The translations under genes and the position numbers were made by a program. The notes under the pieces are model-generated. The model saw nothing but the letters and a program-made list of their open reading frames with translations. It had not been told where the DNA came from and did no database searches. A stretch of 61,564 bases of DNA, filler included, from Stramenopiles sp. TOSAG23-2 (lineage: Eukaryota): the NCBI GenBank assembly GCA_900128395.1. It is 3 parts of 3 records of this genome, joined end to end, with 100 filler letters (N's around TTAATTAATTAA, not from the genome) between each part and the next. Parts side by side here need not be neighbours in the genome. Positions count along the whole stretch, not along the records: positions 25,782 to 51,459 come from LT649449.1; 2 more parts are not named here. One strand, given 5' to 3'. Of the stretch, positions 1-61,564 are shown in pieces. The stretch's first letter is position 1; every line of letters begins with the position of its first letter.

Positions 1-525
1 ACTAGAAATAGTAATGTGGTAAAGCACTATAAAGGTGTTTACAACGAGACATGAAATTAAACTTTTTAAGTATAATTAGAATAATATAGGTTATTTTTAA
101 CAAACCAAAGATCATTATTTATAGACTATTCATTCGAATGCTATATCCTATGGTCTAGAATCCCTTAAAAAGAACATGCAATGCTAGGCCCGCGGCAATT
201 ATAAGCTGAGCTACAATAGCACCTGCCGGTGGTGGTAGAATACTATAAGGTATATACTACTATTATTCTATAATTAGAATAGTGCAATAGATGAATAGAT
301 TAAGATATGCACATATACAGAAAAGATATTATGCATATTTTAAAAATAGATGTGTGTGTATATTCGACTGTGATATAAATGTTGTATATATATATAGTAT
401 ATACAGATACCAGCAATTCTTCGGCAAGTATAGTACTGGTAGTATATTATACCATATATAGTATATACATATATATATAAATTAATTCTTGAGTATATGT
501 TATAAATACATATATATATATAACC

Positions 526-3500
526 ATGTCTACCTCGTCGACCAAGAATAATGTAGCTTTAAAAATGTCCATTTTCATAGTAAATACACCATGGAAAGCA
601 TTATGTATCTTTGCACTTCTTCCATTTTTACTTTCGTGTATATCAATGCCATTTTTTAAATTAAATGATTTAGATGGATGGGATGTTAGGGAATCGGCAA
701 GTTCAAAAGCGCAAGATGCATGGGATTTAGCTATTGAAGATTTAAGAATATCAGATGTAGAAGGTGATGCTGCTTCTACTGCTATTATTAATGGAAGCAA
801 AACACGTAAAAATAAAGGGCCAACGTTGACTTTATTTATTGAAAATATCTCTGGAGAAAAAAATATGTTATCAAATAATGGGTTATCGTACTTACGATGG
901 TTAGAATCAAAAATATCAAATGAAAAAATATGGACTGATAATTGTCAATTAAATTTGAACAGTGAGACTATGTGTAAACCTCCTCAAACATTGATTGAAA
1001 TGTTGAACATTGAAGTCCCGTCGTTTTTTTCATCGTGTAATAATAATGATGATGATAAAGACTTTGTAAAGGACGATTGTACTGCCATTTCAACAGAAAA
1101 TCGCTTAAATTTATTAAATCATTTACATTTGGAAAAATATGATATGTTTGTCATGAATTCATTTAAAAATACAAATGTATCCAGCGTCATTCAATCAAAG
1201 TATAGATTTGGCTTGCCAGTTGATGGTTATGATTCAGCAGATAAAAGTTTAAAAAAGCAAGAATCCAAAGTTAAAAAACAAATTATATTATTAAAAGAAT
1301 GGTTAGATACAGTAGTTGTTACTAATAAAGATGATTTTAGGGTTTATTATTTATTTTCCGGAATTGGTGGGTATAGTGCACAGAAGCAATTGATTGCAGA
1401 TGGTAGTTTTGCAACTGGTTCTATATTGTTCGTCTTAGCAGTCATGGCATTTCATACACGCTCAATAGCAATTGCATCTTTAGGAATGTTGCAAATTTTA
1501 ATTTCTTTTCCAAGTACATATTTTTTTTATCGTTTGATTTTTCAAATTGAACACTTTGGTACCTTACAAGTATTGGCTATCTATGTCATATTGGGTATAG
1601 GGGCAGATGATATTTTTGTATTATATGATGCATTCATGCAAGCACCGACGACGTTTGATGATAATACTACTGGCGAAAGCCAAGATGAAAAATTAGCATT
1701 GTCAAAACGTTTAGCATGGTCATTGACAAGGGCAGTTTCTGCAATGACTACAACATCATTAACTACATGGGCAGCATTTGTTGTTACCGCTTTCAGTCCA
1801 ATAATAAATATTAGATGTTTTGGCGTATTTGCATCTATCATGGTCATGGTAAATTTTTTATTATGTATTATGATTACTCCATGTTTAATTATTTTAGTGC
1901 ATACTGGACAATTTAAATGTTGTTGTGACAAATGCAATAAATCGACTGGAAACCGTGTGCAACAAGCCAATGATGAGAAGAATGATAAAATACAACATAT
2001 AGAAAATAAAAAAAGTCAAGAAAAAGAAGATCAACATGGTACTATCAAATTGCGTCGTGTTGAATCATTTTTTCAAAATCAATTTGCTCCATTTATATTA
2101 AAGTGGCGAGTACCAATACTGCTTTTATTAATCGGTTTGGTTAGTTTTTTTGCATATTTTGCGTCAAAATTGAAACCAAGCGATGAACAAATTGGTAATA
2201 TTTGGCCGGATACACATCCTGTGAAAATTGCATATGATTTACAAGGTGATGAATTTTTAAAAGGTGAAGGTCGATATTTACGCCTTCGGGCTGTCTTTGG
2301 ATTTCGTCCACCTGGAATTGATCGTACTGGATTGCCTCCATTTGACCCAACAAAATTAGGCACTATCCTTTGGGATGATGATTTTGATATGACTACAGAA
2401 GCATCACAAAGCCATTATCAATATGTAGTTGATGAAATTAAAAAAGTTGAAAATGTACGTAAAGTCGATTCATTAATGTCCGACATGAAACTTTTTAGAA
2501 CAATGAGTATGATTCCAAATCCTGAATCACCGATACCACGAGAATATTTTTTAAAAAATCTATCGGCAATGCTAAAATCACCATTAGGGGCACGTGCAAA
2601 GGGAACTGAAATGGTAATGTATGATGATAATAGTAAACTAAAACTTGTCAGTTTTATTATTCAAATGGACCATCCATGGACGTGGCCTGTATCTGAAAAA
2701 TCACGTGAAAGAGATGAAATTGATAAAGTATTAAATGAAGCAAATAAAAATGGGCCTAAAACATTAAATGGTGGGATGCAAGTAAGTTCTTCTCATGTAT
2801 GGATGGATTGTCAATTGCGATTGACAACTGCATCTACATTTGGTTTAATTATTGCATTTCCATTAGCCTTTGTGATCGTTTTTTGGGCTACAAAATCGAT
2901 TTTAACGACCGTTGCAGCTTTATTAACAATTGGTAGTATTGTAAATGTTGTACTCGGTATGATGGTTTTGGCCGGATGGGCTTTAGGCTTTATGGAATCC
3001 ATATGTGTCACCGTAATAGTCGGTCTTGCTGTTGATTATGTCGTACATTATTCTATTTCATATACACAAGTTTTCAATCATAAAGATGCTGGAAATGAAT
3101 CAATATCCATGCAAAAAGTTTTAAATAATGCAGTGACTGAATGTTTAGTAGAATTAGGAGTATCAGTCCTTGGTGGAGCAAGTTCTACATTTGGTGCTGC
3201 GCTTTTCTTGATGATGTGCGTCATTAAATATTTACGTATTTTTGGTTTATTTCTTGCAATGACTATTGGTTCATCGGTTGTGTTAGCAACCATCATGTTT
3301 CCTTTGATTTTAAGTTTTATTGGAAGATTAGATCTTGAACGCGCATTATTGGGGAAAATATGTGGTGACAAATGTATTGGTGAGACATCATCATCTAAAA
3401 GCAATATCAATATTAATGTTGATGATCAATTAACAGGCATCAAAGAAGATACAGAAGGTGGTCCAATTGCAACAAGTAATGTTGGTGGGAATAATGATGC

Positions 3501-3546
3501 AGGTAATTATAAATTACCAGCTAGAAAAAATGATACGACTTCGTAG
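526..3546 (+). CDS. Dispatched/Patched-family RND membrane protein with sterol-sensing domain
   Basis: 1006-aa ORF, two hydrophobic TM clusters separated by large loops, GIGADDIFV (GxxxDD) and GLAVDY motifs typical of Dispatched-like RND proteins. Confidence 0.9.
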   Translation: MSTSSTKNNVALKMSIFIVNTPWKALCIFALLPFLLSCISMPFFKLNDLDGWDVRESASSKAQDAWDLAIEDLRISDVEGDAASTAIINGSKTRKNKGPTLTLFIENISGEKNMLSNNGLSYLRWLESKISNEKIWTDNCQLNLNSETMCKPPQTLIEMLNIEVPSFFSSCNNNDDDKDFVKDDCTAISTENRLNLLNHLHLEKYDMFVMNSFKNTNVSSVIQSKYRFGLPVDGYDSADKSLKKQESKVKKQIILLKEWLDTVVVTNKDDFRVYYLFSGIGGYSAQKQLIADGSFATGSILFVLAVMAFHTRSIAIASLGMLQILISFPSTYFFYRLIFQIEHFGTLQVLAIYVILGIGADDIFVLYDAFMQAPTTFDDNTTGESQDEKLALSKRLAWSLTRAVSAMTTTSLTTWAAFVVTAFSPIINIRCFGVFASIMVMVNFLLCIMITPCLIILVHTGQFKCCCDKCNKSTGNRVQQANDEKNDKIQHIENKKSQEKEDQHGTIKLRRVESFFQNQFAPFILKWRVPILLLLIGLVSFFAYFASKLKPSDEQIGNIWPDTHPVKIAYDLQGDEFLKGEGRYLRLRAVFGFRPPGIDRTGLPPFDPTKLGTILWDDDFDMTTEASQSHYQYVVDEIKKVENVRKVDSLMSDMKLFRTMSMIPNPESPIPREYFLKNLSAMLKSPLGARAKGTEMVMYDDNSKLKLVSFIIQMDHPWTWPVSEKSRERDEIDKVLNEANKNGPKTLNGGMQVSSSHVWMDCQLRLTTASTFGLIIAFPLAFVIVFWATKSILTTVAALLTIGSIVNVVLGMMVLAGWALGFMESICVTVIVGLAVDYVVHYSISYTQVFNHKDAGNESISMQKVLNNAVTECLVELGVSVLGGASSTFGAALFLMMCVIKYLRIFGLFLAMTIGSSVVLATIMFPLILSFIGRLDLERALLGKICGDKCIGETSSSKSNININVDDQLTGIKEDTEGGPIATSNVGGNNDAGNYKLPARKNDTTS

Positions 3547-3835
3547 TGCTGAGTGAATTTTTATATTGAAATTTATGAGACCTCGTGAAATATGATACGT
3601 ACGAAAGTATATATAAATATTAATAATATATATATATATTAAATATAGTAAATTAAAAAGTTAAGAGATATGCATTAATTTTTTAATTTTTTAAAAAATA
3701 TATGTAATATATATAATATATTTTTTAATTTTACGTTCGTATTCGTATGATAATATATTACTGTATACATATTTTTTTTTATTTTAGACTATACTCGTAC
3801 GTTCGTATTTTTTTTTATATTTTAATTTTTTTTTT

Positions 3836-5607
3836 TTAAAGAACCCCCCAAGGTTTAATATCAATACTGTCAAATACAGATTGATCCTCATTCAAAATGA
3901 AATCCATTTGCAATGATGTAGGTGTAGCGGATAAGCGACTGTATCCCCATGCGTTTAAATGATTGACGCTATAATTTCCATACAATGTACTGTTGAATCC
4001 GCATACTTCCAAACTCGCACCAGCGCTACCAATTACACTATGGACGGTTCCGGTACCGTCTTTAGTACATTTTTGTTTATATACTTTGCAAGTTCTTTCA
4101 TAATTATGTTGATGCCCATATAACATTAAATTGACTTGGTACTTGTAAATCAAATCTTCCATTTCCTCTTGCATATTTAAACTTACTTTATAATCTGCAT
4201 CTTCACACATTTGCGTTGTGTACATCATACGATGTCCAGTCAATATGACCCATGGAGTCGATGTACGATTGACACTTGCTAGATCTTGTTCAAGAAATTT
4301 ATATTGCTCGGAACCTTTGGTCCAATCATGTTCCGTACTCATCATTACAATATGTACAGGGCCAACGTTGAAGCTATACCAAAAGATCCCGTTTGTTTTT
4401 GCATTATATGGTGTCATCATTGGTGCTTTGAAACGATTGTACATCGGTACGCCACATTCACCGTTACTATCATCACCTAAATTCCCCCAACCTGGATGCC
4501 AACCTGCGGAAGTACGGACACCTGAAGGATCATGTGACATGCCGCCTTCCGTATGGTCATACTCATGATTGCCAATAGAAATCATATACGGTATTTGTGC
4601 TGCGAGTGGTTCTACTACATGAAACCATTTTTCCCATTGCCATGCTTGTCCTCGTGCATAGCTGATATCACCAAAGTGTATTAAAAATTGATTATAACCA
4701 CCTGTAAATACATCTTTCATAACATTCGTTGCCGTTGTCATTCCTTCTTGATATCCCATATCTGCATAGGCAATAAATTTAATACTTGCATCCAAATCAT
4801 CTTCCGCTGGGCGAGTAATAAATGATCTCTCTGAGGAAAATAAGAAATTATTATTACCGTTATGTCCGTAAATATAAAAATATTCCGTCGATGGTTTTAA
4901 ACCTTTTAATAATACATGATGTATCATACCTGGGTCCCGAAACCATAATTGCATGGTTTGATTTGCTGGACTTTGGCACATATCAGATGCATCATAAGTA
5001 ATAGATTTTCCTGTAAATATATTTTTTTTTCTCCTCCCTTTGTCAAACCAACTTTCACTACTGGCGTATCATGCGATCCACTGACGAAAGATACCCACAT
5101 CTCCCCGTGTTTATCTGCATATGATATATGACCTTGAGTTGGCATATCATTGCCACCCTTCACTTTTACCGTAAATGTTGCAATTGCTTTACCTGTTGTC
5201 CCTACCATAGAAATATATGTAAATATATAATTGCATCTCATATTAACTAACGAGTTTAATAAATGTACACTTCCAGTTGTAGATGATACATTTAAAAGAT
5301 CCAAATAGTCTGTAGCACTTTGAACAGGTCCACAACTAACAGTTATAAAATCATTTCCAGATACAGCACTTTTCATGTCTTCCCAGTATATATTTACATC
5401 AGCACCATTTTCAATAATAGCAGGTTTAACATAGAATTTTGCATCTTCACGAATATCTTCTTGAATTTCATTAATTAGAATATTATTATTATGTCTTTTG
5501 GCTGATAATTGTTTTCCTAAAAAATATTCTGGTGGATGTTCTCCAGCATATGCATCTTTGCAAAATGCAATAATAAATAATAACAATACGATTGGAATTA
5601 ATTTCAT
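3836..5607 (-). CDS. Purple acid phosphatase (secreted; FN3-like + metallophosphoesterase), split by an apparent frameshift at an A9 run (5022-5030)
   Basis: Signal peptide MKLIPIVLLLFIIAF from ATG 5607; ADMG, GDISY, GNHE, GHR and GHQH motifs in ORF 3836..4981; the two overlapping ORFs join as ...GGEK-K-NIFTGKSITYDASDMC if one A is added. Confidence 0.88.
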
Positions 5608-6104
5608 TTTGTATCCTTCTATTCGTTGTCTCTTCTTTGTTGTTAAACTGTATTTCGCGTCAATATATATATAGAGTATATCCACTGTATACAGTTGACA
5701 TTTTAATTTGTATATATAATATTGTCGCGTGTGATGTGCATATACATGTTCGATTTGAAGTTCGGCGGAGATAGAGGATAGAGGAATTTAGTGAATTTAA
5801 AAAATCCTAGCATGGGGTTAGCATTGCAGGATTTTTTCAGGTTCATGTAAATAATTAGACACTTTCCTTAAATGAAAACTTTAAAATTTTAAAATTTTTT
5901 AACAAATAGAGGTGTAGAGAAGAGCACAAGAAATAAAAAATATAATAATAATAATTGAAAAAATAATAATATGATGCATAGCACGTTGCCATAAGAATTT
6001 TAAATTTTTAATTTTTATAGCACTTGCTATACGCGGTCGTACCTGTAAAATATATTTTAAATTATAAAATGCTTCTCCTCCCTTCTTATAATTTACATCT
6101 CTTT

Positions 6105-6998
6105 TTACAAGGAAGCTGCACCTATCAAATTCAATGATTGTTTAAATATACGATCTAAACAAAAATCTAATGCAATTTCAGAGACGTACTTTGGTCTATC
6201 TTGCAACATATTGTGCCCACATGCTTCTGGTACAATTAAAGCAACATCGTTACTCATTTCTTGCAACGTATTATATGCTTCCATCGAGCCACCTGGATTA
6301 GCAACTAAATTTGGATCGAATTCTCCTGTATATATCGCAATCGGAAAATTATACGAACGTTTCAACGCCATTGCTGAAAATTTAGCAGCATCTTTATAAA
6401 TTCCTTTTGATGTTGCATGCATTGCTAATCGAGATCCTAATGTCCATTTATGAACATGGCATTTTTTTTCATCAATATAATTATCTTCATACAAATTCAA
6501 TCGTTGCACCTTTTCTTGGGCCAATACATGTGACATTTTTTGTAAGGCAGGCCATTCTTTGTCCAATGAATTTCCTACGCTGAAATCTCCTAAAATTGCA
6601 CCAATGCAATTTTTCTCTTGAGTTGCTGCATAAACCAAAGCTGCTCTGGAGCCCCATGCAGTTCCCCATGCTATTGCTTTTGAAAAATTCAATATATGAA
6701 TTACTTCTGCTGCATCTTCCGCATATTGATCAAACGTAAATTGCTCGCTTCCAGATTTTTCTTTTGGAAGTGGTATTGAATTACCTGCACCGCGTATATC
6801 ATGTGCAATAAAAGCAACCCCAGCATTTGCAAATATTGCACCGGTGATGTCCCATAAATATTTATTATTGAAACCAGCATTAAAACCTATAATACAATAT
6901 TCATTACTAATTGGTAATGTTGGTTTATGAATCCTAGTTGATATGATGACTCCTGATTGAAGAGTTATATCGCGTTCTTCAACAGTAAATGATGACAT
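6105..6998 (-). CDS. Alpha/beta-hydrolase fold protein with non-canonical nucleophile elbow
   Basis: HDIRGAGNS, FDQYAEDAAEVI, GTAWGS elbow, GEFDP and CGH..QDRP motifs. Confidence 0.8.
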   Translation of the reverse strand: MSSFTVEERDITLQSGVIISTRIHKPTLPISNEYCIIGFNAGFNNKYLWDITGAIFANAGVAFIAHDIRGAGNSIPLPKEKSGSEQFTFDQYAEDAAEVIHILNFSKAIAWGTAWGSRAALVYAATQEKNCIGAILGDFSVGNSLDKEWPALQKMSHVLAQEKVQRLNLYEDNYIDEKKCHVHKWTLGSRLAMHATSKGIYKDAAKFSAMALKRSYNFPIAIYTGEFDPNLVANPGGSMEAYNTLQEMSNDVALIVPEACGHNMLQDRPKYVSEIALDFCLDRIFKQSLNLIGAASL

Positions 6999-7459
6999 GA
7001 TAATGTTTCTTTTTCTTTTACTATTCTTTTATTATCTCTGATAGTTTGTTGATTTATAAGCTGGTATACTACGTATATATATATATATATATATATGCAA
7101 TGTACTAGACTTTACGACACTGTTGGTATATTATCTTGATATCTCTATTCGTTTATGTTTATTACATCATATTATATATATATGGGGGTATATTATTATA
7201 GGTAGGAATGACTTGATGTGGGACAAGATACCAGTATTTTTAGTATAATATTTAATATTTTTTTTTTAAATGTTTTATATTTATTTAAGACACCACAGCA
7301 TGTTTGAAAAAAAAATTATACCAGGATCGAATGATTTCTAGTCTGTCTCTCCCCCTCCCTCCTCGCTTCTCCTGGTATGAGTATAGATGGCGTCTTTATT
7401 CGATGATTAATTTGAAACACAATTAATTAATATTATTATTCACAATGTTTTTAGTCATC

Positions 7460-9433
7460 TTATTTGGATATCTCTTGTTTTACAATCACTGGTGTAGTTT
7501 GTTGAACAATAACTGGTGCTTGTTGAACAATGACTGGTGCTGAATTCACTACAACAACAGGTGCACTAGATACAACCACCTGATTCTTAGGTGGCAACGT
7601 AACCGTCACGGCCGTTTCTGCAGCTTTATCACCATATTCTTTCACAAATGCTTCATAATTGCCAGATGAATGATATTGAAACCATGGTCCTTTTGCATAG
7701 TCTGAATTATAAAACTCTTCCATTCCTCTTCCTTCTTCAAATGCTTTTTTTTTTGATAACTTTCTGTTGTAGGTGATTAAACAAAAACAGAAAAATGCCA
7801 TCAAAGCACAAATTATTAAATGTATCGATCGCATAGGATTTGCAATATCAAAACAACGAGAAACATTAAAATATAATGCAAACCATACAAACGGCATAAA
7901 TATACGGATGAGTCCTAATAATGCAGCACGTCCAGATTTAGCAGTTGCCTGTATATCCATCGGTATTTGTTTGAGCAATAATCCTTCTGCACCAGCACCA
8001 AGGCCCGTCGGACAGGTAACTACTGAAATTATGGCAAACCCAATAATATTACCGTTAGATGGAGGTAAAATTGCATTTAAAAGCAGTTTCAAGCTGAGGA
8101 ATATTAGTAATGGGATCCATATTCCATATAAATCACCAAATTTATCAACCATGATTGGTAATACACAAATGGCCACAATGAGATTAAAAAATCCTTCGAT
8201 GAAAGCTATAATGCCACGCGATCCACTATCAATACCGTGTTTCTCTTGCATCCACGCAAAACCAATTTCACCAGTAGTGGCTAATATATACGAGCATATC
8301 AAAATGATCATTAAAATCCTCAGCAGTTTTGTTGATAAGAAAAGAGGCCTTAGATTGTTCCATGGCATTGATTTAGAATCGCATTTTCTCTCTTTAACAT
8401 ACTCTTTCGCAGTTGCTTCCGTTTTCTCAGTTGGTCTCAATGTTTCTGGAATAACGAAATACCAATATAATTGGGCAAGAACTTCACAAATAAAACCAAT
8501 AAGCATCGATACGCCTACACCTCCTTGAAACCTAGTCTCTGATCCTTTGCAATACTTTGAACCTGGTTCCATATCAGCAACACATCCTCGTGGATCAGGA
8601 TATTTACAAACTCCTCCTTCTGCATCTGCACAGCTTTGTGTAACAGCAGGTCCGCATACCATTGGATTCGTTATCGTTCGATTTGTAACGTATGTATGTT
8701 CAGGACAACGGCATTTTGTGAACTCATTACCTCCAGCAATAAAGTTGAAAATGATAATGTTGATGACAAAACTGATACCCATCCACATTACCAACGCAAT
8801 TCCAAATCGTACCCAAATTCCAGTCACCCCACCATGTTTACCTCTCTCCCAGGTTTCTTTTGAAAAAAGATCACGGAAATATCCGGTTCGTATCGTATCG
8901 GAAACAGCACCCATAGCAAAGAGAGGTGAAGTGAGAAGAATCAACCATACAGGTCTTGGAAAGAATGTTAGTTGGAAAACATACACCAAACGACCTCCCA
9001 TTCCAATCAACATAATATTTTTACGCCCAACACGATCCGCTATACGACCAAGCAGTGGCAAAAGGCAAAACACAAATATACCTTCCAATGACCTTTGCGT
9101 AGTTCGAATCAAAACGACATATTCTAGGTCATATTCCCCATAAAACAATAAATAGTCTAGACTTCCCAAACCTTGTGCTACCCATCCAAACAAAATAATC
9201 ATGTACCACCCAAACAGTAACTTGAAGGCTTTCCATGGCGTAATTCCCATCCGTTTTTTGAATTCAGCCTCATGCATTTCTTTTGAATTGTCCACAGAAA
9301 ATTCCGCTGTTGCTTGTTCAAGCCTTGACTTGTTGGATGCATTTTGTAATATTGACAGTCCTCCTAGTCCGTACCCACCCATATCGGCGCCTCCACCCAT
9401 GTCGATGCCACCCATGTCGCCACCACCGTCCAT
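7460..9433 (-). CDS. Major facilitator superfamily transporter (TetA/DHA1-like)
   Basis: MFS motif A GRIADRVGRK, about 12 hydrophobic segments, Cys-rich loop between helices. Confidence 0.85.
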   Translation of the reverse strand: MDGGGDMGGIDMGGGADMGGYGLGGLSILQNASNKSRLEQATAEFSVDNSKEMHEAEFKKRMGITPWKAFKLLFGWYMIILFGWVAQGLGSLDYLLFYGEYDLEYVVLIRTTQRSLEGIFVFCLLPLLGRIADRVGRKNIMLIGMGGRLVYVFQLTFFPRPVWLILLTSPLFAMGAVSDTIRTGYFRDLFSKETWERGKHGGVTGIWVRFGIALVMWMGISFVINIIIFNFIAGGNEFTKCRCPEHTYVTNRTITNPMVCGPAVTQSCADAEGGVCKYPDPRGCVADMEPGSKYCKGSETRFQGGVGVSMLIGFICEVLAQLYWYFVIPETLRPTEKTEATAKEYVKERKCDSKSMPWNNLRPLFLSTKLLRILMIILICSYILATTGEIGFAWMQEKHGIDSGSRGIIAFIEGFFNLIVAICVLPIMVDKFGDLYGIWIPLLIFLSLKLLLNAILPPSNGNIIGFAIISVVTCPTGLGAGAEGLLLKQIPMDIQATAKSGRAALLGLIRIFMPFVWFALYFNVSRCFDIANPMRSIHLIICALMAFFCFCLITYNRKLSKKKAFEEGRGMEEFYNSDYAKGPWFQYHSSGNYEAFVKEYGDKAAETAVTVTLPPKNQVVVSSAPVVVVNSAPVIVQQAPVIVQQTTPVIVKQEISK

Positions 9434-10320
9434 CTTTTTTTTTTTTCAACAATATATAGTATAATTTCGTTTCCACAATAATCTGGGAAACACTGCAATT
9501 AATTTATAGATCAATTGCCTATTGTGTTCGTTTGTTTGTTTCTTTGTTTGTTTGTTTGTTTCTTCATGTAATACATTGCATACTCCGTATACATCAATAC
9601 CGCTTATTTTTTTTGGATATGAGTCAGACACAGAAGAACTTTGCCAGGTTTGCTACGTGTGGTGTCCTCCGCCTCCATCACTTCTTTTTGGACAAATTAT
9701 CCACCGTATTATTATTATAGGAATAGCATTGATGTAAGAATGCGGAAAAGATATCAAATTTTAACGAAAATTTTCGATCATTCAAATTTTAGAAGGTGGG
9801 TTTAAATTCAAGTGGATTATTTCAATTATACATGTATTAAAAAAAAAAATGAACTTCAATTATATTTCATTATGTTTATTTGTAGATATTTATTCCATTA
9901 TTCGGATCTTACTATTTATTTTTTTAAAATAAAATTTGTAATATTAGTATTTTATGTTTTCCAATTGCAATGCTATTTATATCTTTGTTTTGGATTTCCA
10001 GATTCCTACGCTGGAAAAACGAAAAAACTTTCAAGCCTAATTAACTTTTAACCCTAATTTCAACTAGAGTAGAATTGAATGAAATAATAGGTAATAGGCC
10101 TTTTTTTTTTGTCATCATTGCTTTGCCATTCATAAATTAAAATAATTATATAGTTTTTTTATTTGTACAAGAAGTGTTTTATATTTCATTTATGTGTTCT
10201 TTCGTTGTCAAATCTATATAACAAAGGAAAATTATTTCAATTCATAGATACATATATATATATATATATATACATATTTGTTGCAATAATTAATCAAAAA
10301 AATATAATATACACACTACC

Positions 10321-12615
10321 ATGGGTGGAAATAAAAAAAATTCATCTAAAAATAAATCAAATGCTAATGATGAAAATACAAATAATAAAATTCAAGCGGT
10401 CATATTAGCTGATTCGTTTACAAATACATGTAGGCCTATTTCGTTAGAAATGCCTAAAGTACTATTTCCATTGTGCGGTACACCAATGCTTGATTACGTA
10501 TTGGAATTTTTAGAAGCTGCAAATATTGATGAAGTATTAGTTTTTTGTTCTAGTTTTCCGGAAAAAATTGAAGAATTCCTAGCAAACTCACGTTGGAAAG
10601 CAACATCATCATCATCAGATAATAATAATAATTATATGTCAAACAAAAAACAAAGTAAAGGAAATCAACCACGAAGCAATATGGTAGTAAAAACAGTTAC
10701 ATCTAGCCAAACACAGAATGCTGGAGATGCACTACGAGAGCTAGATAGCCAAAAAATGGTAACAACTGAACCGTTTGTATTAATCAGCGGGGATGTGGTT
10801 TGCAATATTGACCTTGCATCTGTTATTCAAGCGCATAAAGAACGTTTTGAAAAAGATAAGGAAAATATTATGACAGTTGTTTTGAAAAAAGCCAGTCCGG
10901 AACATCGGACACGTAGCATCGATGATGATTTAGTAGTAGTGTTAGATAGCGAGACGAAACAGATTGTGAAATATGATAATGAATATGAGCGTGGGATGGT
11001 TGATATGGAAGCATCTTTTTTTGCTGAACATGCTGGGGTAGAATTTCGATATGATTTAATGGATTGCAACGTTGATGTCTGCTCTATAGAAATGATTGCT
11101 AGGGTAGCAGATGAATATGATTACAAGGATTTAAGAAAAGATTTTATTCGTCAAGAAGTTCAAAACAAAGAGTTAGGACATAAAATTTATGGGCATATAG
11201 TGGAAAATGAATATGCTGCTAGAGTCCATGATCCAAGAACATACGATGCCGTATGCCGTGACGTTATTCGACGTTGGGCATATCCCATGGTACCAGATAA
11301 TAATTTATATGGAACATCCTTCGTATATTCACGAATAAATCGTTATAAAGAAGCTGATGTAACATTGGCATGGTCAGCAACAGTTGGTTCAGACACGGTC
11401 ATCGGGGCACGTACGAAAATAGGCAATGGTACAAAGGTAAATCAATCCGTACTTGGACGTGATTGCACTATTGGGGATAATGTTCAAATTATCGGTTCAC
11501 ACATATGGGATAATGTGACAATAGAAGATGGGGCCATAGTGGAAGAATCTATTATTTGTAATGGTGCTATAATTAGAAAAGGTGCACGTATCTCACGTGG
11601 TAGTATCATATCTTTCAATGTTATTATTGGTGAAAATTTTGTTGTAGAACCATTTGCTAAAATAACATGTGTTAGTGAAAAAAAAGAAGAAGAAAAAGAT
11701 GAATATGGGCATAGTAATAATAATAAGGGTTATAGCGATAAAAACGAAACGAATAATAACGACAGCCGAGCTTCTCCAATACCAGCGGATGAAAGTGTGG
11801 TCGGGAAAAATGGTAAAGGACGTTTGTGGCATCCATTGGAAGAAATCCATGAAGATGAAATTCAAGAAGTATATGGTGGTTCAGTCGGCAAAGCTCGTGA
11901 AATTGTATCTAAATTAAGTCGTCGTGCATCGATGGGTGCAAAAGCATTAGAAGCTGCTGTTGCAAACCGATGGCATGATTGGAAAGAAGCAGAAAATGCT
12001 GGGAGCATGATGGATGTATTAGCTGAAGTTGGTAATCAAGAAAATGCATTCGAAGATGTCGTGCTAGATATGATTTTAACTTCATATAATGAAGGGTTAG
12101 ATATTAATAATTTGGAGTTGGAAATTGGATGTTATAAACGTGCAGAAAATATGGGATGGGATGAAACCGCTGCAGCATGTATGCCTGCTATTTTAACTTT
12201 GACTGAAACGACGCAAAAAGGCGATCAAAAAGGATTAATGAAATCTATACAAGCAAAATTTAAAGAATTTGAACGTTTAATTGAGAAATTAGCAACACAA
12301 GGCGAAGAAGTCCAACATTCAATTATCAGTTCAGTCGAAGACTATGTCCTGGCAAATCCTGCGTACCTTCCACAATTTCCAGTAATATTGATGACCATAC
12401 ATAATATGAATGATACATGCGATTCAGAAGTTTTATGTGACGAAGTGTTGGAGGAATGGAAAGAACAACATGAAAAATTAGATGATTCAAACCCAGCGAA
12501 AAAATTATTAAGTAAAAATTTATTAGCATTTTTTGAACACGCAGTTGGTGTTAGTAGTGAAGAAGAAGAAGATGATGATGATGATGATGATAGTTCTGGA
12601 GAGGATAGTGACTGA
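10321..12615 (+). CDS. EIF2B5: Translation initiation factor eIF2B epsilon subunit
   Basis: QAVILADSF...PKVLFPL nucleotidyltransferase-like N-terminus, RRWAYPMVPD, hexapeptide left-handed beta-helix repeats, C-terminal W2-like domain and acidic tail. Confidence 0.95.
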   Translation: MGGNKKNSSKNKSNANDENTNNKIQAVILADSFTNTCRPISLEMPKVLFPLCGTPMLDYVLEFLEAANIDEVLVFCSSFPEKIEEFLANSRWKATSSSSDNNNNYMSNKKQSKGNQPRSNMVVKTVTSSQTQNAGDALRELDSQKMVTTEPFVLISGDVVCNIDLASVIQAHKERFEKDKENIMTVVLKKASPEHRTRSIDDDLVVVLDSETKQIVKYDNEYERGMVDMEASFFAEHAGVEFRYDLMDCNVDVCSIEMIARVADEYDYKDLRKDFIRQEVQNKELGHKIYGHIVENEYAARVHDPRTYDAVCRDVIRRWAYPMVPDNNLYGTSFVYSRINRYKEADVTLAWSATVGSDTVIGARTKIGNGTKVNQSVLGRDCTIGDNVQIIGSHIWDNVTIEDGAIVEESIICNGAIIRKGARISRGSIISFNVIIGENFVVEPFAKITCVSEKKEEEKDEYGHSNNNKGYSDKNETNNNDSRASPIPADESVVGKNGKGRLWHPLEEIHEDEIQEVYGGSVGKAREIVSKLSRRASMGAKALEAAVANRWHDWKEAENAGSMMDVLAEVGNQENAFEDVVLDMILTSYNEGLDINNLELEIGCYKRAENMGWDETAAACMPAILTLTETTQKGDQKGLMKSIQAKFKEFERLIEKLATQGEEVQHSIISSVEDYVLANPAYLPQFPVILMTIHNMNDTCDSEVLCDEVLEEWKEQHEKLDDSNPAKKLLSKNLLAFFEHAVGVSSEEEEDDDDDDDSSGEDSD

Positions 12616-13055
12616 TTATGATTTACAAATTAAATATTTATATAAAAATGTGAAAAATGTGTGCGATGTGTGTGCAAAAATAAAAAAAAATATATATATA
12701 TATATAGCGCCTATTTAAAAGATCAATAAATATATCATTATTATATAATGTGTGTGTACAGAAAAGAATATAATACTTTCGTCGTCGTATTATTTTTTAA
12801 ATGCGTTGAAGCATCTCATCGAATGTCAAAGTATGTGTGTTGTTTATTTTTATTTATGTTGGGCACCTTGGCCTTTTTATTTTTTGATGAAATATTATCA
12901 GAGTTTAGCAGGCGTATATAAGGTAAATAAATATATCAGTATGTATATATATAGAATGTACACGTAGTATTAATATATTTTTATATTTTAATTTTAAATA
13001 AAAATTAAAACACTATTTTTCAGATTTAAATACATTTTAATTACTACAATATGAT

Positions 13056-13502
13056 TTATGCAACTAATACGCAACCACCACCTGCAGCAACAATTTTCTT
13101 TTCAGCTAATTTACTGAAATAACGTGCTTTTACTACGATTGGTGCAACTGGCATACGTCCTTTGCCTAATACTTTGAAATAACCTTTGTCAGTAACATCC
13201 AATACTGGACCTTTACCGTCTCCTCTCTTTTGTGTCTCTTCTAATACACCTTCACCTAAAAGTGTCCAAAGGCGATCTACGTTCACTGTTGGGCGGAAGT
13301 TTTGATTTCTTTTCAAATGGTAATGGCGCATACCAATTTTACCGAAATAACCTGGATGGTATTTATCCATAAGAATACGATGGTGATGTTGACCACCAGC
13401 ATTACCACGTCCACCTGGATGGGAACGATGTTTACCGACACGACCGTGACCTGCACTTACATGACCGCGCTTTTTCCTGTTTTTATGAAATCTGGATGGC
13501 AT
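13056..13502 (-). CDS. RPL27A: 60S ribosomal protein L27a (uL15)
   Basis: [42 protein letters not shown]...YFKVLGKG, 148 aa. Confidence 0.98.
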
Positions 13503-14238
13503 ATTGTGAAATAGTTATTATTATATTCTTATTATAATTCTTATTGAAATGTCTTGATATGTTCAAAAATGATTTACTACTTTGTCTATTTGTATATTTA
13601 TATCTATATTTATTTATTTATTTGTTATCTATTTGGTGGGATCCATTTTGTCAATAGTGTGTAGTGTTATTTTCATGTATTTGTAGAAATAAAATTAGGC
13701 CTCAAGAATTGACTGGTTTTGACGGCTTTACAGTGCTGTGTAAGTGCTACACAATGGTATGTAGCTGGTATTCAATTGTTTTTTAAATGACCAACTATTT
13801 GATAGAATATTTTATTCGTATAGTAGTAAGTGCAACTTCGCTTTCACGAATTTGCTTCCACAATATCAGCAGCACACACGAGTACAGACCGAAAGAGCCC
13901 ACAGCCCACAGCAGGCCAACAGCACACACGCCTCTCTCTCTCTGGCCTTGTCTTTATCCATTCTTCCAGCTTTTTTTATTGTCTTTTTCAGGATTTCGTC
14001 GTCTATGATGATGTACACATAGTAATAAATGGTGATATTACCTTCAATTTATTATTTAAAAAGAACAGAAATTAATACAGAAGACATATACGGAAATGTA
14101 CATCTCTGCATACAATAGACGAACAAAGAAAACAAGATATCATATATATTGTTTGCATAATAAATGTATCAGAGTTCTATTACACAAGAGGGATATATAT
14201 TAATAGGAAAAGAGGAGACTAAAACGAACGAACAAATC

Positions 14239-15717
14239 ATGTCGGAATCGTTAACGAAATATGATTTAACACACACTATGGCACCATTTCTAGATACACA
14301 CTTATTTTTCGATATATTCAGTCACTTTGAGAATAATAATACTAATTGCTATTTGAAAGAAGATTTATTAAATGCCAAGTTAGAATTAGTGAAACAAACC
14401 AACATGGTAGATATGGAAATGGAACTATTTCAACAATTGAATGGCAATGCTGCCGTGCCAACAGAAATGCAAGGCAAGAAAGAAGCGGTTGATAAACGTT
14501 GTAAAGACTTACATACTGCAGCTGGAAAACTAGTTGATTTAATTGAAAATGATTTTGATACCGTCAAAGAGTTAACAGAAAACGATAATTTTAACATGAC
14601 GTATTTACAAGAAAACAAGAACATCACCAATGAAAATTTAGACGCATTGTTTAAATACGGGAAAGAATTGTTCAATTGTGGGTCATACAATGAAGCGTTG
14701 TATTATTTAAATTATTACGTACGTTTAGACCCTTTCTCCAACCAAGGTTTTTCAGCTTTGTGGGGTAAACTAGCATGTAATATATTATCAAATACGGACA
14801 AAGGTTGCGATGCAGCTTATACTGATTTAAAATATATTGCTGATGAATGGGTGGATAAGTCAAAATTTTCACCAAGCATGACGTTGGAATACAGAGCATG
14901 GCTTTTGCATTGGAGTATCTTTATCTTCTTTAACAAAAACAATGCAAATGGACGTGAACAAATTGTTGAATTTTTATTGATGAAAGATAAGCATTTAAAT
15001 GCTATACAAAATTATTGCCCATGGTTATTGCGATATTTAGCAGCTGCTGTTGTCATCAATAAGAAAGGAAAACGAAGTGGTGATTTGTTGAAAAAAGTTG
15101 TACGTATCACACAGCAAGAACGCTACACGTTCAAAGACCCAATCACACAATTTGTTGAAGCATTATATGTGGATTTCGATTTTGAAGGCGCGCAAAAGAT
15201 GTTGCAAGAATGCGAGAAAGTATTTGAAGTGGATTCTTTCTTGTATAAATTTAAAGAGGAATTTATGAACAATAGCCGTTCTTTTATTTTTGAAACATAT
15301 TTTAGGATACATAAAAAAATTCACATTGATAAGGTCGCTGAGAACCTGAACAAAACGCCTGATGAGGCAGAGCGTTGGATAGTCAATTTAATTAGGAACG
15401 CACGTTTAAATGCAAAAATCAATTCTGAGGAAAAATATGTTGTCATGCAATCTAAATATCCATCCATCTATCAAAGAATGATGGAAAAAACGAAAAATTT
15501 GCAATACACAACCTATGTATTAGCTGATAATCTTAGAGAATTTTACACAGAATCACAACAGCGTGCAGCAGATTTAAAAGCTGAAAAGGAAAAATTAGCA
15601 AAAGCAAGAGAGGAAGAGGAGAAAAAAGCAGAGGAAGAAAGAAAACAAAAGGAAGAAGAGGAGAAGAAAAAAGCTGAAGCTGCAAAGCCAAAAATGGCTT
15701 GGGGTAAAGCTCGTTAA
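14239..15717 (+). CDS. EIF3E: Translation initiation factor eIF3 subunit E (INT6), PCI domain
   Basis: YDLT..MAPFLDTHL, TNMVD, ALWGKLA, RAWLLHWSIF, AERWIVNLIRNARLNAKI; ATG 14239 best matches the conserved N-terminus (ORF open from 14164). Confidence 0.95.
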   Translation: MSESLTKYDLTHTMAPFLDTHLFFDIFSHFENNNTNCYLKEDLLNAKLELVKQTNMVDMEMELFQQLNGNAAVPTEMQGKKEAVDKRCKDLHTAAGKLVDLIENDFDTVKELTENDNFNMTYLQENKNITNENLDALFKYGKELFNCGSYNEALYYLNYYVRLDPFSNQGFSALWGKLACNILSNTDKGCDAAYTDLKYIADEWVDKSKFSPSMTLEYRAWLLHWSIFIFFNKNNANGREQIVEFLLMKDKHLNAIQNYCPWLLRYLAAAVVINKKGKRSGDLLKKVVRITQQERYTFKDPITQFVEALYVDFDFEGAQKMLQECEKVFEVDSFLYKFKEEFMNNSRSFIFETYFRIHKKIHIDKVAENLNKTPDEAERWIVNLIRNARLNAKINSEEKYVVMQSKYPSIYQRMMEKTKNLQYTTYVLADNLREFYTESQQRAADLKAEKEKLAKAREEEEKKAEEERKQKEEEEKKKAEAAKPKMAWGKAR

Positions 15718-16002
15718 AAACATATACGATCGTAATATTTTTTTAAATTTAAAATAATATTTTAATTTTATGTATACGTCGTATAATTAATGCAATATTA
15801 ACCTCTTATTTTTTAATTTAACTGATATGATAATTAAAAGCTGAAGCTGCAAAGCCAAAAATGGCTTGGGGTAAAGCTCGTTAAAAACATATACGATCGT
15901 AATATTTTTTTAAATTTAAAATAATATTTTAATTTTATGTATACGTCGTATAATTAATGCAATATTAACCTCTTATTTTTTAATTTAACTGATATGATAA
16001 TT
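15669..16002 (+). repeat. Perfect 167-bp tandem duplication covering the eIF3e stop codon and 3' flank
   Basis: 15669-15835 is repeated at 15836-16002 with no differences I could see. Confidence 0.9.
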
Positions 16003-16442
16003 CCTACTCTCCAGAAAGAATACAATAACTGAGACAATAATATCTATCTCACTAAACTGAAAGATGGACACAATGAATCGTAACATTGCGATAGAGTTCA
16101 TTGAAATCCACAGAGTGTTACTTCGTATAATAATATATTTTAAATGATCTATACATATCATAATATACGAGCGTAAAAAAATAAAAAAAATATTTTCACA
16201 CAAAAAAATTATACGAGAGAGGTATGTGTTATTTTATATAATATACTCGTAAATAAAATAGCATATTCTCCTCTCCCTAAACACTCCCTAAGGACCCCCT
16301 TTACACACACGCACCACCACACATTTTAACGATTTCGCACACATACGATGTACGTTTTATATTATTTCCTCTTTCTTTGAAAAACCACAATACATATATT
16401 ATATTATTATCATAATAGATGTATTTATCAAAATGTATATTT

Positions 16443-18934
16443 TTATTCAATGTCCATGTCATCATCATCATCATCATCATCTGCATCATTCACTGTCATT
16501 TGAACAGATAGAACGTTATTTGTATTCTTCAATGGAAGATGTTTATATCATCATCATCATCATCATCTGCATCATTCACTGTCATTTGAACAGATAGAAC
16601 GTTATTTGTATTCTTCAATGGAAGATGTTTATTCATAAATTCATTATTTTCTTCCTCTGTTACACCACCAATAATTTCCATATCACTTATAAGACTTAAA
16701 TTTTCTTCATGAATACGTTGACAAGTAGCATGCGATATGTTATCAGCAATACTTGTAGTCATTGCAGAATTTTTCACAATGAAATTTTGAAACCAACCAT
16801 TATACGTATTAGGACTTCTTAAACGTATACATGAAACACGTAATAAGTTTAAACATCCAATAAAACGTTCAATATAATCTTCACCATCAGCAAATAATTT
16901 TTCAATATTCGTTTTAATACCATCTTGTGCTAATTTCAATCTTTCTTGATCTATCGTTTCCTTTTTATCAATACGGTTAATGACTTCTTTTTTAAAGTCT
17001 TCTTCTGCATATGCATATCGTATTTCAACTTTTGCGGCACCAAATAGTTGATCTGCACTAGTAATACTACCATATGTATCATTTTGATGTCGTTTATTTG
17101 ACGAATTGTTGTTATTGTTGTTGTTGTTACCATCATTATTATTGCTATCTTCAACATTATCGCCAAATACACGTTTTTTACCCCTTCGATCACTTTTCTT
17201 CTTTTGTATTGGAAATGCTTCTTTCAATCGATCAATTTGATCTTTTGCATTTGATAATATTTTTTCTGAAGGTACATACGGATCATTCATCCCTTCGCTC
17301 ATTTTTTCATCAAATTGATGTTCTGGATCTAATGCGCGTTTTATCAAAGACGTTCGATAAAAATCAAGTATTGGATTGTTAATCGTTGAAGGATTGTATA
17401 AAACTTCACCACTAGCACTTTTATTTGCAGGTTTTGTCAAATCCATCGCATCAATTACATCTTCAACAACTTTGATTTCTTCATGACTGACATCTGATAC
17501 GGGCAATGGATGGAATTGATAACTTCTAAAATCATCTTCAAATGGTATTTGATTCAAATAAAGCGATTCTTTCACTGTTCCTTTGTTCAATATTTCACGA
17601 TGAGGTGTTAAAATACAAAGTGCAGGCGTTCCTTTCCCATCTTTCTTTACATAACGCACTAATGCAACATTTTTTTTTCTCGATAACGCTCGAGTAAAAG
17701 CATTTAACATGGTTTCCCCATAGATATTACCAGATGGTGCAACGACAACGTCCGTATCGCCTTCTAATATTACTTGTCGAGGAACACTGCTTTCTGGATA
17801 ATATCCTAATACAGAAATACCTTTCAGAACGTCCATTTTAAACCCATCCGTATCGTGCTTTTCTACTGGTACGTAACTACCTCCAAAGCGCAAACCACCA
17901 ATCCTATCATGTGGTAATATTTCCTCATTCACATCTTCATTACTACGATATACGCTGTCAATTCCAATTTTTCCAATTGTATCTGGAGGTGCTCTCGATG
18001 ATCGTTTTGATGTAGTTGGCATGGATCCGGCTTTTGTCTTACAGTACGTCTCTACTGGTATCTTTAACGTTGGTGCAATAATTAATTCGCCACCTTTTGA
18101 TAACAATGGTCGTTTTATATTCGCTTGGCGTGGAAATGACCCATACAAGGATTGATTATTATCTACAATATGTACCTGTGCTTTTTCTCCATTTAATATC
18201 ATTAAACGTGAAATGATGCTGTCATGAGTTTGATCTGCAACAATATTACTGTTGTTGTTGTTGTTGTTGTTATTATTATTATTGTTATTATTCGCACCAG
18301 ATACTTCACCTTTTACATCACTAAGTCCTTGCACAAATTCTTTGTTTTGGGAACAAATTTTAACTAATTTTCCACTAGGTTCAATTAAATAAAATTCAAT
18401 TTCACAATTATCAAGTTCTCCCATTCTTTGTGTTATTGATTGTATCGAATTTTCACCATCTTGTACTTCGCCATCCTCGTTACTGTCATCATTATCTCTA
18501 CCAAAGCCGTCAGTAATAACAACAATCTTTTTCAAACTTTGCTTTTTATTTCTCGCTTCAAAATATTCCAATGCCGTCAAACAATTCTGTAATAATTCAA
18601 AATTTGATGTAAATGCATCTTTTGTAGTATCTGTGCAATAATCTTGTATGTCTTCAATATATTGTAACACTTCTTTTGATGGTCTGTGAAATAAACCAGT
18701 CTTTGAAAGCAAAGCCTTAGTAGCATCATCGTCACTATCCCTAGATATACCACCAATTTGAAAGCATATTTCATCCTTCTTTCGCGGTGGATCTCGTATG
18801 GAATAGCAAATATACAATTTCAATACATCAAGTATGGCATTGATTTTACACGTGTTCAAATGTCCAGTTATTGAATTTGGTTCTTTTCTCATAGTGGAAT
18901 TTAAATTCAATACATAGACAATATTTTCCGACAT
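16443..18934 (-). CDS. KU80: Ku80 (XRCC5) NHEJ DNA end-binding subunit; stop at 16529 as assembled, probable true stop at 16443
   Basis: vWA-like N-terminus (IVVITDG), Ku core (GLRFGGSYVPV, VALVRYV, QIPFEDDFRSYQF, YNPSTINNP), C-terminal helical domain (CLNLLRVSCI...YNGWF). Confidence 0.88.
16461..16632. repeat. Perfect 86-bp tandem duplication in the Ku80 3' end
   Basis: 16461-16546 equals 16547-16632; each unit starts with (ATC)7. Confidence 0.9.
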
Positions 18935-19246
18935 GTTGAATATGTATGTATAGTAAAATATACTGTATTTTTTTCTCCTGTGTTTTCGATTTTTATATTT
19001 ATTGTTTCCCTTTTACATTAATGTTTTCTTCGATCATCTGTTATGTAAAATATTTACAACACTTAAAGAGTATGGATTTGGCTGCTTTCCTGGCATGGGC
19101 CTAACTCTTTCACATACATGTATTAATGTACACATACACTATATTCAGACCTACACTTTTATAGGATATATATAAAATTCAATAAATATAAAATGAAATA
19201 AAATTTGTTTTTATAAACCCCCCTACATGGACTAAATACAGCACTA

Positions 19247-20932
19247 TTAAAAATGCTCATCCAACCACTCACAAAAGGAATCCTCCATATTTTCAATAAC
19301 ATCGCTCTTCGTCTTATTAAAAATCTTTACATCTTCATCATAATTTAAATGATGAAAATCAACTAATTGATCAATCATTTCATCACCATCACTACCGCCA
19401 CCATCACCACTACTATACAATGAATATATTGGTAAAACATTTGATTCTAAATTCAATTGACGTTCTGGCAATAATGCATCAGCTATCAATCTCTTCATAA
19501 ATTCATCATCATCATCATTATTCTGTATTTCATCATTCAAAACAACAACAGATGGATTTGGTGGAAATGTATTTAATAAACATAAAGCAGATAATGCATA
19601 TGATTCTAAATATTTTTGTGCTATAAAACCAAAGATTCCTTCAGCAATAACAATTGGTGGAGTCAAATCCGTAGTATTAGTAAATAAACTTGCTACGCAT
19701 GATTTAATAAGATTACTTTTTCTAGCACCATTTTTTCTACATTCTTTTGTAAATATTGATTCATCTGTAAATACAATTTCTCTTGAAAAAAATCCAAGAT
19801 TTGATATTTTTTCAATTAAATTCATATATTTTTCATTGCGTTTATTTTCTTTTGAAATTAAAAATACAATTGGTGTTGTTCTTTCATAATTTGCTATATT
19901 TAAATTTGGTTCATAATCATATGTAAACGATGACAATTTGTTAACATTGCTGCTGTTGTTATTACTATTAATATATGCTTTGTCTATAGTTTCATCTAAA
20001 TTAAACGCATAATTATCTTTTCCTAAACGAACTTTTGACATAATATCTTCCATTGATTCATTTTGCATTGCATTTATGGAAGTTTGAATCTCTGGTTGAT
20101 CTAAACGTAAAAATGGATTGTATGATAATTCTTCACCCCATGTAGAAGGTATTGTTGGGAGATTTTCATTTCTTTGCTCAATAACCCATCGTAATTTTTT
20201 ATTTAATTCCATATTGCTTGGTTCCACTGCTTGTGCAAATGCTAAATTACTAAGACTATATTCATGGCCACAAAATATTTTCGTATCCAATGGCATATTT
20301 TGCTCTTTAATACGATTCATGCTATGATACATATCTGTTCCTGTACCTTCAAAAAAACGCCCACAACCAGCTAGGAAAATCGTATCTCCTGGAAATAAAA
20401 CTGGAGTTGAACTGCTAGTGGAGTAAAATGTTACATGGCCTTCCGTATGGCATGGTGTAGATATTACATGAAACTTGAAATTATCAATTGTAATTATATC
20501 GCCACCTTTGATCATATCTGTACATCCTGGCGTTGGACCAGCATCATCTGGACCATAAATTGGCGGCGTTCGAGGAAGGCTATTATTATTATTTGTAGCA
20601 GCAGCAACTAGTTCTTGCAATTCTATATTTCCACACACGTGATCATCATGTTTATGGGTATTTAAAATGGCTATGATATTAATATTGTATTTTTCTGCAA
20701 CTTCATAAATTTTTTTTGCATCAGCTGGATCAACAACAATCCCATTTTTTGTAGTATGATCCATCAATAAATAACTGTAATTATCAGATAAAACTGGTAT
20801 TATAGCAATTTCTTTCGTTGAATTTGTTTCTAAAGAACAAGTAGTTAATTTAGTAGAAAAATATCTTTTATTTTGACGAATAATTTGTTTTGTTATTATT
20901 TTATTATATTTTTTAATGAATGTTTGTAACAT
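19247..20932 (-). CDS. HAGH: Hydroxyacylglutathione hydrolase (glyoxalase II) with mitochondrial-type presequence and extra C-terminal domain
   Basis: DNYSYL, THKHDDH, TPCHTEGH, FPGDTIFLAGCGRFFEG, CGHEY, PTIPST..EEL.YNPFLR motifs; basic N-terminal leader. Confidence 0.92.
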   Translation of the reverse strand: MLQTFIKKYNKIITKQIIRQNKRYFSTKLTTCSLETNSTKEIAIIPVLSDNYSYLLMDHTTKNGIVVDPADAKKIYEVAEKYNINIIAILNTHKHDDHVCGNIELQELVAAATNNNNSLPRTPPIYGPDDAGPTPGCTDMIKGGDIITIDNFKFHVISTPCHTEGHVTFYSTSSSTPVLFPGDTIFLAGCGRFFEGTGTDMYHSMNRIKEQNMPLDTKIFCGHEYSLSNLAFAQAVEPSNMELNKKLRWVIEQRNENLPTIPSTWGEELSYNPFLRLDQPEIQTSINAMQNESMEDIMSKVRLGKDNYAFNLDETIDKAYINSNNNSSNVNKLSSFTYDYEPNLNIANYERTTPIVFLISKENKRNEKYMNLIEKISNLGFFSREIVFTDESIFTKECRKNGARKSNLIKSCVASLFTNTTDLTPPIVIAEGIFGFIAQKYLESYALSALCLLNTFPPNPSVVVLNDEIQNNDDDDEFMKRLIADALLPERQLNLESNVLPIYSLYSSGDGGGSDGDEMIDQLVDFHHLNYDEDVKIFNKTKSDVIENMEDSFCEWLDEHF

Positions 20933-21485
20933 CTTTATGTTTGTAGTAAAATATACGAACTATATATATATATATGTATGTATTAAGTAATAATTTGACG
21001 ATGAAGATAGGAACAAAAAGGGAAGGAGGTTGTACATGCAGAAATTTTTCTGATTTTTCATCTACAAGTACAGAGTATATTGATTTCCATTTTTGTGTCA
21101 AAGTGCCATCGCTAGCTCCGTATTTATTATATTATTATTTTCCTTCGTCGAACAACACTATACTTCTTATATAAATACCTAATATTAATAATTAGAAAGA
21201 TACAAAATATATAAAATCATATAGAAAAATATTATATAAAAATATAAATTGATGGTAGTTTATTTTGCTAATAATATTTAGTTTAAGTTATAATAATTAT
21301 TCGAAAGGAAGAGATACAAATAGATACATAACAATTTTAAGAGAAGAACCACATATTATTTTTATTTTTTCAAATCATTAAATTTATATCTTCTTCATTA
21401 TTTATATATATTCAATTCTTACCCTGCATATATACATATATCGATATATACATTATCGATATATATATATATATATAAATAAAGC

Positions 21486-24215
21486 ATGTTTAAATATATC
21501 TTATCCAAAAGAGTGGTGGTGAAAAATAATGCTGTATTATTTTCTCGTAATAACATTCAATTTTTTTCAACATTACAAAAAAAGAATATAAATAATCTGG
21601 TAATTGATAAAATTAAATCATTAAAACAATCTATGGATAATGCTGTTGTCGGACATACAAATGTAAAAAATGGGATATGCTTAGCATTAATTGCGAAGCA
21701 ACATGTATATATTGAAGGTCCACCAGGTAGTGCAAAAACATTATTAGCGGAAACTACTGCAAATGAAACAAATAGCAAGATATTTTTTACCCAATTACAT
21801 CGTGATACCAGAATTAATGATTTACTTGGTGATGAAATTTTGATACGGGAGACAGATGAGGAAACAGGTGGTGAAATCATAAGGCAAGCCAGTACGCGTG
21901 GTGGTATATTGGATTGCGACATAGCAGTATTGGATGATATTACACGAGCACCAGGCGAAGCATTAAATGTTTTATTCCGAGTCTTGAATGAAAGACGCTC
22001 AAATACAAATGCTATCACGTCGTCATCTTCCACTAAATTTTCTGCTATTCCCTTGAGAACTTGTATTGCTACTGGAAATCCTGCAGATACAGATAAATAT
22101 TACAATGAATCATTAGATCCTGCTTCGTTAGATAGATTCACAATTCAACTTCAACATCATGGTTTAATTGATCGTGGTATGTGGGCAGAAGCTCAGAAAG
22201 TAATTGATTTATATGACCAAGTAGTAGATTTAGAAGATGCGGACGATCATAATAATAATTCAACAAACTTAATCAACGAGGAGGATCCGAATGATGATAA
22301 TAATAATAATGAGGAAAACAACAACTTCTTACAACAATGTACGGAAGTTCACAATTCAATTTCTGTGCCATGCCATGTTAAAAATGGATTGTTAAAATTT
22401 TTACAAATATTAGTAACTGATTACAATTTAGATCATAATAATTCTATATTGTCTGATAGAACATTTTTAGTAAATGCTTTAAAAATTATAAAAGCAAATG
22501 CAATGTTGGATGGACGTGATATTTGTATAATGGAAGATTTATATTGTTTAAATTTATTAACAACATTTCGTGTACCGGTGGAGGTTCATGACCAAGTTGA
22601 TGATATTATAAAACAAATTATTCAACAGCAAGAGGAAGAAGAACAAAGTGATAGCAATAACGATGATGGAACACCGCCAACTACGTTTGGGCATAATAAT
22701 GATGATTCAAATGAAAATAAAGAAATGGCAACGAACGATGCAGACGATAATAAAAAATCGTTTTTTGATGATGATAATAAGAATAATGATGATGATCAAA
22801 TGCAAAATAATGATTCTACAATGCCACAAATGAATTCATCAACCAATGACGAAGATTATGAGGGTGGTTCAAGATCGAAAGGACAATCTGCATTATGGTC
22901 AAGAAGAGATGGCAAAGAAGATGTGGATCCATATAAAAAATCAGATAGAAATGCATTTGATCCTAGGATACCAAATAACAAAGATAATCAAAATCAACAA
23001 CCACAAAAGAAAGATATCAATTTTGATGGCCGTAACGAAACAGAGGAGGAAGATGAAAATAGGAAGAAGAAACTAAAAGCAAAAGAAACAGATAACGATG
23101 CTAACTTAACGGAACACGACAATGATTACAATTCTACTACTGTGAAAGGGATCGAACGGTTGATGGAAGGAATTAGTGGTAAAATACAATATTGTGAACA
23201 TGCACAGAAGGAGAGATCTGTGAGCGGATCACCACGGCAAACAAAATCATCAAAATCGTTAATGGATGTATTAGATAGTCATCCATCTGATCGATATTTA
23301 TGGATAAATAATTTATCCCCTCGTTTACCGCGATCATTTGAACGGATAACACGTAAACGTTCTGGATCTATTGTCATGATTCGAGATATTTCGGGTAGTA
23401 TGGTTGGTTTGCCAGCATTATGGTCAAGTGCTGTTGCTCAGAATGTGATAAACATTGCAAGAAAAAATAAAATGAATATGGGTTATTGTGAATTTAATGA
23501 GAAAGCGTATTTATATAAGAAATATGATGCTTCTATGAAAAAAAAAAATAATAATAAGGATTATGTTCGGCAATCATATCGTAATGATGAAACGTTTGAT
23601 CATGAAGATGGTATTTTTTTCACAAATGATTACCAAAATGTAACTCAATGGGCAAAACAAATACGTAGTGAAGGTACAACAAATTATTCTTCGCCATTGA
23701 AATTAGTATTGGATGAATTTGAAAATCAATTTAATTGGTATGATCATCGTCCTAGTAACAACAACAACATGATGTATGGAAGTAGCAACAACTCCAATAA
23801 TAATTCTCATATTGTCTTATTGACTGATGGTGTGCCAACAGAAGGAGATTTAAAATGTAAAGAGGAGAAGCGAAGGGCAGTTGAACTCGGTGTTAGTATA
23901 CATACCATTTTTATTGATACAGTTTGGGCCTTTGATGTACGAAGAATGTCATCAAAAAACAAAAGTAAACAAGGTAGTACGTATCCAGTTGTTTTAGATG
24001 AGCTTGCTTTACTAACGCAAGGGTTGCAATATCGTGCATCTTTAGATTCCAATGGTACTATAGATGTTTTAAAGCATGAAGCAGGTACTGATCGCTGGAG
24101 CGAAGTTGTAAGCGAAGCAAGACTACGTGGTATGGATCGTGTCGGTGTCATGGCAGGATATGGGTCTCAAAGCCCAGGATATGTAACGCATCCAGTTGTA
24201 AATAAATTTAAGTGA
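21486..24215 (+). CDS. RavA/MoxR-type AAA+ ATPase fused to a C-terminal vWA (MIDAS) domain
   Basis: Walker A GPPGSAKT, Walker B AVLDDI, ATGN, SLDRF, SDRT...IIKANAMLDGR; acidic/Asn linker; DISGS, GTTN and LLTDG MIDAS residues. Confidence 0.88.
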   Translation: MFKYILSKRVVVKNNAVLFSRNNIQFFSTLQKKNINNLVIDKIKSLKQSMDNAVVGHTNVKNGICLALIAKQHVYIEGPPGSAKTLLAETTANETNSKIFFTQLHRDTRINDLLGDEILIRETDEETGGEIIRQASTRGGILDCDIAVLDDITRAPGEALNVLFRVLNERRSNTNAITSSSSTKFSAIPLRTCIATGNPADTDKYYNESLDPASLDRFTIQLQHHGLIDRGMWAEAQKVIDLYDQVVDLEDADDHNNNSTNLINEEDPNDDNNNNEENNNFLQQCTEVHNSISVPCHVKNGLLKFLQILVTDYNLDHNNSILSDRTFLVNALKIIKANAMLDGRDICIMEDLYCLNLLTTFRVPVEVHDQVDDIIKQIIQQQEEEEQSDSNNDDGTPPTTFGHNNDDSNENKEMATNDADDNKKSFFDDDNKNNDDDQMQNNDSTMPQMNSSTNDEDYEGGSRSKGQSALWSRRDGKEDVDPYKKSDRNAFDPRIPNNKDNQNQQPQKKDINFDGRNETEEEDENRKKKLKAKETDNDANLTEHDNDYNSTTVKGIERLMEGISGKIQYCEHAQKERSVSGSPRQTKSSKSLMDVLDSHPSDRYLWINNLSPRLPRSFERITRKRSGSIVMIRDISGSMVGLPALWSSAVAQNVINIARKNKMNMGYCEFNEKAYLYKKYDASMKKKNNNKDYVRQSYRNDETFDHEDGIFFTNDYQNVTQWAKQIRSEGTTNYSSPLKLVLDEFENQFNWYDHRPSNNNNMMYGSSNNSNNNSHIVLLTDGVPTEGDLKCKEEKRRAVELGVSIHTIFIDTVWAFDVRRMSSKNKSKQGSTYPVVLDELALLTQGLQYRASLDSNGTIDVLKHEAGTDRWSEVVSEARLRGMDRVGVMAGYGSQSPGYVTHPVVNKFK

Positions 24216-24484
24216 GAGAGAAATTTTTGTTGTGTTGTTATATAAAAATATAAAATGTACGAATATTGTATCTCTCATATCATATTAAATATCATATGAT
24301 ATACGACGTAAATATTATTAAAGTTATAATGTTTTATAAAAAAAAATACGAGGTCGTATATTAAAATACGAACGTAAAATTAAAAAAAAGATATTATATA
24401 GAATTTATGCAATTAGAATCACATTACTGCAAGTATATAATACCTAATCCAGCTATACCTGGTAATCTAAAATTACGTGTAATT

Positions 24485-24542
24485 TTCTCTGGACACCAGT
24501 AGATCTTCCAGGTCCAAATTTACGTTTTCCCAGGAAGACATA
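24485..24542 (-). mobile_element. Copy A of a ~56-bp dispersed element
   Basis: Reverse complement reads TATGTCTTCCTGGGAAAACGTAAATTTGGACCTGGAAGATCTACTGGTGTCCAGAGAA, matching copies at 35534 and 59184. Confidence 0.7.
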
Positions 24543-25681
24543 ATCTATTATTTATACCTCAAGAATTTTCTATATAGGGGGTATAACTTAATTAGTATAT
24601 ATTATTTCTATACTTATACTTAATTATGGAAATCGATTTCTAGATTCTATAGACCAACATTCAACCCTCGATAAAATATCCACGCTAATATGGAAATACC
24701 AGGTACCATGTAAAATAAAAAAATGACCAACACGAATATATAATGGTATACACCACATAGTATATATTTATTTATAAAATCAATTTTCAAAGAGTAATCA
24801 TGATGATGATAATACCTTGGTATGATGATGAAAATGATTTAGAAAAATTACATTTTTTTTTTTTGGTAAAGTAAATTCGCCTTATAACAGCACACTATTG
24901 ACTTTGATGGGTATGCATACTTTTTATCTCTTTTCTAGTCATTTTGTAAGGAATAAAAGTGGAAAAGATGTTCGCGGTCGATTTTTTTAGAAATTTTTGC
25001 AAAAAAAATAGCGGTCGTAATTTTTTCTGTAGTTGCCCTGCTATTCCCATGGTAGCTGAATTAATCACACATACCATGGAAATAGCATTATCACGATTTA
25101 AGGTTGAAACTTGATATTTCTGGATATTTTTGGAAATTTTTCGTTCTTTTTGGGGCAGATGGGCTTTTAAAGTTTTCATTGCGACATAATGCAGCCCATT
25201 TGGGGCAGTAGATCGTTCACAATATCGAAAAAACCGGTTTCGGAAGGAAATGACGGTTGTACTCTTAGACTATATGATTGTAAGTACGTGTAAATGTATA
25301 CTCGTTTGTCTTATCCTATCAAGTCGTGCTTATTCGTACTCTTTTCCCTATCTTCTTCCTATCAAACATCGTAGTTCAAAATCACTGAATGTCCTCCCGA
25401 AATTAGTCCAGATAATTCTCTCTGCTAGGTCCTTTAGTTACAATTTTTCCGGAAATTTCATATATATACACTTTCGGAAATTAGCATAAGAATAGCATTG
25501 TTAAATGCACACAGTACATGCTATAATATATGAGTCACACAGCCACAGCGCCACATGGGACAATTATTTTATAGCTGACACATCATCATTATTATCCAAA
25601 ATTAATAATTATTAAAAAAAATGAATTTTGAAAAAAAATCAAAAAGTTAAAGAGGTGACACTAACAGGCACATATACGCCA

Positions 25682-25781
25682 NNNNNNNNNNNNNNNNNNN
25701 NNNNNNNNNNNNNNNNNNNNNNNNNTTAATTAATTAANNNNNNNNNNNNNNNNNNNNNNNNNNNNNNNNNNNNNNNNNNNN
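25682..25781. other. Artificial contig-joining linker (N44-TTAATTAATTAA-N44)
   Basis: 100-bp N block with a central six-frame stop spacer at 25726-25737; identical layout at 51460-51559. Confidence 0.95.
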
Positions 25782-26480
25782 AATTTAATCATATTTTTTC
25801 TTTTGTTTAAATTTCGAAACTTTTATTGTGTAACTACAATTATGATGGATATATGTTTTAATTATTATATTGAATTTCTGTTTCATTTCGAAGGATAGAT
25901 ATCTTTCATTTTTACATTAACATATGTACCATTATTATATACGCCTCGTAGTAGATGACCATTTATATATGTATAGTGCTATAATAAATTCTTTCAATAA
26001 TAATATAAGCCACCAGGGAAGCACGCATACAGTATTAATAATAATAATAATAATCAAATAAATAATACTGTAATTAAAATTAGACCTTAAAATCTCTTTT
26101 AGACATGCCTTTTATATAGGGCATAGTGTACTACTCTACTGTATACTGTACTGTACTGCAGTGGTGTCATTTACAGGCGTGGCTTTTCCAGCTTCCATAT
26201 CCTTAAATTCGATATACAGATTTTTCGACAAAAAACGTTACCTAGCAACAACTGTATGAGTACATCATTACGTACTGTATGAGCACTTGCTGTAGCTCTA
26301 GCGGTTAGCGACAATAGCACAATACGTTTGATATCTATCTATATAAGTTACCATCGGTGTTATTATTTATTGAAACAGTAGTAAATGTCACTAATCACTC
26401 ACACGCACACACATCGTATGAAATTTAATTCAAGTCTAGCACGAAGGCAATATTTATGAAGCCATCGCCTTCGTTTTTGA

Positions 26481-26846
26481 TCATGTACTCTCATACATGC
26501 TATCAGTTGCATCCTTTATATCATTACCAATAAAAAATTTCTTTTGTTTCGTCGGTTGAAATTTATAAAAATCCTTTTCATAATATCTACGATCATCAAT
26601 TTTATATTTTTTTAACGATTTTACTAAAAATATCGATGAACCTATATATTCATCAAAGTAAACATGTCGTTTCAATGGAAAACAAGGTTTACTTCGAACT
26701 GCATCCAATTTCTTTATTGTAAATGGATACTTCTTAATTAAAACTAAAGTCTCAGCTTTTCTATATGCAAATCGAGATTTTTCTATCGTTTTTCTAATCG
26801 ACAATACAGAGTCTTGTAATGACGTCCTGTGTGACATCTTGTTCAT
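26481..26846 (-). CDS. Hypothetical basic protein
   Basis: 121-aa ATG ORF in an otherwise empty region; no motif recognised. Confidence 0.4.
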   Translation of the reverse strand: MNKMSHRTSLQDSVLSIRKTIEKSRFAYRKAETLVLIKKYPFTIKKLDAVRSKPCFPLKRHVYFDEYIGSSIFLVKSLKKYKIDDRRYYEKDFYKFQPTKQKKFFIGNDIKDATDSMYEST

Positions 26847-27230
26847 AAACTGAATATCATATGTTTTGTAATTTAATGCTAAGATGATAAAAATATTTTA
26901 TTATTAGAGAGAGAAAATAATAGTAAAATAGTGAAATATCTAGAGATATATGATTACAAATAATTTTAAACACATTAATTTTATTAAATTCTCAATATTT
27001 GTCTTTGAGATATGTATTTAGTCTCATAGATTAAAATAAAATGTGTGCGGGTTGTAATTTTGGTATTTTAATAAATATTAATATGTTCTTTGGTTAAATA
27101 TATTCAAACGGTTCGTTTTTTCTTCTAATAATTTATTAATAAGACAATAGCATTACGAAATTAAAGCATTATTAATTTAAAAATTTCTCACACACCCACA
27201 TCAGACCTCTTTTTCTCTTTTTCTCTCTCT

Positions 27231-30200
27231 TTAATATCTTTCTTTATCCCATGTATAATCATTAGCAAATGGTGCACTACTCACACCGCCTTTTTGATTT
27301 TGATTGTTATACGATGCTGACATCTTTCTCCAATCACCAGGCGACCAATTATCAGCATCTACCTCTCTTTGAAAATTATTATTGTTATTGTTACCACCTT
27401 GTTGTTGTTGATAATATGGTGATTGAGCATATTGTTGTTGTTGCTGTTGACTATATGGTTGTGGTTGGTTATATTGTTGATTGTAACTACCACCATACTG
27501 CTGCTGCTGCTGTTGTCCATAATCCTGTTGCTTCCCATATTGATATTGTTGTTGTTGTTCCTGATTATACTGGTATTGTGGAGGAGGTTGTAATTGTTGT
27601 TGACATTGTTGTGGTGCATAACCTTGTTGGTATTTTTGTGGTGGAAGATTATACTGTTGTTGCTGCATCATCGAATCATGATTAGCAACTGCACGCGATA
27701 AAGGAGAAACCTGTTCATTGTTCATCATATTATTACCATCATCACTTTCTAATTGCAATTTTTCCAATTGTTTCTTCCTACGCCTTTCTGCTTCAGCTGC
27801 TCTTTCTGCTTCTCTTCTTGCTTGACCAGCTTTTCTTTCTTGCCGAATTAAAACAGCTTTTTTCTGAGCTAATCGTTTTTTCAAACCAACTTTTGATGCA
27901 GCAGTAGTAGCATTTGCAATTTCAATCTCTAACGCCTCTATTTCATCATGAAGTGACCCACCCCCTCCACTTCTACTTGAAGATTGCTTCTTCCTAAGGG
28001 CAGCTTGCTCTTTTTCAATTTGTTTTTGTCGCCTTTCCCTCGCTAATTGATGTCGTGACTTTGCAGGTTTTTTATTCACTTGTTTAAATAACGATGCTTG
28101 TTGCCGTGTGGCTGTGTGAGAAGCTGTACCATTTTCCTTGTTTCCGCTTGAAACATCTGAATTCCTACTATCTGAACGATAATCACTGCGGGTTGCCATT
28201 ATTTTACGTACAGCATCGCGATCTTGCAATCGCATAGCTTCATTTATATCTCCACCATATGGAAGATCTTCCTCTACAACGTTGACATAATCAATACCCG
28301 TATTATTGCTACTACCATTATTATTGTTGTTATTATTATTCGATGAACCTTCAAGATAATAACCAACGCCTAAGTGCCCATTCTTAAATGCATAACCATC
28401 TTTTAAACCAGTAAAATCTTCTGACGGTATAAATGCTTCACCTGCATTGTAATTATTTTGTGAACTTGGTAATGTTATATTTTGCACATTGAAAGAGCGA
28501 GAATTGATTTTCATATTACTATCATTATTGTTGGAATGTATATGTTCTTCTACTATATCATTTTGAGTTTGAACATTGTTGTAATCATCATCATAAGTAT
28601 TATCATCGTCTACATCTGCTACGTAATCTCTTCTCAATTCAGGAACATCCGATGAGTAGCCTTTCTTTTTCAACAATTTTTTCAATTGTCGTTTTTTAAC
28701 ATTAATATGTAAGCTTACATCATTGAATATAATTGATTTCAATTTTCTATACACATGAGGTGGTGCCAATGGAAGTTTTTTCTTGTTGTTGCTATTTCTA
28801 TTATTTTGAAATACCATTCTTCCTTGTCGATGAGAATCATTTTCAATTAGTTGATGTATATCAGCTTCAACCCATTGCTGATCTACAGACGATACATTAT
28901 TATTATTGTTTTCCTCCTTGTTACCCCACCAAGCTATATTTTCCTGTGGATATGTTTGCAATCGTTTCTCTTGCCTTGGATCTCGTCCAAGGCGACCACG
29001 AAATTTTTTCAACAATTCTTTATGCTTTGTTGCTAGTCTCTTAAACGCCGCCCGTTCCGATAAGCGATGCTGCTTTTCAATTTCTTTTTCAGTAGGTGCT
29101 TTCGCCCATTCAGTATGGGCCGCTCCATGGCCAAATGTATTACCATTACTAAGCAATTTATCTTTCTCTCGAGCATTCATTACTTTCATTTTCCTAGCTT
29201 CTTTTGAAACTTGAACTACACCAACACGCACCGTCCGTACATTTCCACCTTCAATATGGGAACTTTTTGACTCTTTGTTAGTCTCTTTTTTTGATTGCCC
29301 ATCCATTACACAAGCATGGCGCAACGTATTTAAAGAATGTTCCGTATCTTTACTAGATGGACTTACTGTGGCTATTACAACAGTTTTTGCGGATGGAAGA
29401 ATAAATGACATTTTTAATGCCATAGTAAGCTTACTTTTTCTATATATGTGACTAGCATTTTTCCCGGCTGCTTTTGCATGTACACATTGCTTCAACGCCA
29501 TCAACGATGCGTTGATTTGACCACCCTCCTTTCGCAATTTAGCAGTATGATACATCGAATCTATACGATGTTCTGATCCTGCTAAATCTACTAAGGTCAA
29601 GACGCCTTCTTCCTCACGGTTGCCTGGGAAACCTCCTCCTCCACCACCACTTTGAATGTATATACGCAAAATAGCATGGCTTCTGCTAGAAGCATCGTGA
29701 ACACCAGTTGCTTCTGTTGTACGAATTCCACATCCGTGATTGATCATGGCCAATAAATCATCAGCATTTGCAACTACAGGTTCAACCACTGGAAATGCAT
29801 GTACACTCTCATCCTTCCCAGTCAATAGCTGTGTCGACTTAAAACCATTAAATAAATCATTGCATTTATCACCAGCAATTTCAACGAAAGAAACAGAAAC
29901 AGTTTGACCTTCCTTTAAAGAATCAAACAATTCAAACGCAGCACGTTCATAGATAGAGGTCATTGTATACGTTTTTCCGCTACCTGTTTGACCATACATT
30001 AAACAAGTTGCAAATCCCCCTTCTAATGCTACTTTTACCAATGGTGCAGCAGTATCTAGGTACACTTCATCATTATTAGCTTTTGCAGTAAAAACACGGT
30101 CAAAAATAAATTCATGATGATTCATTAACTGTCGACGCATATCTGCATGCATTCGTGCATCATGTACAGTGATTAATTTATTGTGTGTCACCGTCAACAC

Positions 30201-30434
30201 ATCGAATTCTTTTCCTTGTATTTCAGGCTTAAAGATCGGTCTTTTTCTGACACAAACCTTTAACGCACCTTCGTCCCATTCTTTTTCACCTTCCTCGCCT
30301 AGATATGCCCATTGTTCTGCAACTCTTGCTGATGTTCTGTAACGTTTTACGGCACCTCTAAAAGCATCACGATAAGTTCGTCTTGCAGTACGCTTGTCTA
30401 AATTTCTGACTGGATTTGATTCTGCAGCACCCAT
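27231..30434 (-). CDS. Kinesin-13-like motor protein with long low-complexity/coiled-coil tail
   Basis: KVCVRKRP, FIFDRVF, YGQTGSGKTYTM, SSRSHAI, LVDLAGSE, INASLMALKQC, EHSLNTLRHA; Q/Y-rich C-terminus. Confidence 0.92.
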   Translation of the reverse strand: MGAAESNPVRNLDKRTARRTYRDAFRGAVKRYRTSARVAEQWAYLGEEGEKEWDEGALKVCVRKRPIFKPEIQGKEFDVLTVTHNKLITVHDARMHADMRRQLMNHHEFIFDRVFTAKANNDEVYLDTAAPLVKVALEGGFATCLMYGQTGSGKTYTMTSIYERAAFELFDSLKEGQTVSVSFVEIAGDKCNDLFNGFKSTQLLTGKDESVHAFPVVEPVVANADDLLAMINHGCGIRTTEATGVHDASSRSHAILRIYIQSGGGGGGFPGNREEEGVLTLVDLAGSEHRIDSMYHTAKLRKEGGQINASLMALKQCVHAKAAGKNASHIYRKSKLTMALKMSFILPSAKTVVIATVSPSSKDTEHSLNTLRHACVMDGQSKKETNKESKSSHIEGGNVRTVRVGVVQVSKEARKMKVMNAREKDKLLSNGNTFGHGAAHTEWAKAPTEKEIEKQHRLSERAAFKRLATKHKELLKKFRGRLGRDPRQEKRLQTYPQENIAWWGNKEENNNNNVSSVDQQWVEADIHQLIENDSHRQGRMVFQNNRNSNNKKKLPLAPPHVYRKLKSIIFNDVSLHINVKKRQLKKLLKKKGYSSDVPELRRDYVADVDDDNTYDDDYNNVQTQNDIVEEHIHSNNNDSNMKINSRSFNVQNITLPSSQNNYNAGEAFIPSEDFTGLKDGYAFKNGHLGVGYYLEGSSNNNNNNNNGSSNNTGIDYVNVVEEDLPYGGDINEAMRLQDRDAVRKIMATRSDYRSDSRNSDVSSGNKENGTASHTATRQQASLFKQVNKKPAKSRHQLARERRQKQIEKEQAALRKKQSSSRSGGGGSLHDEIEALEIEIANATTAASKVGLKKRLAQKKAVLIRQERKAGQARREAERAAEAERRRKKQLEKLQLESDDGNNMMNNEQVSPLSRAVANHDSMMQQQQYNLPPQKYQQGYAPQQCQQQLQPPPQYQYNQEQQQQYQYGKQQDYGQQQQQQYGGSYNQQYNQPQPYSQQQQQQYAQSPYYQQQQGGNNNNNNFQREVDADNWSPGDWRKMSASYNNQNQKGGVSSAPFANDYTWDKERY

Positions 30435-31333
30435 CGCTTGTATTTAATGTGTGCTCGTTCGTTCCTTCCTATAATATGAGAATGAATGATAAATATAATG
30501 ATTGTCTTAATTATTTCTGTATGATTTTTGTTTCCATTTTCTTTGAATATATTATTAAATATTTTTTTTATTAAACTGTGGTACGTGCGTACTACGTACT
30601 CATTAGTACAGTAACAATTGAATCAGAGTTTTCTGATGATTGAAATATGTACCCTGGTGGTACTGCACTTCGAACTGTAATAAATATAATGAAATAACGG
30701 CAGGCACAGTAATAATGGTGTGGGAAGGCATTTTTCAATTTTAATCCTATGTACCTGCTATTTTCGTGTTTTTGACGGGCCAAATAGCACGTACACATTG
30801 CAGTATTTATTTTTAGAATTATTGAACTGTGTACTCGACTACTATCCTGGTGTAGGATTTTACATATGTACATGTTTAGTGATTTTTGTACATACTATTT
30901 ATATATTTATGTATATATATATATATAAATATATAACAAAACGTAATATAATGGATGTAATTAACATCAATTAACAACTTTACATTACAGATCGTTTAGA
31001 ACGAGAAAGAGAAAAAAGAGAAAAAAGAAGAAAATTAAATTTGTTTAATATCTCAATTAGTATGGAAATAGCATGGAGTGATCTAGATCGTTTTAAAAAA
31101 TACTACATCTATAAAACCTGGTATATACTGTAGTAGACGACTATTACCTGGTAAGAAGGTACAATAATACACTGTAAACTGGTAAAGATGCTAAACCTCT
31201 GAACTGTTGCTGGTAATAATAAAGCATGCAACTAAACTTTCCATCTCACAGTAGCAAGTAGTTGTTTTTTTAAAATACAATACAAATAAATATAATTTAG
31301 ATGACGACCTGAATAATTCTTTCTACACAAACA

Positions 31334-31660
31334 ATGAAAACAATAACAACCACTATCAAGATGCCACGGGTAAATTCAACATCTTCGTCTTCGTCTTCTT
31401 CGTCCTCGCCAAAAAAATATAACAATAGTCGGCATTGGACATTTAATAAAAAAGTTACGGAAGAGACAATTTATTTATCAAGAAATTTGAAAGAATTTGA
31501 AAAAATAATACTCCAACAGATTTTAAACGAGGAGATATCACCAAAGCAACACCCAGAAAAGAAACAGCTGGAATTTTTGAGAAATGTAATATATGTTGAA
31601 AAAAGTATAGAAAAACAACGAAGTACACATGACAAGCTTCAAGAGATGATGACAGAATAA
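31334..31660 (+). CDS. Hypothetical protein
   Basis: 108-aa ORF with Ser run and coiled-coil-like end, good ACAAACAATG start context. Confidence 0.45.
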   Translation: MKTITTTIKMPRVNSTSSSSSSSSSPKKYNNSRHWTFNKKVTEETIYLSRNLKEFEKIILQQILNEEISPKQHPEKKQLEFLRNVIYVEKSIEKQRSTHDKLQEMMTE

Positions 31661-31895
31661 ATACAGAATGGTGGTCAAAGTTTGTAAATATATATTTTTT
31701 AAATTTTGTCATATTTATTTTGATAAAATAGAGGGACGAGTGTTCGTATAATACTACGTATAAAATTGTAATACATTACATTATATATATATACGTTCGT
31801 ATATATAGTTGATAAATTTAGATGTATATTATATTATACATTTTTCCAGATACACTCATATAACATATGATATATGTTATCTTTTAGAGAAAAAT

Positions 31896-34800
31896 TTAAG
31901 CGGAAACTAAGTATGGCGATTTAGTTTTATTGACAACAATATTGCTAGTATTATTTTTGTTTTTACTATTTGGTGTTGTATTACGTTTGCCATGGCTGCT
32001 ATTATTGCTACTACTGCTACTGCTACTGATACTGCCTCGAGCAGAAATGCTATTATTACTTCTAAAAATTCGAACTTCAGCTGCATTTATATCCTCTTGC
32101 CTTTTGTAATCTTTTCCACAATATGTAGATCTATAATATTTTGGTATTTTGCTTGGTCGAACGTTAGGATCTGAATTTTTTGGTTGTGTCATTGATGGAG
32201 GTGGCTCAATCGAAATTAAAAATTCATCCCCGAAACCAGTTAAACCAACAATTCCTTCTTCATCTTCATCTGTGTTTTCATTAATTTTAAGCAATTCCTT
32301 CAAGCGTGATTTACTCTGCAATCCATGTATCCATGGTTTGCTAGATATACTCGATATAGAAAGTTGTGAATCGAATTCAGGTGTACCGTCAGCAAATGTC
32401 CAACCTGGTGTTGTGCATGCCGCATAAACTTCGCTAGCACTTCTTCTTAAATATTCATTTTCCGCTCTTGTACCTAGATCCATTAAACATGCTGCTGCCC
32501 CCTCGTTCCTTAATACGTCACGACTTCCATCATCCTGTGCAATCTCACCCAGTGCAGCTATACACCAAGAAGCAGTTTGTGGACCAACACTCATCGGAGG
32601 TCTTACCATGGATACTAACAATGGAACAATTCCTCCTTGTATTAACAAAGATTGATTCTCAAGATTTCCTTTGGAGATTTGATATGCACAATGGCATGCA
32701 GTACGTTGCGTCAATTCATTTGTACTTTTTACTAGTTCAACTATGCGCGGAATGATTCCTTGTTTTTCCTCTCTCAATTCGTCTTGCCCATCCCTAACAA
32801 AAGCCCATCGTGTTATGTATATCAATGCAAACTGAACGCAATTTTCCGTTTCACCATGTAATAAAATTTGCACTAGAGCGGGTATCCCACCATATGCAGA
32901 TATTTTCTCTTTATTTTCCACGCTACCAATAATCAAAACCGTAAGGCATTTAACACATGCTATTCTTTCTCTTAAACTCCTTTCTTTTACATTTAACATA
33001 TCTACAAGCGGTTCCAAACCGTTCGCATTACGAAATTTTTGCACGCAATGGTTACTGTTTCTACATAAATTTAAGAGGGCCACAGTAGCAGCGCATCTTT
33101 CATTTTCAGAATCTGCTTTTAATAAACGAATTAACTCATACATACCATTGCTTTTTAATGTTAAATCTTTTGATAATAAATCATCTTCCATCGCTTTTGA
33201 TAAACCAATAGCGGCGGAAGTTCTCTCCTCAGCCAATCCTTCCGAAATCAATTCTACTAAAGTCGTTGGGGCGCCAATACGACACCCGTCTAACTTTAAA
33301 GCAACATGTTTCTCCACTGCACAACCGTATGCCCACGCAGCAGCTGCACGTGATTCTGATGTACCGAAACTATGAGCACAACATACGACAATCGATTTTA
33401 AAGTGTCCAAATGCAATATTTCATTTTGATTCTCTTCACATGAATCAGTCGCCACGGCTATCAATTTATTCATGTCCATACGTAGTTCATCAAGAGAAGT
33501 GGTTTTCAATATATTTGAAATACACTCAATACATCCAACATCACGCGCCATTAGTTGTGCTTCCGAATGTTTTTCAATAGCAACATATAACGCTTTAGCT
33601 GCACACCGCACAATTGTTAAATTTGTATTTTCATCAAATCGCTGTAACAAAGCTAACAATGTTGAAATTCCATCGTTATCGACTAATACTTGCTGTGTAG
33701 ATGAACTCCCATCCAATAAATTTACTAGACATTGCGTAGAGACTAAAACAATGCTTACTATTGAAGATTTGGTCAAGGCTAACAATGGCAATACAACGTT
33801 TTGAGATAAGATTTGATTACGATTTTTTTCATTGGATGTAGCGCAAGTCATTAGGATCCGTACGCCACATTCTACACTTTCTAAAGGATCACCTCCTTCT
33901 TTCTCCTCCATCATGTCATCACTATCGCCATCATCTGCTTTTTCCATGACACGTTTCTCATGCTTATGGATATTTTCATGTAACGTATGTAACATTTGGC
34001 ACAAACCAGGCAATATACCTAATTCGCATACATAATCACCACTTTCACTATTTCCATCGATACATTGGTATAAAACATTAGATGCTAAAACACGGTAACT
34101 GGGTGACTTTTCTTTATCATTTAATTGAGCCAAGACAGTTTCCAGGCCTCTAGCTTTTCTTAACTCAACTTGGCAATCTGTAGATTTATCTGCACATGCA
34201 CCTAGAGTTTCTAATGCGTATTTTTGCAAATCATCCGACTCAACACGTATAATTTCTAAAATATCTAGAAATATTTCATATTCTAATACCAAAGACTGTA
34301 ACTCCGGTCTATTTAATACCAGCATGCCTATACAGCGAATGATGATGATAAATTGTTCAATTGCCATTTTTACTGCTAAATCAGCATCGGCAGATATAGA
34401 AGTAGCACTTTGCTCTGCCTCTGCTCCATCTTTATACAACTTTTCTTCTTTTTTCAATGTCATTTTGATTTTTTTCACTTGTAATTTGGCCTCCTTTAAT
34501 CCTCGCATTGCTTCTGTTTCAGCGTCAGATAGTATTTCCTTTGTTACTAATAACTGTTTTCTACGTTTGTTTGAAGTTGCAATTGCTTTATCTTTAATAA
34601 TTTGTTTCTCAGCTGCAATTTTTCTTAGATTAAATATTCGTTCACTTTGTCGATCATATCTAGTTATGAAACCCTCTACACCACCAATATCACATATTGT
34701 TTCCTTCAATACCTTATCTCTGGCTAACAAGAATAACCCTCTCATGGTTGTGACACCAAGTGGGCTTTGGTCATCGTTCCTACAGAATTTAACCCAAGAC

Positions 34801-35354
34801 GATAATATTGCATGATTTTCTCCTAGTTTTCTTGTTAATGTAAAAGACAAACTGTCAGTTTGTGATAAATCGCCATTCTCTAACCTCAATAGGATGAACC
34901 TTGCAACGATATGCCGTGTTACAACATTGATATTGTTTACGTTTTCAATGATAGCCTTGATGACGTCTTTCTTTTTTATGGTTTCAAACGCTTTTTTTAC
35001 TTTTGCTTCTTTATCTGTTATTTCTTCAGGATGCTCCCAATCATCAGCTAACGCTTGAAATAACTCGTGGGATTTAGACAAGAGGACAGCAGCTAATGTA
35101 TTTTTTTTCAGGACAGCACAAAACCGAGCTAAAGCAAACGCGGGATGTTTGGAGACGAAAATCTCTATCATTTGTTCATTTGAACATTGATATTTATCTA
35201 GTAACTCAATCAAAAATCTTTCTTTCGCTTCTTCACAGATTCGAATTAAAACATCGAATTTTTCTACTGTATTCGAAGTGACAAAGTCATCGACAGCTTT
35301 AAGAAATGCTTTTTTCTTCTTCTTTTTCTGCTTCTTCCCTCGTTTGATGGGCAT
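31896..35354 (-). CDS. Armadillo-repeat protein
   Basis: Repeated ~42-aa units such as GGIPALVQIL, GGIVPLLVSM, NGLEPLVDML, GIIPRIVELV. Confidence 0.88.
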   Translation of the reverse strand: MPIKRGKKQKKKKKKAFLKAVDDFVTSNTVEKFDVLIRICEEAKERFLIELLDKYQCSNEQMIEIFVSKHPAFALARFCAVLKKNTLAAVLLSKSHELFQALADDWEHPEEITDKEAKVKKAFETIKKKDVIKAIIENVNNINVVTRHIVARFILLRLENGDLSQTDSLSFTLTRKLGENHAILSSWVKFCRNDDQSPLGVTTMRGLFLLARDKVLKETICDIGGVEGFITRYDRQSERIFNLRKIAAEKQIIKDKAIATSNKRRKQLLVTKEILSDAETEAMRGLKEAKLQVKKIKMTLKKEEKLYKDGAEAEQSATSISADADLAVKMAIEQFIIIIRCIGMLVLNRPELQSLVLEYEIFLDILEIIRVESDDLQKYALETLGACADKSTDCQVELRKARGLETVLAQLNDKEKSPSYRVLASNVLYQCIDGNSESGDYVCELGILPGLCQMLHTLHENIHKHEKRVMEKADDGDSDDMMEEKEGGDPLESVECGVRILMTCATSNEKNRNQILSQNVVLPLLALTKSSIVSIVLVSTQCLVNLLDGSSSTQQVLVDNDGISTLLALLQRFDENTNLTIVRCAAKALYVAIEKHSEAQLMARDVGCIECISNILKTTSLDELRMDMNKLIAVATDSCEENQNEILHLDTLKSIVVCCAHSFGTSESRAAAAWAYGCAVEKHVALKLDGCRIGAPTTLVELISEGLAEERTSAAIGLSKAMEDDLLSKDLTLKSNGMYELIRLLKADSENERCAATVALLNLCRNSNHCVQKFRNANGLEPLVDMLNVKERSLRERIACVKCLTVLIIGSVENKEKISAYGGIPALVQILLHGETENCVQFALIYITRWAFVRDGQDELREEKQGIIPRIVELVKSTNELTQRTACHCAYQISKGNLENQSLLIQGGIVPLLVSMVRPPMSVGPQTASWCIAALGEIAQDDGSRDVLRNEGAAACLMDLGTRAENEYLRRSASEVYAACTTPGWTFADGTPEFDSQLSISSISSKPWIHGLQSKSRLKELLKINENTDEDEEGIVGLTGFGDEFLISIEPPPSMTQPKNSDPNVRPSKIPKYYRSTYCGKDYKRQEDINAAEVRIFRSNNSISARGSISSSSSSSNNSSHGKRNTTPNSKNKNNTSNIVVNKTKSPYLVSA

Positions 35355-35533
35355 GATGCACTTATTTACACGTGGTTAGTGCAACAATGTAATTTTATGT
35401 ACATGTACATTATATATGCATACATGTGAATAAAAAGTGTAAAGTGTAACAGTAGTATAAATATAATTAATAATTAATAGAAGAAAAAAAGATGTACGTT
35501 ATTTCGAGTATTAGTATAGCAGCTGGCCTGGCT

Positions 35534-35590
35534 TAGCTTTCATGGGAAAACGTAGATTTGGACCAGGAAATGCCTCTGGTGTCCAGAGAA
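35534..35590 (+). mobile_element. Copy B of the ~56-bp dispersed element
   Basis: TAGCTTTCATGGGAAAACGTAGATTTGGACCAGGAAATGCCTCTGGTGTCCAGAGAA; GGCCTGGCT at 35525-35533 and again at 35599-35607. Confidence 0.7.
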
Positions 35591-35627
35591 GGCCGGAAGG
35601 CCTGGCTGGCCCAGAGCATACCAGCAT

Positions 35628-35681
35628 GCAGGTGGTGTGAAAAAAAAGCTGGTGGTGTGAAAAAAAAAGCTGGTGGTGTGA
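35628..35681 (+). repeat. Short tandem repeat (GCTGGTGGTGTGA(A)n) x ~2.6
   Basis: GGTGGTGTGA occurs three times separated by A-runs. Confidence 0.75.
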
Positions 35682-36019
35682 TGTGGTGATACTAATATTA
35701 TATATAATAAATTAATAATAGCTACTGTATTATTATAGGTGCATCACAGTCTTATATTATACTGTAATATAATACACGTGGTACGTAGCTATTAGTGAAA
35801 TACTGAATACTGCTCATGACAGAGTACTATTATGCATATAATACTGATTAAAAAAGTATTTTTAATATTTTACAAGTATTTATTTATATATATATATATA
35901 TATAAATAAAATATACGAAGTAATATATAAATATGCAATGTATGTTGTGTTGTACACTGTGTTATACCAAACGTACAGAAAATGATTCAACAAATATTTT
36001 ATTTATATCCATTTTTATT

Positions 36020-37357
36020 TTACACGGGCTTTAAATTAACCAGGACGTCAAAATGCAAACGTTTTGTGTTATATAAATATATCGTTTGATCTTTTTCACA
36101 CTCATTGACATCAGGCATGATGATAGACCATCGATCAAAAGTAGCTGAAACACCAGATTGGTAAACAACAATGCAAGTATTATATAGATAAGCAAGTATT
36201 GCTAATTCGTCATTCTCTGCCCATTCATTGTTTTTACTGCGTTTACGAGCTTTCTCAAATGTAGCCTTATTTAAATTGGGTGGTTTAAGCGGATTGAGAC
36301 CGACTAATTGACGTAATTCTGAACCAGTTGGAATATCTTTGTTTTTCTTTTTATATAAGTCCTTCAGTGCATATGATACACTTTCATAGCCACAGTCACC
36401 ATCGCCATCAATTTGAACAATTTGTGCCTCTTTAAAACTAGACCAAGGTGTTTGTATATTTTCTACGTTTGATTGAGGGGTAAGTTCATACATAATCCCC
36501 ACATCACTTTCAAATTCAATTATATCCACCTCCTCACTATCGTTATAATTATTATCTTGTTTTTCATTTTCATTACCATTATTATTATTATCATCATCCT
36601 TATTATTATTGCCATTGCTCGCGTCAATATTATTATTATCATCTCCATTTTCATCATTTTCTATATTATTTATCCCTATATTATTGCCAGTGCTCGCGTC
36701 AATATTATTATTATCATCTCCATTTTCATCATTTTCAATATTATTTTCTTCACTATCATTGCTGACTATTATAGTTTCGTTAATTGCTGATGTCGATTGT
36801 GTTAAATTGCAAGATTCTGGAAGTGCAAATGTCAATGTATAGTCACACGTATGTGGTTCCTCAACGTTTGATATCGTATATCTTTCACTGCATACCAAAT
36901 TGACCTGTACTTTGCGTTTAATGTTACCACCGCAAGGTGTACCATCATTATAAACTTGGACTTTAAACGCATCCTCGCTATTTTCAATATCTTCATCTTT
37001 CCAGTTACCCCATAAGCCTAATATACCATAGAATGGATTCCACGTTGTTTGCTTGTCAAGCTGTGTTATATTTCTAAATGGACAAACTTTATATTCATAC
37101 CTTCCAATATTCTCAGAAAAACATTTGCCATCAAGATGCAAAAAATCAGAAGGAGTTGACGGGCTTATCGTATGTGGCTTTCTAGATGGAGTTGGCAATA
37201 CTGGCGTAGATGAATGTGAATATGTATTTTTTTTCTTTGGTAATCCTTCTACAATTTTAATATCAAATTTACCATCATTGTCATTTGCATTCACATAGTA
37301 GTTCACCAGGATAAATACGGAACAATATATGTTCAAAAACAGAGCCATTTTGCACAT
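36020..37357 (-). CDS. Signal peptide + MRH (GNPTG/PRKCSH-like) lectin domain + C-terminal OTU-like cysteine protease domain
   Basis: LDGKCF...YEYKVCPFRNITQ...YNDGTPCGG..RKVQVNLVC...VEEPHTCDY (MRH); DGDCGYESVS...WAENDELAILA...HFDVL (OTU). Confidence 0.82.
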   Translation of the reverse strand: MCKMALFLNIYCSVFILVNYYVNANDNDGKFDIKIVEGLPKKKNTYSHSSTPVLPTPSRKPHTISPSTPSDFLHLDGKCFSENIGRYEYKVCPFRNITQLDKQTTWNPFYGILGLWGNWKDEDIENSEDAFKVQVYNDGTPCGGNIKRKVQVNLVCSERYTISNVEEPHTCDYTLTFALPESCNLTQSTSAINETIIVSNDSEENNIENDENGDDNNNIDASTGNNIGINNIENDENGDDNNNIDASNGNNNKDDDNNNNGNENEKQDNNYNDSEEVDIIEFESDVGIMYELTPQSNVENIQTPWSSFKEAQIVQIDGDGDCGYESVSYALKDLYKKKNKDIPTGSELRQLVGLNPLKPPNLNKATFEKARKRSKNNEWAENDELAILAYLYNTCIVVYQSGVSATFDRWSIIMPDVNECEKDQTIYLYNTKRLHFDVLVNLKPV

Positions 37358-37872
37358 GTTCTATTTATTTCTCCTTCTCTCTACATTTAGAATTTATTTA
37401 TTCTTATGGAAAAATTATAAAAGATATACTGTGTAAATAGTAATATACTAATATCTAATACAATAATATGTATATTTTAATTTTAATAATATGTGCACCA
37501 CACACATGTGCACATCAGTTGTTGCCAGCCTGGCCAGGTGGTTGCTTAATAATAATAATTATTCCTACGCACACCTAGCACCCTACTATTGCCAGATTGA
37601 ATAATTTATTATAATTAGAAAAAATAAATAATATATATATAGTGGAGAGAGTAAAAGTAAATCATACACATAATAATATATTTGAATATATTGTTGTATT
37701 AATATTAATAATACAATTATTTCACATACATAGTAATAATAATAGACGACCACTACATGCAACAAATCATTAATTTTCGACGACTAATATATTTATTTTT
37801 TTTAAATTGAATGAAATATAATATATTACATTGAAAAACATAGTATCAAAATATTTATCACCTCATGGTGCC

Positions 37873-40263
37873 ATGGCAACAGTACAAAGCGAAGTTATTA
37901 CCAGTGGAAAATATGGAACTGGCCCAACAATTTTAATTTCAATTTACAAACGCCAAGCACTAGGTGGGGAGGTAAAACGTGTACAAGGATATCTATTTAA
38001 TTCATCAGAAGGTTTACAAAGAAGTTTCAAAGAAAAAAAGGTAAAGTTGAAACATATTGGACAGCTATTTTTTACATCCATGTGTACAGATCGGTATCTA
38101 GGGTTATCTGGCCTTGTTTTAGGTCTTGGTGGTGTTGGAAGTGAAAGTTTGATGGTACATGGACCTGTTGGTACCTGTGAATATGTTAATTCTTGCCGAC
38201 CATTTTTTCCAAATAATTGGCCCAAAGTAAATATTATTGGTGACGTTCCCATAAATAGCGAGCCTTTGATCGTTCATTCTGACGATTTCGTCGAAATTAT
38301 AGTTGTGACCATTGGTAGTATAATCAATGACCGCAATAGAAAAGAGAAAAACGAAGGAGAACCATTGAGAAAAAAATACAAAAAAGATACGGCAGATGCG
38401 ACTTCAATCAAAAACTTAAATTTACCTCTTACAACACCTTTTTTACCACCAGTTAATATATATGTTTGTGAATTAAAAAAACAAGAAAAAAACAAAAATT
38501 TGCATGATCGTGAGGACCCTGGATGTGAAGATAGTAAAACTGCTATAGTTGAATGTTGTATATCAATTGATTGTATCAAAGCAACTATTGAATATTTTAA
38601 TGTAAATCATAAGGATGTATCAAAAGTTTATCATTTATTTCCACCATCATTATCTTTTAAAAATAACAATACCGATGAAACGAAATTAGATAGTATTTTT
38701 GTATATTATAAATCTCAATGGGAAGCTTTATTAAATAATACCAATGTAATACATATTTATCTAAATAAAACTGAGCATGATAACAACAACGAGAATAAAT
38801 TTGAAAAGGAAACAATTGAAAACAATAACAACAGATTAGATCATAGTAATAGTATTGTATCAACGATTAATGATTCATTTGTATCATTTCAAGCACAACT
38901 ACATTGCATTGCTCCTCAAAATTTTCAACTTCCTGATTTCATCAATGATGATATCTCTTTAAAAGGTTTATTTGATCAAGAAGTATCTAATGTAAAACGA
39001 TATTTAAATAGAAAGAAGATTAAAAATGTTGGTGATGATGATGATCAAGAATATAATAATAATGATAATAAAAATAATAACAATAACAACAGCAACGATA
39101 ATAGTGGTTTAATCAAGAAGAACAATGGTGGTACTATTGCGATTAAGAAAACAGAAAGGAATGTATTAGATTTAAATCAAAAAGCTGCAAACGAACTTCG
39201 CCATAAGATGACGTTAAAGACCCATCAGATTACCCATATGACAGCACCAGAGCTAATATTTTTAGGGACTGGCTCTGCGGCTCCATCTACATTACGAAAT
39301 AGTAGCAGTATATATTTAAATTTGAACAAGCCATTTTTAGGAAATATTTTAATTGATGTTGGCGAAGGTACATACGGCCAGTTAGTTCGCTTGTATGGTG
39401 CTAAAAAATCAAGCATATTAATAAAGTCATTAAGAGTGATATGGATTTCTCACCATCATATTGATCATCACCTTGGTTTGCTTCGGATTATAGAAGAAAG
39501 AATGACACAAATTCCTAGAAGTAATTCTGATAACACAAATAATAGGCCCAACATGGCAATGGCTGTGACCAAGCCATTAATCATTATTGGACCACCAATA
39601 GTTAAACATTTTCTAATTAAAGCAGCTCCGAGACTTTTTCAATATTATCAATATTATAATTTTTTTGAGTTCACATCTGCTTATCACGTTCATAATATTT
39701 TAAATCAAGAGCTTGGCGTCACTGCATTGATCAATGTCCCAGTAAATCATTGTCGAGATTCACATGGATTAGTATTACAATTAAAATCTGGTGAAAAGAT
39801 TGTCTATTCTGGTGATACTAGACCATGTACCAATTTGATAAATGCCGGATTGAATGCTACGGTATTAATTCACGAAGCCACGTTTGATGATACCATGATG
39901 GATGATGCCATTAAAAAGCGACATTCAACGGTTTCCGAAGCTTTAAATGTGGGAAAATCCATGCAAGCATATTCAGTAATTTTAACACATTTTAGTCAAA
40001 GGTATCCGCAAATCGTTCAGAAAAAATCGAATAAATTGAAAGAAAGTCATGAAAATGATGACAATGGTAGTCATGGTATTGAAAAAGCAGTAGTAGCGAC
40101 AAAGACGAAGGAAAATTTTAATACATATATAGACCCAATTTTAGCATTTGACATGATGCATATACATATAAATGACGATGATTTACAACTAGCAAGAAAG
40201 TCAACCAAAAATATATCTTATCATTTATTAACACAACATAAACAAAATGTGAGTAAGAGATAA
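37873..40263 (+). CDS. ELAC2: Ribonuclease Z, long form (ELAC2/Trz1-like)
   Basis: YLFNSSEGLQR pseudo-motif, FLGTGSAAPSTLRNSS, DVGEGT, SHHHIDHH, YSGDTRP, HEATF, HST, LTHFSQRYP; first ATG 37873. Confidence 0.9.
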   Translation: MATVQSEVITSGKYGTGPTILISIYKRQALGGEVKRVQGYLFNSSEGLQRSFKEKKVKLKHIGQLFFTSMCTDRYLGLSGLVLGLGGVGSESLMVHGPVGTCEYVNSCRPFFPNNWPKVNIIGDVPINSEPLIVHSDDFVEIIVVTIGSIINDRNRKEKNEGEPLRKKYKKDTADATSIKNLNLPLTTPFLPPVNIYVCELKKQEKNKNLHDREDPGCEDSKTAIVECCISIDCIKATIEYFNVNHKDVSKVYHLFPPSLSFKNNNTDETKLDSIFVYYKSQWEALLNNTNVIHIYLNKTEHDNNNENKFEKETIENNNNRLDHSNSIVSTINDSFVSFQAQLHCIAPQNFQLPDFINDDISLKGLFDQEVSNVKRYLNRKKIKNVGDDDDQEYNNNDNKNNNNNNSNDNSGLIKKNNGGTIAIKKTERNVLDLNQKAANELRHKMTLKTHQITHMTAPELIFLGTGSAAPSTLRNSSSIYLNLNKPFLGNILIDVGEGTYGQLVRLYGAKKSSILIKSLRVIWISHHHIDHHLGLLRIIEERMTQIPRSNSDNTNNRPNMAMAVTKPLIIIGPPIVKHFLIKAAPRLFQYYQYYNFFEFTSAYHVHNILNQELGVTALINVPVNHCRDSHGLVLQLKSGEKIVYSGDTRPCTNLINAGLNATVLIHEATFDDTMMDDAIKKRHSTVSEALNVGKSMQAYSVILTHFSQRYPQIVQKKSNKLKESHENDDNGSHGIEKAVVATKTKENFNTYIDPILAFDMMHIHINDDDLQLARKSTKNISYHLLTQHKQNVSKR

Positions 40264-40584
40264 GAGAGTAAAAAATAAAAAAAATATTTTTACGCTCGAT
40301 GATATTCGTATGATATACGAAGTCGTATTATGTACCGGCTTGTATCATATTAATATCATACGCGTACGAACGTACGAGTTCGTATAATATATTCGTACGA
40401 AGTATATATACGGTGTGTGTAAGAAAATATGGTATATCTAAGCGGCTCTGTAATACGAATAATTTAATTTACGCGTCGCATAATAAAATTTAGTCTCTCT
40501 TTTTTATTTTAATTTACTCACATGATAGTGCGATACTTCTAACTCTTCAAAAGAATATAATAAGTGAGGGAATGATATCTATCT

Positions 40585-41604
40585 CTAACCTCCTCCTTGA
40601 TCAAAGTAATTACTAACCATGGATGCAAAACTTGAATAGCCACTAAGATCTGATACCTGTGATTGTTGAGCAATTAATTTGGCAACTAATGCATTTGTCA
40701 ATGATGACATGAAAACAATTTTCAATTCTGGATCTCGCTTGAATAATATACTCAATTCATCAGTATTTATTGATATAAAGGTACACTCGTTTTCAGCTAT
40801 CACCTGTGCCGTCGCTAAAGGGCTCATTTGAATTTCTAATTTATCTTCTATTTTCTTACCATCATCATTGTTTTTCGTGGATTCATCCTTTATGGAATTA
40901 ATTTCTTTCAAAAATGATATTTCTCCAAAAACTGCTCGTGGTGAATCCCCTTTAATTGTTGCAATTTTTTTGCTGCTTTTGTAAACACCAGCTTCCCCTT
41001 TGATCAAAAAGTTTATATATTTATATGGTTTATCTTCTTCAATCAACACTTCGCCTTTATTTAATTCAACCTTTTCACAAAAATCCAATAGTTTATAATA
41101 TTTTCTTGCTGATAAATTGCTTAAATGTCTATCGTATAGATCTAATTCATCACCATCAAAGTTTATTGGCGTTTTATCAAGCAATAGCTCTGTGACTTTA
41201 CCAATATGTAATAGAATAAAAACTGCTCCCCAGGCTATAGCAGGCTTTAGTGGTGGTTTTCTTGTAAAGTTATAATACATGCCGCAGAGTCCACCAGTAA
41301 TGCTACAAGATCTTAAAAACATCATATCACTGCTACTCATACCAATCAAACTAATTAACATACCTGTATTTAAAATCAATACACCAGGTTCCGCATATTT
41401 CATTTGTTTTATCATTTGCACAAAAGATGTAGGATATTGCAATTTCTCCATAGCTTTACCCCCGCCTGTTACTTTTCCAACTCCAAAATTTCTTGTCTTC
41501 GGCTTCAATGTTTTGTTAATTTTTTTAACTATTGGTGAAAAAAATTGATTATAAATTTTACGAGAAGCAGGTTGTTGTGCCATCGTCGAGAAGATACGTA
41601 ACAT
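40585..41604 (-). CDS. Popeye-like membrane protein with cyclic-nucleotide-binding-type domain
   Basis: Three TM helices (SDMMFLR...IAWGAVFILLH) followed by KGEVLIEE...GEAGV...VFGEISF...ATAQV cNMP fold. Confidence 0.75.
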   Translation of the reverse strand: MLRIFSTMAQQPASRKIYNQFFSPIVKKINKTLKPKTRNFGVGKVTGGGKAMEKLQYPTSFVQMIKQMKYAEPGVLILNTGMLISLIGMSSSDMMFLRSCSITGGLCGMYYNFTRKPPLKPAIAWGAVFILLHIGKVTELLLDKTPINFDGDELDLYDRHLSNLSARKYYKLLDFCEKVELNKGEVLIEEDKPYKYINFLIKGEAGVYKSSKKIATIKGDSPRAVFGEISFLKEINSIKDESTKNNDDGKKIEDKLEIQMSPLATAQVIAENECTFISINTDELSILFKRDPELKIVFMSSLTNALVAKLIAQQSQVSDLSGYSSFASMVSNYFDQGGG

Positions 41605-41652
41605 GATGATGATGATGATTGTTCTTATAAATATGATTTATATATTAACATC

Positions 41653-41683
<31 letters not shown>

Positions 41684-42048
41684 TATTCCTATTACCTTCC
41701 ATCTATTTTTAATCTATTATGTTTTCAAATAAATTGTGTTGACGTTTTGATGATGGACTTGTTGAAAGTATTAAATACATTTGACAGAAGAAAATATAAC
41801 CCTACAATTTGTACCTATAGGTATTATAATATAATATTATAATGCACTCCAGCACTATAACAACCAGGCTAATAAACCAGCTAACCAGGCTAACACATAT
41901 TAAATTATAATTTATTATTAATAATAATAAATAATTATTATTATCATACATTTAAGAACTAATCTCTCTCTCACTACATACATGCATACATACCATACAT
42001 ACATTTACATATGTACCAAACAGTTGAATAAATACTAATATAACTAAG

Positions 42049-45000
42049 ATGGAGATGCTTACGGAAGATTTGAAAGCATTAGTTTTAGACGGATCTCTTA
42101 GCTTAAACCAAGCATTGTCCTTATTAAACTTACCACCAGTAACTAGTGTTCTTGAGGATGATACTATTAATAATATCACTAACAACCAAAAATTGAATGT
42201 AGATAAATTGACAAATGATTCAACAGTCGCCGTACCAATTCCATATAATAATACCAATGATGATGATAATAATAAGAGTGTAAAACCATTACCACCACCA
42301 TCTTATGAGTCTGTAGTTGTTGATGATGCCATGCAAGATGAGGAAGATATACGGAACAACCCAACAACTGTAATTGATGTTCTGTATGGCCATGAATTGC
42401 CCCAATATTTAGAAACTTTAAAATCTGTTTTAACTTCAAATAATGCAAGTCTTGGAGAAATTGAAAATGCATTGCAAAGTTCCACGCAGCAATCTTTCAG
42501 CGCAGTCAATGACCATGCTAGAAAAAAACACCTAGAAACGGAAACATCATCTAGTTTATCTATGACAGATGTCCAAGATGCGAGTAAATTTGCAATGGCA
42601 ATTGTTGAATTAACGCGTTTTGATTCAAAACAATATGAAGATACGCAAAATACTTCAACAATTATTGAAATCATCAATATGTTGATTGTTTGGAATCGCA
42701 ATGGATGGATAGAAACCTTTTTAATGAATTGCCTTGGAAAAATTATTGTCGATTTTGATTTAAATTTCACGTTTAATCGTCCAGAGAAAAATATGAAACA
42801 ACCTCTTATACTTCAAAAATTAAAATCTTGTTTGAAATACCATGAAAGCAATAGTAATAAAAGATTACGTAGGCAAAGTCTTACTGCTAATACTAATAAA
42901 AAAATGCCAAAAAATATAAAAGATACTTTGGTAGACTTAGAGAAAGTTGTTGTACATGATCTGCGACAGCGAATAGCTTTACTCATCTTAAAGCAATGGA
43001 AAACATTAAATGATCAGCAAAATGTAAGTAATAAAAAAATTCTGTTTGCAAGCCCCAAATTAATTGATGCATACAATAATATTAATAATCATAATACTAA
43101 TAATGATATGGAGGACGCTACAACTAGTAACAACTATAATAATAATAACAACAATAGTCGAATTTACAAAAAGTTCAATAGAACCCGGCGTAGAACATTT
43201 ATTGAAAATTTAACTGCAGCTAATTCCACGCAAACAACTGATTATTCCAAAAATGTCGAAAGTGGCAATAATTATAATAAAATAAAGAAGTCCCCACCTT
43301 CACCACATGTTAGGCGCAAAACAATAAGTGTTGCACCATCACGTATGAGAGTACAGAAAGAAAAAAATGTTAGTTGGTATGCGCTACGACCACCTGATTC
43401 AACAAATGTAGTATTTAAAACTCTCGGACCAAAAGGAGCAAATGCGGCTTTAAAAGCTGGTGCTTCAATGTTTTCTGTCCCTAAATTAGAAACCAAAAAA
43501 GAATATTGGACACTTGAGTGCAATGTTCTAGCGAATCAACAAATCATATGGGAATTCCATGCATATCCAGCATCTAATTTAGATTTTTCTTTGAATTTTA
43601 GCGTTAACGTTGATTCGAACGTTGTTATTTTCCCTTCTACTCAAGCATCGAATGCACCAAATGCAGGATCATTACAGCAAGGCGAGGGAGGTACATATTC
43701 ATTTCGATTTTCATCTAGAAATGTGTTAGGTTACACTGATCTGTGGTGTGTGGTTCGTTGCCCCAAAGCTGAAAGGGAGGATCAAGAGCAAAGAAGAAAA
43801 TATGTTCGTGCAAGTCGCCCAATTGTTATTTCACATGCATTCGCAGATAACAAGTATCTAGCAAGCAATACACCATCAACACGTGCCTGCTTTGCATCAG
43901 ACCCATCTTCCGAAGTACGCATGTGGAAGCGATTTATTGGAGACGAGCGTATTACAGGAGAATCGCCTGTTTATATTGAAGCAAAGGGCAAATTTCTCTC
44001 AATTTCGCAATTACAGGTAAATAAATTGTTTTTTTCAAGTGTAAAAGCTGAAGACGCTACGTTGTTTTATATAAGGGGCATTCATCCATCCGAAGAGTTG
44101 ACAATGAATAAACAATTTGAATTGGCAGTTGTTAAAAGTGATGGCGAATATGTTATATGTACTTCATTAGAAAAATATGCCGGAGAGAATGAACTATGTT
44201 TAACATTGGTACGTGAAGCCAGACGTGATAGCCAGGAGAAGAAATTTGAAAATATTCGTCGAGTGACTTTCATTGCATCACCATCAACTAGTTCTAGATA
44301 TCATGGTTCCAGCGATGCCAATGATCCGGTATACAGAGAAAGGCGATTGACTAATTTAGGAAATGATATTAGCGGGAAAGTTTGGTTAGAAAGGGCGGTC
44401 ACTTTAGGAATATTAGATACAGTATCGTCTTCCTCAGCAAGAGAAGAAGCATTATGGTTCCAAGAAATGGAAAGAATTTCTTCATTACAAAGTCATGCAA
44501 AAAATCAAAAACATGGAAACCAGATAAATACAGAGCGTAAAAATATGGATAATAGCAATAATTTTGAAGACGCAATACAAGAAGAAACCAAGGAGGAAAA
44601 AATGAGGAAGACTATCTTGGAATATATCTTTTTGAACCAAGATATAGATGGTGATGAAGTTGATGAGCATAAAAACAAATTAATCAAAGAGCAACGTAAG
44701 GAAAGGCTATATCATATTTTACTTTCCATTGATTTAATTGCTTTAGATTTTTCTTCAACAGTGGATCATATAATATCTATGTTGGAAAGACATCTTGAAA
44801 ACGATGAGTTCTTACAGGATGATGTACTTTTACTAAAAACAGTTTTGGAGCAGAATAAACGAACAGTAGCTCGTCATGATAAATCCCATGATCGTGTTAT
44901 TGATGCACCAAATGAAAAAGAAAATACATTTTTACACTGGGTAGATAAAGTATCAACACTGGCAGAATGTTTTGCAACATATGATAGAGATTTATATAGT

Positions 45001-47013
45001 AAAATATTGTCGCCTTCATCATTAACGTCCATTTTCATTCAAAATAATAATAATAATGATACCAATGGAAGGAAAATTAGTAAGCTAAAATATTCAAATA
45101 TGAAGGATGATTTATCATATGATAGGACTGTCCGCATTGCATGGCTGCAGAATGGTATTTTGCAAGAGGATAAAGCTATGGATCGGGCTACTATAATTGA
45201 ATTTGTAATTTCTTTAGCAATGGCATCAAAAACACTAAATAATTACAAGATGTTATTATGTTGTCACGATGCGTTAATATCAATGCCAATTTTACGTTTA
45301 GGAAAAAGTTGGGGGCTTGTACGGGAAAATTTTCACAATGAATTTGCAATGCTAAAAATATTATGTTCACCATATGAAAATTATCGAACTTTACGCAGCA
45401 TCATGGAGAAACGAAACTCTTTTATACCATGTTTTGCACCATTACAAAATTCGATAAATCATATTTCTCATCTTCCTTCCATCTTATTTATTGAAATTGA
45501 TAATGAAAATGAGGATTGTGAGAAAACAAAAACAACTGATAATTTTATTGTACAGAAATCAGAGAAATTCAATTGGAATAAATATCTCCTATATCATGAT
45601 GTAATAGCACAACAGTACGAAGCATCTGAAAGAACGTTTGAAAATTTGCCATTATATATATTGAAACAACCGGGAAAACAGGTACCGGCTGTAGGCGAAC
45701 GTGGCATGCAAGAACAATCATCAAAATCGGGTAAGAAGAAAAGCGATAGGCATTCAAAAGACGAAGAAGTATTATTGGATGTGAAGAACTTATCATTTAA
45801 CACAGTTATAGATAAGAATATAATAATGCAAAGATCTAAAAAATTAGAGTATATTAAAGTAGGAAAGCAAAACATTTTGAAATCAATCAACGACGTTGCA
45901 AATGATGTTGCCTCCTTAATTGTCCCAAAACAGAATTACTTTTTGCCATATAAGCATAAAAAAGATTTTGTTGGCGTTGCTTTGTTGCATGACGTACCCA
46001 TTTTCGTAGAAATTGCTGTTGAAACCATATTTTGCAGTGCATCAAAAGTATCTCTTGAAGCATTTGAGGAACAGTTTTCCTCAAACTTTATAAACGGGTG
46101 TTCCTTTGCAGATTTAATTAAAATTTGTAGCGATAACATCATTGCCTTATCTGATCATGTCATGAATAAATACCGTAGTGAATTGTGGAGCAAAGCTGGT
46201 GATGAAGCAGAAGAAATGCATGTTCGAAAGGCTGTCGCTAAAGTAGTACTAGGTCGAACTCAATTGCGTTTATGGGCGACAGTTAGACGTGATAATGCCA
46301 TTGAGGATGAGCATCATATGAGTTGTGTTAGCAAAATGACTAATGTTCTAACGGATGAACAATTGTGGGACCTATGCACGGACAGCATCAATGATGAAGA
46401 GTCTTTACCATTTTTGAGCTCATGGAAAAAGGCAATTATAGCTTTAAACAATATACAATATACCGATAATCCATATGATAAGTTGCACTTTGTTCGTAGT
46501 ATTTTCCAAGCTGTCGAAGTTGAGGCGAAAGAAAATAAAATGAAGCCGCTGACAGCTGATGATTTAATGCCAATAATATTGTTTGTTGTTTGTCGAAGCG
46601 ACTTGCCATATAAGTGGAGCACTTTAAAATATATCGAGCCATTCATAGAAATTGTACACTCTTTTGGGGGGTCTTTCTCTGGCTTTGACAGTTTTTGCAT
46701 GGCAAATTTTGAGATGGCAATGATTATTGCTGATGCTTATCCAAATTTTTATAAACAAAAGTCACTTTCGTTGTCTAGACAAACATCGTCAAGCTCTTTT
46801 TTTGCTGGCGAGGGTTCTCCTAAAAGTAATGTAAATGGGACTCATAATGGCGATGATTTGCTTGCCGCTGTTGTTGCGTTAGATGAAAACAATAAAAATG
46901 TTACAAAAGTTCGTACTAATATTGAAATTCAAGAGTTTGACGAGGGTGATGGCATTATAAAACGATCAGAAGGCAAAAAGATTAACATGCAAGAACTTCC
47001 TTTCATTGATTGA
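42049..47013 (+). CDS. Large GEF-like protein: possible GOLD domain, RasGEF (CDC25)-like domain and C-terminal VPS9 domain
   Basis: LNNY...PILRLGKSW...ENYRTLR...FIPCF (RasGEF-like); PYDKL...LTADDLMPIILFVV (VPS9); IIWEF...LDFS...GTYSFRF (GOLD-like). Confidence 0.78.
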   Translation: MEMLTEDLKALVLDGSLSLNQALSLLNLPPVTSVLEDDTINNITNNQKLNVDKLTNDSTVAVPIPYNNTNDDDNNKSVKPLPPPSYESVVVDDAMQDEEDIRNNPTTVIDVLYGHELPQYLETLKSVLTSNNASLGEIENALQSSTQQSFSAVNDHARKKHLETETSSSLSMTDVQDASKFAMAIVELTRFDSKQYEDTQNTSTIIEIINMLIVWNRNGWIETFLMNCLGKIIVDFDLNFTFNRPEKNMKQPLILQKLKSCLKYHESNSNKRLRRQSLTANTNKKMPKNIKDTLVDLEKVVVHDLRQRIALLILKQWKTLNDQQNVSNKKILFASPKLIDAYNNINNHNTNNDMEDATTSNNYNNNNNNSRIYKKFNRTRRRTFIENLTAANSTQTTDYSKNVESGNNYNKIKKSPPSPHVRRKTISVAPSRMRVQKEKNVSWYALRPPDSTNVVFKTLGPKGANAALKAGASMFSVPKLETKKEYWTLECNVLANQQIIWEFHAYPASNLDFSLNFSVNVDSNVVIFPSTQASNAPNAGSLQQGEGGTYSFRFSSRNVLGYTDLWCVVRCPKAEREDQEQRRKYVRASRPIVISHAFADNKYLASNTPSTRACFASDPSSEVRMWKRFIGDERITGESPVYIEAKGKFLSISQLQVNKLFFSSVKAEDATLFYIRGIHPSEELTMNKQFELAVVKSDGEYVICTSLEKYAGENELCLTLVREARRDSQEKKFENIRRVTFIASPSTSSRYHGSSDANDPVYRERRLTNLGNDISGKVWLERAVTLGILDTVSSSSAREEALWFQEMERISSLQSHAKNQKHGNQINTERKNMDNSNNFEDAIQEETKEEKMRKTILEYIFLNQDIDGDEVDEHKNKLIKEQRKERLYHILLSIDLIALDFSSTVDHIISMLERHLENDEFLQDDVLLLKTVLEQNKRTVARHDKSHDRVIDAPNEKENTFLHWVDKVSTLAECFATYDRDLYSKILSPSSLTSIFIQNNNNNDTNGRKISKLKYSNMKDDLSYDRTVRIAWLQNGILQEDKAMDRATIIEFVISLAMASKTLNNYKMLLCCHDALISMPILRLGKSWGLVRENFHNEFAMLKILCSPYENYRTLRSIMEKRNSFIPCFAPLQNSINHISHLPSILFIEIDNENEDCEKTKTTDNFIVQKSEKFNWNKYLLYHDVIAQQYEASERTFENLPLYILKQPGKQVPAVGERGMQEQSSKSGKKKSDRHSKDEEVLLDVKNLSFNTVIDKNIIMQRSKKLEYIKVGKQNILKSINDVANDVASLIVPKQNYFLPYKHKKDFVGVALLHDVPIFVEIAVETIFCSASKVSLEAFEEQFSSNFINGCSFADLIKICSDNIIALSDHVMNKYRSELWSKAGDEAEEMHVRKAVAKVVLGRTQLRLWATVRRDNAIEDEHHMSCVSKMTNVLTDEQLWDLCTDSINDEESLPFLSSWKKAIIALNNIQYTDNPYDKLHFVRSIFQAVEVEAKENKMKPLTADDLMPIILFVVCRSDLPYKWSTLKYIEPFIEIVHSFGGSFSGFDSFCMANFEMAMIIADAYPNFYKQKSLSLSRQTSSSSFFAGEGSPKSNVNGTHNGDDLLAAVVALDENNKNVTKVRTNIEIQEFDEGDGIIKRSEGKKINMQELPFID

Positions 47014-47299
47014 AATTAAAACAAAAAGAATAATAAAATATTACGAACTCGTGCGAGCGTGTTAGAGAAAATGAAAATTAGTGATCCTAAAGTATTTCGT
47101 TATAATATCATCTCGCAAAAAGGAAAAAAAAAAAGACCCCGTGTATTACTCGTAGGTGTATTACTCGTAGGTATAAAGTATGTGTATGTGTGTGTGTGTG
47201 TGTCTGCGGGGGTTTAATTCTCATTTTTATTATGTGGCATAATATAATACGTACGAAGTAATATATTATATATATATATATACGAAGTCGTATATAAAT

Positions 47300-47677
47300 C
47301 TAATATAAATATTTTCTTCTAATTGGATTTCTTTCCTCTTGATGCTTGATCGCTTTATATGCGATTTTATAATTTTGATCCAATACATTATCTGTTGGGA
47401 TAAATGCTAAAGTATCAACTTGAGTAAAGAGATCTTGATCTCGACCATTGGTTACAGGTACTGGAGGTGTTTTGACTAGCCATCTATCCCAAAAGCTTTG
47501 TTCTCCAGGTTTAAAGAGAGCTTTGTATTGATCATACAAAGGAATCTCTTTTTTTCGCGTATGTACAACTTCTTCTACTGTTATCTCATGAAAATCATTT
47601 TCCCGTCTCTTCCTTTTCTTTTTTTTCTTTTTGAAGCGTTTCCCATGCTTTTTAATTTTCTTCCACTTTTTCTTCAT
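47300..47677 (-). CDS. Hypothetical basic protein
   Basis: 125-aa ATG ORF, Lys-rich N-terminus, complex C-terminal half. Confidence 0.5.
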   Translation of the reverse strand: MKKKWKKIKKHGKRFKKKKKKRKRRENDFHEITVEEVVHTRKKEIPLYDQYKALFKPGEQSFWDRWLVKTPPVPVTNGRDQDLFTQVDTLAFIPTDNVLDQNYKIAYKAIKHQEERNPIRRKYLY

Positions 47678-48343
47678 TTATATATTATCTATTTTCTTTT
47701 ATGGACTCTTGTATGTGTAATATATATATATATACATGTGTATATATAAGATGATAAAATGTGTGAATAATATATCGATGTGTGTGTGACATAAACGTAT
47801 ATATATATTTTGTTTTCACATGGCAACATGGCATATTTAAGGACATATCAGTCGTCGTACTAAAAAAACATAGAGTAATACACTGATAATTTATCACTCT
47901 GATTTTGTATATACCTTATTTATAGGCGCTTACGAGTTACATGATATAGAGTAAGTATAGATATAGAGAGAGGCATAAATACAGGCTGCCGAATATTTGA
48001 GGGAAACGCGGAGAAAGGAGAATTCTACAGTACATCGAGTACCGCACTACCAATTTATATATTATACTTAGTAAACTATGGATTAGATTTATAATTTATT
48101 TAATCATTTAATCCTATATGGTCCTAGACTTTTGCAACTTTTCCTATCATGCTACTGTATCATGCTATGCGGTGATGAACGTTGTGGTATTTCCATGCAC
48201 GTATATATATTATAATACATATATATATTTGTAAATTATATATTCAGAAATATATTTACCAACAATATACAAAAAACAGTTTCTTTCCTAAAAGTATCTT
48301 ACAAACTATTACTACTACTAATCACGTTGTATAAATAGATTAG

Positions 48344-51259
48344 ATGGGAAAAGCCGGAAGAAAAGGCGTGAAGTCATTGAAGACGTTGGTGAAGTCATCC
48401 ATTGCTCTTACCAAGCTTCGGAAAAAACGGGCAAAGAAAAAACCACCATCGCCAAATACAGAGAAAAATTTAAAAAAAATATTAAATAAAGATGAAAATA
48501 TAAAAGCAAATGAGAAAATTATCGTTAAATCAAGTACAGTTAAGAAGAAGAAAAATCTGAGTCTCAAGTCTCTAATAAAAACAAAAATGGCTTTATCTAA
48601 ATTGAAAAAAAGTGCTTCTGGTAAAAAAAAGAAAAAGGCCAGTAACAGCCCCAGATCAAATGTCAAAAATAAAAGGTCCACGTCCGTAGCAGCTTCAACA
48701 CCAATAAGTGAAGAGGTAGTATCAACAGCCGATACTAGCAATATATACAATAAAAATAATGATGATAATGATCACAGCAACGATACAAACAGCATGATAG
48801 ATAACGTTTACGACCAATCAATAGATGATATAGAAGTTTTACCCCTTTCTCAAGTACAAGCAATAAGGACAATAAGTGCACAAGTAGTTGAAGAACTATC
48901 GGAAAAATTGAAAACGTCATTAATTAACGACATCAAACATATGGTTGCATCTGAAATACAACAAAACAATAAAGAAAATATACATGGGCATAGATCTACA
49001 AGTGCACAGCATGAACGACCAACCGGCAGTTATCAGAGTAATTACACTCAAAGCTTTTCACGTAGTCGCAATGATTACCAATTTCATGATGTGCCAAATC
49101 CTATAAACAATACAGATAGATATAACAATCCAAAAGTTCCATCATTACAATTCGAAAATCTAAATCAATTTTTACAAGATGCAAGACATTATTTAACCAA
49201 TGAATTGTTAATGGGAGGCATCAGTGGTAATAAAGATAGCAAAAAAATACGTAGAACTGCAGTTTCTGCAATGTTCAATTCTAATAATTCAATAAACAAC
49301 CGCAATCATGGAGTATACCGAATGAATAACAATCATAGGAATAATAATTATACCAACCATCAACACACGAGCAGTCATTCAACACAACATATTTCAGAAA
49401 ATAATATTCTTCATAAAAATTTAAATGAACAACACTCATCACCATCAGACTCGCATAATAAACATACTAGAAACCATCAGCATCATAGGTATCGCCAAGA
49501 TCATCAATATGATCATGTTCCATACCCTACAAATTTACGCACTGGTGATGCTGAAGAATATTCCCAATATTGCAAAAATAATAGTGACAGTAAACACGGT
49601 AAAAATCGTCAAATAAATCCATATCATAGTAGTAGTAATCACCACTACCACCACCACCACCAACAACAACAACAGCAACAACAACAAAAGCGGAAAGATT
49701 ATAGAAATAATACACATACAACCAATCACGATCATACAACGATAGCTAAACACACAAATAAAGATGAATGGAGAAAAGAATTGAAATTTAATGATAATAA
49801 TGCGACTGATGCGAAACATCGAGTTTCAGCAAGCAAGGCAAAGAAAGAAAATGACAATATAAAGTTGGATAATAATGATGATGATGATGAATCGCCAGTG
49901 ACGCCAATTAAAAAAAATAATTATGGTAAGAAAGTAACTGATATTGACAAAATGTTGATAATTGATTCGTCGCTTAATACGGACATTCAAATGAAAAAAA
50001 ACAATAATAATAATGACGAAAAGAATCAAGATAATATCAATGTAAAAAAAGTAATGAAAACAACTCAAACTCCTTCAAAAGAAGTTGTTGAAAAAGATAC
50101 TATGACTGGAAATGACGAGATGGAGGATGAATACGATGAGGAATTAGATAAAATACCTATACGAGCAGAGGTACCAATCACAAATGCACGATTGAGAAAT
50201 TTCAAAAAACGTGGAAGATGGTCATCAATGCTTTCCGCCGCTTTAGACATTGAAAATATTGATATTAATAGTAATCAGAACGAAGAAAATACTGCCGGGC
50301 TCCCATCAAAAGGTAAATTCAAAGACCCAATGACAGGCATAACATTTAAAAATCCTGGTATACAGCACCCATGGTCAACAAGTCATATGACAGCAGAAAG
50401 TAAAAAACAATTTATTGATAATATTAGACGAAAGCATCAAATGGAAAAAAAAGTTAAAATAGACGAGCAAAGTGGAGTAAATCTATATCAATTAAAACCA
50501 TCTTTAGAAGAACCAAAAGCGCAAAACATTTTAATGCATCGATGTTTACGTAGTTTAGGGGTTAAGGATATTGGTACAAAAAGTAAATTTGTTGAAAAAA
50601 TTTCCGATATTGAAATTAATGTAGAGTTGCCATTTTCAAATCGTATTTTAGACATGATGTTAACATTTTGCCATACAAAAAATATAGACGCGTCAAGTTT
50701 AGCAAGGATCAAATCCATATGGCTACAACTTGAAGTAGATGAACAGTGTATCCCACTCGGGCATCCAGTTAAAATTAAATGGTTTGACCTATTAGTACAA
50801 CTTGGCTCAATGCCATCATCAAAATCCTCTAAGAAAAAAAGTGGAAAGCCCAGAAGATCATCCATATCTAGCAAGAAAAGTGGCTTGACATCAAAAGCAC
50901 TTAGGCCGCCGGCTTCAATAAAAGGCTCTGTTCGTGGATCTAGAAGAGGTTCAACAGCACGGAGTTCCATAAAAAGCTCTGTGGCCGGTCCTATGAAAGC
51001 TACTACCACTAGTGCAAGCAAAAAAGGAACAAAAATCACAAATATCGGACCAGTATTAGTACCATATGAACGAAGCACTGGTAAATGCCATTTCCCCGTT
51101 GTACGCCGCACTGTTTTACACACGGTGACAGCAAAGAAATCGGAGAAAATTAACTACTTTTTGCGATTTGAATTAGGTTTCATTGAATCATTTATTGAAA
51201 AGCTATATGAAAAATTGAAGTTATCAAATGAATTATTAGATAGTGTGATAGAGGAATGA
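48344..51259 (+). CDS. Hypothetical low-complexity protein (K-, N-, H- and Q-rich)
   Basis: 971-aa open frame; no family recognised. Confidence 0.7.
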   Translation: MGKAGRKGVKSLKTLVKSSIALTKLRKKRAKKKPPSPNTEKNLKKILNKDENIKANEKIIVKSSTVKKKKNLSLKSLIKTKMALSKLKKSASGKKKKKASNSPRSNVKNKRSTSVAASTPISEEVVSTADTSNIYNKNNDDNDHSNDTNSMIDNVYDQSIDDIEVLPLSQVQAIRTISAQVVEELSEKLKTSLINDIKHMVASEIQQNNKENIHGHRSTSAQHERPTGSYQSNYTQSFSRSRNDYQFHDVPNPINNTDRYNNPKVPSLQFENLNQFLQDARHYLTNELLMGGISGNKDSKKIRRTAVSAMFNSNNSINNRNHGVYRMNNNHRNNNYTNHQHTSSHSTQHISENNILHKNLNEQHSSPSDSHNKHTRNHQHHRYRQDHQYDHVPYPTNLRTGDAEEYSQYCKNNSDSKHGKNRQINPYHSSSNHHYHHHHQQQQQQQQQKRKDYRNNTHTTNHDHTTIAKHTNKDEWRKELKFNDNNATDAKHRVSASKAKKENDNIKLDNNDDDDESPVTPIKKNNYGKKVTDIDKMLIIDSSLNTDIQMKKNNNNNDEKNQDNINVKKVMKTTQTPSKEVVEKDTMTGNDEMEDEYDEELDKIPIRAEVPITNARLRNFKKRGRWSSMLSAALDIENIDINSNQNEENTAGLPSKGKFKDPMTGITFKNPGIQHPWSTSHMTAESKKQFIDNIRRKHQMEKKVKIDEQSGVNLYQLKPSLEEPKAQNILMHRCLRSLGVKDIGTKSKFVEKISDIEINVELPFSNRILDMMLTFCHTKNIDASSLARIKSIWLQLEVDEQCIPLGHPVKIKWFDLLVQLGSMPSSKSSKKKSGKPRRSSISSKKSGLTSKALRPPASIKGSVRGSRRGSTARSSIKSSVAGPMKATTTSASKKGTKITNIGPVLVPYERSTGKCHFPVVRRTVLHTVTAKKSEKINYFLRFELGFIESFIEKLYEKLKLSNELLDSVIEE

Positions 51260-51459
51260 GTTTGATATTTTATTATAAATGTATGTGTGAATTTTCATAA
51301 TAGAAGGATCCTGTGCGTAAATAAGTGTTATATATCATACTTGTACAACTTGTATCACTTCTCTCTGCTTATATGTACAGAAATTCCAGAGAGAAAATTC
51401 GTATATATATCCGATTTGACCTTAATTATGTATAATTCTGATATGCCACAGAGTCTCTG

Positions 51460-51559
51460 NNNNNNNNNNNNNNNNNNNNNNNNNNNNNNNNNNNNNNNNN
51501 NNNTTAATTAATTAANNNNNNNNNNNNNNNNNNNNNNNNNNNNNNNNNNNNNNNNNNNN
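51460..51559. other. Artificial contig-joining linker (N44-TTAATTAATTAA-N44)
   Basis: Same 100-bp layout as 25682-25781; spacer at 51504-51515. Confidence 0.95.
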
Positions 51560-51689
51560 CTTCATGTGTATCTTAGATATGTATCATATCATATGATAGT
51601 TTGAAAAACAATTTAAACTGTGAGACTGGATAAAATTAAAAATAATTCGTGTACGCGTAATCTTAAGGATATTTTTAGTAAACAATACG

Positions 51690-52604
51690 TTACTCCGGCC
51701 GAATCTGTTTGGCATACGACCTGATGGTGTCAATATTTCCTAGCACCAGAAAAAACGTGTACGAATACTTCGCATTGGCTGGCAGTGAAAGTGTTTGCAC
51801 GGGCGCTATGTAACCTGTGGATGCATCGTGTGATTTACCTGTTCCTTTTTTTCCAGAGAACCCACCAATAAAGTTGATCGTATCAAAATTAACGACACCC
51901 ATCCCAAACCCTTCTGCGTTTACCAACGCAGCCCAATTTTCATCCGCGACAAAGTGCCCAGGGATCCATGGAAAAGGTTTTGAAGTGTCGAAACTAGCGT
52001 TGTACTCTTTGATTAGACCATTTTCAGACGTAACAAGACGGTAGAACGGACCGTTAGAATAAACAGCTGGAAGTTCTTGACTCATTGGCGGGTACACCGT
52101 TGTGTCGGCCCTATGGTTGTGTAAAGTAACTTCAACCTTAGCGCCGGTTCCGGCAGGCCCTCCAAGGGTTATATTTCGCTCAAACTCGCACTCACACGGT
52201 ACATTGTCACAAGCCCACTGCAGGGGCTTAGTAACAATATGAATATTATCTGACTGAACAGTCCTGGAAAGCACCGCCCCATGATTGCCCTTCACATCAC
52301 CGGCACCAATAGGATTCCATGGCCACTTTTGCCCCCTAAAAAGTTTATTGCATTTTCCGTCTGGATTATAAAAATTTGGTCCAGCATAAAAAGATAATTG
52401 AATTTCCCTGCCCATATCGTAACAGTTAACAATATTATCGTTGCTCCCAGACGCCGATAAGTAACCAATAGACCCCCCACGAGAATTGTCTATGCCAAGC
52501 CGCAGAACACCATTGTCAATGTAAGTAAAGTTACTATCCTCAGCTGCATTCGAAACTTGGAACCCGAAGGCACACAGAACGAATATTAAGAGTTGGCTTG
52601 TCAT
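51690..52604 (-). CDS. Secreted beta-rich protein of unknown function, bacterial-like
   Basis: Signal peptide, IDNGVLRLGID..RGGSIGYL, DMGREIQLSFYAGP, WPWNPIGAGD; visibly higher GC than neighbours. Confidence 0.75.
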   Translation of the reverse strand: MTSQLLIFVLCAFGFQVSNAAEDSNFTYIDNGVLRLGIDNSRGGSIGYLSASGSNDNIVNCYDMGREIQLSFYAGPNFYNPDGKCNKLFRGQKWPWNPIGAGDVKGNHGAVLSRTVQSDNIHIVTKPLQWACDNVPCECEFERNITLGGPAGTGAKVEVTLHNHRADTTVYPPMSQELPAVYSNGPFYRLVTSENGLIKEYNASFDTSKPFPWIPGHFVADENWAALVNAEGFGMGVVNFDTINFIGGFSGKKGTGKSHDASTGYIAPVQTLSLPANAKYSYTFFLVLGNIDTIRSYAKQIRPE

Positions 52605-52748
52605 CGTTTTGCTTTATTGAGTGTAAAATATACTGTTAGTATCGAAAAAAATCACTTATTAAATAAGAAGAGACGAGATCGTCTTAATTTTCCCCCCGAT
52701 TAAACAAACTTCATTATAATATTGCCTGGATTGTGACGATGAGGCTCT

Positions 52749-53903
52749 CTAAGTATCTTTACTTTCTTCCCATTCACTTTTTGTAATCCAAAAATCATCA
52801 CGATCACGCATGATATCTCCAAGTACAGATGCACCTAAGAAAACCATATTTCTACGTCTTGGTGGATCCTCGATACGTAATTTCAAACGATTTAAACGTG
52901 ATTTATCACCTTTCAATACACCTTGTAAATATTTTGCACGGATATCTTTTTCCAATCTTGTTGGTAATCCAGGATACATAGATGAACCACCAGACAATAC
53001 AATGTGTTTGTAAAAATCTGCACGACAATCCATATCTGCTTTTTGGATCATATTATATACCATATCTGCCATACCATCGCCTTCCACATCTATTAAGCTT
53101 GGTGTAAACAATGCCTCAGGAGCTTCAAAACGTTCACGACCAACTTTAATGACACGACCATCTGGTAAACGATATTTTTCAACTAAAACAGTGGTTTCCA
53201 ATGCTAATTTACGTTCTTGTTCAATATCATGTGCAACATAACATAAATCTTCTTTCACGCGTCTGATGGTTTCGAAATCAGCCGTACGATTAAATGCATA
53301 TCCACGCAACAATAACAATTTAATCATGTATTTTGTTATATGCCTTCCAGCAACATCTAAACGAGATATTAAATGTTGTGGCACAAAACCTTCATATACA
53401 GGTACAACATGTGTAACACCATCCCCTGTATCAACTACTACGCCAGTCAATAAACCTTGAGCATATAATGTTAACATAGCTTGGATAGCTTGATGGACTG
53501 CATCAAAGCCATATTTTTCAAACATGATTTCTATCGTCTTTTCACGATTTTTTTTTGGGTTCAATGGCGCCTCGGTCAGCATCATCTTCTTTTCCTCTGG
53601 GTTTATCTTTAACTTTTCATAAAAAGTATAATCCCATAATGCTTCCATATCATCCCAATGTCGGATAATACCACAGTCAACTGGATACTTAATTTCTAAA
53701 GCTTGTCTTACTGCAGCAGCTTCATCACCACACATTATATCTTTAAGTTCAATGTTACCGATAGCAGCTTCCTCGGCTCTTAATGTTGGTCTACCAACCA
53801 TACTAGGAAACATATGGCGTGGAAAATTTTCACCAGCAAAACCACACTTCACAAAACCTGTACCATTATCACATACAACTACATCTTCATTTATAGCTGA
53901 CAT
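52749..53903 (-). CDS. ARP2: Actin-related protein 2
   Basis: [56 protein letters not shown]. Confidence 0.96.
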
Positions 53904-54001
53904 GGTTTATAATTACTTTGTAAAATAATATCTAATATATACCTATCTATGAGTTTGTTGTGTGTGTGTATATATATATATATGTGTGTGTGTGTACTAT
54001 G

Positions 54002-56998
54002 TTATGAAATATAATATCTTGTTTTTGATCGATTTACTACTCTGCGTAATATGCATATATATGTATAATTCAACGCATGTTTCGTATAATTAGCTTCGGA
54101 ATTTAAATTTTTAAATTCATGATCCAAGACTTCACTAAAACTTATTAAATTTGATGCATCCTCATCTGCCTCTTTTTTTCTTTTTTTGAAAGAATTGCGA
54201 CGCCCGGAATATACTTTGACAATCGATTGAGAATGCGAGCGAGATGCTTTTCTTGTTTTTTCCCATTCTGTATTTAGATCATCAGGTATATCTTTATGCA
54301 ATAAATGTTGATTTTTTTCATGCATTTTCTTAATTTCATTTTGTTGTTGGTTGTCAGTGTCCATCTCATCATCGTTGAAATCATTATAAATATCCACACC
54401 TTCTAAATGATCATTTTCATCATCTTCCTCATCATCATCATCATCACTCAAATATGTATATGCATATTGCATTTTACCTGTTGCATCCATGTATTCCGTA
54501 ACAATTGCATTGCGTTTTTTAATACGTATGTTTAAACCGGAGTTTCTTTCTGGCAATAATTTCATGCTTTTATAAAGTAATTGAAGATCAGCTGTTGATA
54601 CTATGTTTTTCTTACTGCGAGTTGTATTAAACTCATCATCACCATTTTCTTTCGTATTTCGGGAATCAACATTTTCATCGTTCATTTGCTTAAGCGACAT
54701 GCTACCAGATCTACTTGGGGCTTTACTGCTTGCTTTGCTATTTGATTTACTTGGTTGTTTACTGACTTGTGTAGGTGTTGGTGCTGTTGATGATGGTATA
54801 ATTATATTTATTACACCTTCACTTTCTGTATCATTATAATCAGGGATATTTTCTTCTTCCTGGGCCGCTTTAATATTTTTAATAACATCACTTAATATTT
54901 GAAACAATTTATCTTCTATTTTTTCTAATATTTCTGAGATTTGATTCTTTTCTTTTTTCAATCTATTTATATCAGCAGCTGAACTGCGCGCAGGAGAACG
55001 ATTGATAATGGACGAACGACGCTTCCTTCTAGGCATTACAAATTTTGTCAATGGGTCTTCGTCTAATTGTACAGATGGCACCTTTACACCAATCCGTTTT
55101 GCGCATGCAGTTAAACCAATTAAACCATCGCGCTTTGTGACAAATTTAGTATGTGCACGCATTTTTGCGTGGTTTGCCTCATCAATTGCTTCCTTTAATT
55201 TAGAATTGTAAATATCAATTCCCAAACGCTTCTCATCACTTGTCGATACGCCTCCCCCGCTAATAAGTTTACTTTGTTCCAACAAGCGTTTCAAACGACT
55301 AACTTCTTGATGAAATTGTTCTAATTGTTGCTCTTTTTGCTCAATCAAATTATTTAAATTTTGAAATCTTCCTTCTTGATTTTCGAAAGATTCCAAAATT
55401 TTCTCCACATCACTAACACCAGTAGCTTGAAAAATATTCATTGCGGCCTCTTTGTATGGTTTTAAACGTTTTTCCTCTGCTTCTTTCTTTGCCTTTAAAA
55501 GCATTTGTTTCACTTCTTGCTCTTTCGCTTCTTTTGCCATTTGTTTCGCTTGTAAATCATCGCGAAACATTTGTGCTACTCTATCTCTTCGATTTGCCAT
55601 TCGTTGAATTTCTGCTGTCCACAATGCGCTATCTTCCACTTCTGCTAACAGCCTCTCCTCCAATAAACGATGTTTCTTCCTATTTTTTACAATTATTTTC
55701 TGCAATTTTGCATCTTCTATTTTTAAATGATCAAATTGTTTCATAATATCCCAATACGTTGCTTTTGTTATTTTTATATCTTCTTTATTTTTCGCTATAT
55801 GATGGTTGAAATCTTCGATTTGTTTTGACATACGACTTTTAAAAACCCCTTCCCTTTCCAATATGTAGTGTATTTGTGACTCCCAACGTTGTGAATTAGC
55901 ACTTAAAATAGCTAAACACTCTCTACATTTACGAGTCACAATCTCTTTCATAGACATGCCTGAAAATAATAAATCATTAATTTTTTTTGGTGTTTCCATA
56001 TGCAAATGACTATGACCAACAACATCGTTTAAAATGTCATCTAATATCGTTATTGGAGGTGTTCCTTGATGAAAAGAATACAAAAATTTGCGAACTCGCT
56101 TTATTAATAATTCATGCAACATTCGAGAAACCGTTGCTTTTGGTGACAAAGCATCGTCATATGATAATTCTTCGTATTGTATCCCTTTATGTTCAATTTT
56201 TAAGTTTGCCCTGAAATGATCAAACTTTTTATTTAAAACTTTTGTTAATTGCAACCTTTTCAGTTTTAATTGGTTGTATTTATTTTTTAATTGAGTAACT
56301 TCATCAGCTAATGTTTCTTTCGCAAATTCTTTGGCTTTCGAAAATGGTAAACCTCGATGTGATTGTTTATTGGCATTGTTCTTATTAATTTTCTTTCTTT
56401 TTGTTGGACTTTTCGTTGGAGTTGTTTGTTTTACTCTGCTGTTATTTTTATTGTTCTTCGTCTCATCCTTCTCCTCCTCCTTTTGTTGCACATTTTCTGT
56501 ATTGCGAGTCTCCAATTGTTTTTTTTTACGATTATTTTTCATAATTGGTGAAGTTTTTACTGTTTTATTATCACTAGGAACAATGTTTGGAACACGCGTA
56601 CGTTCAATTCTTCCTTTACTAATTACACTTTTTCCTGACATAAACTTACTATTTCTAGGTCGTTGCGGAGGTGGTATTGGATTGTTATATTTTGAGTTAT
56701 TAAATTGACTATTGCTATCACTGACACTTTGTTCAATTAAATTTCGTAATCCTTCCTCTTTCTCTTTTAATATTTGCTCCTCTTTATTTTTTTTATACAT
56801 TGCAACTACCCAAGTATCATATTCTCTTCTTTCCGCTTCAGCTTGAGCACGCCTACGAGCTTTCTTTGCATTTCTACGTCTTTTCTTTTTTTTCACGTCA
56901 TTCACACGAGGTATAGCTCCTGGAGCATGTTTAGTTACCTCATTATCCTCGTTATTATTCAAGAATATAGATCCAAATGGTTGTATGTCGTACGACAT
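54002..56998 (-). CDS. Coiled-coil protein with outer-dynein-arm docking complex (ODA-DC/CCDC151-like) segment
   Basis: 998 aa, long heptad regions, YKEAAMNIFQATGVSDVEKILESFENQE resembles the ATGVSD motif of ODA-DC proteins. Confidence 0.6.
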   Translation of the reverse strand: MSYDIQPFGSIFLNNNEDNEVTKHAPGAIPRVNDVKKKKRRRNAKKARRRAQAEAERREYDTWVVAMYKKNKEEQILKEKEEGLRNLIEQSVSDSNSQFNNSKYNNPIPPPQRPRNSKFMSGKSVISKGRIERTRVPNIVPSDNKTVKTSPIMKNNRKKKQLETRNTENVQQKEEEKDETKNNKNNSRVKQTTPTKSPTKRKKINKNNANKQSHRGLPFSKAKEFAKETLADEVTQLKNKYNQLKLKRLQLTKVLNKKFDHFRANLKIEHKGIQYEELSYDDALSPKATVSRMLHELLIKRVRKFLYSFHQGTPPITILDDILNDVVGHSHLHMETPKKINDLLFSGMSMKEIVTRKCRECLAILSANSQRWESQIHYILEREGVFKSRMSKQIEDFNHHIAKNKEDIKITKATYWDIMKQFDHLKIEDAKLQKIIVKNRKKHRLLEERLLAEVEDSALWTAEIQRMANRRDRVAQMFRDDLQAKQMAKEAKEQEVKQMLLKAKKEAEEKRLKPYKEAAMNIFQATGVSDVEKILESFENQEGRFQNLNNLIEQKEQQLEQFHQEVSRLKRLLEQSKLISGGGVSTSDEKRLGIDIYNSKLKEAIDEANHAKMRAHTKFVTKRDGLIGLTACAKRIGVKVPSVQLDEDPLTKFVMPRRKRRSSIINRSPARSSAADINRLKKEKNQISEILEKIEDKLFQILSDVIKNIKAAQEEENIPDYNDTESEGVINIIIPSSTAPTPTQVSKQPSKSNSKASSKAPSRSGSMSLKQMNDENVDSRNTKENGDDEFNTTRSKKNIVSTADLQLLYKSMKLLPERNSGLNIRIKKRNAIVTEYMDATGKMQYAYTYLSDDDDDEEDDENDHLEGVDIYNDFNDDEMDTDNQQQNEIKKMHEKNQHLLHKDIPDDLNTEWEKTRKASRSHSQSIVKVYSGRRNSFKKRKKEADEDASNLISFSEVLDHEFKNLNSEANYTKHALNYTYICILRRVVNRSKTRYYIS

Positions 56999-58022
56999 TT
57001 TTGCAAAAACAGCACCCTCAAGTCAAGATAAAAGAACGATCTAAAGAGTGAATTGCATGTATATTTTGTTGTGCAAAAGGATTTATATATTCTGTTTTTG
57101 TATATGTATATTTAGACTATTTGTCAAAACAACAACATGCATTCATTTTTTTCGTTTTCAATGATGGTATGTTCATTGTGTCTACTATGATAGGCAGTTA
57201 TTTAACAGTCGTCGGACTCGATGAAGATATTATGTTTGAGTATGGTCTTTCTTTTTTGCCATGATCTGTTCATAGTAAAATAATATTATACTGTATAAGC
57301 AAAATTCCACACTGCAAACCAAAGGCAAAGGCACAAAAGCAACACAAATTTGTAGAAAAAGGCTGTCGTCAAAATAATTAAGTCGAAGGTCTAATATTTT
57401 AAGTTCCCTTAATTATTTTCATGTATGATATACTCCTCGTAATAGTCTATGTAATAGCACTGTGATTGATGGTGTGTTAGTGTTAATCCCTTGTAAATAA
57501 GACGGATGAAACTCTCCCCAAAACAGACGGGTTCTAATTAGTACAGATTTATTATACTATAGATATTTGATAGGTAGATCTTTGGAAATAATAAATTCAT
57601 GGAATATTGATATCGCTATTTCTCCCATGCTATGTACCTGGAAAATAATGGAGGTTTTCTTAATACTTTTCCCATACTGTGCTGTTATAGAAAATTAATA
57701 ACACCAATTATAATAAAAAATGCATCATAAAAAATATTAAAATGGTGGTTTTAGGGCATTTTCCTTAAAACAAAATGTCGTTATTGTGCAGTGTGAATCA
57801 ATACACTAAATGGCAACTAATCTGGTAATAATAAAGCAACTAAAATATAAGCTGTATTCAAACGAATTATACAAAAGAAACAATTGAATAATATACAATA
57901 AAGATAATTGTTTACATGTGTGATGACAAAAAGTTCTTTTGCCTCTATCTCTCTCGTTATATCACACTGACTCTATTTGTTTGAAGCAAGTAGATTCATG
58001 TCCTTTTTGTAAAATAAATACC

Positions 58023-59126
58023 ATGGCTGATAATTCAAATGTACAATTAATAGCCTTAGTAAAAATTATATATCCTGGAAACTCCAATGCAACGAAACAG
58101 ATACACGAGTTAAAAATGGTATCAACAGGTGATACAGTAGAGCAACTGAAAATTAAAATAGAAGAAGAGTTTGGATATAAGGCATCTCATCAACAGTTGT
58201 GTTATTGCAATGATATCATGGATAATGAAGAACGGCTGTTGCATTATAAAGTTGAGAACAATACTTTTAATTATGTTGAAATATATGTATATATGATGGA
58301 TGAACCGTCAAGAACGTTTGGTAAAAATAACAAGGATAAAAAAAAAGAATCTAAAGGAGAAACGAAAAAAAATTTATGGAAAAAAGTTAAAGAAGAAACA
58401 TTTAAAAATAATAAGAAAAAAATTGTAGATCCATATATACCACAGAAACAAGATGAAAGGTTATGGATACCTGTAAGTGGATTTTTGCCTATTAAACCAC
58501 CGACTAGAAGAGCAATGTCGGAAGGTACAAAAGGTGTTTTACGTTTTATGGATGAATATAAATCTCATGCTGGTGTGCAACAGGAATGTTGCTTTGGTCT
58601 TATTACATTAGCACAGAGAACGGAAGAAGCGTTAATATTCAAAGAACGGTTAGTCAAAGAGGGTGTCATTGCTCGTGTAACAACGGCGTTGGCGCGTTTT
58701 TCATCTCACTATGGTTTACAAAAGCAAGGATTAGGTGTCATTCATTACATACTTTTTGATAAAAATACGGATTGCATATTTTCAATTATTCAACGTAAAG
58801 GTGTCCCTTTATCATTGAAAGCAATGGAAAAGTCTGTGTCACAATTACAACGATTAGAGAAAGGAGATCGTATTGAAAGTACTGGTATAACATGTTGTGA
58901 TATTATTGAATTTAGTTTGCATATTTTAATGATTTGTTGTGAATTTACATTATCAGCCCATACACAAGCGAAAGATGGTGATATTGAAAAAATATTGAAT
59001 GATGCTAAACAAGCTATCGAAGGTTGTTTGCAAGAGGATCGTTGTACAATATTAATCACTAAATTATTGAAAATTATAAAGGGTAAACCACCTAAAGAAA
59101 AGAAACAAAAGAAGAAGAAGAAATAA
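58023..59126 (+). CDS. Ubiquitin-like domain protein with ARM-like helical C-terminus
   Basis: DTVEQLKIKIEEEFG..ASHQQLCY...RLLHYKV UBL pattern; HAGVQQECC and HYGLQKQGL repeats; first ATG 58023. Confidence 0.7.
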   Translation: MADNSNVQLIALVKIIYPGNSNATKQIHELKMVSTGDTVEQLKIKIEEEFGYKASHQQLCYCNDIMDNEERLLHYKVENNTFNYVEIYVYMMDEPSRTFGKNNKDKKKESKGETKKNLWKKVKEETFKNNKKKIVDPYIPQKQDERLWIPVSGFLPIKPPTRRAMSEGTKGVLRFMDEYKSHAGVQQECCFGLITLAQRTEEALIFKERLVKEGVIARVTTALARFSSHYGLQKQGLGVIHYILFDKNTDCIFSIIQRKGVPLSLKAMEKSVSQLQRLEKGDRIESTGITCCDIIEFSLHILMICCEFTLSAHTQAKDGDIEKILNDAKQAIEGCLQEDRCTILITKLLKIIKGKPPKEKKQKKKKK

Positions 59127-59183
59127 AAGCGAAGAGAAGGAGAGATTATTTACACTAAAAAACTGTCCGCTGTGTTTGTACCC

Positions 59184-59239
59184 TAGTCTTCCTGGGAAAA
59201 CGAAGATTTGGACCTGGAAGATCTTTGGTGTCCAGAGAA
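59184..59239 (+). mobile_element. Copy C of the ~56-bp dispersed element with exact 9-bp flanking direct repeats
   Basis: TAGTCTTCCTGGGAAAACGAAGATTTGGACCTGGAAGATCTTTGGTGTCCAGAGAA flanked by TTTGTACCC at 59175-59183 and 59240-59248. Confidence 0.78.
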
Positions 59240-59390
59240 TTTGTACCCCGTGCTATTTTTTTTTTGGGAAATGCAAATGGGTGTTCATGTACATAAGCTA
59301 ATATTAAAATACGAAAAAAATTACGCGAGTCGGTAACATGTGTTAAAAATACACTCACACACGGTATAATTGTGTAACTTTAGTTTTGTT

Positions 59391-59789
59391 TTAGATATCT
59401 TTTAAAAACAATATTTTGTCTTGTTTAGCTGATGATACAGTTGTAGTATTATTTGTATTACGAGTATTATTATTAATATGCATATTATTTTTTGTTATTG
59501 CCGGCAAAATATAATGTTTTCTTCGTCCTTTTTTACCTCGTCGATGAAAAGGGTCTGGATCTCCTCCTTTTTGCTCATCATCATCTACTGATATAGATCG
59601 TTTTGTTAATGGCACATCGTCATTCGGTATGCTTAATTGTCTTTGTAATCCAGGTAATGATGGCAAAAGCTTGTCGTTTATTTTCAAACAAGTAGTAGGT
59701 AGTGTTATTTTTGTCTCCTCGGATAAGTTAACACTGCTGATCTCATTATTATTATTATCATACAATGTCATCATATTCATTGCAATCAT
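59391..59789 (-). CDS. Hypothetical low-complexity protein
   Basis: 132-aa ORF with the Asn/Asp tracts typical of real genes here. Confidence 0.45.
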   Translation of the reverse strand: MIAMNMMTLYDNNNNEISSVNLSEETKITLPTTCLKINDKLLPSLPGLQRQLSIPNDDVPLTKRSISVDDDEQKGGDPDPFHRRGKKGRRKHYILPAITKNNMHINNNTRNTNNTTTVSSAKQDKILFLKDI

Positions 59790-60410
59790 TTCTTAATTAT
59801 TATTGTTCTTTTTTAATATTATTATATTGTTGTTATATTATGATTTACTTTTACATAAACTTTATGTTTTTTTTATTTTCGGTTGTTATTTCTATTTCTA
59901 TAAAAATATGTACGTATATTTTGTATTTTAATATTTTGTTGTTTGTATCTTCAACATTAGGACGTTCTATCTCTACGGTGGTATATTGAAAGTCTCTTTT
60001 CTGGTGTTTGTCTTGTCAAAATAAAGCCAAGCTAAAGCAAGCCTGGCAAGTTGTTCGAGGTCAATCATAAACAGCCTACAAATATAAATAACAGGCGAAC
60101 ACCACCAGGCGCGGCTACCATCGGCTTACAGTATCAGGAGTGTACGAAGCTATATGTACTTAAAAAAAATTCTAATAAATAACACTATAATATATCCTGC
60201 TGCTGATGTGATCTCAGATGAACCTCGAAAACGAACCTCAAATTCACCCAAAACTTGTATGTGTAAAATATCCATACAGAGAGAGAGAGAGAGAGATACA
60301 AAATAACAACAAAAGAATTTTAATATAGTATCAACTATTTGATATAACCCATTAAATTACAATAATAGCAATTAAGTATTTATATACACATCCACAAACA
60401 TCAATAAAAA

Positions 60411-61445
60411 ATGATGACCGAAACAATTATCATATTTGCTACATTATGTATTGTAGCCTGTCATGCAGTACATCCAGTGCAAGATGGTTCTTTAACGGAA
60501 ACTGAAGAGTTTTTGTCATATATGGAAGTTTACAATAAACAATATGCTACCATGGAAGAGAAAAACAAACGTATGAGTATTTTTTTAAAACATAAAGAAT
60601 TTGTCATTAATCATAACAATGAATATGCTAAAGGTATCCATACGTTTTCATTGGAATTGAACGCCTTTGCGGATATTACCAACGAAGAGTACAAAGCTAA
60701 ATATTTAGGTTTGAAAATTGACATTGGAAGTTATTTAGGCGGGAAGGCAGATACTTACGTTCCAGAATTCAAAGGTGCTGCACCAGATGCATGGGATTGG
60801 AGAACCAACGCTACAAATGTTGTAGGTCCGGTAAAGAACCAAGGTGGGTGTGGGAGTTGTTGGGCTTTCTCTGCTGTTGCAACTATGGAAGGGCAATTAA
60901 ACAAGAAAACAAATAAAATTAATTCTTTATCAGAGCAAGAGTTGGTTGATTGTGTACGAGGTGGCAAAGATACCTGCACGCAAGGAGGTGAAATGTATGA
61001 TGGTGAAGAGTATGGTGTAACAACTGGTATGGTGTCAGAGGCAGACTATCCATATCAAGGTTCATCTGGCAATGCATGCAGCGTAAAAGGAAAAAATATT
61101 GTGCACAAATACAGTGGGTATACTAACATTACATCGGGTGACGAGGATGCATTAAAATCTGCGACATTTGAACAACCAATTATTAGCGTTGGTATCGATG
61201 CTAGCTCCATATGGTTTCAATTATACTTTGGTGGTGTGTTCAATGATAAAAGCTGCAAAACAAAAGCAGCTGATTTAGACCATGGTGTTGCAGTTGTTGG
61301 ATACGGCACTTACAAAGGCAAAGATTTCTGGATGGTAAGAAATAGTTGGGGCGGCAGCTGGGGTATCAAAGGATACATCATGATGTCTCGTAATGCAAAC
61401 AATCAATGCGGTATTGCTACGCAGGCTTCTTTTGCAAAATTGTAA
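60411..61445 (+). CDS. Cathepsin L-like papain-family (C1A) cysteine protease with I29 propeptide
   Basis: Signal peptide, LNAFADITNEEY, DWR, VKNQGGCGSCWAFS, LDHGV, RNSWG. Confidence 0.96.
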   Translation: MMTETIIIFATLCIVACHAVHPVQDGSLTETEEFLSYMEVYNKQYATMEEKNKRMSIFLKHKEFVINHNNEYAKGIHTFSLELNAFADITNEEYKAKYLGLKIDIGSYLGGKADTYVPEFKGAAPDAWDWRTNATNVVGPVKNQGGCGSCWAFSAVATMEGQLNKKTNKINSLSEQELVDCVRGGKDTCTQGGEMYDGEEYGVTTGMVSEADYPYQGSSGNACSVKGKNIVHKYSGYTNITSGDEDALKSATFEQPIISVGIDASSIWFQLYFGGVFNDKSCKTKAADLDHGVAVVGYGTYKGKDFWMVRNSWGGSWGIKGYIMMSRNANNQCGIATQASFAKL

Positions 61446-61564
61446 CTTGCTTATTAGTGTGCTTGAAAAAGAAGGAAGAAGAGAGGTGTGTGTGTTAAAT
61501 GGACGGAAAAGGTGTATGTGGTGTTGCCTCCACCTTCTTTTCTTTATGATATTTATATGATATA

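What the first reader, a model, noticed from the sequence alone, without database searches (positions are those of the whole stretch)
21486..24215. Single-chain RavA/MoxR AAA+ ATPase-vWA fusion with a mitochondrial-type presequence
Seen: one uninterrupted 909-aa ORF with a basic, acid-free leader (MFKYILSKRVVVKNNAVLFSRNNIQFFST), a single AAA module (GPPGSAKT near 21717, LDDI, SLDRF, SDRT..IIKANAMLDGR), a long acidic/Asn linker and a complete MIDAS vWA (DISGS near 23385, GTT, LLTDG). Known: prokaryotic MoxR ATPases work with a separately encoded vWA partner (E. coli RavA-ViaA, which interact with respiratory complexes). Eukaryotic AAA-vWA fusions (midasin, VWA8) have several AAA modules, and ChlD has a different AAA type. 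Inference: a bacterial-type chaperone/adaptor pair fused into one gene and retargeted to the organelle, possibly a metalloprotein or respiratory-complex remodeller. Walker B has Asp-Asp instead of Asp-Glu, which may alter ATPase activity.
Basis: partly seen in the sequence, partly recalled or inferred. Interest (0 to 1): 0.8.

Follow-up and report, generated by a model that had tools for sequence, protein, structure and literature searches.

The report
Protist organelle-type MoxR AAA–VWA fusion protein
This gene of a marine protist encodes one protein that joins a MoxR-type ATP-driven motor to a metal-dependent adaptor (VWA) domain behind a probable mitochondrial leader; it belongs to an unstudied family shared with uncultured bacteria, so the fusion is old, not new.

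Summary
In detail: window 21486-24215 (+) is one open 909-aa frame. It has a basic, acid-free leader, one MoxR-class AAA+ module, an acidic disordered linker and a complete MIDAS VWA domain.

- **The fusion is not eukaryote-made.** Full-length fused relatives of 628-712 aa occur in uncultured bacteria (Entotheonella, Nitrospinota, Dadabacteria/Thermodesulfobacteriota, SAR324, Myxococcota and others) and in several protist groups.
- **It is not RavA, ChlD, VWA8 or midasin.** It is a separate MoxR subfamily marked by a Walker B Asp-Asp (83 of 84 family AAA domains; 5 of 5 ordinary MoxR controls have Asp-Glu).
- **The leader is probably a targeting signal.** 24 of 28 eukaryote-type relatives carry basic N-terminal extensions of at least 18 aa that bacteria lack. 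No predictor or localisation data were available.

An unexpected result concerns how the family is encoded. It seems built to supply both an AAA-only and an AAA-VWA protein. Bacteria do so either with a conserved A9-A12 slippery run at the domain boundary (a -1 frame in all 24 "split" loci) or with two genes. Some eukaryotes have a separate AAA-only gene. This parallels ChlI/ChlD. The client is unknown.

The parts
21486..24215 (+). Whole ORF, 909 aa plus stop; no intron is needed
   Evidence: A 99%-identical 909-aa protein, P0002, was found in other assemblies. Contigs L092 and L093 are collinear with the window over the gene.
21486..21593 (+). N-terminal extension, aa 1-36, absent from bacterial relatives; probable mitochondrial presequence (inferred)
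   Evidence: 7 K/R, 0 D/E, first acidic residue at aa 41. Bacterial proteins start at the conserved helix. pLDDT is below 50 for aa 1-23. 24 of 28 eukaryote-type relatives have basic extensions of at least 18 aa.
21594..22220 (+). AAA+ alpha/beta core, MoxR class, aa 37-245
   Evidence: Pfam AAA_5, bpMoxR and AAA_3. pLDDT is mostly above 90. Fold match to 2r44 at Z 27.6 and RavA at Z 27.1.
21717..21740 (+). Walker A, GPPGSAKT
   Evidence: G78, P80, G81 and K84 are invariant in 58 of 58 relatives.
21924..21941 (+). Walker B, AVLDDI, with Asp-Asp instead of Asp-Glu
   Evidence: D150 and D151 are invariant in 58 of 58. 83 of 84 family AAA domains have DD and 1 has DN; 5 of 5 ordinary MoxR controls have DE.
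22068..22139 (+). Sensor 1 (ATGNP, nt 22068-22082) and arginine finger (LDRF, nt 22128-22139)
   Evidence: N198 is kept in 55 of 58 and R217 in 58 of 58.
22221..22355 (+). Asn/Asp-rich low-complexity insert between core and lid, aa 246-290
   Evidence: 13 D/E, 0 K/R and 14 N. Low pLDDT at aa 256-267. Absent from bacterial relatives.
22356..22661 (+). Helical lid subdomain, aa 291-392, with sensor 2 LSDRT at nt 22449-22463
   Evidence: Pfam AAA_lid_8 at aa 307-356. R325 is invariant in 58 of 58. Helices at aa 296-391.
22662..23150 (+). Acidic, Asn-rich disordered linker, aa 393-555. In core-clade bacterial relatives the A9-A12 run lies at the start of this region; the window gene has no such run.
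   Evidence: pLDDT below 50 for aa 399-522 and 529-547. Composition. The window DNA at 22560-22740 has no A run longer than 4.
23151..24095 (+). Conserved pre-VWA segment (G..PR...LPR) plus the VWA domain, aa 556-870. MIDAS motifs: DISGS 23385-23399, GTTNY 23673-23687, LLTDG 23817-23831.
   Evidence: Invariant columns. Domain model and fold matches to VWA/MIDAS structures. Pfam VWA is weak.
24096..24212 (+). C-terminal tail, aa 871-909, with GYGSQSPGYVTHP at nt 24156-24194, shared only with the nearest eukaryote-type relatives
   Evidence: Alignment (P0003, P0005, in part P0006), with P0007 read. Absent from bacteria. Low pLDDT at aa 883-903.

Best explanation
This is an intact, expressed nuclear gene of a marine protist. 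It encodes a member of an uncharacterised subfamily of MoxR-class AAA+ ATPases in which the motor and its VWA/MIDAS adaptor form one chain.

The subfamily is shared with a narrow set of uncultured bacteria and with several protist groups. The fusion therefore predates this lineage.

The 36-residue basic leader most likely sends the protein into the mitochondrion (inferred).

Inside the organelle the AAA module should assemble into a ring. Walker A, the arginine finger and both sensors are intact. The Walker B Asp-Asp probably makes hydrolysis slow or regulated (inferred).

The VWA domain is tethered by about 160 disordered acidic residues. It should hold an acidic residue of a client protein through its MIDAS metal while the ring remodels that client. 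Known MoxR/VWA pairs do this for metal-cofactor insertion or enzyme reactivation (inferred by homology).

Relatives almost always provide both an AAA-only and an AAA-VWA product. The working ring is therefore probably mixed, as in ChlI/ChlD. Whether this organism has an AAA-only partner gene is unknown, and so is the client.
For: **Gene and domains**
- establish the ORF and its domains.
- It has a eukaryotic nuclear context.
- Contigs from four poly(A)/oligo-dT RNA-library runs of three studies lie on both halves of the ORF at 95% identity or more.

**The family**
- 118 cluster representatives score E <= 1e-30 among 1.84 billion proteins.
- 248 bacterial genomic relatives were confirmed, and the 79 loci kept are all metagenome-assembled genomes or uncultured isolates by record title.
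- Source-labelled eukaryotic members come from dinoflagellates, diplonemids, a choanoflagellate and MMETSP transcriptomes.

**Trees**
- The family is separated from ordinary MoxR proteins by a fully supported long branch (SH-aLRT 100).
- The window protein sits in a supported four-member eukaryote-type clade in both the AAA tree and the VWA tree.
- The eukaryote-type sequences lie outside the bacterial core clade, apart from one long-branch row (P0092) in the third tree.

**Targeting**
- 24 of 28 eukaryote-type relatives have extensions of at least 18 aa, and in all 24 K+R exceeds D+E.
- 9 of those 24 contain R-x-[FYLIV]-[SA], against 12% of control windows.
- Ortholog P0003 reads RSF|S at that position.
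- Within the window, only 5 of 20 long ORFs have an acid-free start of 35 residues or more.

**Two products**
- All 24 'split' bacterial loci place the VWA part in the -1 frame, overlapping the end of the AAA ORF, directly after an A9-A11 run.
- 24 fused-only loci keep an A9-A12 run at the same place, and both shifted frames stop within 0-24 codons.
- The 13 loci with a fused gene plus a separate AAA gene, and one truncated locus of that kind, have no run.
- About 55 of the 70 A/T runs of 9 or more in 1.1 Mb lie at this one site.
- One diplonemid species has both an AAA-only protein (P0099) and a fused one (P0093); they are sister groups at SH-aLRT 97.
- Five transcript-sized contigs hold AAA-only ORFs with basic leaders and the DD motif; four have stops on both sides and the fifth runs off its 5' end.

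**Mechanistic precedent**
- NorQ/NorD and CbbQ/CbbO (PMC9976466, PMC5437159, passages read).
- A chlD frameshift that gives two chelatase subunits from one gene (PMC9227772, abstract and introduction read).
Against: - No targeting predictor could be run, and no localisation data exist.
- The window's own leader lacks an arginine at -2/-3 of the likely cleavage site (QFF|ST), and its amphipathic moment is modest (0.45).
- 4 of 28 eukaryote-type relatives have extensions under 18 aa.
- Only 13 of those 28 are labelled eukaryotic by a source. The rest are inferred from sequence features.
- In algae the same kind of leader could be part of a plastid signal.
- No client is indicated. Bacterial neighbours (YceG, ProB, GST, SDR, peptidase S58) are lineage-specific, and none is shared across phyla.
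- An AAA-only partner was not seen for the window's own clade, and the genome is not held.
- The window gene has no slippery run.
- The effect of Asp-Asp on ATPase activity is untested.
- The A-run states come from metagenome-assembled genomes, where homopolymer errors are possible. However, all 24 shifts go the same way.
- The trees used the quick search, with many long branches and an unresolved backbone.
Confidence: 0.6

Rival explanations
1. Same protein and same biochemistry, but not imported into an organelle. The N-terminal extension would be a regulatory or membrane-proximal tail, and the protein would act in the cytosol.
For: The window leader has no R-2/R-3 cleavage motif and only a modest amphipathic moment. 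4 of 28 relatives have extensions under 18 aa. No predictor or experiment is available.
Against: Extensions recur in 24 of 28 eukaryote-type relatives and are basic in all 24, while bacterial proteins have none. The extensions evolve fast while the mature part stays 65-71% identical to P0003. The AAA-only eukaryote-type ORFs carry similar leaders.
Confidence: 0.2
2. It is a chelatase-type motor, a ChlD analogue. Together with an AAA-only ChlI-like subunit it would drive a ChlH/CobN-like catalytic subunit that inserts a metal into a tetrapyrrole.
For: The architecture is the same as ChlD: AAA, acidic linker, MIDAS VWA. ChlD-like clusters are the nearest by language-model features. Automatic pipelines name some relatives 'Mg-chelatase subunit ChlD'. 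The family also uses the two-product logic published for chlD (PMC9227772).
Against: The AAA module is MoxR-type, not chelatase-type. Pfam Mg_chelatase scores 16.5 bits, below its 20.3 cut-off, over 38 residues only, and the lid matches AAA_lid_8. Fold Z is 27.6 and 27.1 for MoxR and RavA against 20.8 for BchI. None of the conserved neighbour clusters that were annotated in the 79 bacterial loci is a ChlH/CobN-like gene. Not every neighbour was annotated.
Confidence: 0.07
3. It is a remnant of a bacterial MoxR-vWA conflict or defence system (the 'bpMoxR' ternary systems).
For: Pfam bpMoxR (PF20030) scores 55.4 bits, above its cut-off of 27.
Against: Those systems are defined by a beta-propeller fused to the vWA component plus further effector parts (PMC7159879, passage read). 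No such domain appears in Pfam or in the model. No conserved third gene lies beside the bacterial relatives. PADLOC gives no match for P0001 or for bacterial P0012. AAA_5 scores higher than bpMoxR.
Confidence: 0.04
4. It is bacterial contamination, or a very recent transfer that is not really part of the protist's biology.
For: The closest named relatives are bacterial.
Against: It is flanked on both sides by eukaryotic genes in one contig. Its composition matches its neighbours. It carries Asn-rich inserts and a leader that bacteria lack. It lies outside the bacterial clades in both trees. It is present in poly(A)-selected RNA libraries.
Confidence: 0.01

Closest known systems
RavA-ViaA (E. 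coli MoxR ATPase with its VWA partner)
   Same: MoxR-class AAA+ core and lid. The fold match to RavA 3nbx is Z 27.1 over 297 aligned residues, and Pfam AAA_lid_8 matches. The VWA has a MIDAS site.
   Different: The NCBIfam RavA model scores 29.9 bits against a cut-off of 681, and no RavA-specific C-terminal family was listed. Here the motor and adaptor are one chain, Walker B is DD rather than DE, there is a eukaryotic leader, and the sequence match to RavA is only E 1e-5.
NorQ-NorD and CbbQ-CbbO (MoxR/VWA enzyme-maturation and reactivation pairs)
   Same: The expected working principle: a hexameric MoxR ring, a VWA adaptor whose MIDAS binds an acidic patch on the client, and ATP-driven remodelling (PMC9976466 and PMC5437159, passages read).
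   Different: Those are two separate proteins, reported as six motors to one adaptor, and they are encoded beside their client genes. Here the two are fused, or made from one gene by slippage, no client gene lies nearby, and no CbbQ-type family was listed.
Mg-chelatase ChlD with ChlI (and CobT/CobS)
   Same: The domain order: AAA, acidic linker, MIDAS VWA. A matching AAA-only subunit exists. One gene can give both subunits by programmed frameshifting (PMC9227772, abstract and introduction read). ChlD-like clusters are the nearest by language-model features.
   Different: The AAA family differs. No ChlH/CobN-type partner was seen. The fused copy keeps all catalytic motifs in 58 of 58 relatives.
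VWA8 (animal mitochondrial AAA-VWA protein) and midasin/Rea1
   Same: Eukaryotic proteins that join dynein/MoxR-related AAA modules to a C-terminal MIDAS VWA. VWA8 is mitochondrial (PMC10743472, passage read). Rea1 and MDN1 MIDAS domains are among the fold matches of the VWA model.
   Different: Those have two to six AAA modules and about 1900-5000 residues. This protein has one module and 909 residues, and no relative of 1592-4545 aa scored E <= 0.001 (weak evidence).
dnaX tau/gamma-type recoding (recalled, not read here)
   Same: An A-rich slippery run at a domain boundary lets one gene give a long and a short product. The bacterial relatives have A AAA AAA or A AAA AAG in frame.
   Different: It is a different protein family. 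In half of the bacterial loci the shifted frame gives the long product, not the short one. It is not demonstrated experimentally, and the run is absent from the window gene.

Membership tests
MoxR class of AAA+ ATPases | A single AAA+ module that matches MoxR family models | tested here: met
   AAA_5 67.2 bits (cut-off 22), AAA_3 40.5 bits (cut-off 27), bpMoxR 55.4 bits (cut-off 27), AAA_lid_8 23.9 bits (cut-off 22.8).
MoxR class of AAA+ ATPases | The fold is closest to solved MoxR proteins | tested here: met
   2r44: Z 27.6, rmsd 3.5, 303 aligned. RavA 3nbx: Z 27.1, rmsd 5.5, 297 aligned. MCM: at most 22.3. BchI: 20.8.
MoxR class of AAA+ ATPases | Canonical catalytic motifs: Walker A, Walker B D-E, sensor 1, Arg finger, sensor 2 | tested here: inconclusive
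   All motifs are present and invariant, but Walker B is D-D in 83 of 84 family domains, against D-E in 5 of 5 ordinary MoxR controls. The effect on activity is unknown.
MoxR class of AAA+ ATPases | Functional link to a VWA/MIDAS protein | tested here: met
   The VWA is fused in the same chain. It is an adjacent or overlapping ORF in 24 bacterial loci.
RavA (NCBIfam NF010054, equivalog) | Score at or above the curated cut-off over the full 498-position model | tested here: not met
   29.9 bits against 681, with only positions 5-176 matched.
ChlD/BchD (Mg-chelatase D subunit) | AAA module of the Mg_chelatase family | tested here: not met
   PF01078 scores 16.5 bits, below its 20.3 cut-off, over aa 53-90 only. 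BchI fold Z is 20.8, about 6-7 below MoxR and RavA.
ChlD/BchD (Mg-chelatase D subunit) | Domain order AAA - acidic linker - MIDAS VWA, with an AAA-only partner subunit | tested here: met
   The architecture is shown. AAA-only partners occur in bacteria and in some eukaryotes. None is shown for the window organism.
ChlD/BchD (Mg-chelatase D subunit) | Works with a ChlH/CobN catalytic subunit | not testable with these tools
   No genome is held for the window. None of the annotated conserved neighbour clusters in the bacterial loci is of this type.
VWA8 / midasin | Several tandem AAA modules before the VWA | tested here: not met
   There is one AAA module, and no long relatives were found.
bpMoxR beta-propeller ternary conflict systems (PMC7159879) | MoxR domain matches PF20030 | tested here: met
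   55.4 bits against a cut-off of 27, covering positions 2-165 of 205.
bpMoxR beta-propeller ternary conflict systems (PMC7159879) | A beta-propeller fused to the vWA component, plus further system genes | tested here: not met
   No propeller family appears in Pfam and none in the model's secondary structure. No conserved third gene was found. PADLOC gave no match.
VWA domain with MIDAS | D-x-S-x-S, T and D motifs on a VWA fold | tested here: met
   The five residues are invariant in 58 of 58 relatives. The domain model matches CMG2, CLCA1, BatB, integrin-I and Rea1-MIDAS structures at E 1e-6 to 1e-4. The Pfam VWA score by itself is below its cut-off.
Mitochondrial matrix-targeting presequence | An N-terminal extension relative to bacterial homologues that is basic and free of acidic residues | tested here: met
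   36 aa, 7 K/R, 0 D/E.
Mitochondrial matrix-targeting presequence | Arginine at -2/-3 of a processing site; amphipathic helix | tested here: inconclusive
   The window reads QFF|ST, with no Arg at -3. Ortholog P0003 reads RSF|S, and 9 of 24 extensions carry the motif. The maximum helical moment is 0.45.
Mitochondrial matrix-targeting presequence | A positive call by a trained predictor, or experimental localisation | not testable with these tools

The most novel reading that the evidence does not exclude
The family is an old organelle machine, present across eukaryotic supergroups and lost from animals, fungi and plants. It is built like ChlI/ChlD but from MoxR parts. Its working ring mixes AAA-only and AAA-VWA subunits, and the need for both products is so strong that it has been met in three ways:
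- programmed slippage on a conserved A9-A12 run in bacteria, with either the long or the short form as the shifted product;
- gene duplication in other bacteria;
- gene duplication in eukaryotes.

In protist mitochondria it would mature or repair a metal-containing respiratory enzyme.
Probability: 0.25. Interest if true: 0.8.

Novelty: new variant of a known kind. Interest (0 to 1): 0.6.

Why it matters
MoxR/VWA pairs are widespread but have few known clients, and in eukaryotes only the giant relatives (midasin, VWA8) have been studied.

A compact single-module MoxR-VWA protein with an organelle-type leader, found in dinoflagellates, diplonemids, a choanoflagellate and this marine protist, would add an unrecognised factor to mitochondrial protein maintenance in lineages outside the model organisms.

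The invariant Asp-Asp Walker B offers a natural test of how that position tunes an AAA+ motor.

The conserved A-run in the bacterial relatives is a directly testable candidate for recoding. It sets the ratio of motor-only to motor-plus-adaptor subunits, and it is an independent parallel to the chlD case.

Tried and rejected
- **Own genome:** not held, so no search for an AAA-only paralog or a client was possible.
- **Complex prediction:** the window's AAA part (aa 37-395) with its VWA part (aa 550-880) gave no verdict (score 0.00, controls not run), and the tool did not use the alignment. This says nothing either way.
- **Search among proteins of 1592-4545 aa:** none at E <= 0.001. By the tool's own note this is weak evidence.
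- **Bacterial gene neighbourhoods:**
  - No neighbour is conserved across phyla.
  - Clusters c3 and c30, which looked shared, are Arg/Ala/Gly-rich antisense ORFs of high-G+C DNA with no Pfam match, so I discarded them.
  - My ORF caller lost the target gene in 8 of 79 loci for the same reason.
- **RNA:**
  - No contig of the four runs covers 21200-21643, 22754-22975 or anything beyond 24220.
  - No contig bridges the two halves.
  - Holes in contig data prove nothing.
  - One joint, 21975 to 23538, has only 20 letters on its shorter side, and I treated it as a chimera.
- **PADLOC:** no match.
- **Rank 1 of the VWA fold search:** a chain of an entry titled as a parvovirus capsid. I did not interpret it.
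- **Literature:**
  - No paper describing this family, its eukaryotic members or a frameshift in MoxR-VWA genes turned up in the held library.
  - The searches were MoxR, VWA, mitochondria, eukaryotes; MoxR, mitochondrial proteome; ATPase RavA, mitochondri; AAA, von Willebrand, Dictyostelium, MoxR; MoxR, ChlD, fusion, vWA; MoxR, protist; MoxR, horizontal gene transfer, eukaryot, AAA; MoxR, frameshifting.
  - Subscription journals and supplements were not searchable. Snider & Houry 2006 and Wong & Houry 2012 were seen only as references.


Full report
**The observation**

Window 21486-24215 (+) is a single ATG-started open frame of 909 codons. AT-rich non-coding DNA precedes it.
- GPPGSAKT at 21717
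- AVLDDI at 21924
- LDRF at 22128
- LSDRT at 22449
- DISGS at 23385
- GTTNY at 23673
- LLTDG at 23817

The first 36 residues hold 7 K/R and no D/E. The stretch aa 376-560 holds 47 D/E and 27 N.

The window is eukaryotic nuclear DNA of about 29-38% G+C. The neighbouring ORFs encode Ku, eIF3e, eIF2B-epsilon, a kinesin, an Arm-repeat protein, a RasGEF/VPS9 protein and a glyoxalase II.

**Domains**

Pfam gives AAA_5, bpMoxR, AAA_3 and AAA_lid_8 above their cut-offs. VWA is just below its cut-off (21.4 against 23.8 bits). Mg_chelatase is below its cut-off over 38 residues only. NCBIfam RavA scores 29.9 bits against a cut-off of 681.

An AlphaFold2 model was built from a 58-sequence alignment. Confidence along the chain is as follows:

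| Region | Residues | Confidence |
|---|---|---|
| Leader | aa 1-23 | below 50 |
| AAA core | aa 30-245 | confident |
| Lid | aa 275-392 | confident |
| Linker | aa 399-547 | below 50 |
| VWA | about aa 556-870 | confident |

The AAA part aligns best to these solved structures:

| Structure | Z | rmsd | Aligned residues |
|---|---|---|---|
| MoxR protein 2r44 | 27.6 | 3.5 | 303 |
| RavA 3nbx | 27.1 | 5.5 | 297 |
| MCM proteins | at most 22.3 | | |
| BchI 1g8p | 20.8 | | |

Foldseek gives the same order at the top.

A separate model of aa 550-880 finds VWA/integrin-I/MIDAS structures: CMG2, CLCA1, BatB, and Rea1 and MDN1 MIDAS domains. In the 58-sequence alignment the Walker A, Walker B, Arg-finger, sensor-2 and all five MIDAS residues are invariant.

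**The family**

A word-indexed search gave 70 relatives. An exhaustive HMMER scan gave 1842 proteins at E <= 0.001, 298 at <= 1e-10 and 118 at <= 1e-30.

The full-length relatives fall into two kinds:
- Bacterial proteins of 628-712 aa that start directly at the first conserved helix.
- Longer proteins with N-terminal extensions.

Thirteen of the 28 extended proteins I examined carry a eukaryotic source label or share a cluster with one that does. The labels are MMETSP, and EukProt entries of two dinoflagellates, two diplonemids and a choanoflagellate. The language-model atlas adds an all-eukaryote, mostly diatom cluster named 'ATPase RavA family protein'. It places ChlD-like clusters nearest by features.

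In one genome per species of 185,579 prokaryotes, 248 stretches encode a relative. The 79 loci kept are all metagenome-assembled genomes or uncultured isolates by record title: Entotheonella/Tectimicrobiota, Nitrospinota, Poribacteria, Abyssobacteria, Dadabacteria/Thermodesulfobacteriota, SAR324, Lambdaproteobacteria and Myxococcota.

So the fusion was not made in the eukaryote. Fused MoxR-vWA genes in prokaryotes were already mentioned in print (PMC3495828, passage read).

**Trees**

The AAA tree has 89 rows, a quick search and five ordinary MoxR paralogs as outgroup. It separates the family by a branch of support 100 and length 5. The window protein joins P0003 (support 99) and then P0005 and P0006 (support 100). 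The eukaryote-type rows lie outside the bacterial core clade (42 rows, support 93), but the backbone is unresolved. One origin of the eukaryotic genes is not excluded and not shown.

The VWA tree has 71 rows. It gives the same four-member clade (support 95) and two eukaryote-type groups: 10 rows at support 99, and 13 rows at support 88 that include the window. The two halves therefore share one history.

All 84 family AAA domains but one have Asp-Asp in Walker B. The five ordinary MoxR controls have Asp-Glu.

**The leader**

Relative to the bacterial start, 24 of 28 eukaryote-type relatives have extensions of at least 18 aa. In all 24, K+R exceeds D+E. Nine of the 24 contain R-x-[FYLIV]-[SA], against 12% of control windows.

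The window's extension (36 aa) lacks that arginine: it reads QFF|ST. Its 65%-identical ortholog P0003 reads RSF|S.

Inside the window, 5 of 20 long ORFs have acid-free starts of 35 residues or more. Among them is the neighbouring glyoxalase II, which ends its leader with RYF|ST.

Import into mitochondria is the most likely reading, but it is an inference. No predictor and no localisation data were available.

**Expression**

Contigs from four poly(A)/oligo-dT RNA-library runs of three studies, all marine, lie on the AAA half and on the VWA half at 95% identity or more. Pieces on the AAA half include 21686-21792, 21846-22086 and 22241-22577. Pieces on the VWA half span 23037-24220. None bridges both halves.

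Full-length 99%-identical copies occur in many other assemblies, on contigs of about 2.8-3.5 kb.

**How the family is encoded**

This is the unexpected part. By my ORF call the 79 bacterial loci split as follows:

| Layout | Loci |
|---|---|
| One fused gene | 31 |
| AAA ORF followed by a VWA ORF ('split') | 24 |
| Fused gene plus a separate AAA-only gene downstream | 13 |
| A truncated locus of that same kind | 1 |
| AAA only | 2 |
| Unreadable by my caller | 8 |

In all 24 split loci three things hold:
- The VWA frame is the -1 frame.
- It is already open 22-202 nt before the AAA stop.
- The switch point follows an in-frame A AAA AAA or A AAA AAG run of 9-11 A. The zero frame then stops after 0-8 codons, while the -1 frame stays open for 318-400 codons.

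Twenty-four of the 31 fused-only genes keep an A9-A12 run at the same codon position, the 'KKK' that ends the lid. There both shifted frames stop within 0-24 codons.

The run persists in loci of up to 64% G+C whose other lysines are mostly AAG. About 55 of the 70 A/T runs of 9 or more in the 1.1 Mb examined lie at this one site.

None of the 14 loci with a separate AAA gene has the run. In those loci the fused copy's AAA is the more diverged one.

Random homopolymer errors would shift either way. Twenty-four of 24 shift the same way.

The simplest reading is that the family needs both an AAA-only and an AAA-VWA protein. It obtains them by slippage on the run or from two genes. [quoted passage not shown] It also recalls dnaX (recalled, not read). 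It is not demonstrated experimentally.

**Eukaryotes**

The window gene has no such run. Other eukaryotes, however, have AAA-only members:
- A choanoflagellate ORF marked complete by its source (P0088).
- A diplonemid species with both an AAA-only protein (P0099) and a fused one (P0093). These two are sisters at support 97.
- Five transcript-sized metagenome contigs with AAA-only ORFs that have basic leaders and the DD motif. Four have stops on both sides. The fifth, L152, runs off its 5' end.

Whether the window organism has such a partner cannot be checked, because its genome is not held.

**Mechanism**

*Shown:* a MoxR-type AAA+ module with intact nucleotide-binding and trans-acting residues, a long disordered tether, and a MIDAS VWA domain.

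*Inferred from NorQ/NorD, CbbQ/CbbO and RavA/ViaA (PMC9976466, PMC5437159, passages read):* the AAA modules form a ring, the MIDAS metal binds an acidic residue of a client, and ATP turnover remodels the client.

*Inferred from the encoding pattern:* the ring is mixed, as in ChlI/ChlD.

*Unknown:* the client. Bacterial neighbours give no hint. The effect of Asp-Asp on hydrolysis is also unknown.

**Classification**

It is a MoxR-class protein, but:
- It is not RavA.
- It is not ChlD.
- It is not VWA8 or midasin, since it has one module.
- It is not a beta-propeller conflict system, since it has no propeller, no third gene and no PADLOC match (PMC7159879, passage read).

Eight literature searches found no description of this family or of recoding in MoxR-VWA genes. 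Subscription journals and supplements could not be searched.

I rate it a new variant of a known kind. It is moderately interesting in the window itself. It becomes more so because of what the relatives reveal.

Noticed in passing
L001-L079 (bacterial relatives), e.g. L061:8891-9128, L028:8918-8930, L022:1494-1505: A conserved A9-A12 run sits at the AAA-lid/linker boundary in 50 loci: 24 fused, 24 'split' and 2 AAA-only. In all 24 split loci the VWA part is in the -1 frame and overlaps the AAA stop. The run is absent from the 14 loci that have a separate AAA gene. This is a candidate for programmed slippage that gives two products.
   Followed up: yes
L115:47-1120, L137:23-1168, L142:48-1169, L144:38-1189, L152:1-1344; proteins P0088, P0099 with P0093: Eukaryote-type AAA-only members of the family have basic N-terminal leaders and the DD Walker B. 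Four of the five contig ORFs have stops on both sides; L152 runs off its 5' end. One diplonemid species has both an AAA-only and a fused form.
   Followed up: partly
window 19247-20932 (-): The divergent neighbour is a glyoxalase II (HAGH_C, Lactamase_B) with a similar acid-free basic leader that ends RYF|ST. It also has a C-terminal extension of about 250 aa without a Pfam match.
   Followed up: no
window 40585-41604 (-): This 339-aa ORF also starts with a basic leader; its first acidic residue is at position 53. It may be another organelle protein.
   Followed up: no
window 24156-24194 (+): The C-terminal motif GYGSQSPGYVTHP is shared with P0003 and P0005, and in degenerate form with P0006 and P0007. 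It is absent from bacteria and from the other eukaryote-type group. Its function is unknown.
   Followed up: partly
window 24280 onward; L092, L093: Two other contigs, 98.5-98.7% identical over the gene and 99.5% identical to each other, follow the window up to 24280, which is 65 nt past the stop. They then differ from it; L093 continues into window 3643-1 in reverse. This is either a structural variant or an assembly join in one of them.
   Followed up: partly
protein P0092: This relative has Asn-rich low-complexity sequence and degenerate motifs (GPTGSSKT; Walker B Asp-Asn). It is the only one of 84 family AAA domains without Asp-Asp. It may be a ChlD-like inactive copy.
   Followed up: no
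window 23557 (run X1): Two RNA-library contigs end here and continue with an A-rich loose end of 30 letters, inside the VWA low-complexity insert. This could be internal priming, a chimera or an internal poly(A) site.
   Followed up: no

Follow-up and report, generated by a model that had tools for sequence, protein, structure and literature searches.

The locus described here raises the question of why an OTU-type cysteine protease should be encoded in one polypeptide with a mannose lectin and behind a probable signal peptide. Work on OTU enzymes deals with regulators of ubiquitin signalling in the cytosol and nucleus, and with tools that viruses and bacteria use against this signalling. The gene, whose product is called P0001 in the following, lies in a window (the whole stretch of DNA that was analysed) of 61,564 nucleotides from Stramenopiles sp. 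TOSAG23-2, and a preliminary description made from the sequence had proposed a secretory MRH lectin fused to an OTU domain. The MRH-OTU fusion is a new domain architecture and not a new fold.

The reading frame and its N-terminus

The frame starts with an ATG, has an in-frame TAG two codons upstream and runs through 445 codons without interruption, on the minus strand and at exactly the position given before. The frame lies in DNA of about 31% GC. As a side observation, the closest named relatives of the neighbouring eIF3e gene are at most 46% identical and belong to amoebae, fungi, animals and plants alike.

36020..37357, minus strand: complete single-exon coding sequence of P0001, 445 aa plus TAA stop (ORF reading)
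36014..36019, minus strand: AATAAA hexamer right after the stop codon of P0001, possible polyadenylation signal (read from the sequence)
37286..37357, minus strand: probable cleavable signal peptide, aa 1-24 (hydrophobicity and -3/-1 rule by eye)

In detail, the signal-like segment consists of a short n-region (MCK), an h-region (ALFLNIYCSVFILV) and V-N-A, followed by polar residues (NDNDG) from N25. The Kyte-Doolittle 19-residue mean reaches 1.74 at aa 4, which is the sole peak above 1.6; apart from it, a single peak exceeds 1.0 (1.38 at aa 385) and corresponds to a helix-strand of the OTU core that is also found in stand-alone OTU relatives. The same scan revealed one strong N-terminal hydrophobic peak each for P0001, P0002, P0004, P0005 and P0006, and a hydrophobic start is common to all fused orthologues. 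The hydrophobic N-terminal segment of the preliminary description is present, and the cleavable signal peptide itself is a prediction that we consider probable from its hydrophobic profile, from the -3/-1 rule and from the presence of a lectin with putative disulfides. With the strong peak restricted to the N-terminus, the scan is also in agreement with the earlier claim that no transmembrane segment separates the MRH and the OTU domain. As no membrane segment lies between them, the OTU domain would be located on the lectin's side, which means lumenal or extracellular, and we infer both the cleavage of the signal peptide and a lumenal location. The C-terminal tails in the family (...NLKPV, ...ADRLK and ...VNNKM) are not of the ER-retention type. 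The source of the gene would be an intron-poor marine protist and the product a soluble protein of the secretory pathway.

Lectin, linker and OTU domain

37148..37270, minus strand: conserved pre-MRH segment, aa 30-70, KFDIKIVEGLPKKK..TP..SR.PH (family alignment)
36803..37147, minus strand: GNPTG-type MRH lectin domain (Pfam, PDB, family profile)

The MRH domain, placed before at about 37150-36805, was recovered at nearly the same position by two Pfam families above their cut-offs (PRKCSH_1, aa 74-200, E 3.4e-11, 43.5 bits with a cut-off of 23; PRKCSH, aa 77-142, E 4e-9, 37.7 bits with a cut-off of 27), and among solved structures GNPTG is its nearest relative. The best PDB match of the single sequence is GNPTG (7s69, E 1.9e-23), and a family profile scored GNPTG with 128.9 bits (E 2.7e-36), glucosidase II beta with 63.5 bits (E 1.9e-16), ERLEC1 with 40.3 bits and OS-9 with 36.1 bits. 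By sequence, the domain is an MRH domain of the GNPTG type. The Q, R, E and Y residues of mannose-binding type noted earlier were identified as Q99, R148, E167 and Y173, which stand opposite the Q/R/E/Y of frog GNPTG in the alignment, and the spacing of R to E (19) and of E to Y (6) is equal in P0001 and GNPTG. For human GNPTG the mannose-binding residues are given as Gln91, Arg134, Glu153 and Tyr159 in the consulted part of PMC9388126. Cysteines 79, 92, 142, 156, 171 and 183 are invariant in 8/9 aligned sequences, and the ninth (P0003) is gapped there.

Conservation extends into the segment in front of the lectin, in which K34, I35, V36, P40, K41, T45, S49, R59, P61 and P69 are invariant in all aligned members (9/9, including unfused ones); a search with aa 25-75 against PDB sequences gave 0 matches at E<=10. 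The same part of PMC9388126 describes the pre-MRH segment of GNPTG as the main contact to the enzyme complex, and the likeness of the segment in P0001 to this N-terminal docking segment may be seen as an analogy. P0001 resembles GNPTG (7s69; PMC9388126) in its signal-type N-terminus, the MRH domain, the Gln/Arg/Glu/Tyr pocket, the six cysteines and the conserved pre-MRH segment, but differs after the MRH domain, where an acidic linker of 119 residues leads to an OTU protease. The alignment to 7s69 stops at chain residue 156-160 of 293, no Pfam match to a DMAP1-binding-like module was obtained at E<=1, and no coiled coil was detected in P0001.

36446..36802, minus strand: acidic Asn/Asp/Glu-rich low-complexity linker, aa 186-304 (composition)
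36596..36746, minus strand: tandem repeat of 75 nt (25 aa) in two copies inside the linker (TRF)
36023..36445, minus strand: OTU-fold cysteine protease domain, aa 305-445 (homology, fold model)
36392..36394, minus strand: codon for Cys322, the predicted catalytic residue, in D319-G-D-C (alignment)
36047..36055, minus strand: codons of H435-F-D437, comprising the predicted catalytic His and, two residues further along, an acidic residue (alignment)

The linker, which had been described as an Asn/Asp linker, contains 33 N, 16 D and 15 E among the 115 residues from aa 186 to 300 and has a net charge of -29 over this stretch; AlphaFold gave no confident structure for it. Its identity among orthologues is 22-27%, yet the frame is always kept. 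TRF describes the repeat with a period of 75, 2.0 copies and 94% matches, and two RNA contigs (X18 record 8 and X19 record 15) are 75 nt shorter at this site (50 nt vs 125 in the window).

Taken by Pfam alone, the OTU-like domain proposed at about 36440-36020 is weak, as PF02338 stays below its cut-off of 23.3 for the whole protein (18.8 bits, E 0.0024) as well as for aa 290-445 (21.6 bits, E 0.00032), and its assignment comes from the relatives, the fold and the catalytic residues. The domain has 34 relatives at E<=1e-3, and PF02338 was matched in 23 of the 31 sequences scanned (the domain itself and 30 relatives) with a best E of 7.8e-21. A language-model look-up with the OTU domain placed 26/30 matches in OTU clusters (top score 0.94), and an Atlas look-up with the full-length protein gave no usable match. 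The AlphaFold model of the domain has a pLDDT of 90.3 and retrieved 56 PDB matches at E<=1e-3 with Foldseek, all of them OTUs among the matches listed; a full-length model from a 9-row alignment had a mean pLDDT of 32 and was unusable. Furthermore, the OTU family profile matched 41 PDB sequences, with the CCHFV OTU as the best (E 6.9e-15). Foldseek and the family profile agree on the OTU fold of the C-terminus, the match on which the preliminary description had made its reading depend. The identity to the solved OTUs of nairovirus (vOTU; 3phu, 3phw), yeast (Otu2; 7pl7), Wolbachia (wMelOTU; 6w9o) and human (OTUD1, OTUD3, OTUD5) is 14-23%. These comparators act in the cytosol or nucleus, and the bacterial ones inside the host cell. 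In the literature searched, none of them was found to share one soluble chain with a lectin domain or with a preceding signal peptide.

The profile alignment puts D319/C322 on GDGNC and H435/D437 on HFD of the nairovirus CCHFV OTU, motifs whose residues we take to have catalytic roles in that enzyme. The D-G-D-C with its Cys codon at 36392-36394 and the HFD near the C-terminus are located as claimed before; the W and the LA of the proposed helix motif W-x6-LA are also there, but their spacing is x5 (W379-x5-L385-A386). Cys322 and His435 are invariant in 28/28 aligned sequences, fused and unfused, Asp319 is nearly invariant, and Asp437 is retained in the HFD/HYD motif of all fused orthologues. 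As judged from alignment and fold model, the C-terminal domain is an OTU domain with predicted catalytic residues. Cys395 and Cys420 of the OTU domain also occur in signal-less relatives, and no extra Cys or lumen-specific features were gained. An N-L-S sequon at ref~361 is found in P0004, P0005, P0006 and P0007; as it is absent from P0001, and as the signal-less P0033 has N-L-T, N-glycosylation sequons are uninformative with respect to a lumenal OTU.

Conservation, expression and origin of the fusion

An uninterrupted fused ORF is also present in L001 (98% identity), L002 (446 aa) and L003 (453 aa), and the fusion is found at a syntenic locus in three diverged, independently assembled genomic lineages; among the neighbouring genes, tRNase Z is shared with L003 (53% identity) and the Arm-repeat gene with L002 (75% identity). 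A comparison of the orthologues revealed a pN of 0.19-0.22 vs a pS of 0.66-0.79 for the OTU domain and a pN of 0.15-0.18 for the MRH domain. Both domains are under purifying selection and the linker drifts. A recent capture of the OTU, as considered in the preliminary description, is unsupported because synonymous sites between the fused orthologues are saturated.

At the RNA level, polyA metatranscriptome contigs from four studies were found on both halves of the ORF, and two polyA-RNA contigs extend from the linker into the OTU part. In four RNA runs the stretch 36737-36898 is uncovered and no contig bridges MRH to OTU. RNA contigs are easily broken by strain differences, and P0002 has an indel at this gap. 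The polyA-RNA contigs end at 36009-36026, a position that contigs cannot prove to be the RNA end. The locus stretch was found in seawater metagenomes and polyA metatranscriptomes (15 studies among 20 rows).

That a lectin gene and an OTU gene were joined by misassembly, or that an intron or a stop was missed, would be in line with the uncovered stretch and with the automatic gene model P0003 of the identical locus, which splices out aa 171-283 and is 328 aa long. We regard such an artefact as extremely unlikely. The 445-codon frame remains open at about 31% GC through a fast-evolving linker in the three syntenic lineages, and 13 of the 15 listed among the 44 members of a near-identical cluster have a length of 421-447 aa. 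Furthermore, the RNA contig X19 record 15 spans 36009 to 36553 without a break and thereby crosses the acceptor site that the P0003 model uses, and this model keeps both domains in one protein anyway. Two separate transcripts or a misassembly, which the preliminary description had named as refuting its reading, are countered by one ORF with the same neighbours in three lineages, whereas the RNA cover, which lacks 36737-36898, leaves this part without a bridging contig.

Concerning the origin of the two parts, the OTU domains of the five fused proteins group together (support 94/92; 92% of bootstrap trees), and the stand-alone environmental OTUs P0033, P0034 and P0035 are their sister rows in the tree. 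These are the nearest OTU relatives, with 51%, 45% and 44% identity over the matched stretch (E 7e-33 to 1e-16), but unlike P0001 they have basic N-termini and neither a hydrophobic segment nor an MRH domain. A viral-like origin of the OTU, which had been proposed as well, is not specifically supported, since viral and cellular OTUs match at an equal level: with E about 1e-6 and 12-23% identity, the fold matches in the viral BFVD come no nearer than cellular OTUs do, and a pattern scan of a viral contig collection with the OTU alignment matched 42 stretches, none of which was confirmed as a relative.

On the lectin side, the unfused proteins P0008, P0009 and the L006 ORF 3893-4816 share the pre-MRH segment and the MRH domain with 38-57% identity there. 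At their C-terminus they have a single EF-hand-like motif below the threshold (23.3 bits with a cut-off of 25.4) or nothing recognisable, and no OTU. As unfused relatives carry this EF-hand-like motif, the C-terminal position may be a swappable accessory slot. The OTU domain could then be a non-catalytic module that replaces the DMAP1-like cargo binder and binds to lumenal cargo through a ubiquitin-like fold or a C-terminal tail of that cargo. Its position after the MRH, where vertebrate GNPTG is described, in the part of the source available to us, as holding a DMAP1-like module that recognises hydrolases, and the other small module of the unfused relatives fit this idea, which nevertheless seems rather improbable to us. 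Pseudo-enzymes usually lose catalytic residues, but in fused and unfused proteins Cys322 and His435 do not vary at all and Asp319 hardly does, and Asp437 is kept in the fused orthologues.

Compartment and possible role

We assume, with a fair degree of probability, that P0001 is an OTU protease tethered to a lectin and located in the lumen of the Golgi or of the endolysosomal system. The signal peptide would allow entry into the ER, and the MRH domain with its putative three disulfides and intact Gln/Arg/Glu/Tyr pocket would bind terminal mannose of high-mannose N-glycans. The long and flexible acidic linker would tether the OTU cysteine protease (Asp319, Cys322, His435 and Asp437), which sits where the hydrolase-recognising module is found in vertebrate GNPTG and might, guided by the lectin, cleave lumenal glycoproteins of these compartments as a protease or isopeptidase. 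Its catalytic activity and glycan specificity, as well as any link to the GlcNAc-1-phosphotransferase, are what we infer for this reading. To our knowledge, ubiquitin has not been described in the lumen of the ER or Golgi, which would leave a classical deubiquitinase without an obvious substrate there.

By analogy to GNPTG, P0001 might be a gamma-like lectin subunit of the machinery that tags lysosomal enzymes, or a different sorting lectin of the Golgi or endolysosomes, with an active OTU isopeptidase in place of the cargo-recognition module; we consider this more specific version unlikely. If this version is true, the OTU would cleave behind a Gly-Gly-like tail or at an isopeptide bond in the secretory or lysosomal lumen, and this cleavage would be coupled to the recognition of high-mannose glycoproteins; neither such a compartment nor such a class of substrate is known for the OTU enzyme family.

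The predicted signal peptide and the C-terminus without ER-retention type would also suit a secreted effector, in which the lectin serves for uptake via surface glycans and the OTU, once in the cytosol of the host or prey, strips off ubiquitin or a modifier that resembles it, and solved deubiquitinases of the OTU class from intracellular bacteria (Wolbachia wMelOTU, Simkania SnOTU and Legionella Lpg2248) are among the matches. These bacterial enzymes act as delivered effectors. For P0001 no translocation motif or delivery apparatus is known, the lectin is of an intracellular sorting type, and the occurrence in seawater samples of many studies gives no sign of host association, which makes this explanation very unlikely in our opinion.

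A ubiquitin-type substrate past the ER membrane would be available if P0001 were a deubiquitinase that is sent by a bipartite signal via the ER to the periplastid compartment, where the lectin picks N-glycosylated preproteins and an ERAD-derived, ubiquitin-dependent import machine of the complex plastid is at work. The region after the predicted cleavage site, however, starts acidic (NDNDG), and its individual residues are conserved throughout the family. Transit peptides are not known for conservation of this kind, and the region therefore speaks against one; moreover, plastid-specific Pfam families were matched by 0/20 other ORFs scanned in the window, and among solved structures the lectin is closest to GNPTG, a Golgi protein. 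We give this possibility a similarly small chance, even with the precedent of TgOTU7 of Toxoplasma (PMC10795397), an OTU deubiquitinase in the apicoplast, an organelle which, like the proposed site of P0001, is reached via the secretory pathway. The consulted part of that report describes a plastid with its own ubiquitination system, that is a compartment with its own ubiquitin-like system, and does not mention a lectin domain.

For the lumenal protease that we favour, the literature searches gave no direct counterpart. No paper that pairs an OTU domain with an MRH domain was found in a search without supplementary tables, and neither a lumenal OTU nor an OTU-lectin fusion turned up by title or by the first part of the abstract among the papers listed. 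Plant OTU1 and OTU2 take part in ERAD and are cytosolic according to the parts of the sources consulted, and GNPTG-type lectins are reported in only 3/53 surveyed eukaryotes in the available portion of a preprint.

The conservation of an OTU domain whose catalytic set is complete, placed after a predicted signal peptide and beside a mannose lectin, argues for a proteolytic role of this fold apart from cytosolic ubiquitin or for an unexpected lumenal ubiquitin-like substrate. As the OTU domain comprises only about 140 residues with a confident fold, it should be easy to express and assay. The fact that the fusion is kept in several related lineages suggests an OTU-type protease working inside the secretory or lysosomal system. 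Furthermore, uncultured marine protists seem to possess GNPTG-type lectins with interchangeable C-terminal modules, which may bear on the evolution of the lysosomal-enzyme sorting machinery outside animals.

The lectin-protease gene and its surroundings

A single frame of 445 codons at 36020-37357 (minus strand) encodes an MRH lectin joined by an acidic linker to a C-terminal OTU domain; the preliminary description had given this frame, the positions of both domains and the Cys codon at 36392-36394 correctly. The helix motif it had described as W-x6-LA does contain the W and the LA, but the spacing is W379-x5-LA.

Features of the gene and the window (position, strand, description)
36020-37357, minus: MRH-OTU ORF, 445 codons, in-frame TAG before the ATG, TAA end
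36596-36746, minus: linker tandem repeat, 75-nt (25-aa) unit, NIENDENGDDNNNIDAS.GNN-like, two copies
3836-4981, minus: purple acid phosphatase
48344-51259, plus: long ORF, 971 aa, no Pfam match at E ≤ 1e-4
51690-52604, minus: long ORF, 304 aa, no Pfam match at E ≤ 1e-4
54002-56998, minus: long ORF, 998 aa, no Pfam match at E ≤ 1e-4
57939-59126, plus: 395-aa protein with ubiquitin-family domain
60411-61445, plus: cathepsin L-type papain protease with I29 propeptide

The DNA of the window is eukaryotic and nuclear, rich in AT (GC 29-38%) and densely filled with long uninterrupted ORFs including kinesin, Arm-repeat protein, tRNase Z, POPDC/cNMP protein, RasGEF-VPS9, eIF2B-epsilon, eIF3e, Ku, actin-family protein and cathepsin L-like protease. 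Both the cathepsin L-type protease and the purple acid phosphatase are hydrolases of a kind typical of lysosomes or the secretory pathway. For the eIF3e orthologue (14164-15717, plus strand), the closest named proteins share only 41-46% identity and come variously from amoebae, fungi, animals and plants, so the protein collection contains no close named relative of the organism.

Identity of the two halves

In the lectin half, two Pfam families score above their curated cut-offs: PRKCSH_1 with 43.5 bits (aa 74-200) and PRKCSH with 37.7 bits (aa 77-142). Of the solved structures, GNPTG, the gamma subunit of GlcNAc-1-phosphotransferase, matches best (7s69, aa 61-184, E 1.9e-23), followed by glucosidase II beta (6e-12) and OS-9 (0.004), and a family profile widened the gap (128.9 bits for GNPTG vs. 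63.5 for glucosidase II beta). According to excerpts of PMC9388126, Gln91, Arg134, Glu153 and Tyr159 of human GNPTG hold the terminal mannose and its MRH domain has three disulfides. These four residues align with Q99, R148, E167 and Y173, the R-E and E-Y spacings being the same, and the MRH domain has six conserved cysteines (79, 92, 142, 156, 171, 183). Whereas in GNPTG a DMAP1-like module comes after the MRH domain, a Pfam scan detected none in our protein. Conservation is striking in the 40 residues N-terminal to the MRH domain, where the nine family members all agree at ten positions; the corresponding segment of GNPTG is described as its main contact to the enzyme complex (PMC9388126, excerpt). 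As the segment of our protein, searched alone, had no match in the PDB, the likeness is an analogy only.

The Pfam OTU score (18.8 bits for the whole protein, 21.6 for the isolated domain, cut-off 23.3) is insufficient by itself, and independent tests settle the identity. A language-model look-up with aa 290-445 returned OTU clusters in 26 of 30 matches (top score 0.94), and HMMER, run exhaustively against 1.84 billion representatives, gave 34 relatives with E ≤ 1e-3; when the domain and 30 of these were scanned with Pfam, 23 of the 31 sequences matched OTU and five otubain. AlphaFold2 with a 28-row alignment modelled the domain with pLDDT 90.3 and pTM 0.87, and Foldseek gave 56 PDB matches at E ≤ 1e-3, the matches listed being OTU domains throughout. 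The family profile aligned to the CCHFV OTU (E 6.9e-15) with gDGdCgYhA on GDGNCFYHS and vHFDlL on THFDAL, motifs that hold the catalytic residues of the viral enzyme. Relatives, model, Foldseek and profile alignment thus bear out the OTU-like C-terminal domain proposed before. Across the 28 aligned sequences Cys322 and His435 never vary and Asp319 hardly does; this invariance of the catalytic residues disfavours a non-catalytic binding module.

Age and transcription of the fusion

A word-indexed search found eight relatives, five with both domains intact (P0002, P0003, P0004, P0005, P0006), one with a broken OTU part (P0007) and two without OTU (P0008, P0009). P0027, from the cluster of P0007, is intact and carries H-Y-D. 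P0007, on an 84,883-nt contig, diverges from the near-identical P0027 at two OTU-region sites and has a frameshift-like early end; the break stems either from misassembly or from decay of the gene copy in one strain.

Furthermore, a metagenome scan recovered the entire gene as a single ORF at loci L001 (98% identity), L002 (446 aa) and L003 (453 aa). A tRNase Z orthologue (53% identity) lies upstream and divergently oriented in L003, as in the window, and an Arm-repeat orthologue (75%) lies downstream of the fusion gene in L002. L002, L003 and the locus in the window are orthologous loci of diverged, separately assembled genomes, and an artefactual fusion is very unlikely. Nei-Gojobori counts between these three lineages gave saturated synonymous sites (pS 0.66-0.88), with pN 0.19-0.22 and 63-69% amino-acid identity for the OTU and pN 0.15-0.18 and 71-74% for the MRH domain; the linker is just 22-27% identical, its frame always kept. 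A maximum-likelihood tree built from 28 OTU domains (every alignment row cut to the domain, none dropped) unites the five fused domains in one group, with support 94/92 and recovery in 92% of bootstrap trees, and places them nearest to the stand-alone, signal-less P0033 and P0034/P0035. P0034 is encoded on a 711,453-nt contig. Tree grouping, saturated synonymous sites, low pN and orthologous loci together are consistent with a single origin of a fusion that is maintained by selection and is not recent, contrary to the 'recent capture' of the OTU that was one of the options named before.

Twenty public runs from 15 studies contain the stretch, six of them RNA runs. RNA contigs from four runs of four studies (three polyA-selected, one cDNA) lie at 36009-36553, 36629-36737 and 36899-37374. 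RNA was found from the linker into the OTU part, but 36737-36898 is without any contig in these four runs and none joins both domains. The two contigs entering the OTU part (X18 record 8, X19 record 15) lack 75 nt relative to the window in the linker, the length of one repeat unit (TRF). The copy number of the repeat thus seems to vary among strains, the two contigs coming from different studies. P0003, an automatic model of the same locus, excises aa 171-283 as an intron, so that the linker and the final strand of the MRH domain are missing; X19 record 15 is continuous over its acceptor site, which argues against the intron, probably a prediction artefact.

Compartment and proposed working

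In a Kyte-Doolittle scan only one segment, at the N-terminus, stood out as strongly hydrophobic (1.74); there V-N-A preceding N25 obeys the -3/-1 rule. Above 1.0 there is just one further peak (1.38 at aa 385), a core element of the OTU domain that stand-alone relatives share; the scan therefore agrees with the earlier claim that no membrane segment separates the domains. The C-termini lack a KDEL-type tail. A disulfide-bearing glycan lectin with no membrane segment behind it is good ground to infer that the OTU should be on the same lumenal or extracellular side as the lectin.

In the best-supported picture, a soluble lumenal lectin would hold high-mannose glycoproteins, and a long, flexible, acidic linker would tie it to an OTU protease that looks active. 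To our knowledge, ubiquitin is not expected in a lumenal compartment. A rival reading is a periplastid deubiquitinase, for which the apicoplast enzyme TgOTU7 is a precedent (PMC10795397, excerpt), but none of the 20 other window ORFs scanned matched a plastid-specific Pfam family, and the region after the putative signal is conserved and acidic. An exported effector is a further alternative, although host association is not evident.

By analogy with GNPTG, the C-terminal slot of the lectin may be the site of cargo recognition. Unfused versions (L006 3893-4816, plus strand; P0008; P0009) share the MRH domain and the conserved segment before it, and L006 and the fused L002 belong to one assembly series. 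At its C-terminus the unfused version has one EF-hand-like motif, which scores under the Pfam cut-off (EF-hand_1 23.3 bits against 25.4), or, in P0009, no domain that could be recognised. That an EF-hand-like motif fills the slot in related protists suggests a modular accessory position after the MRH domain.

Our literature search found no publication combining OTU and MRH domains, and among the matches listed for OTUs with signal peptides (titles and abstract beginnings) none was lectin-fused or lumenal. GNPTG itself, in the excerpt of a 2026 preprint surveying 53 eukaryotes, was present in only three species and then set aside. As both domains come from known families, what is new is the architecture, and possibly the compartment, in which a known kind of enzyme occurs; the protein is not a new kind of system.
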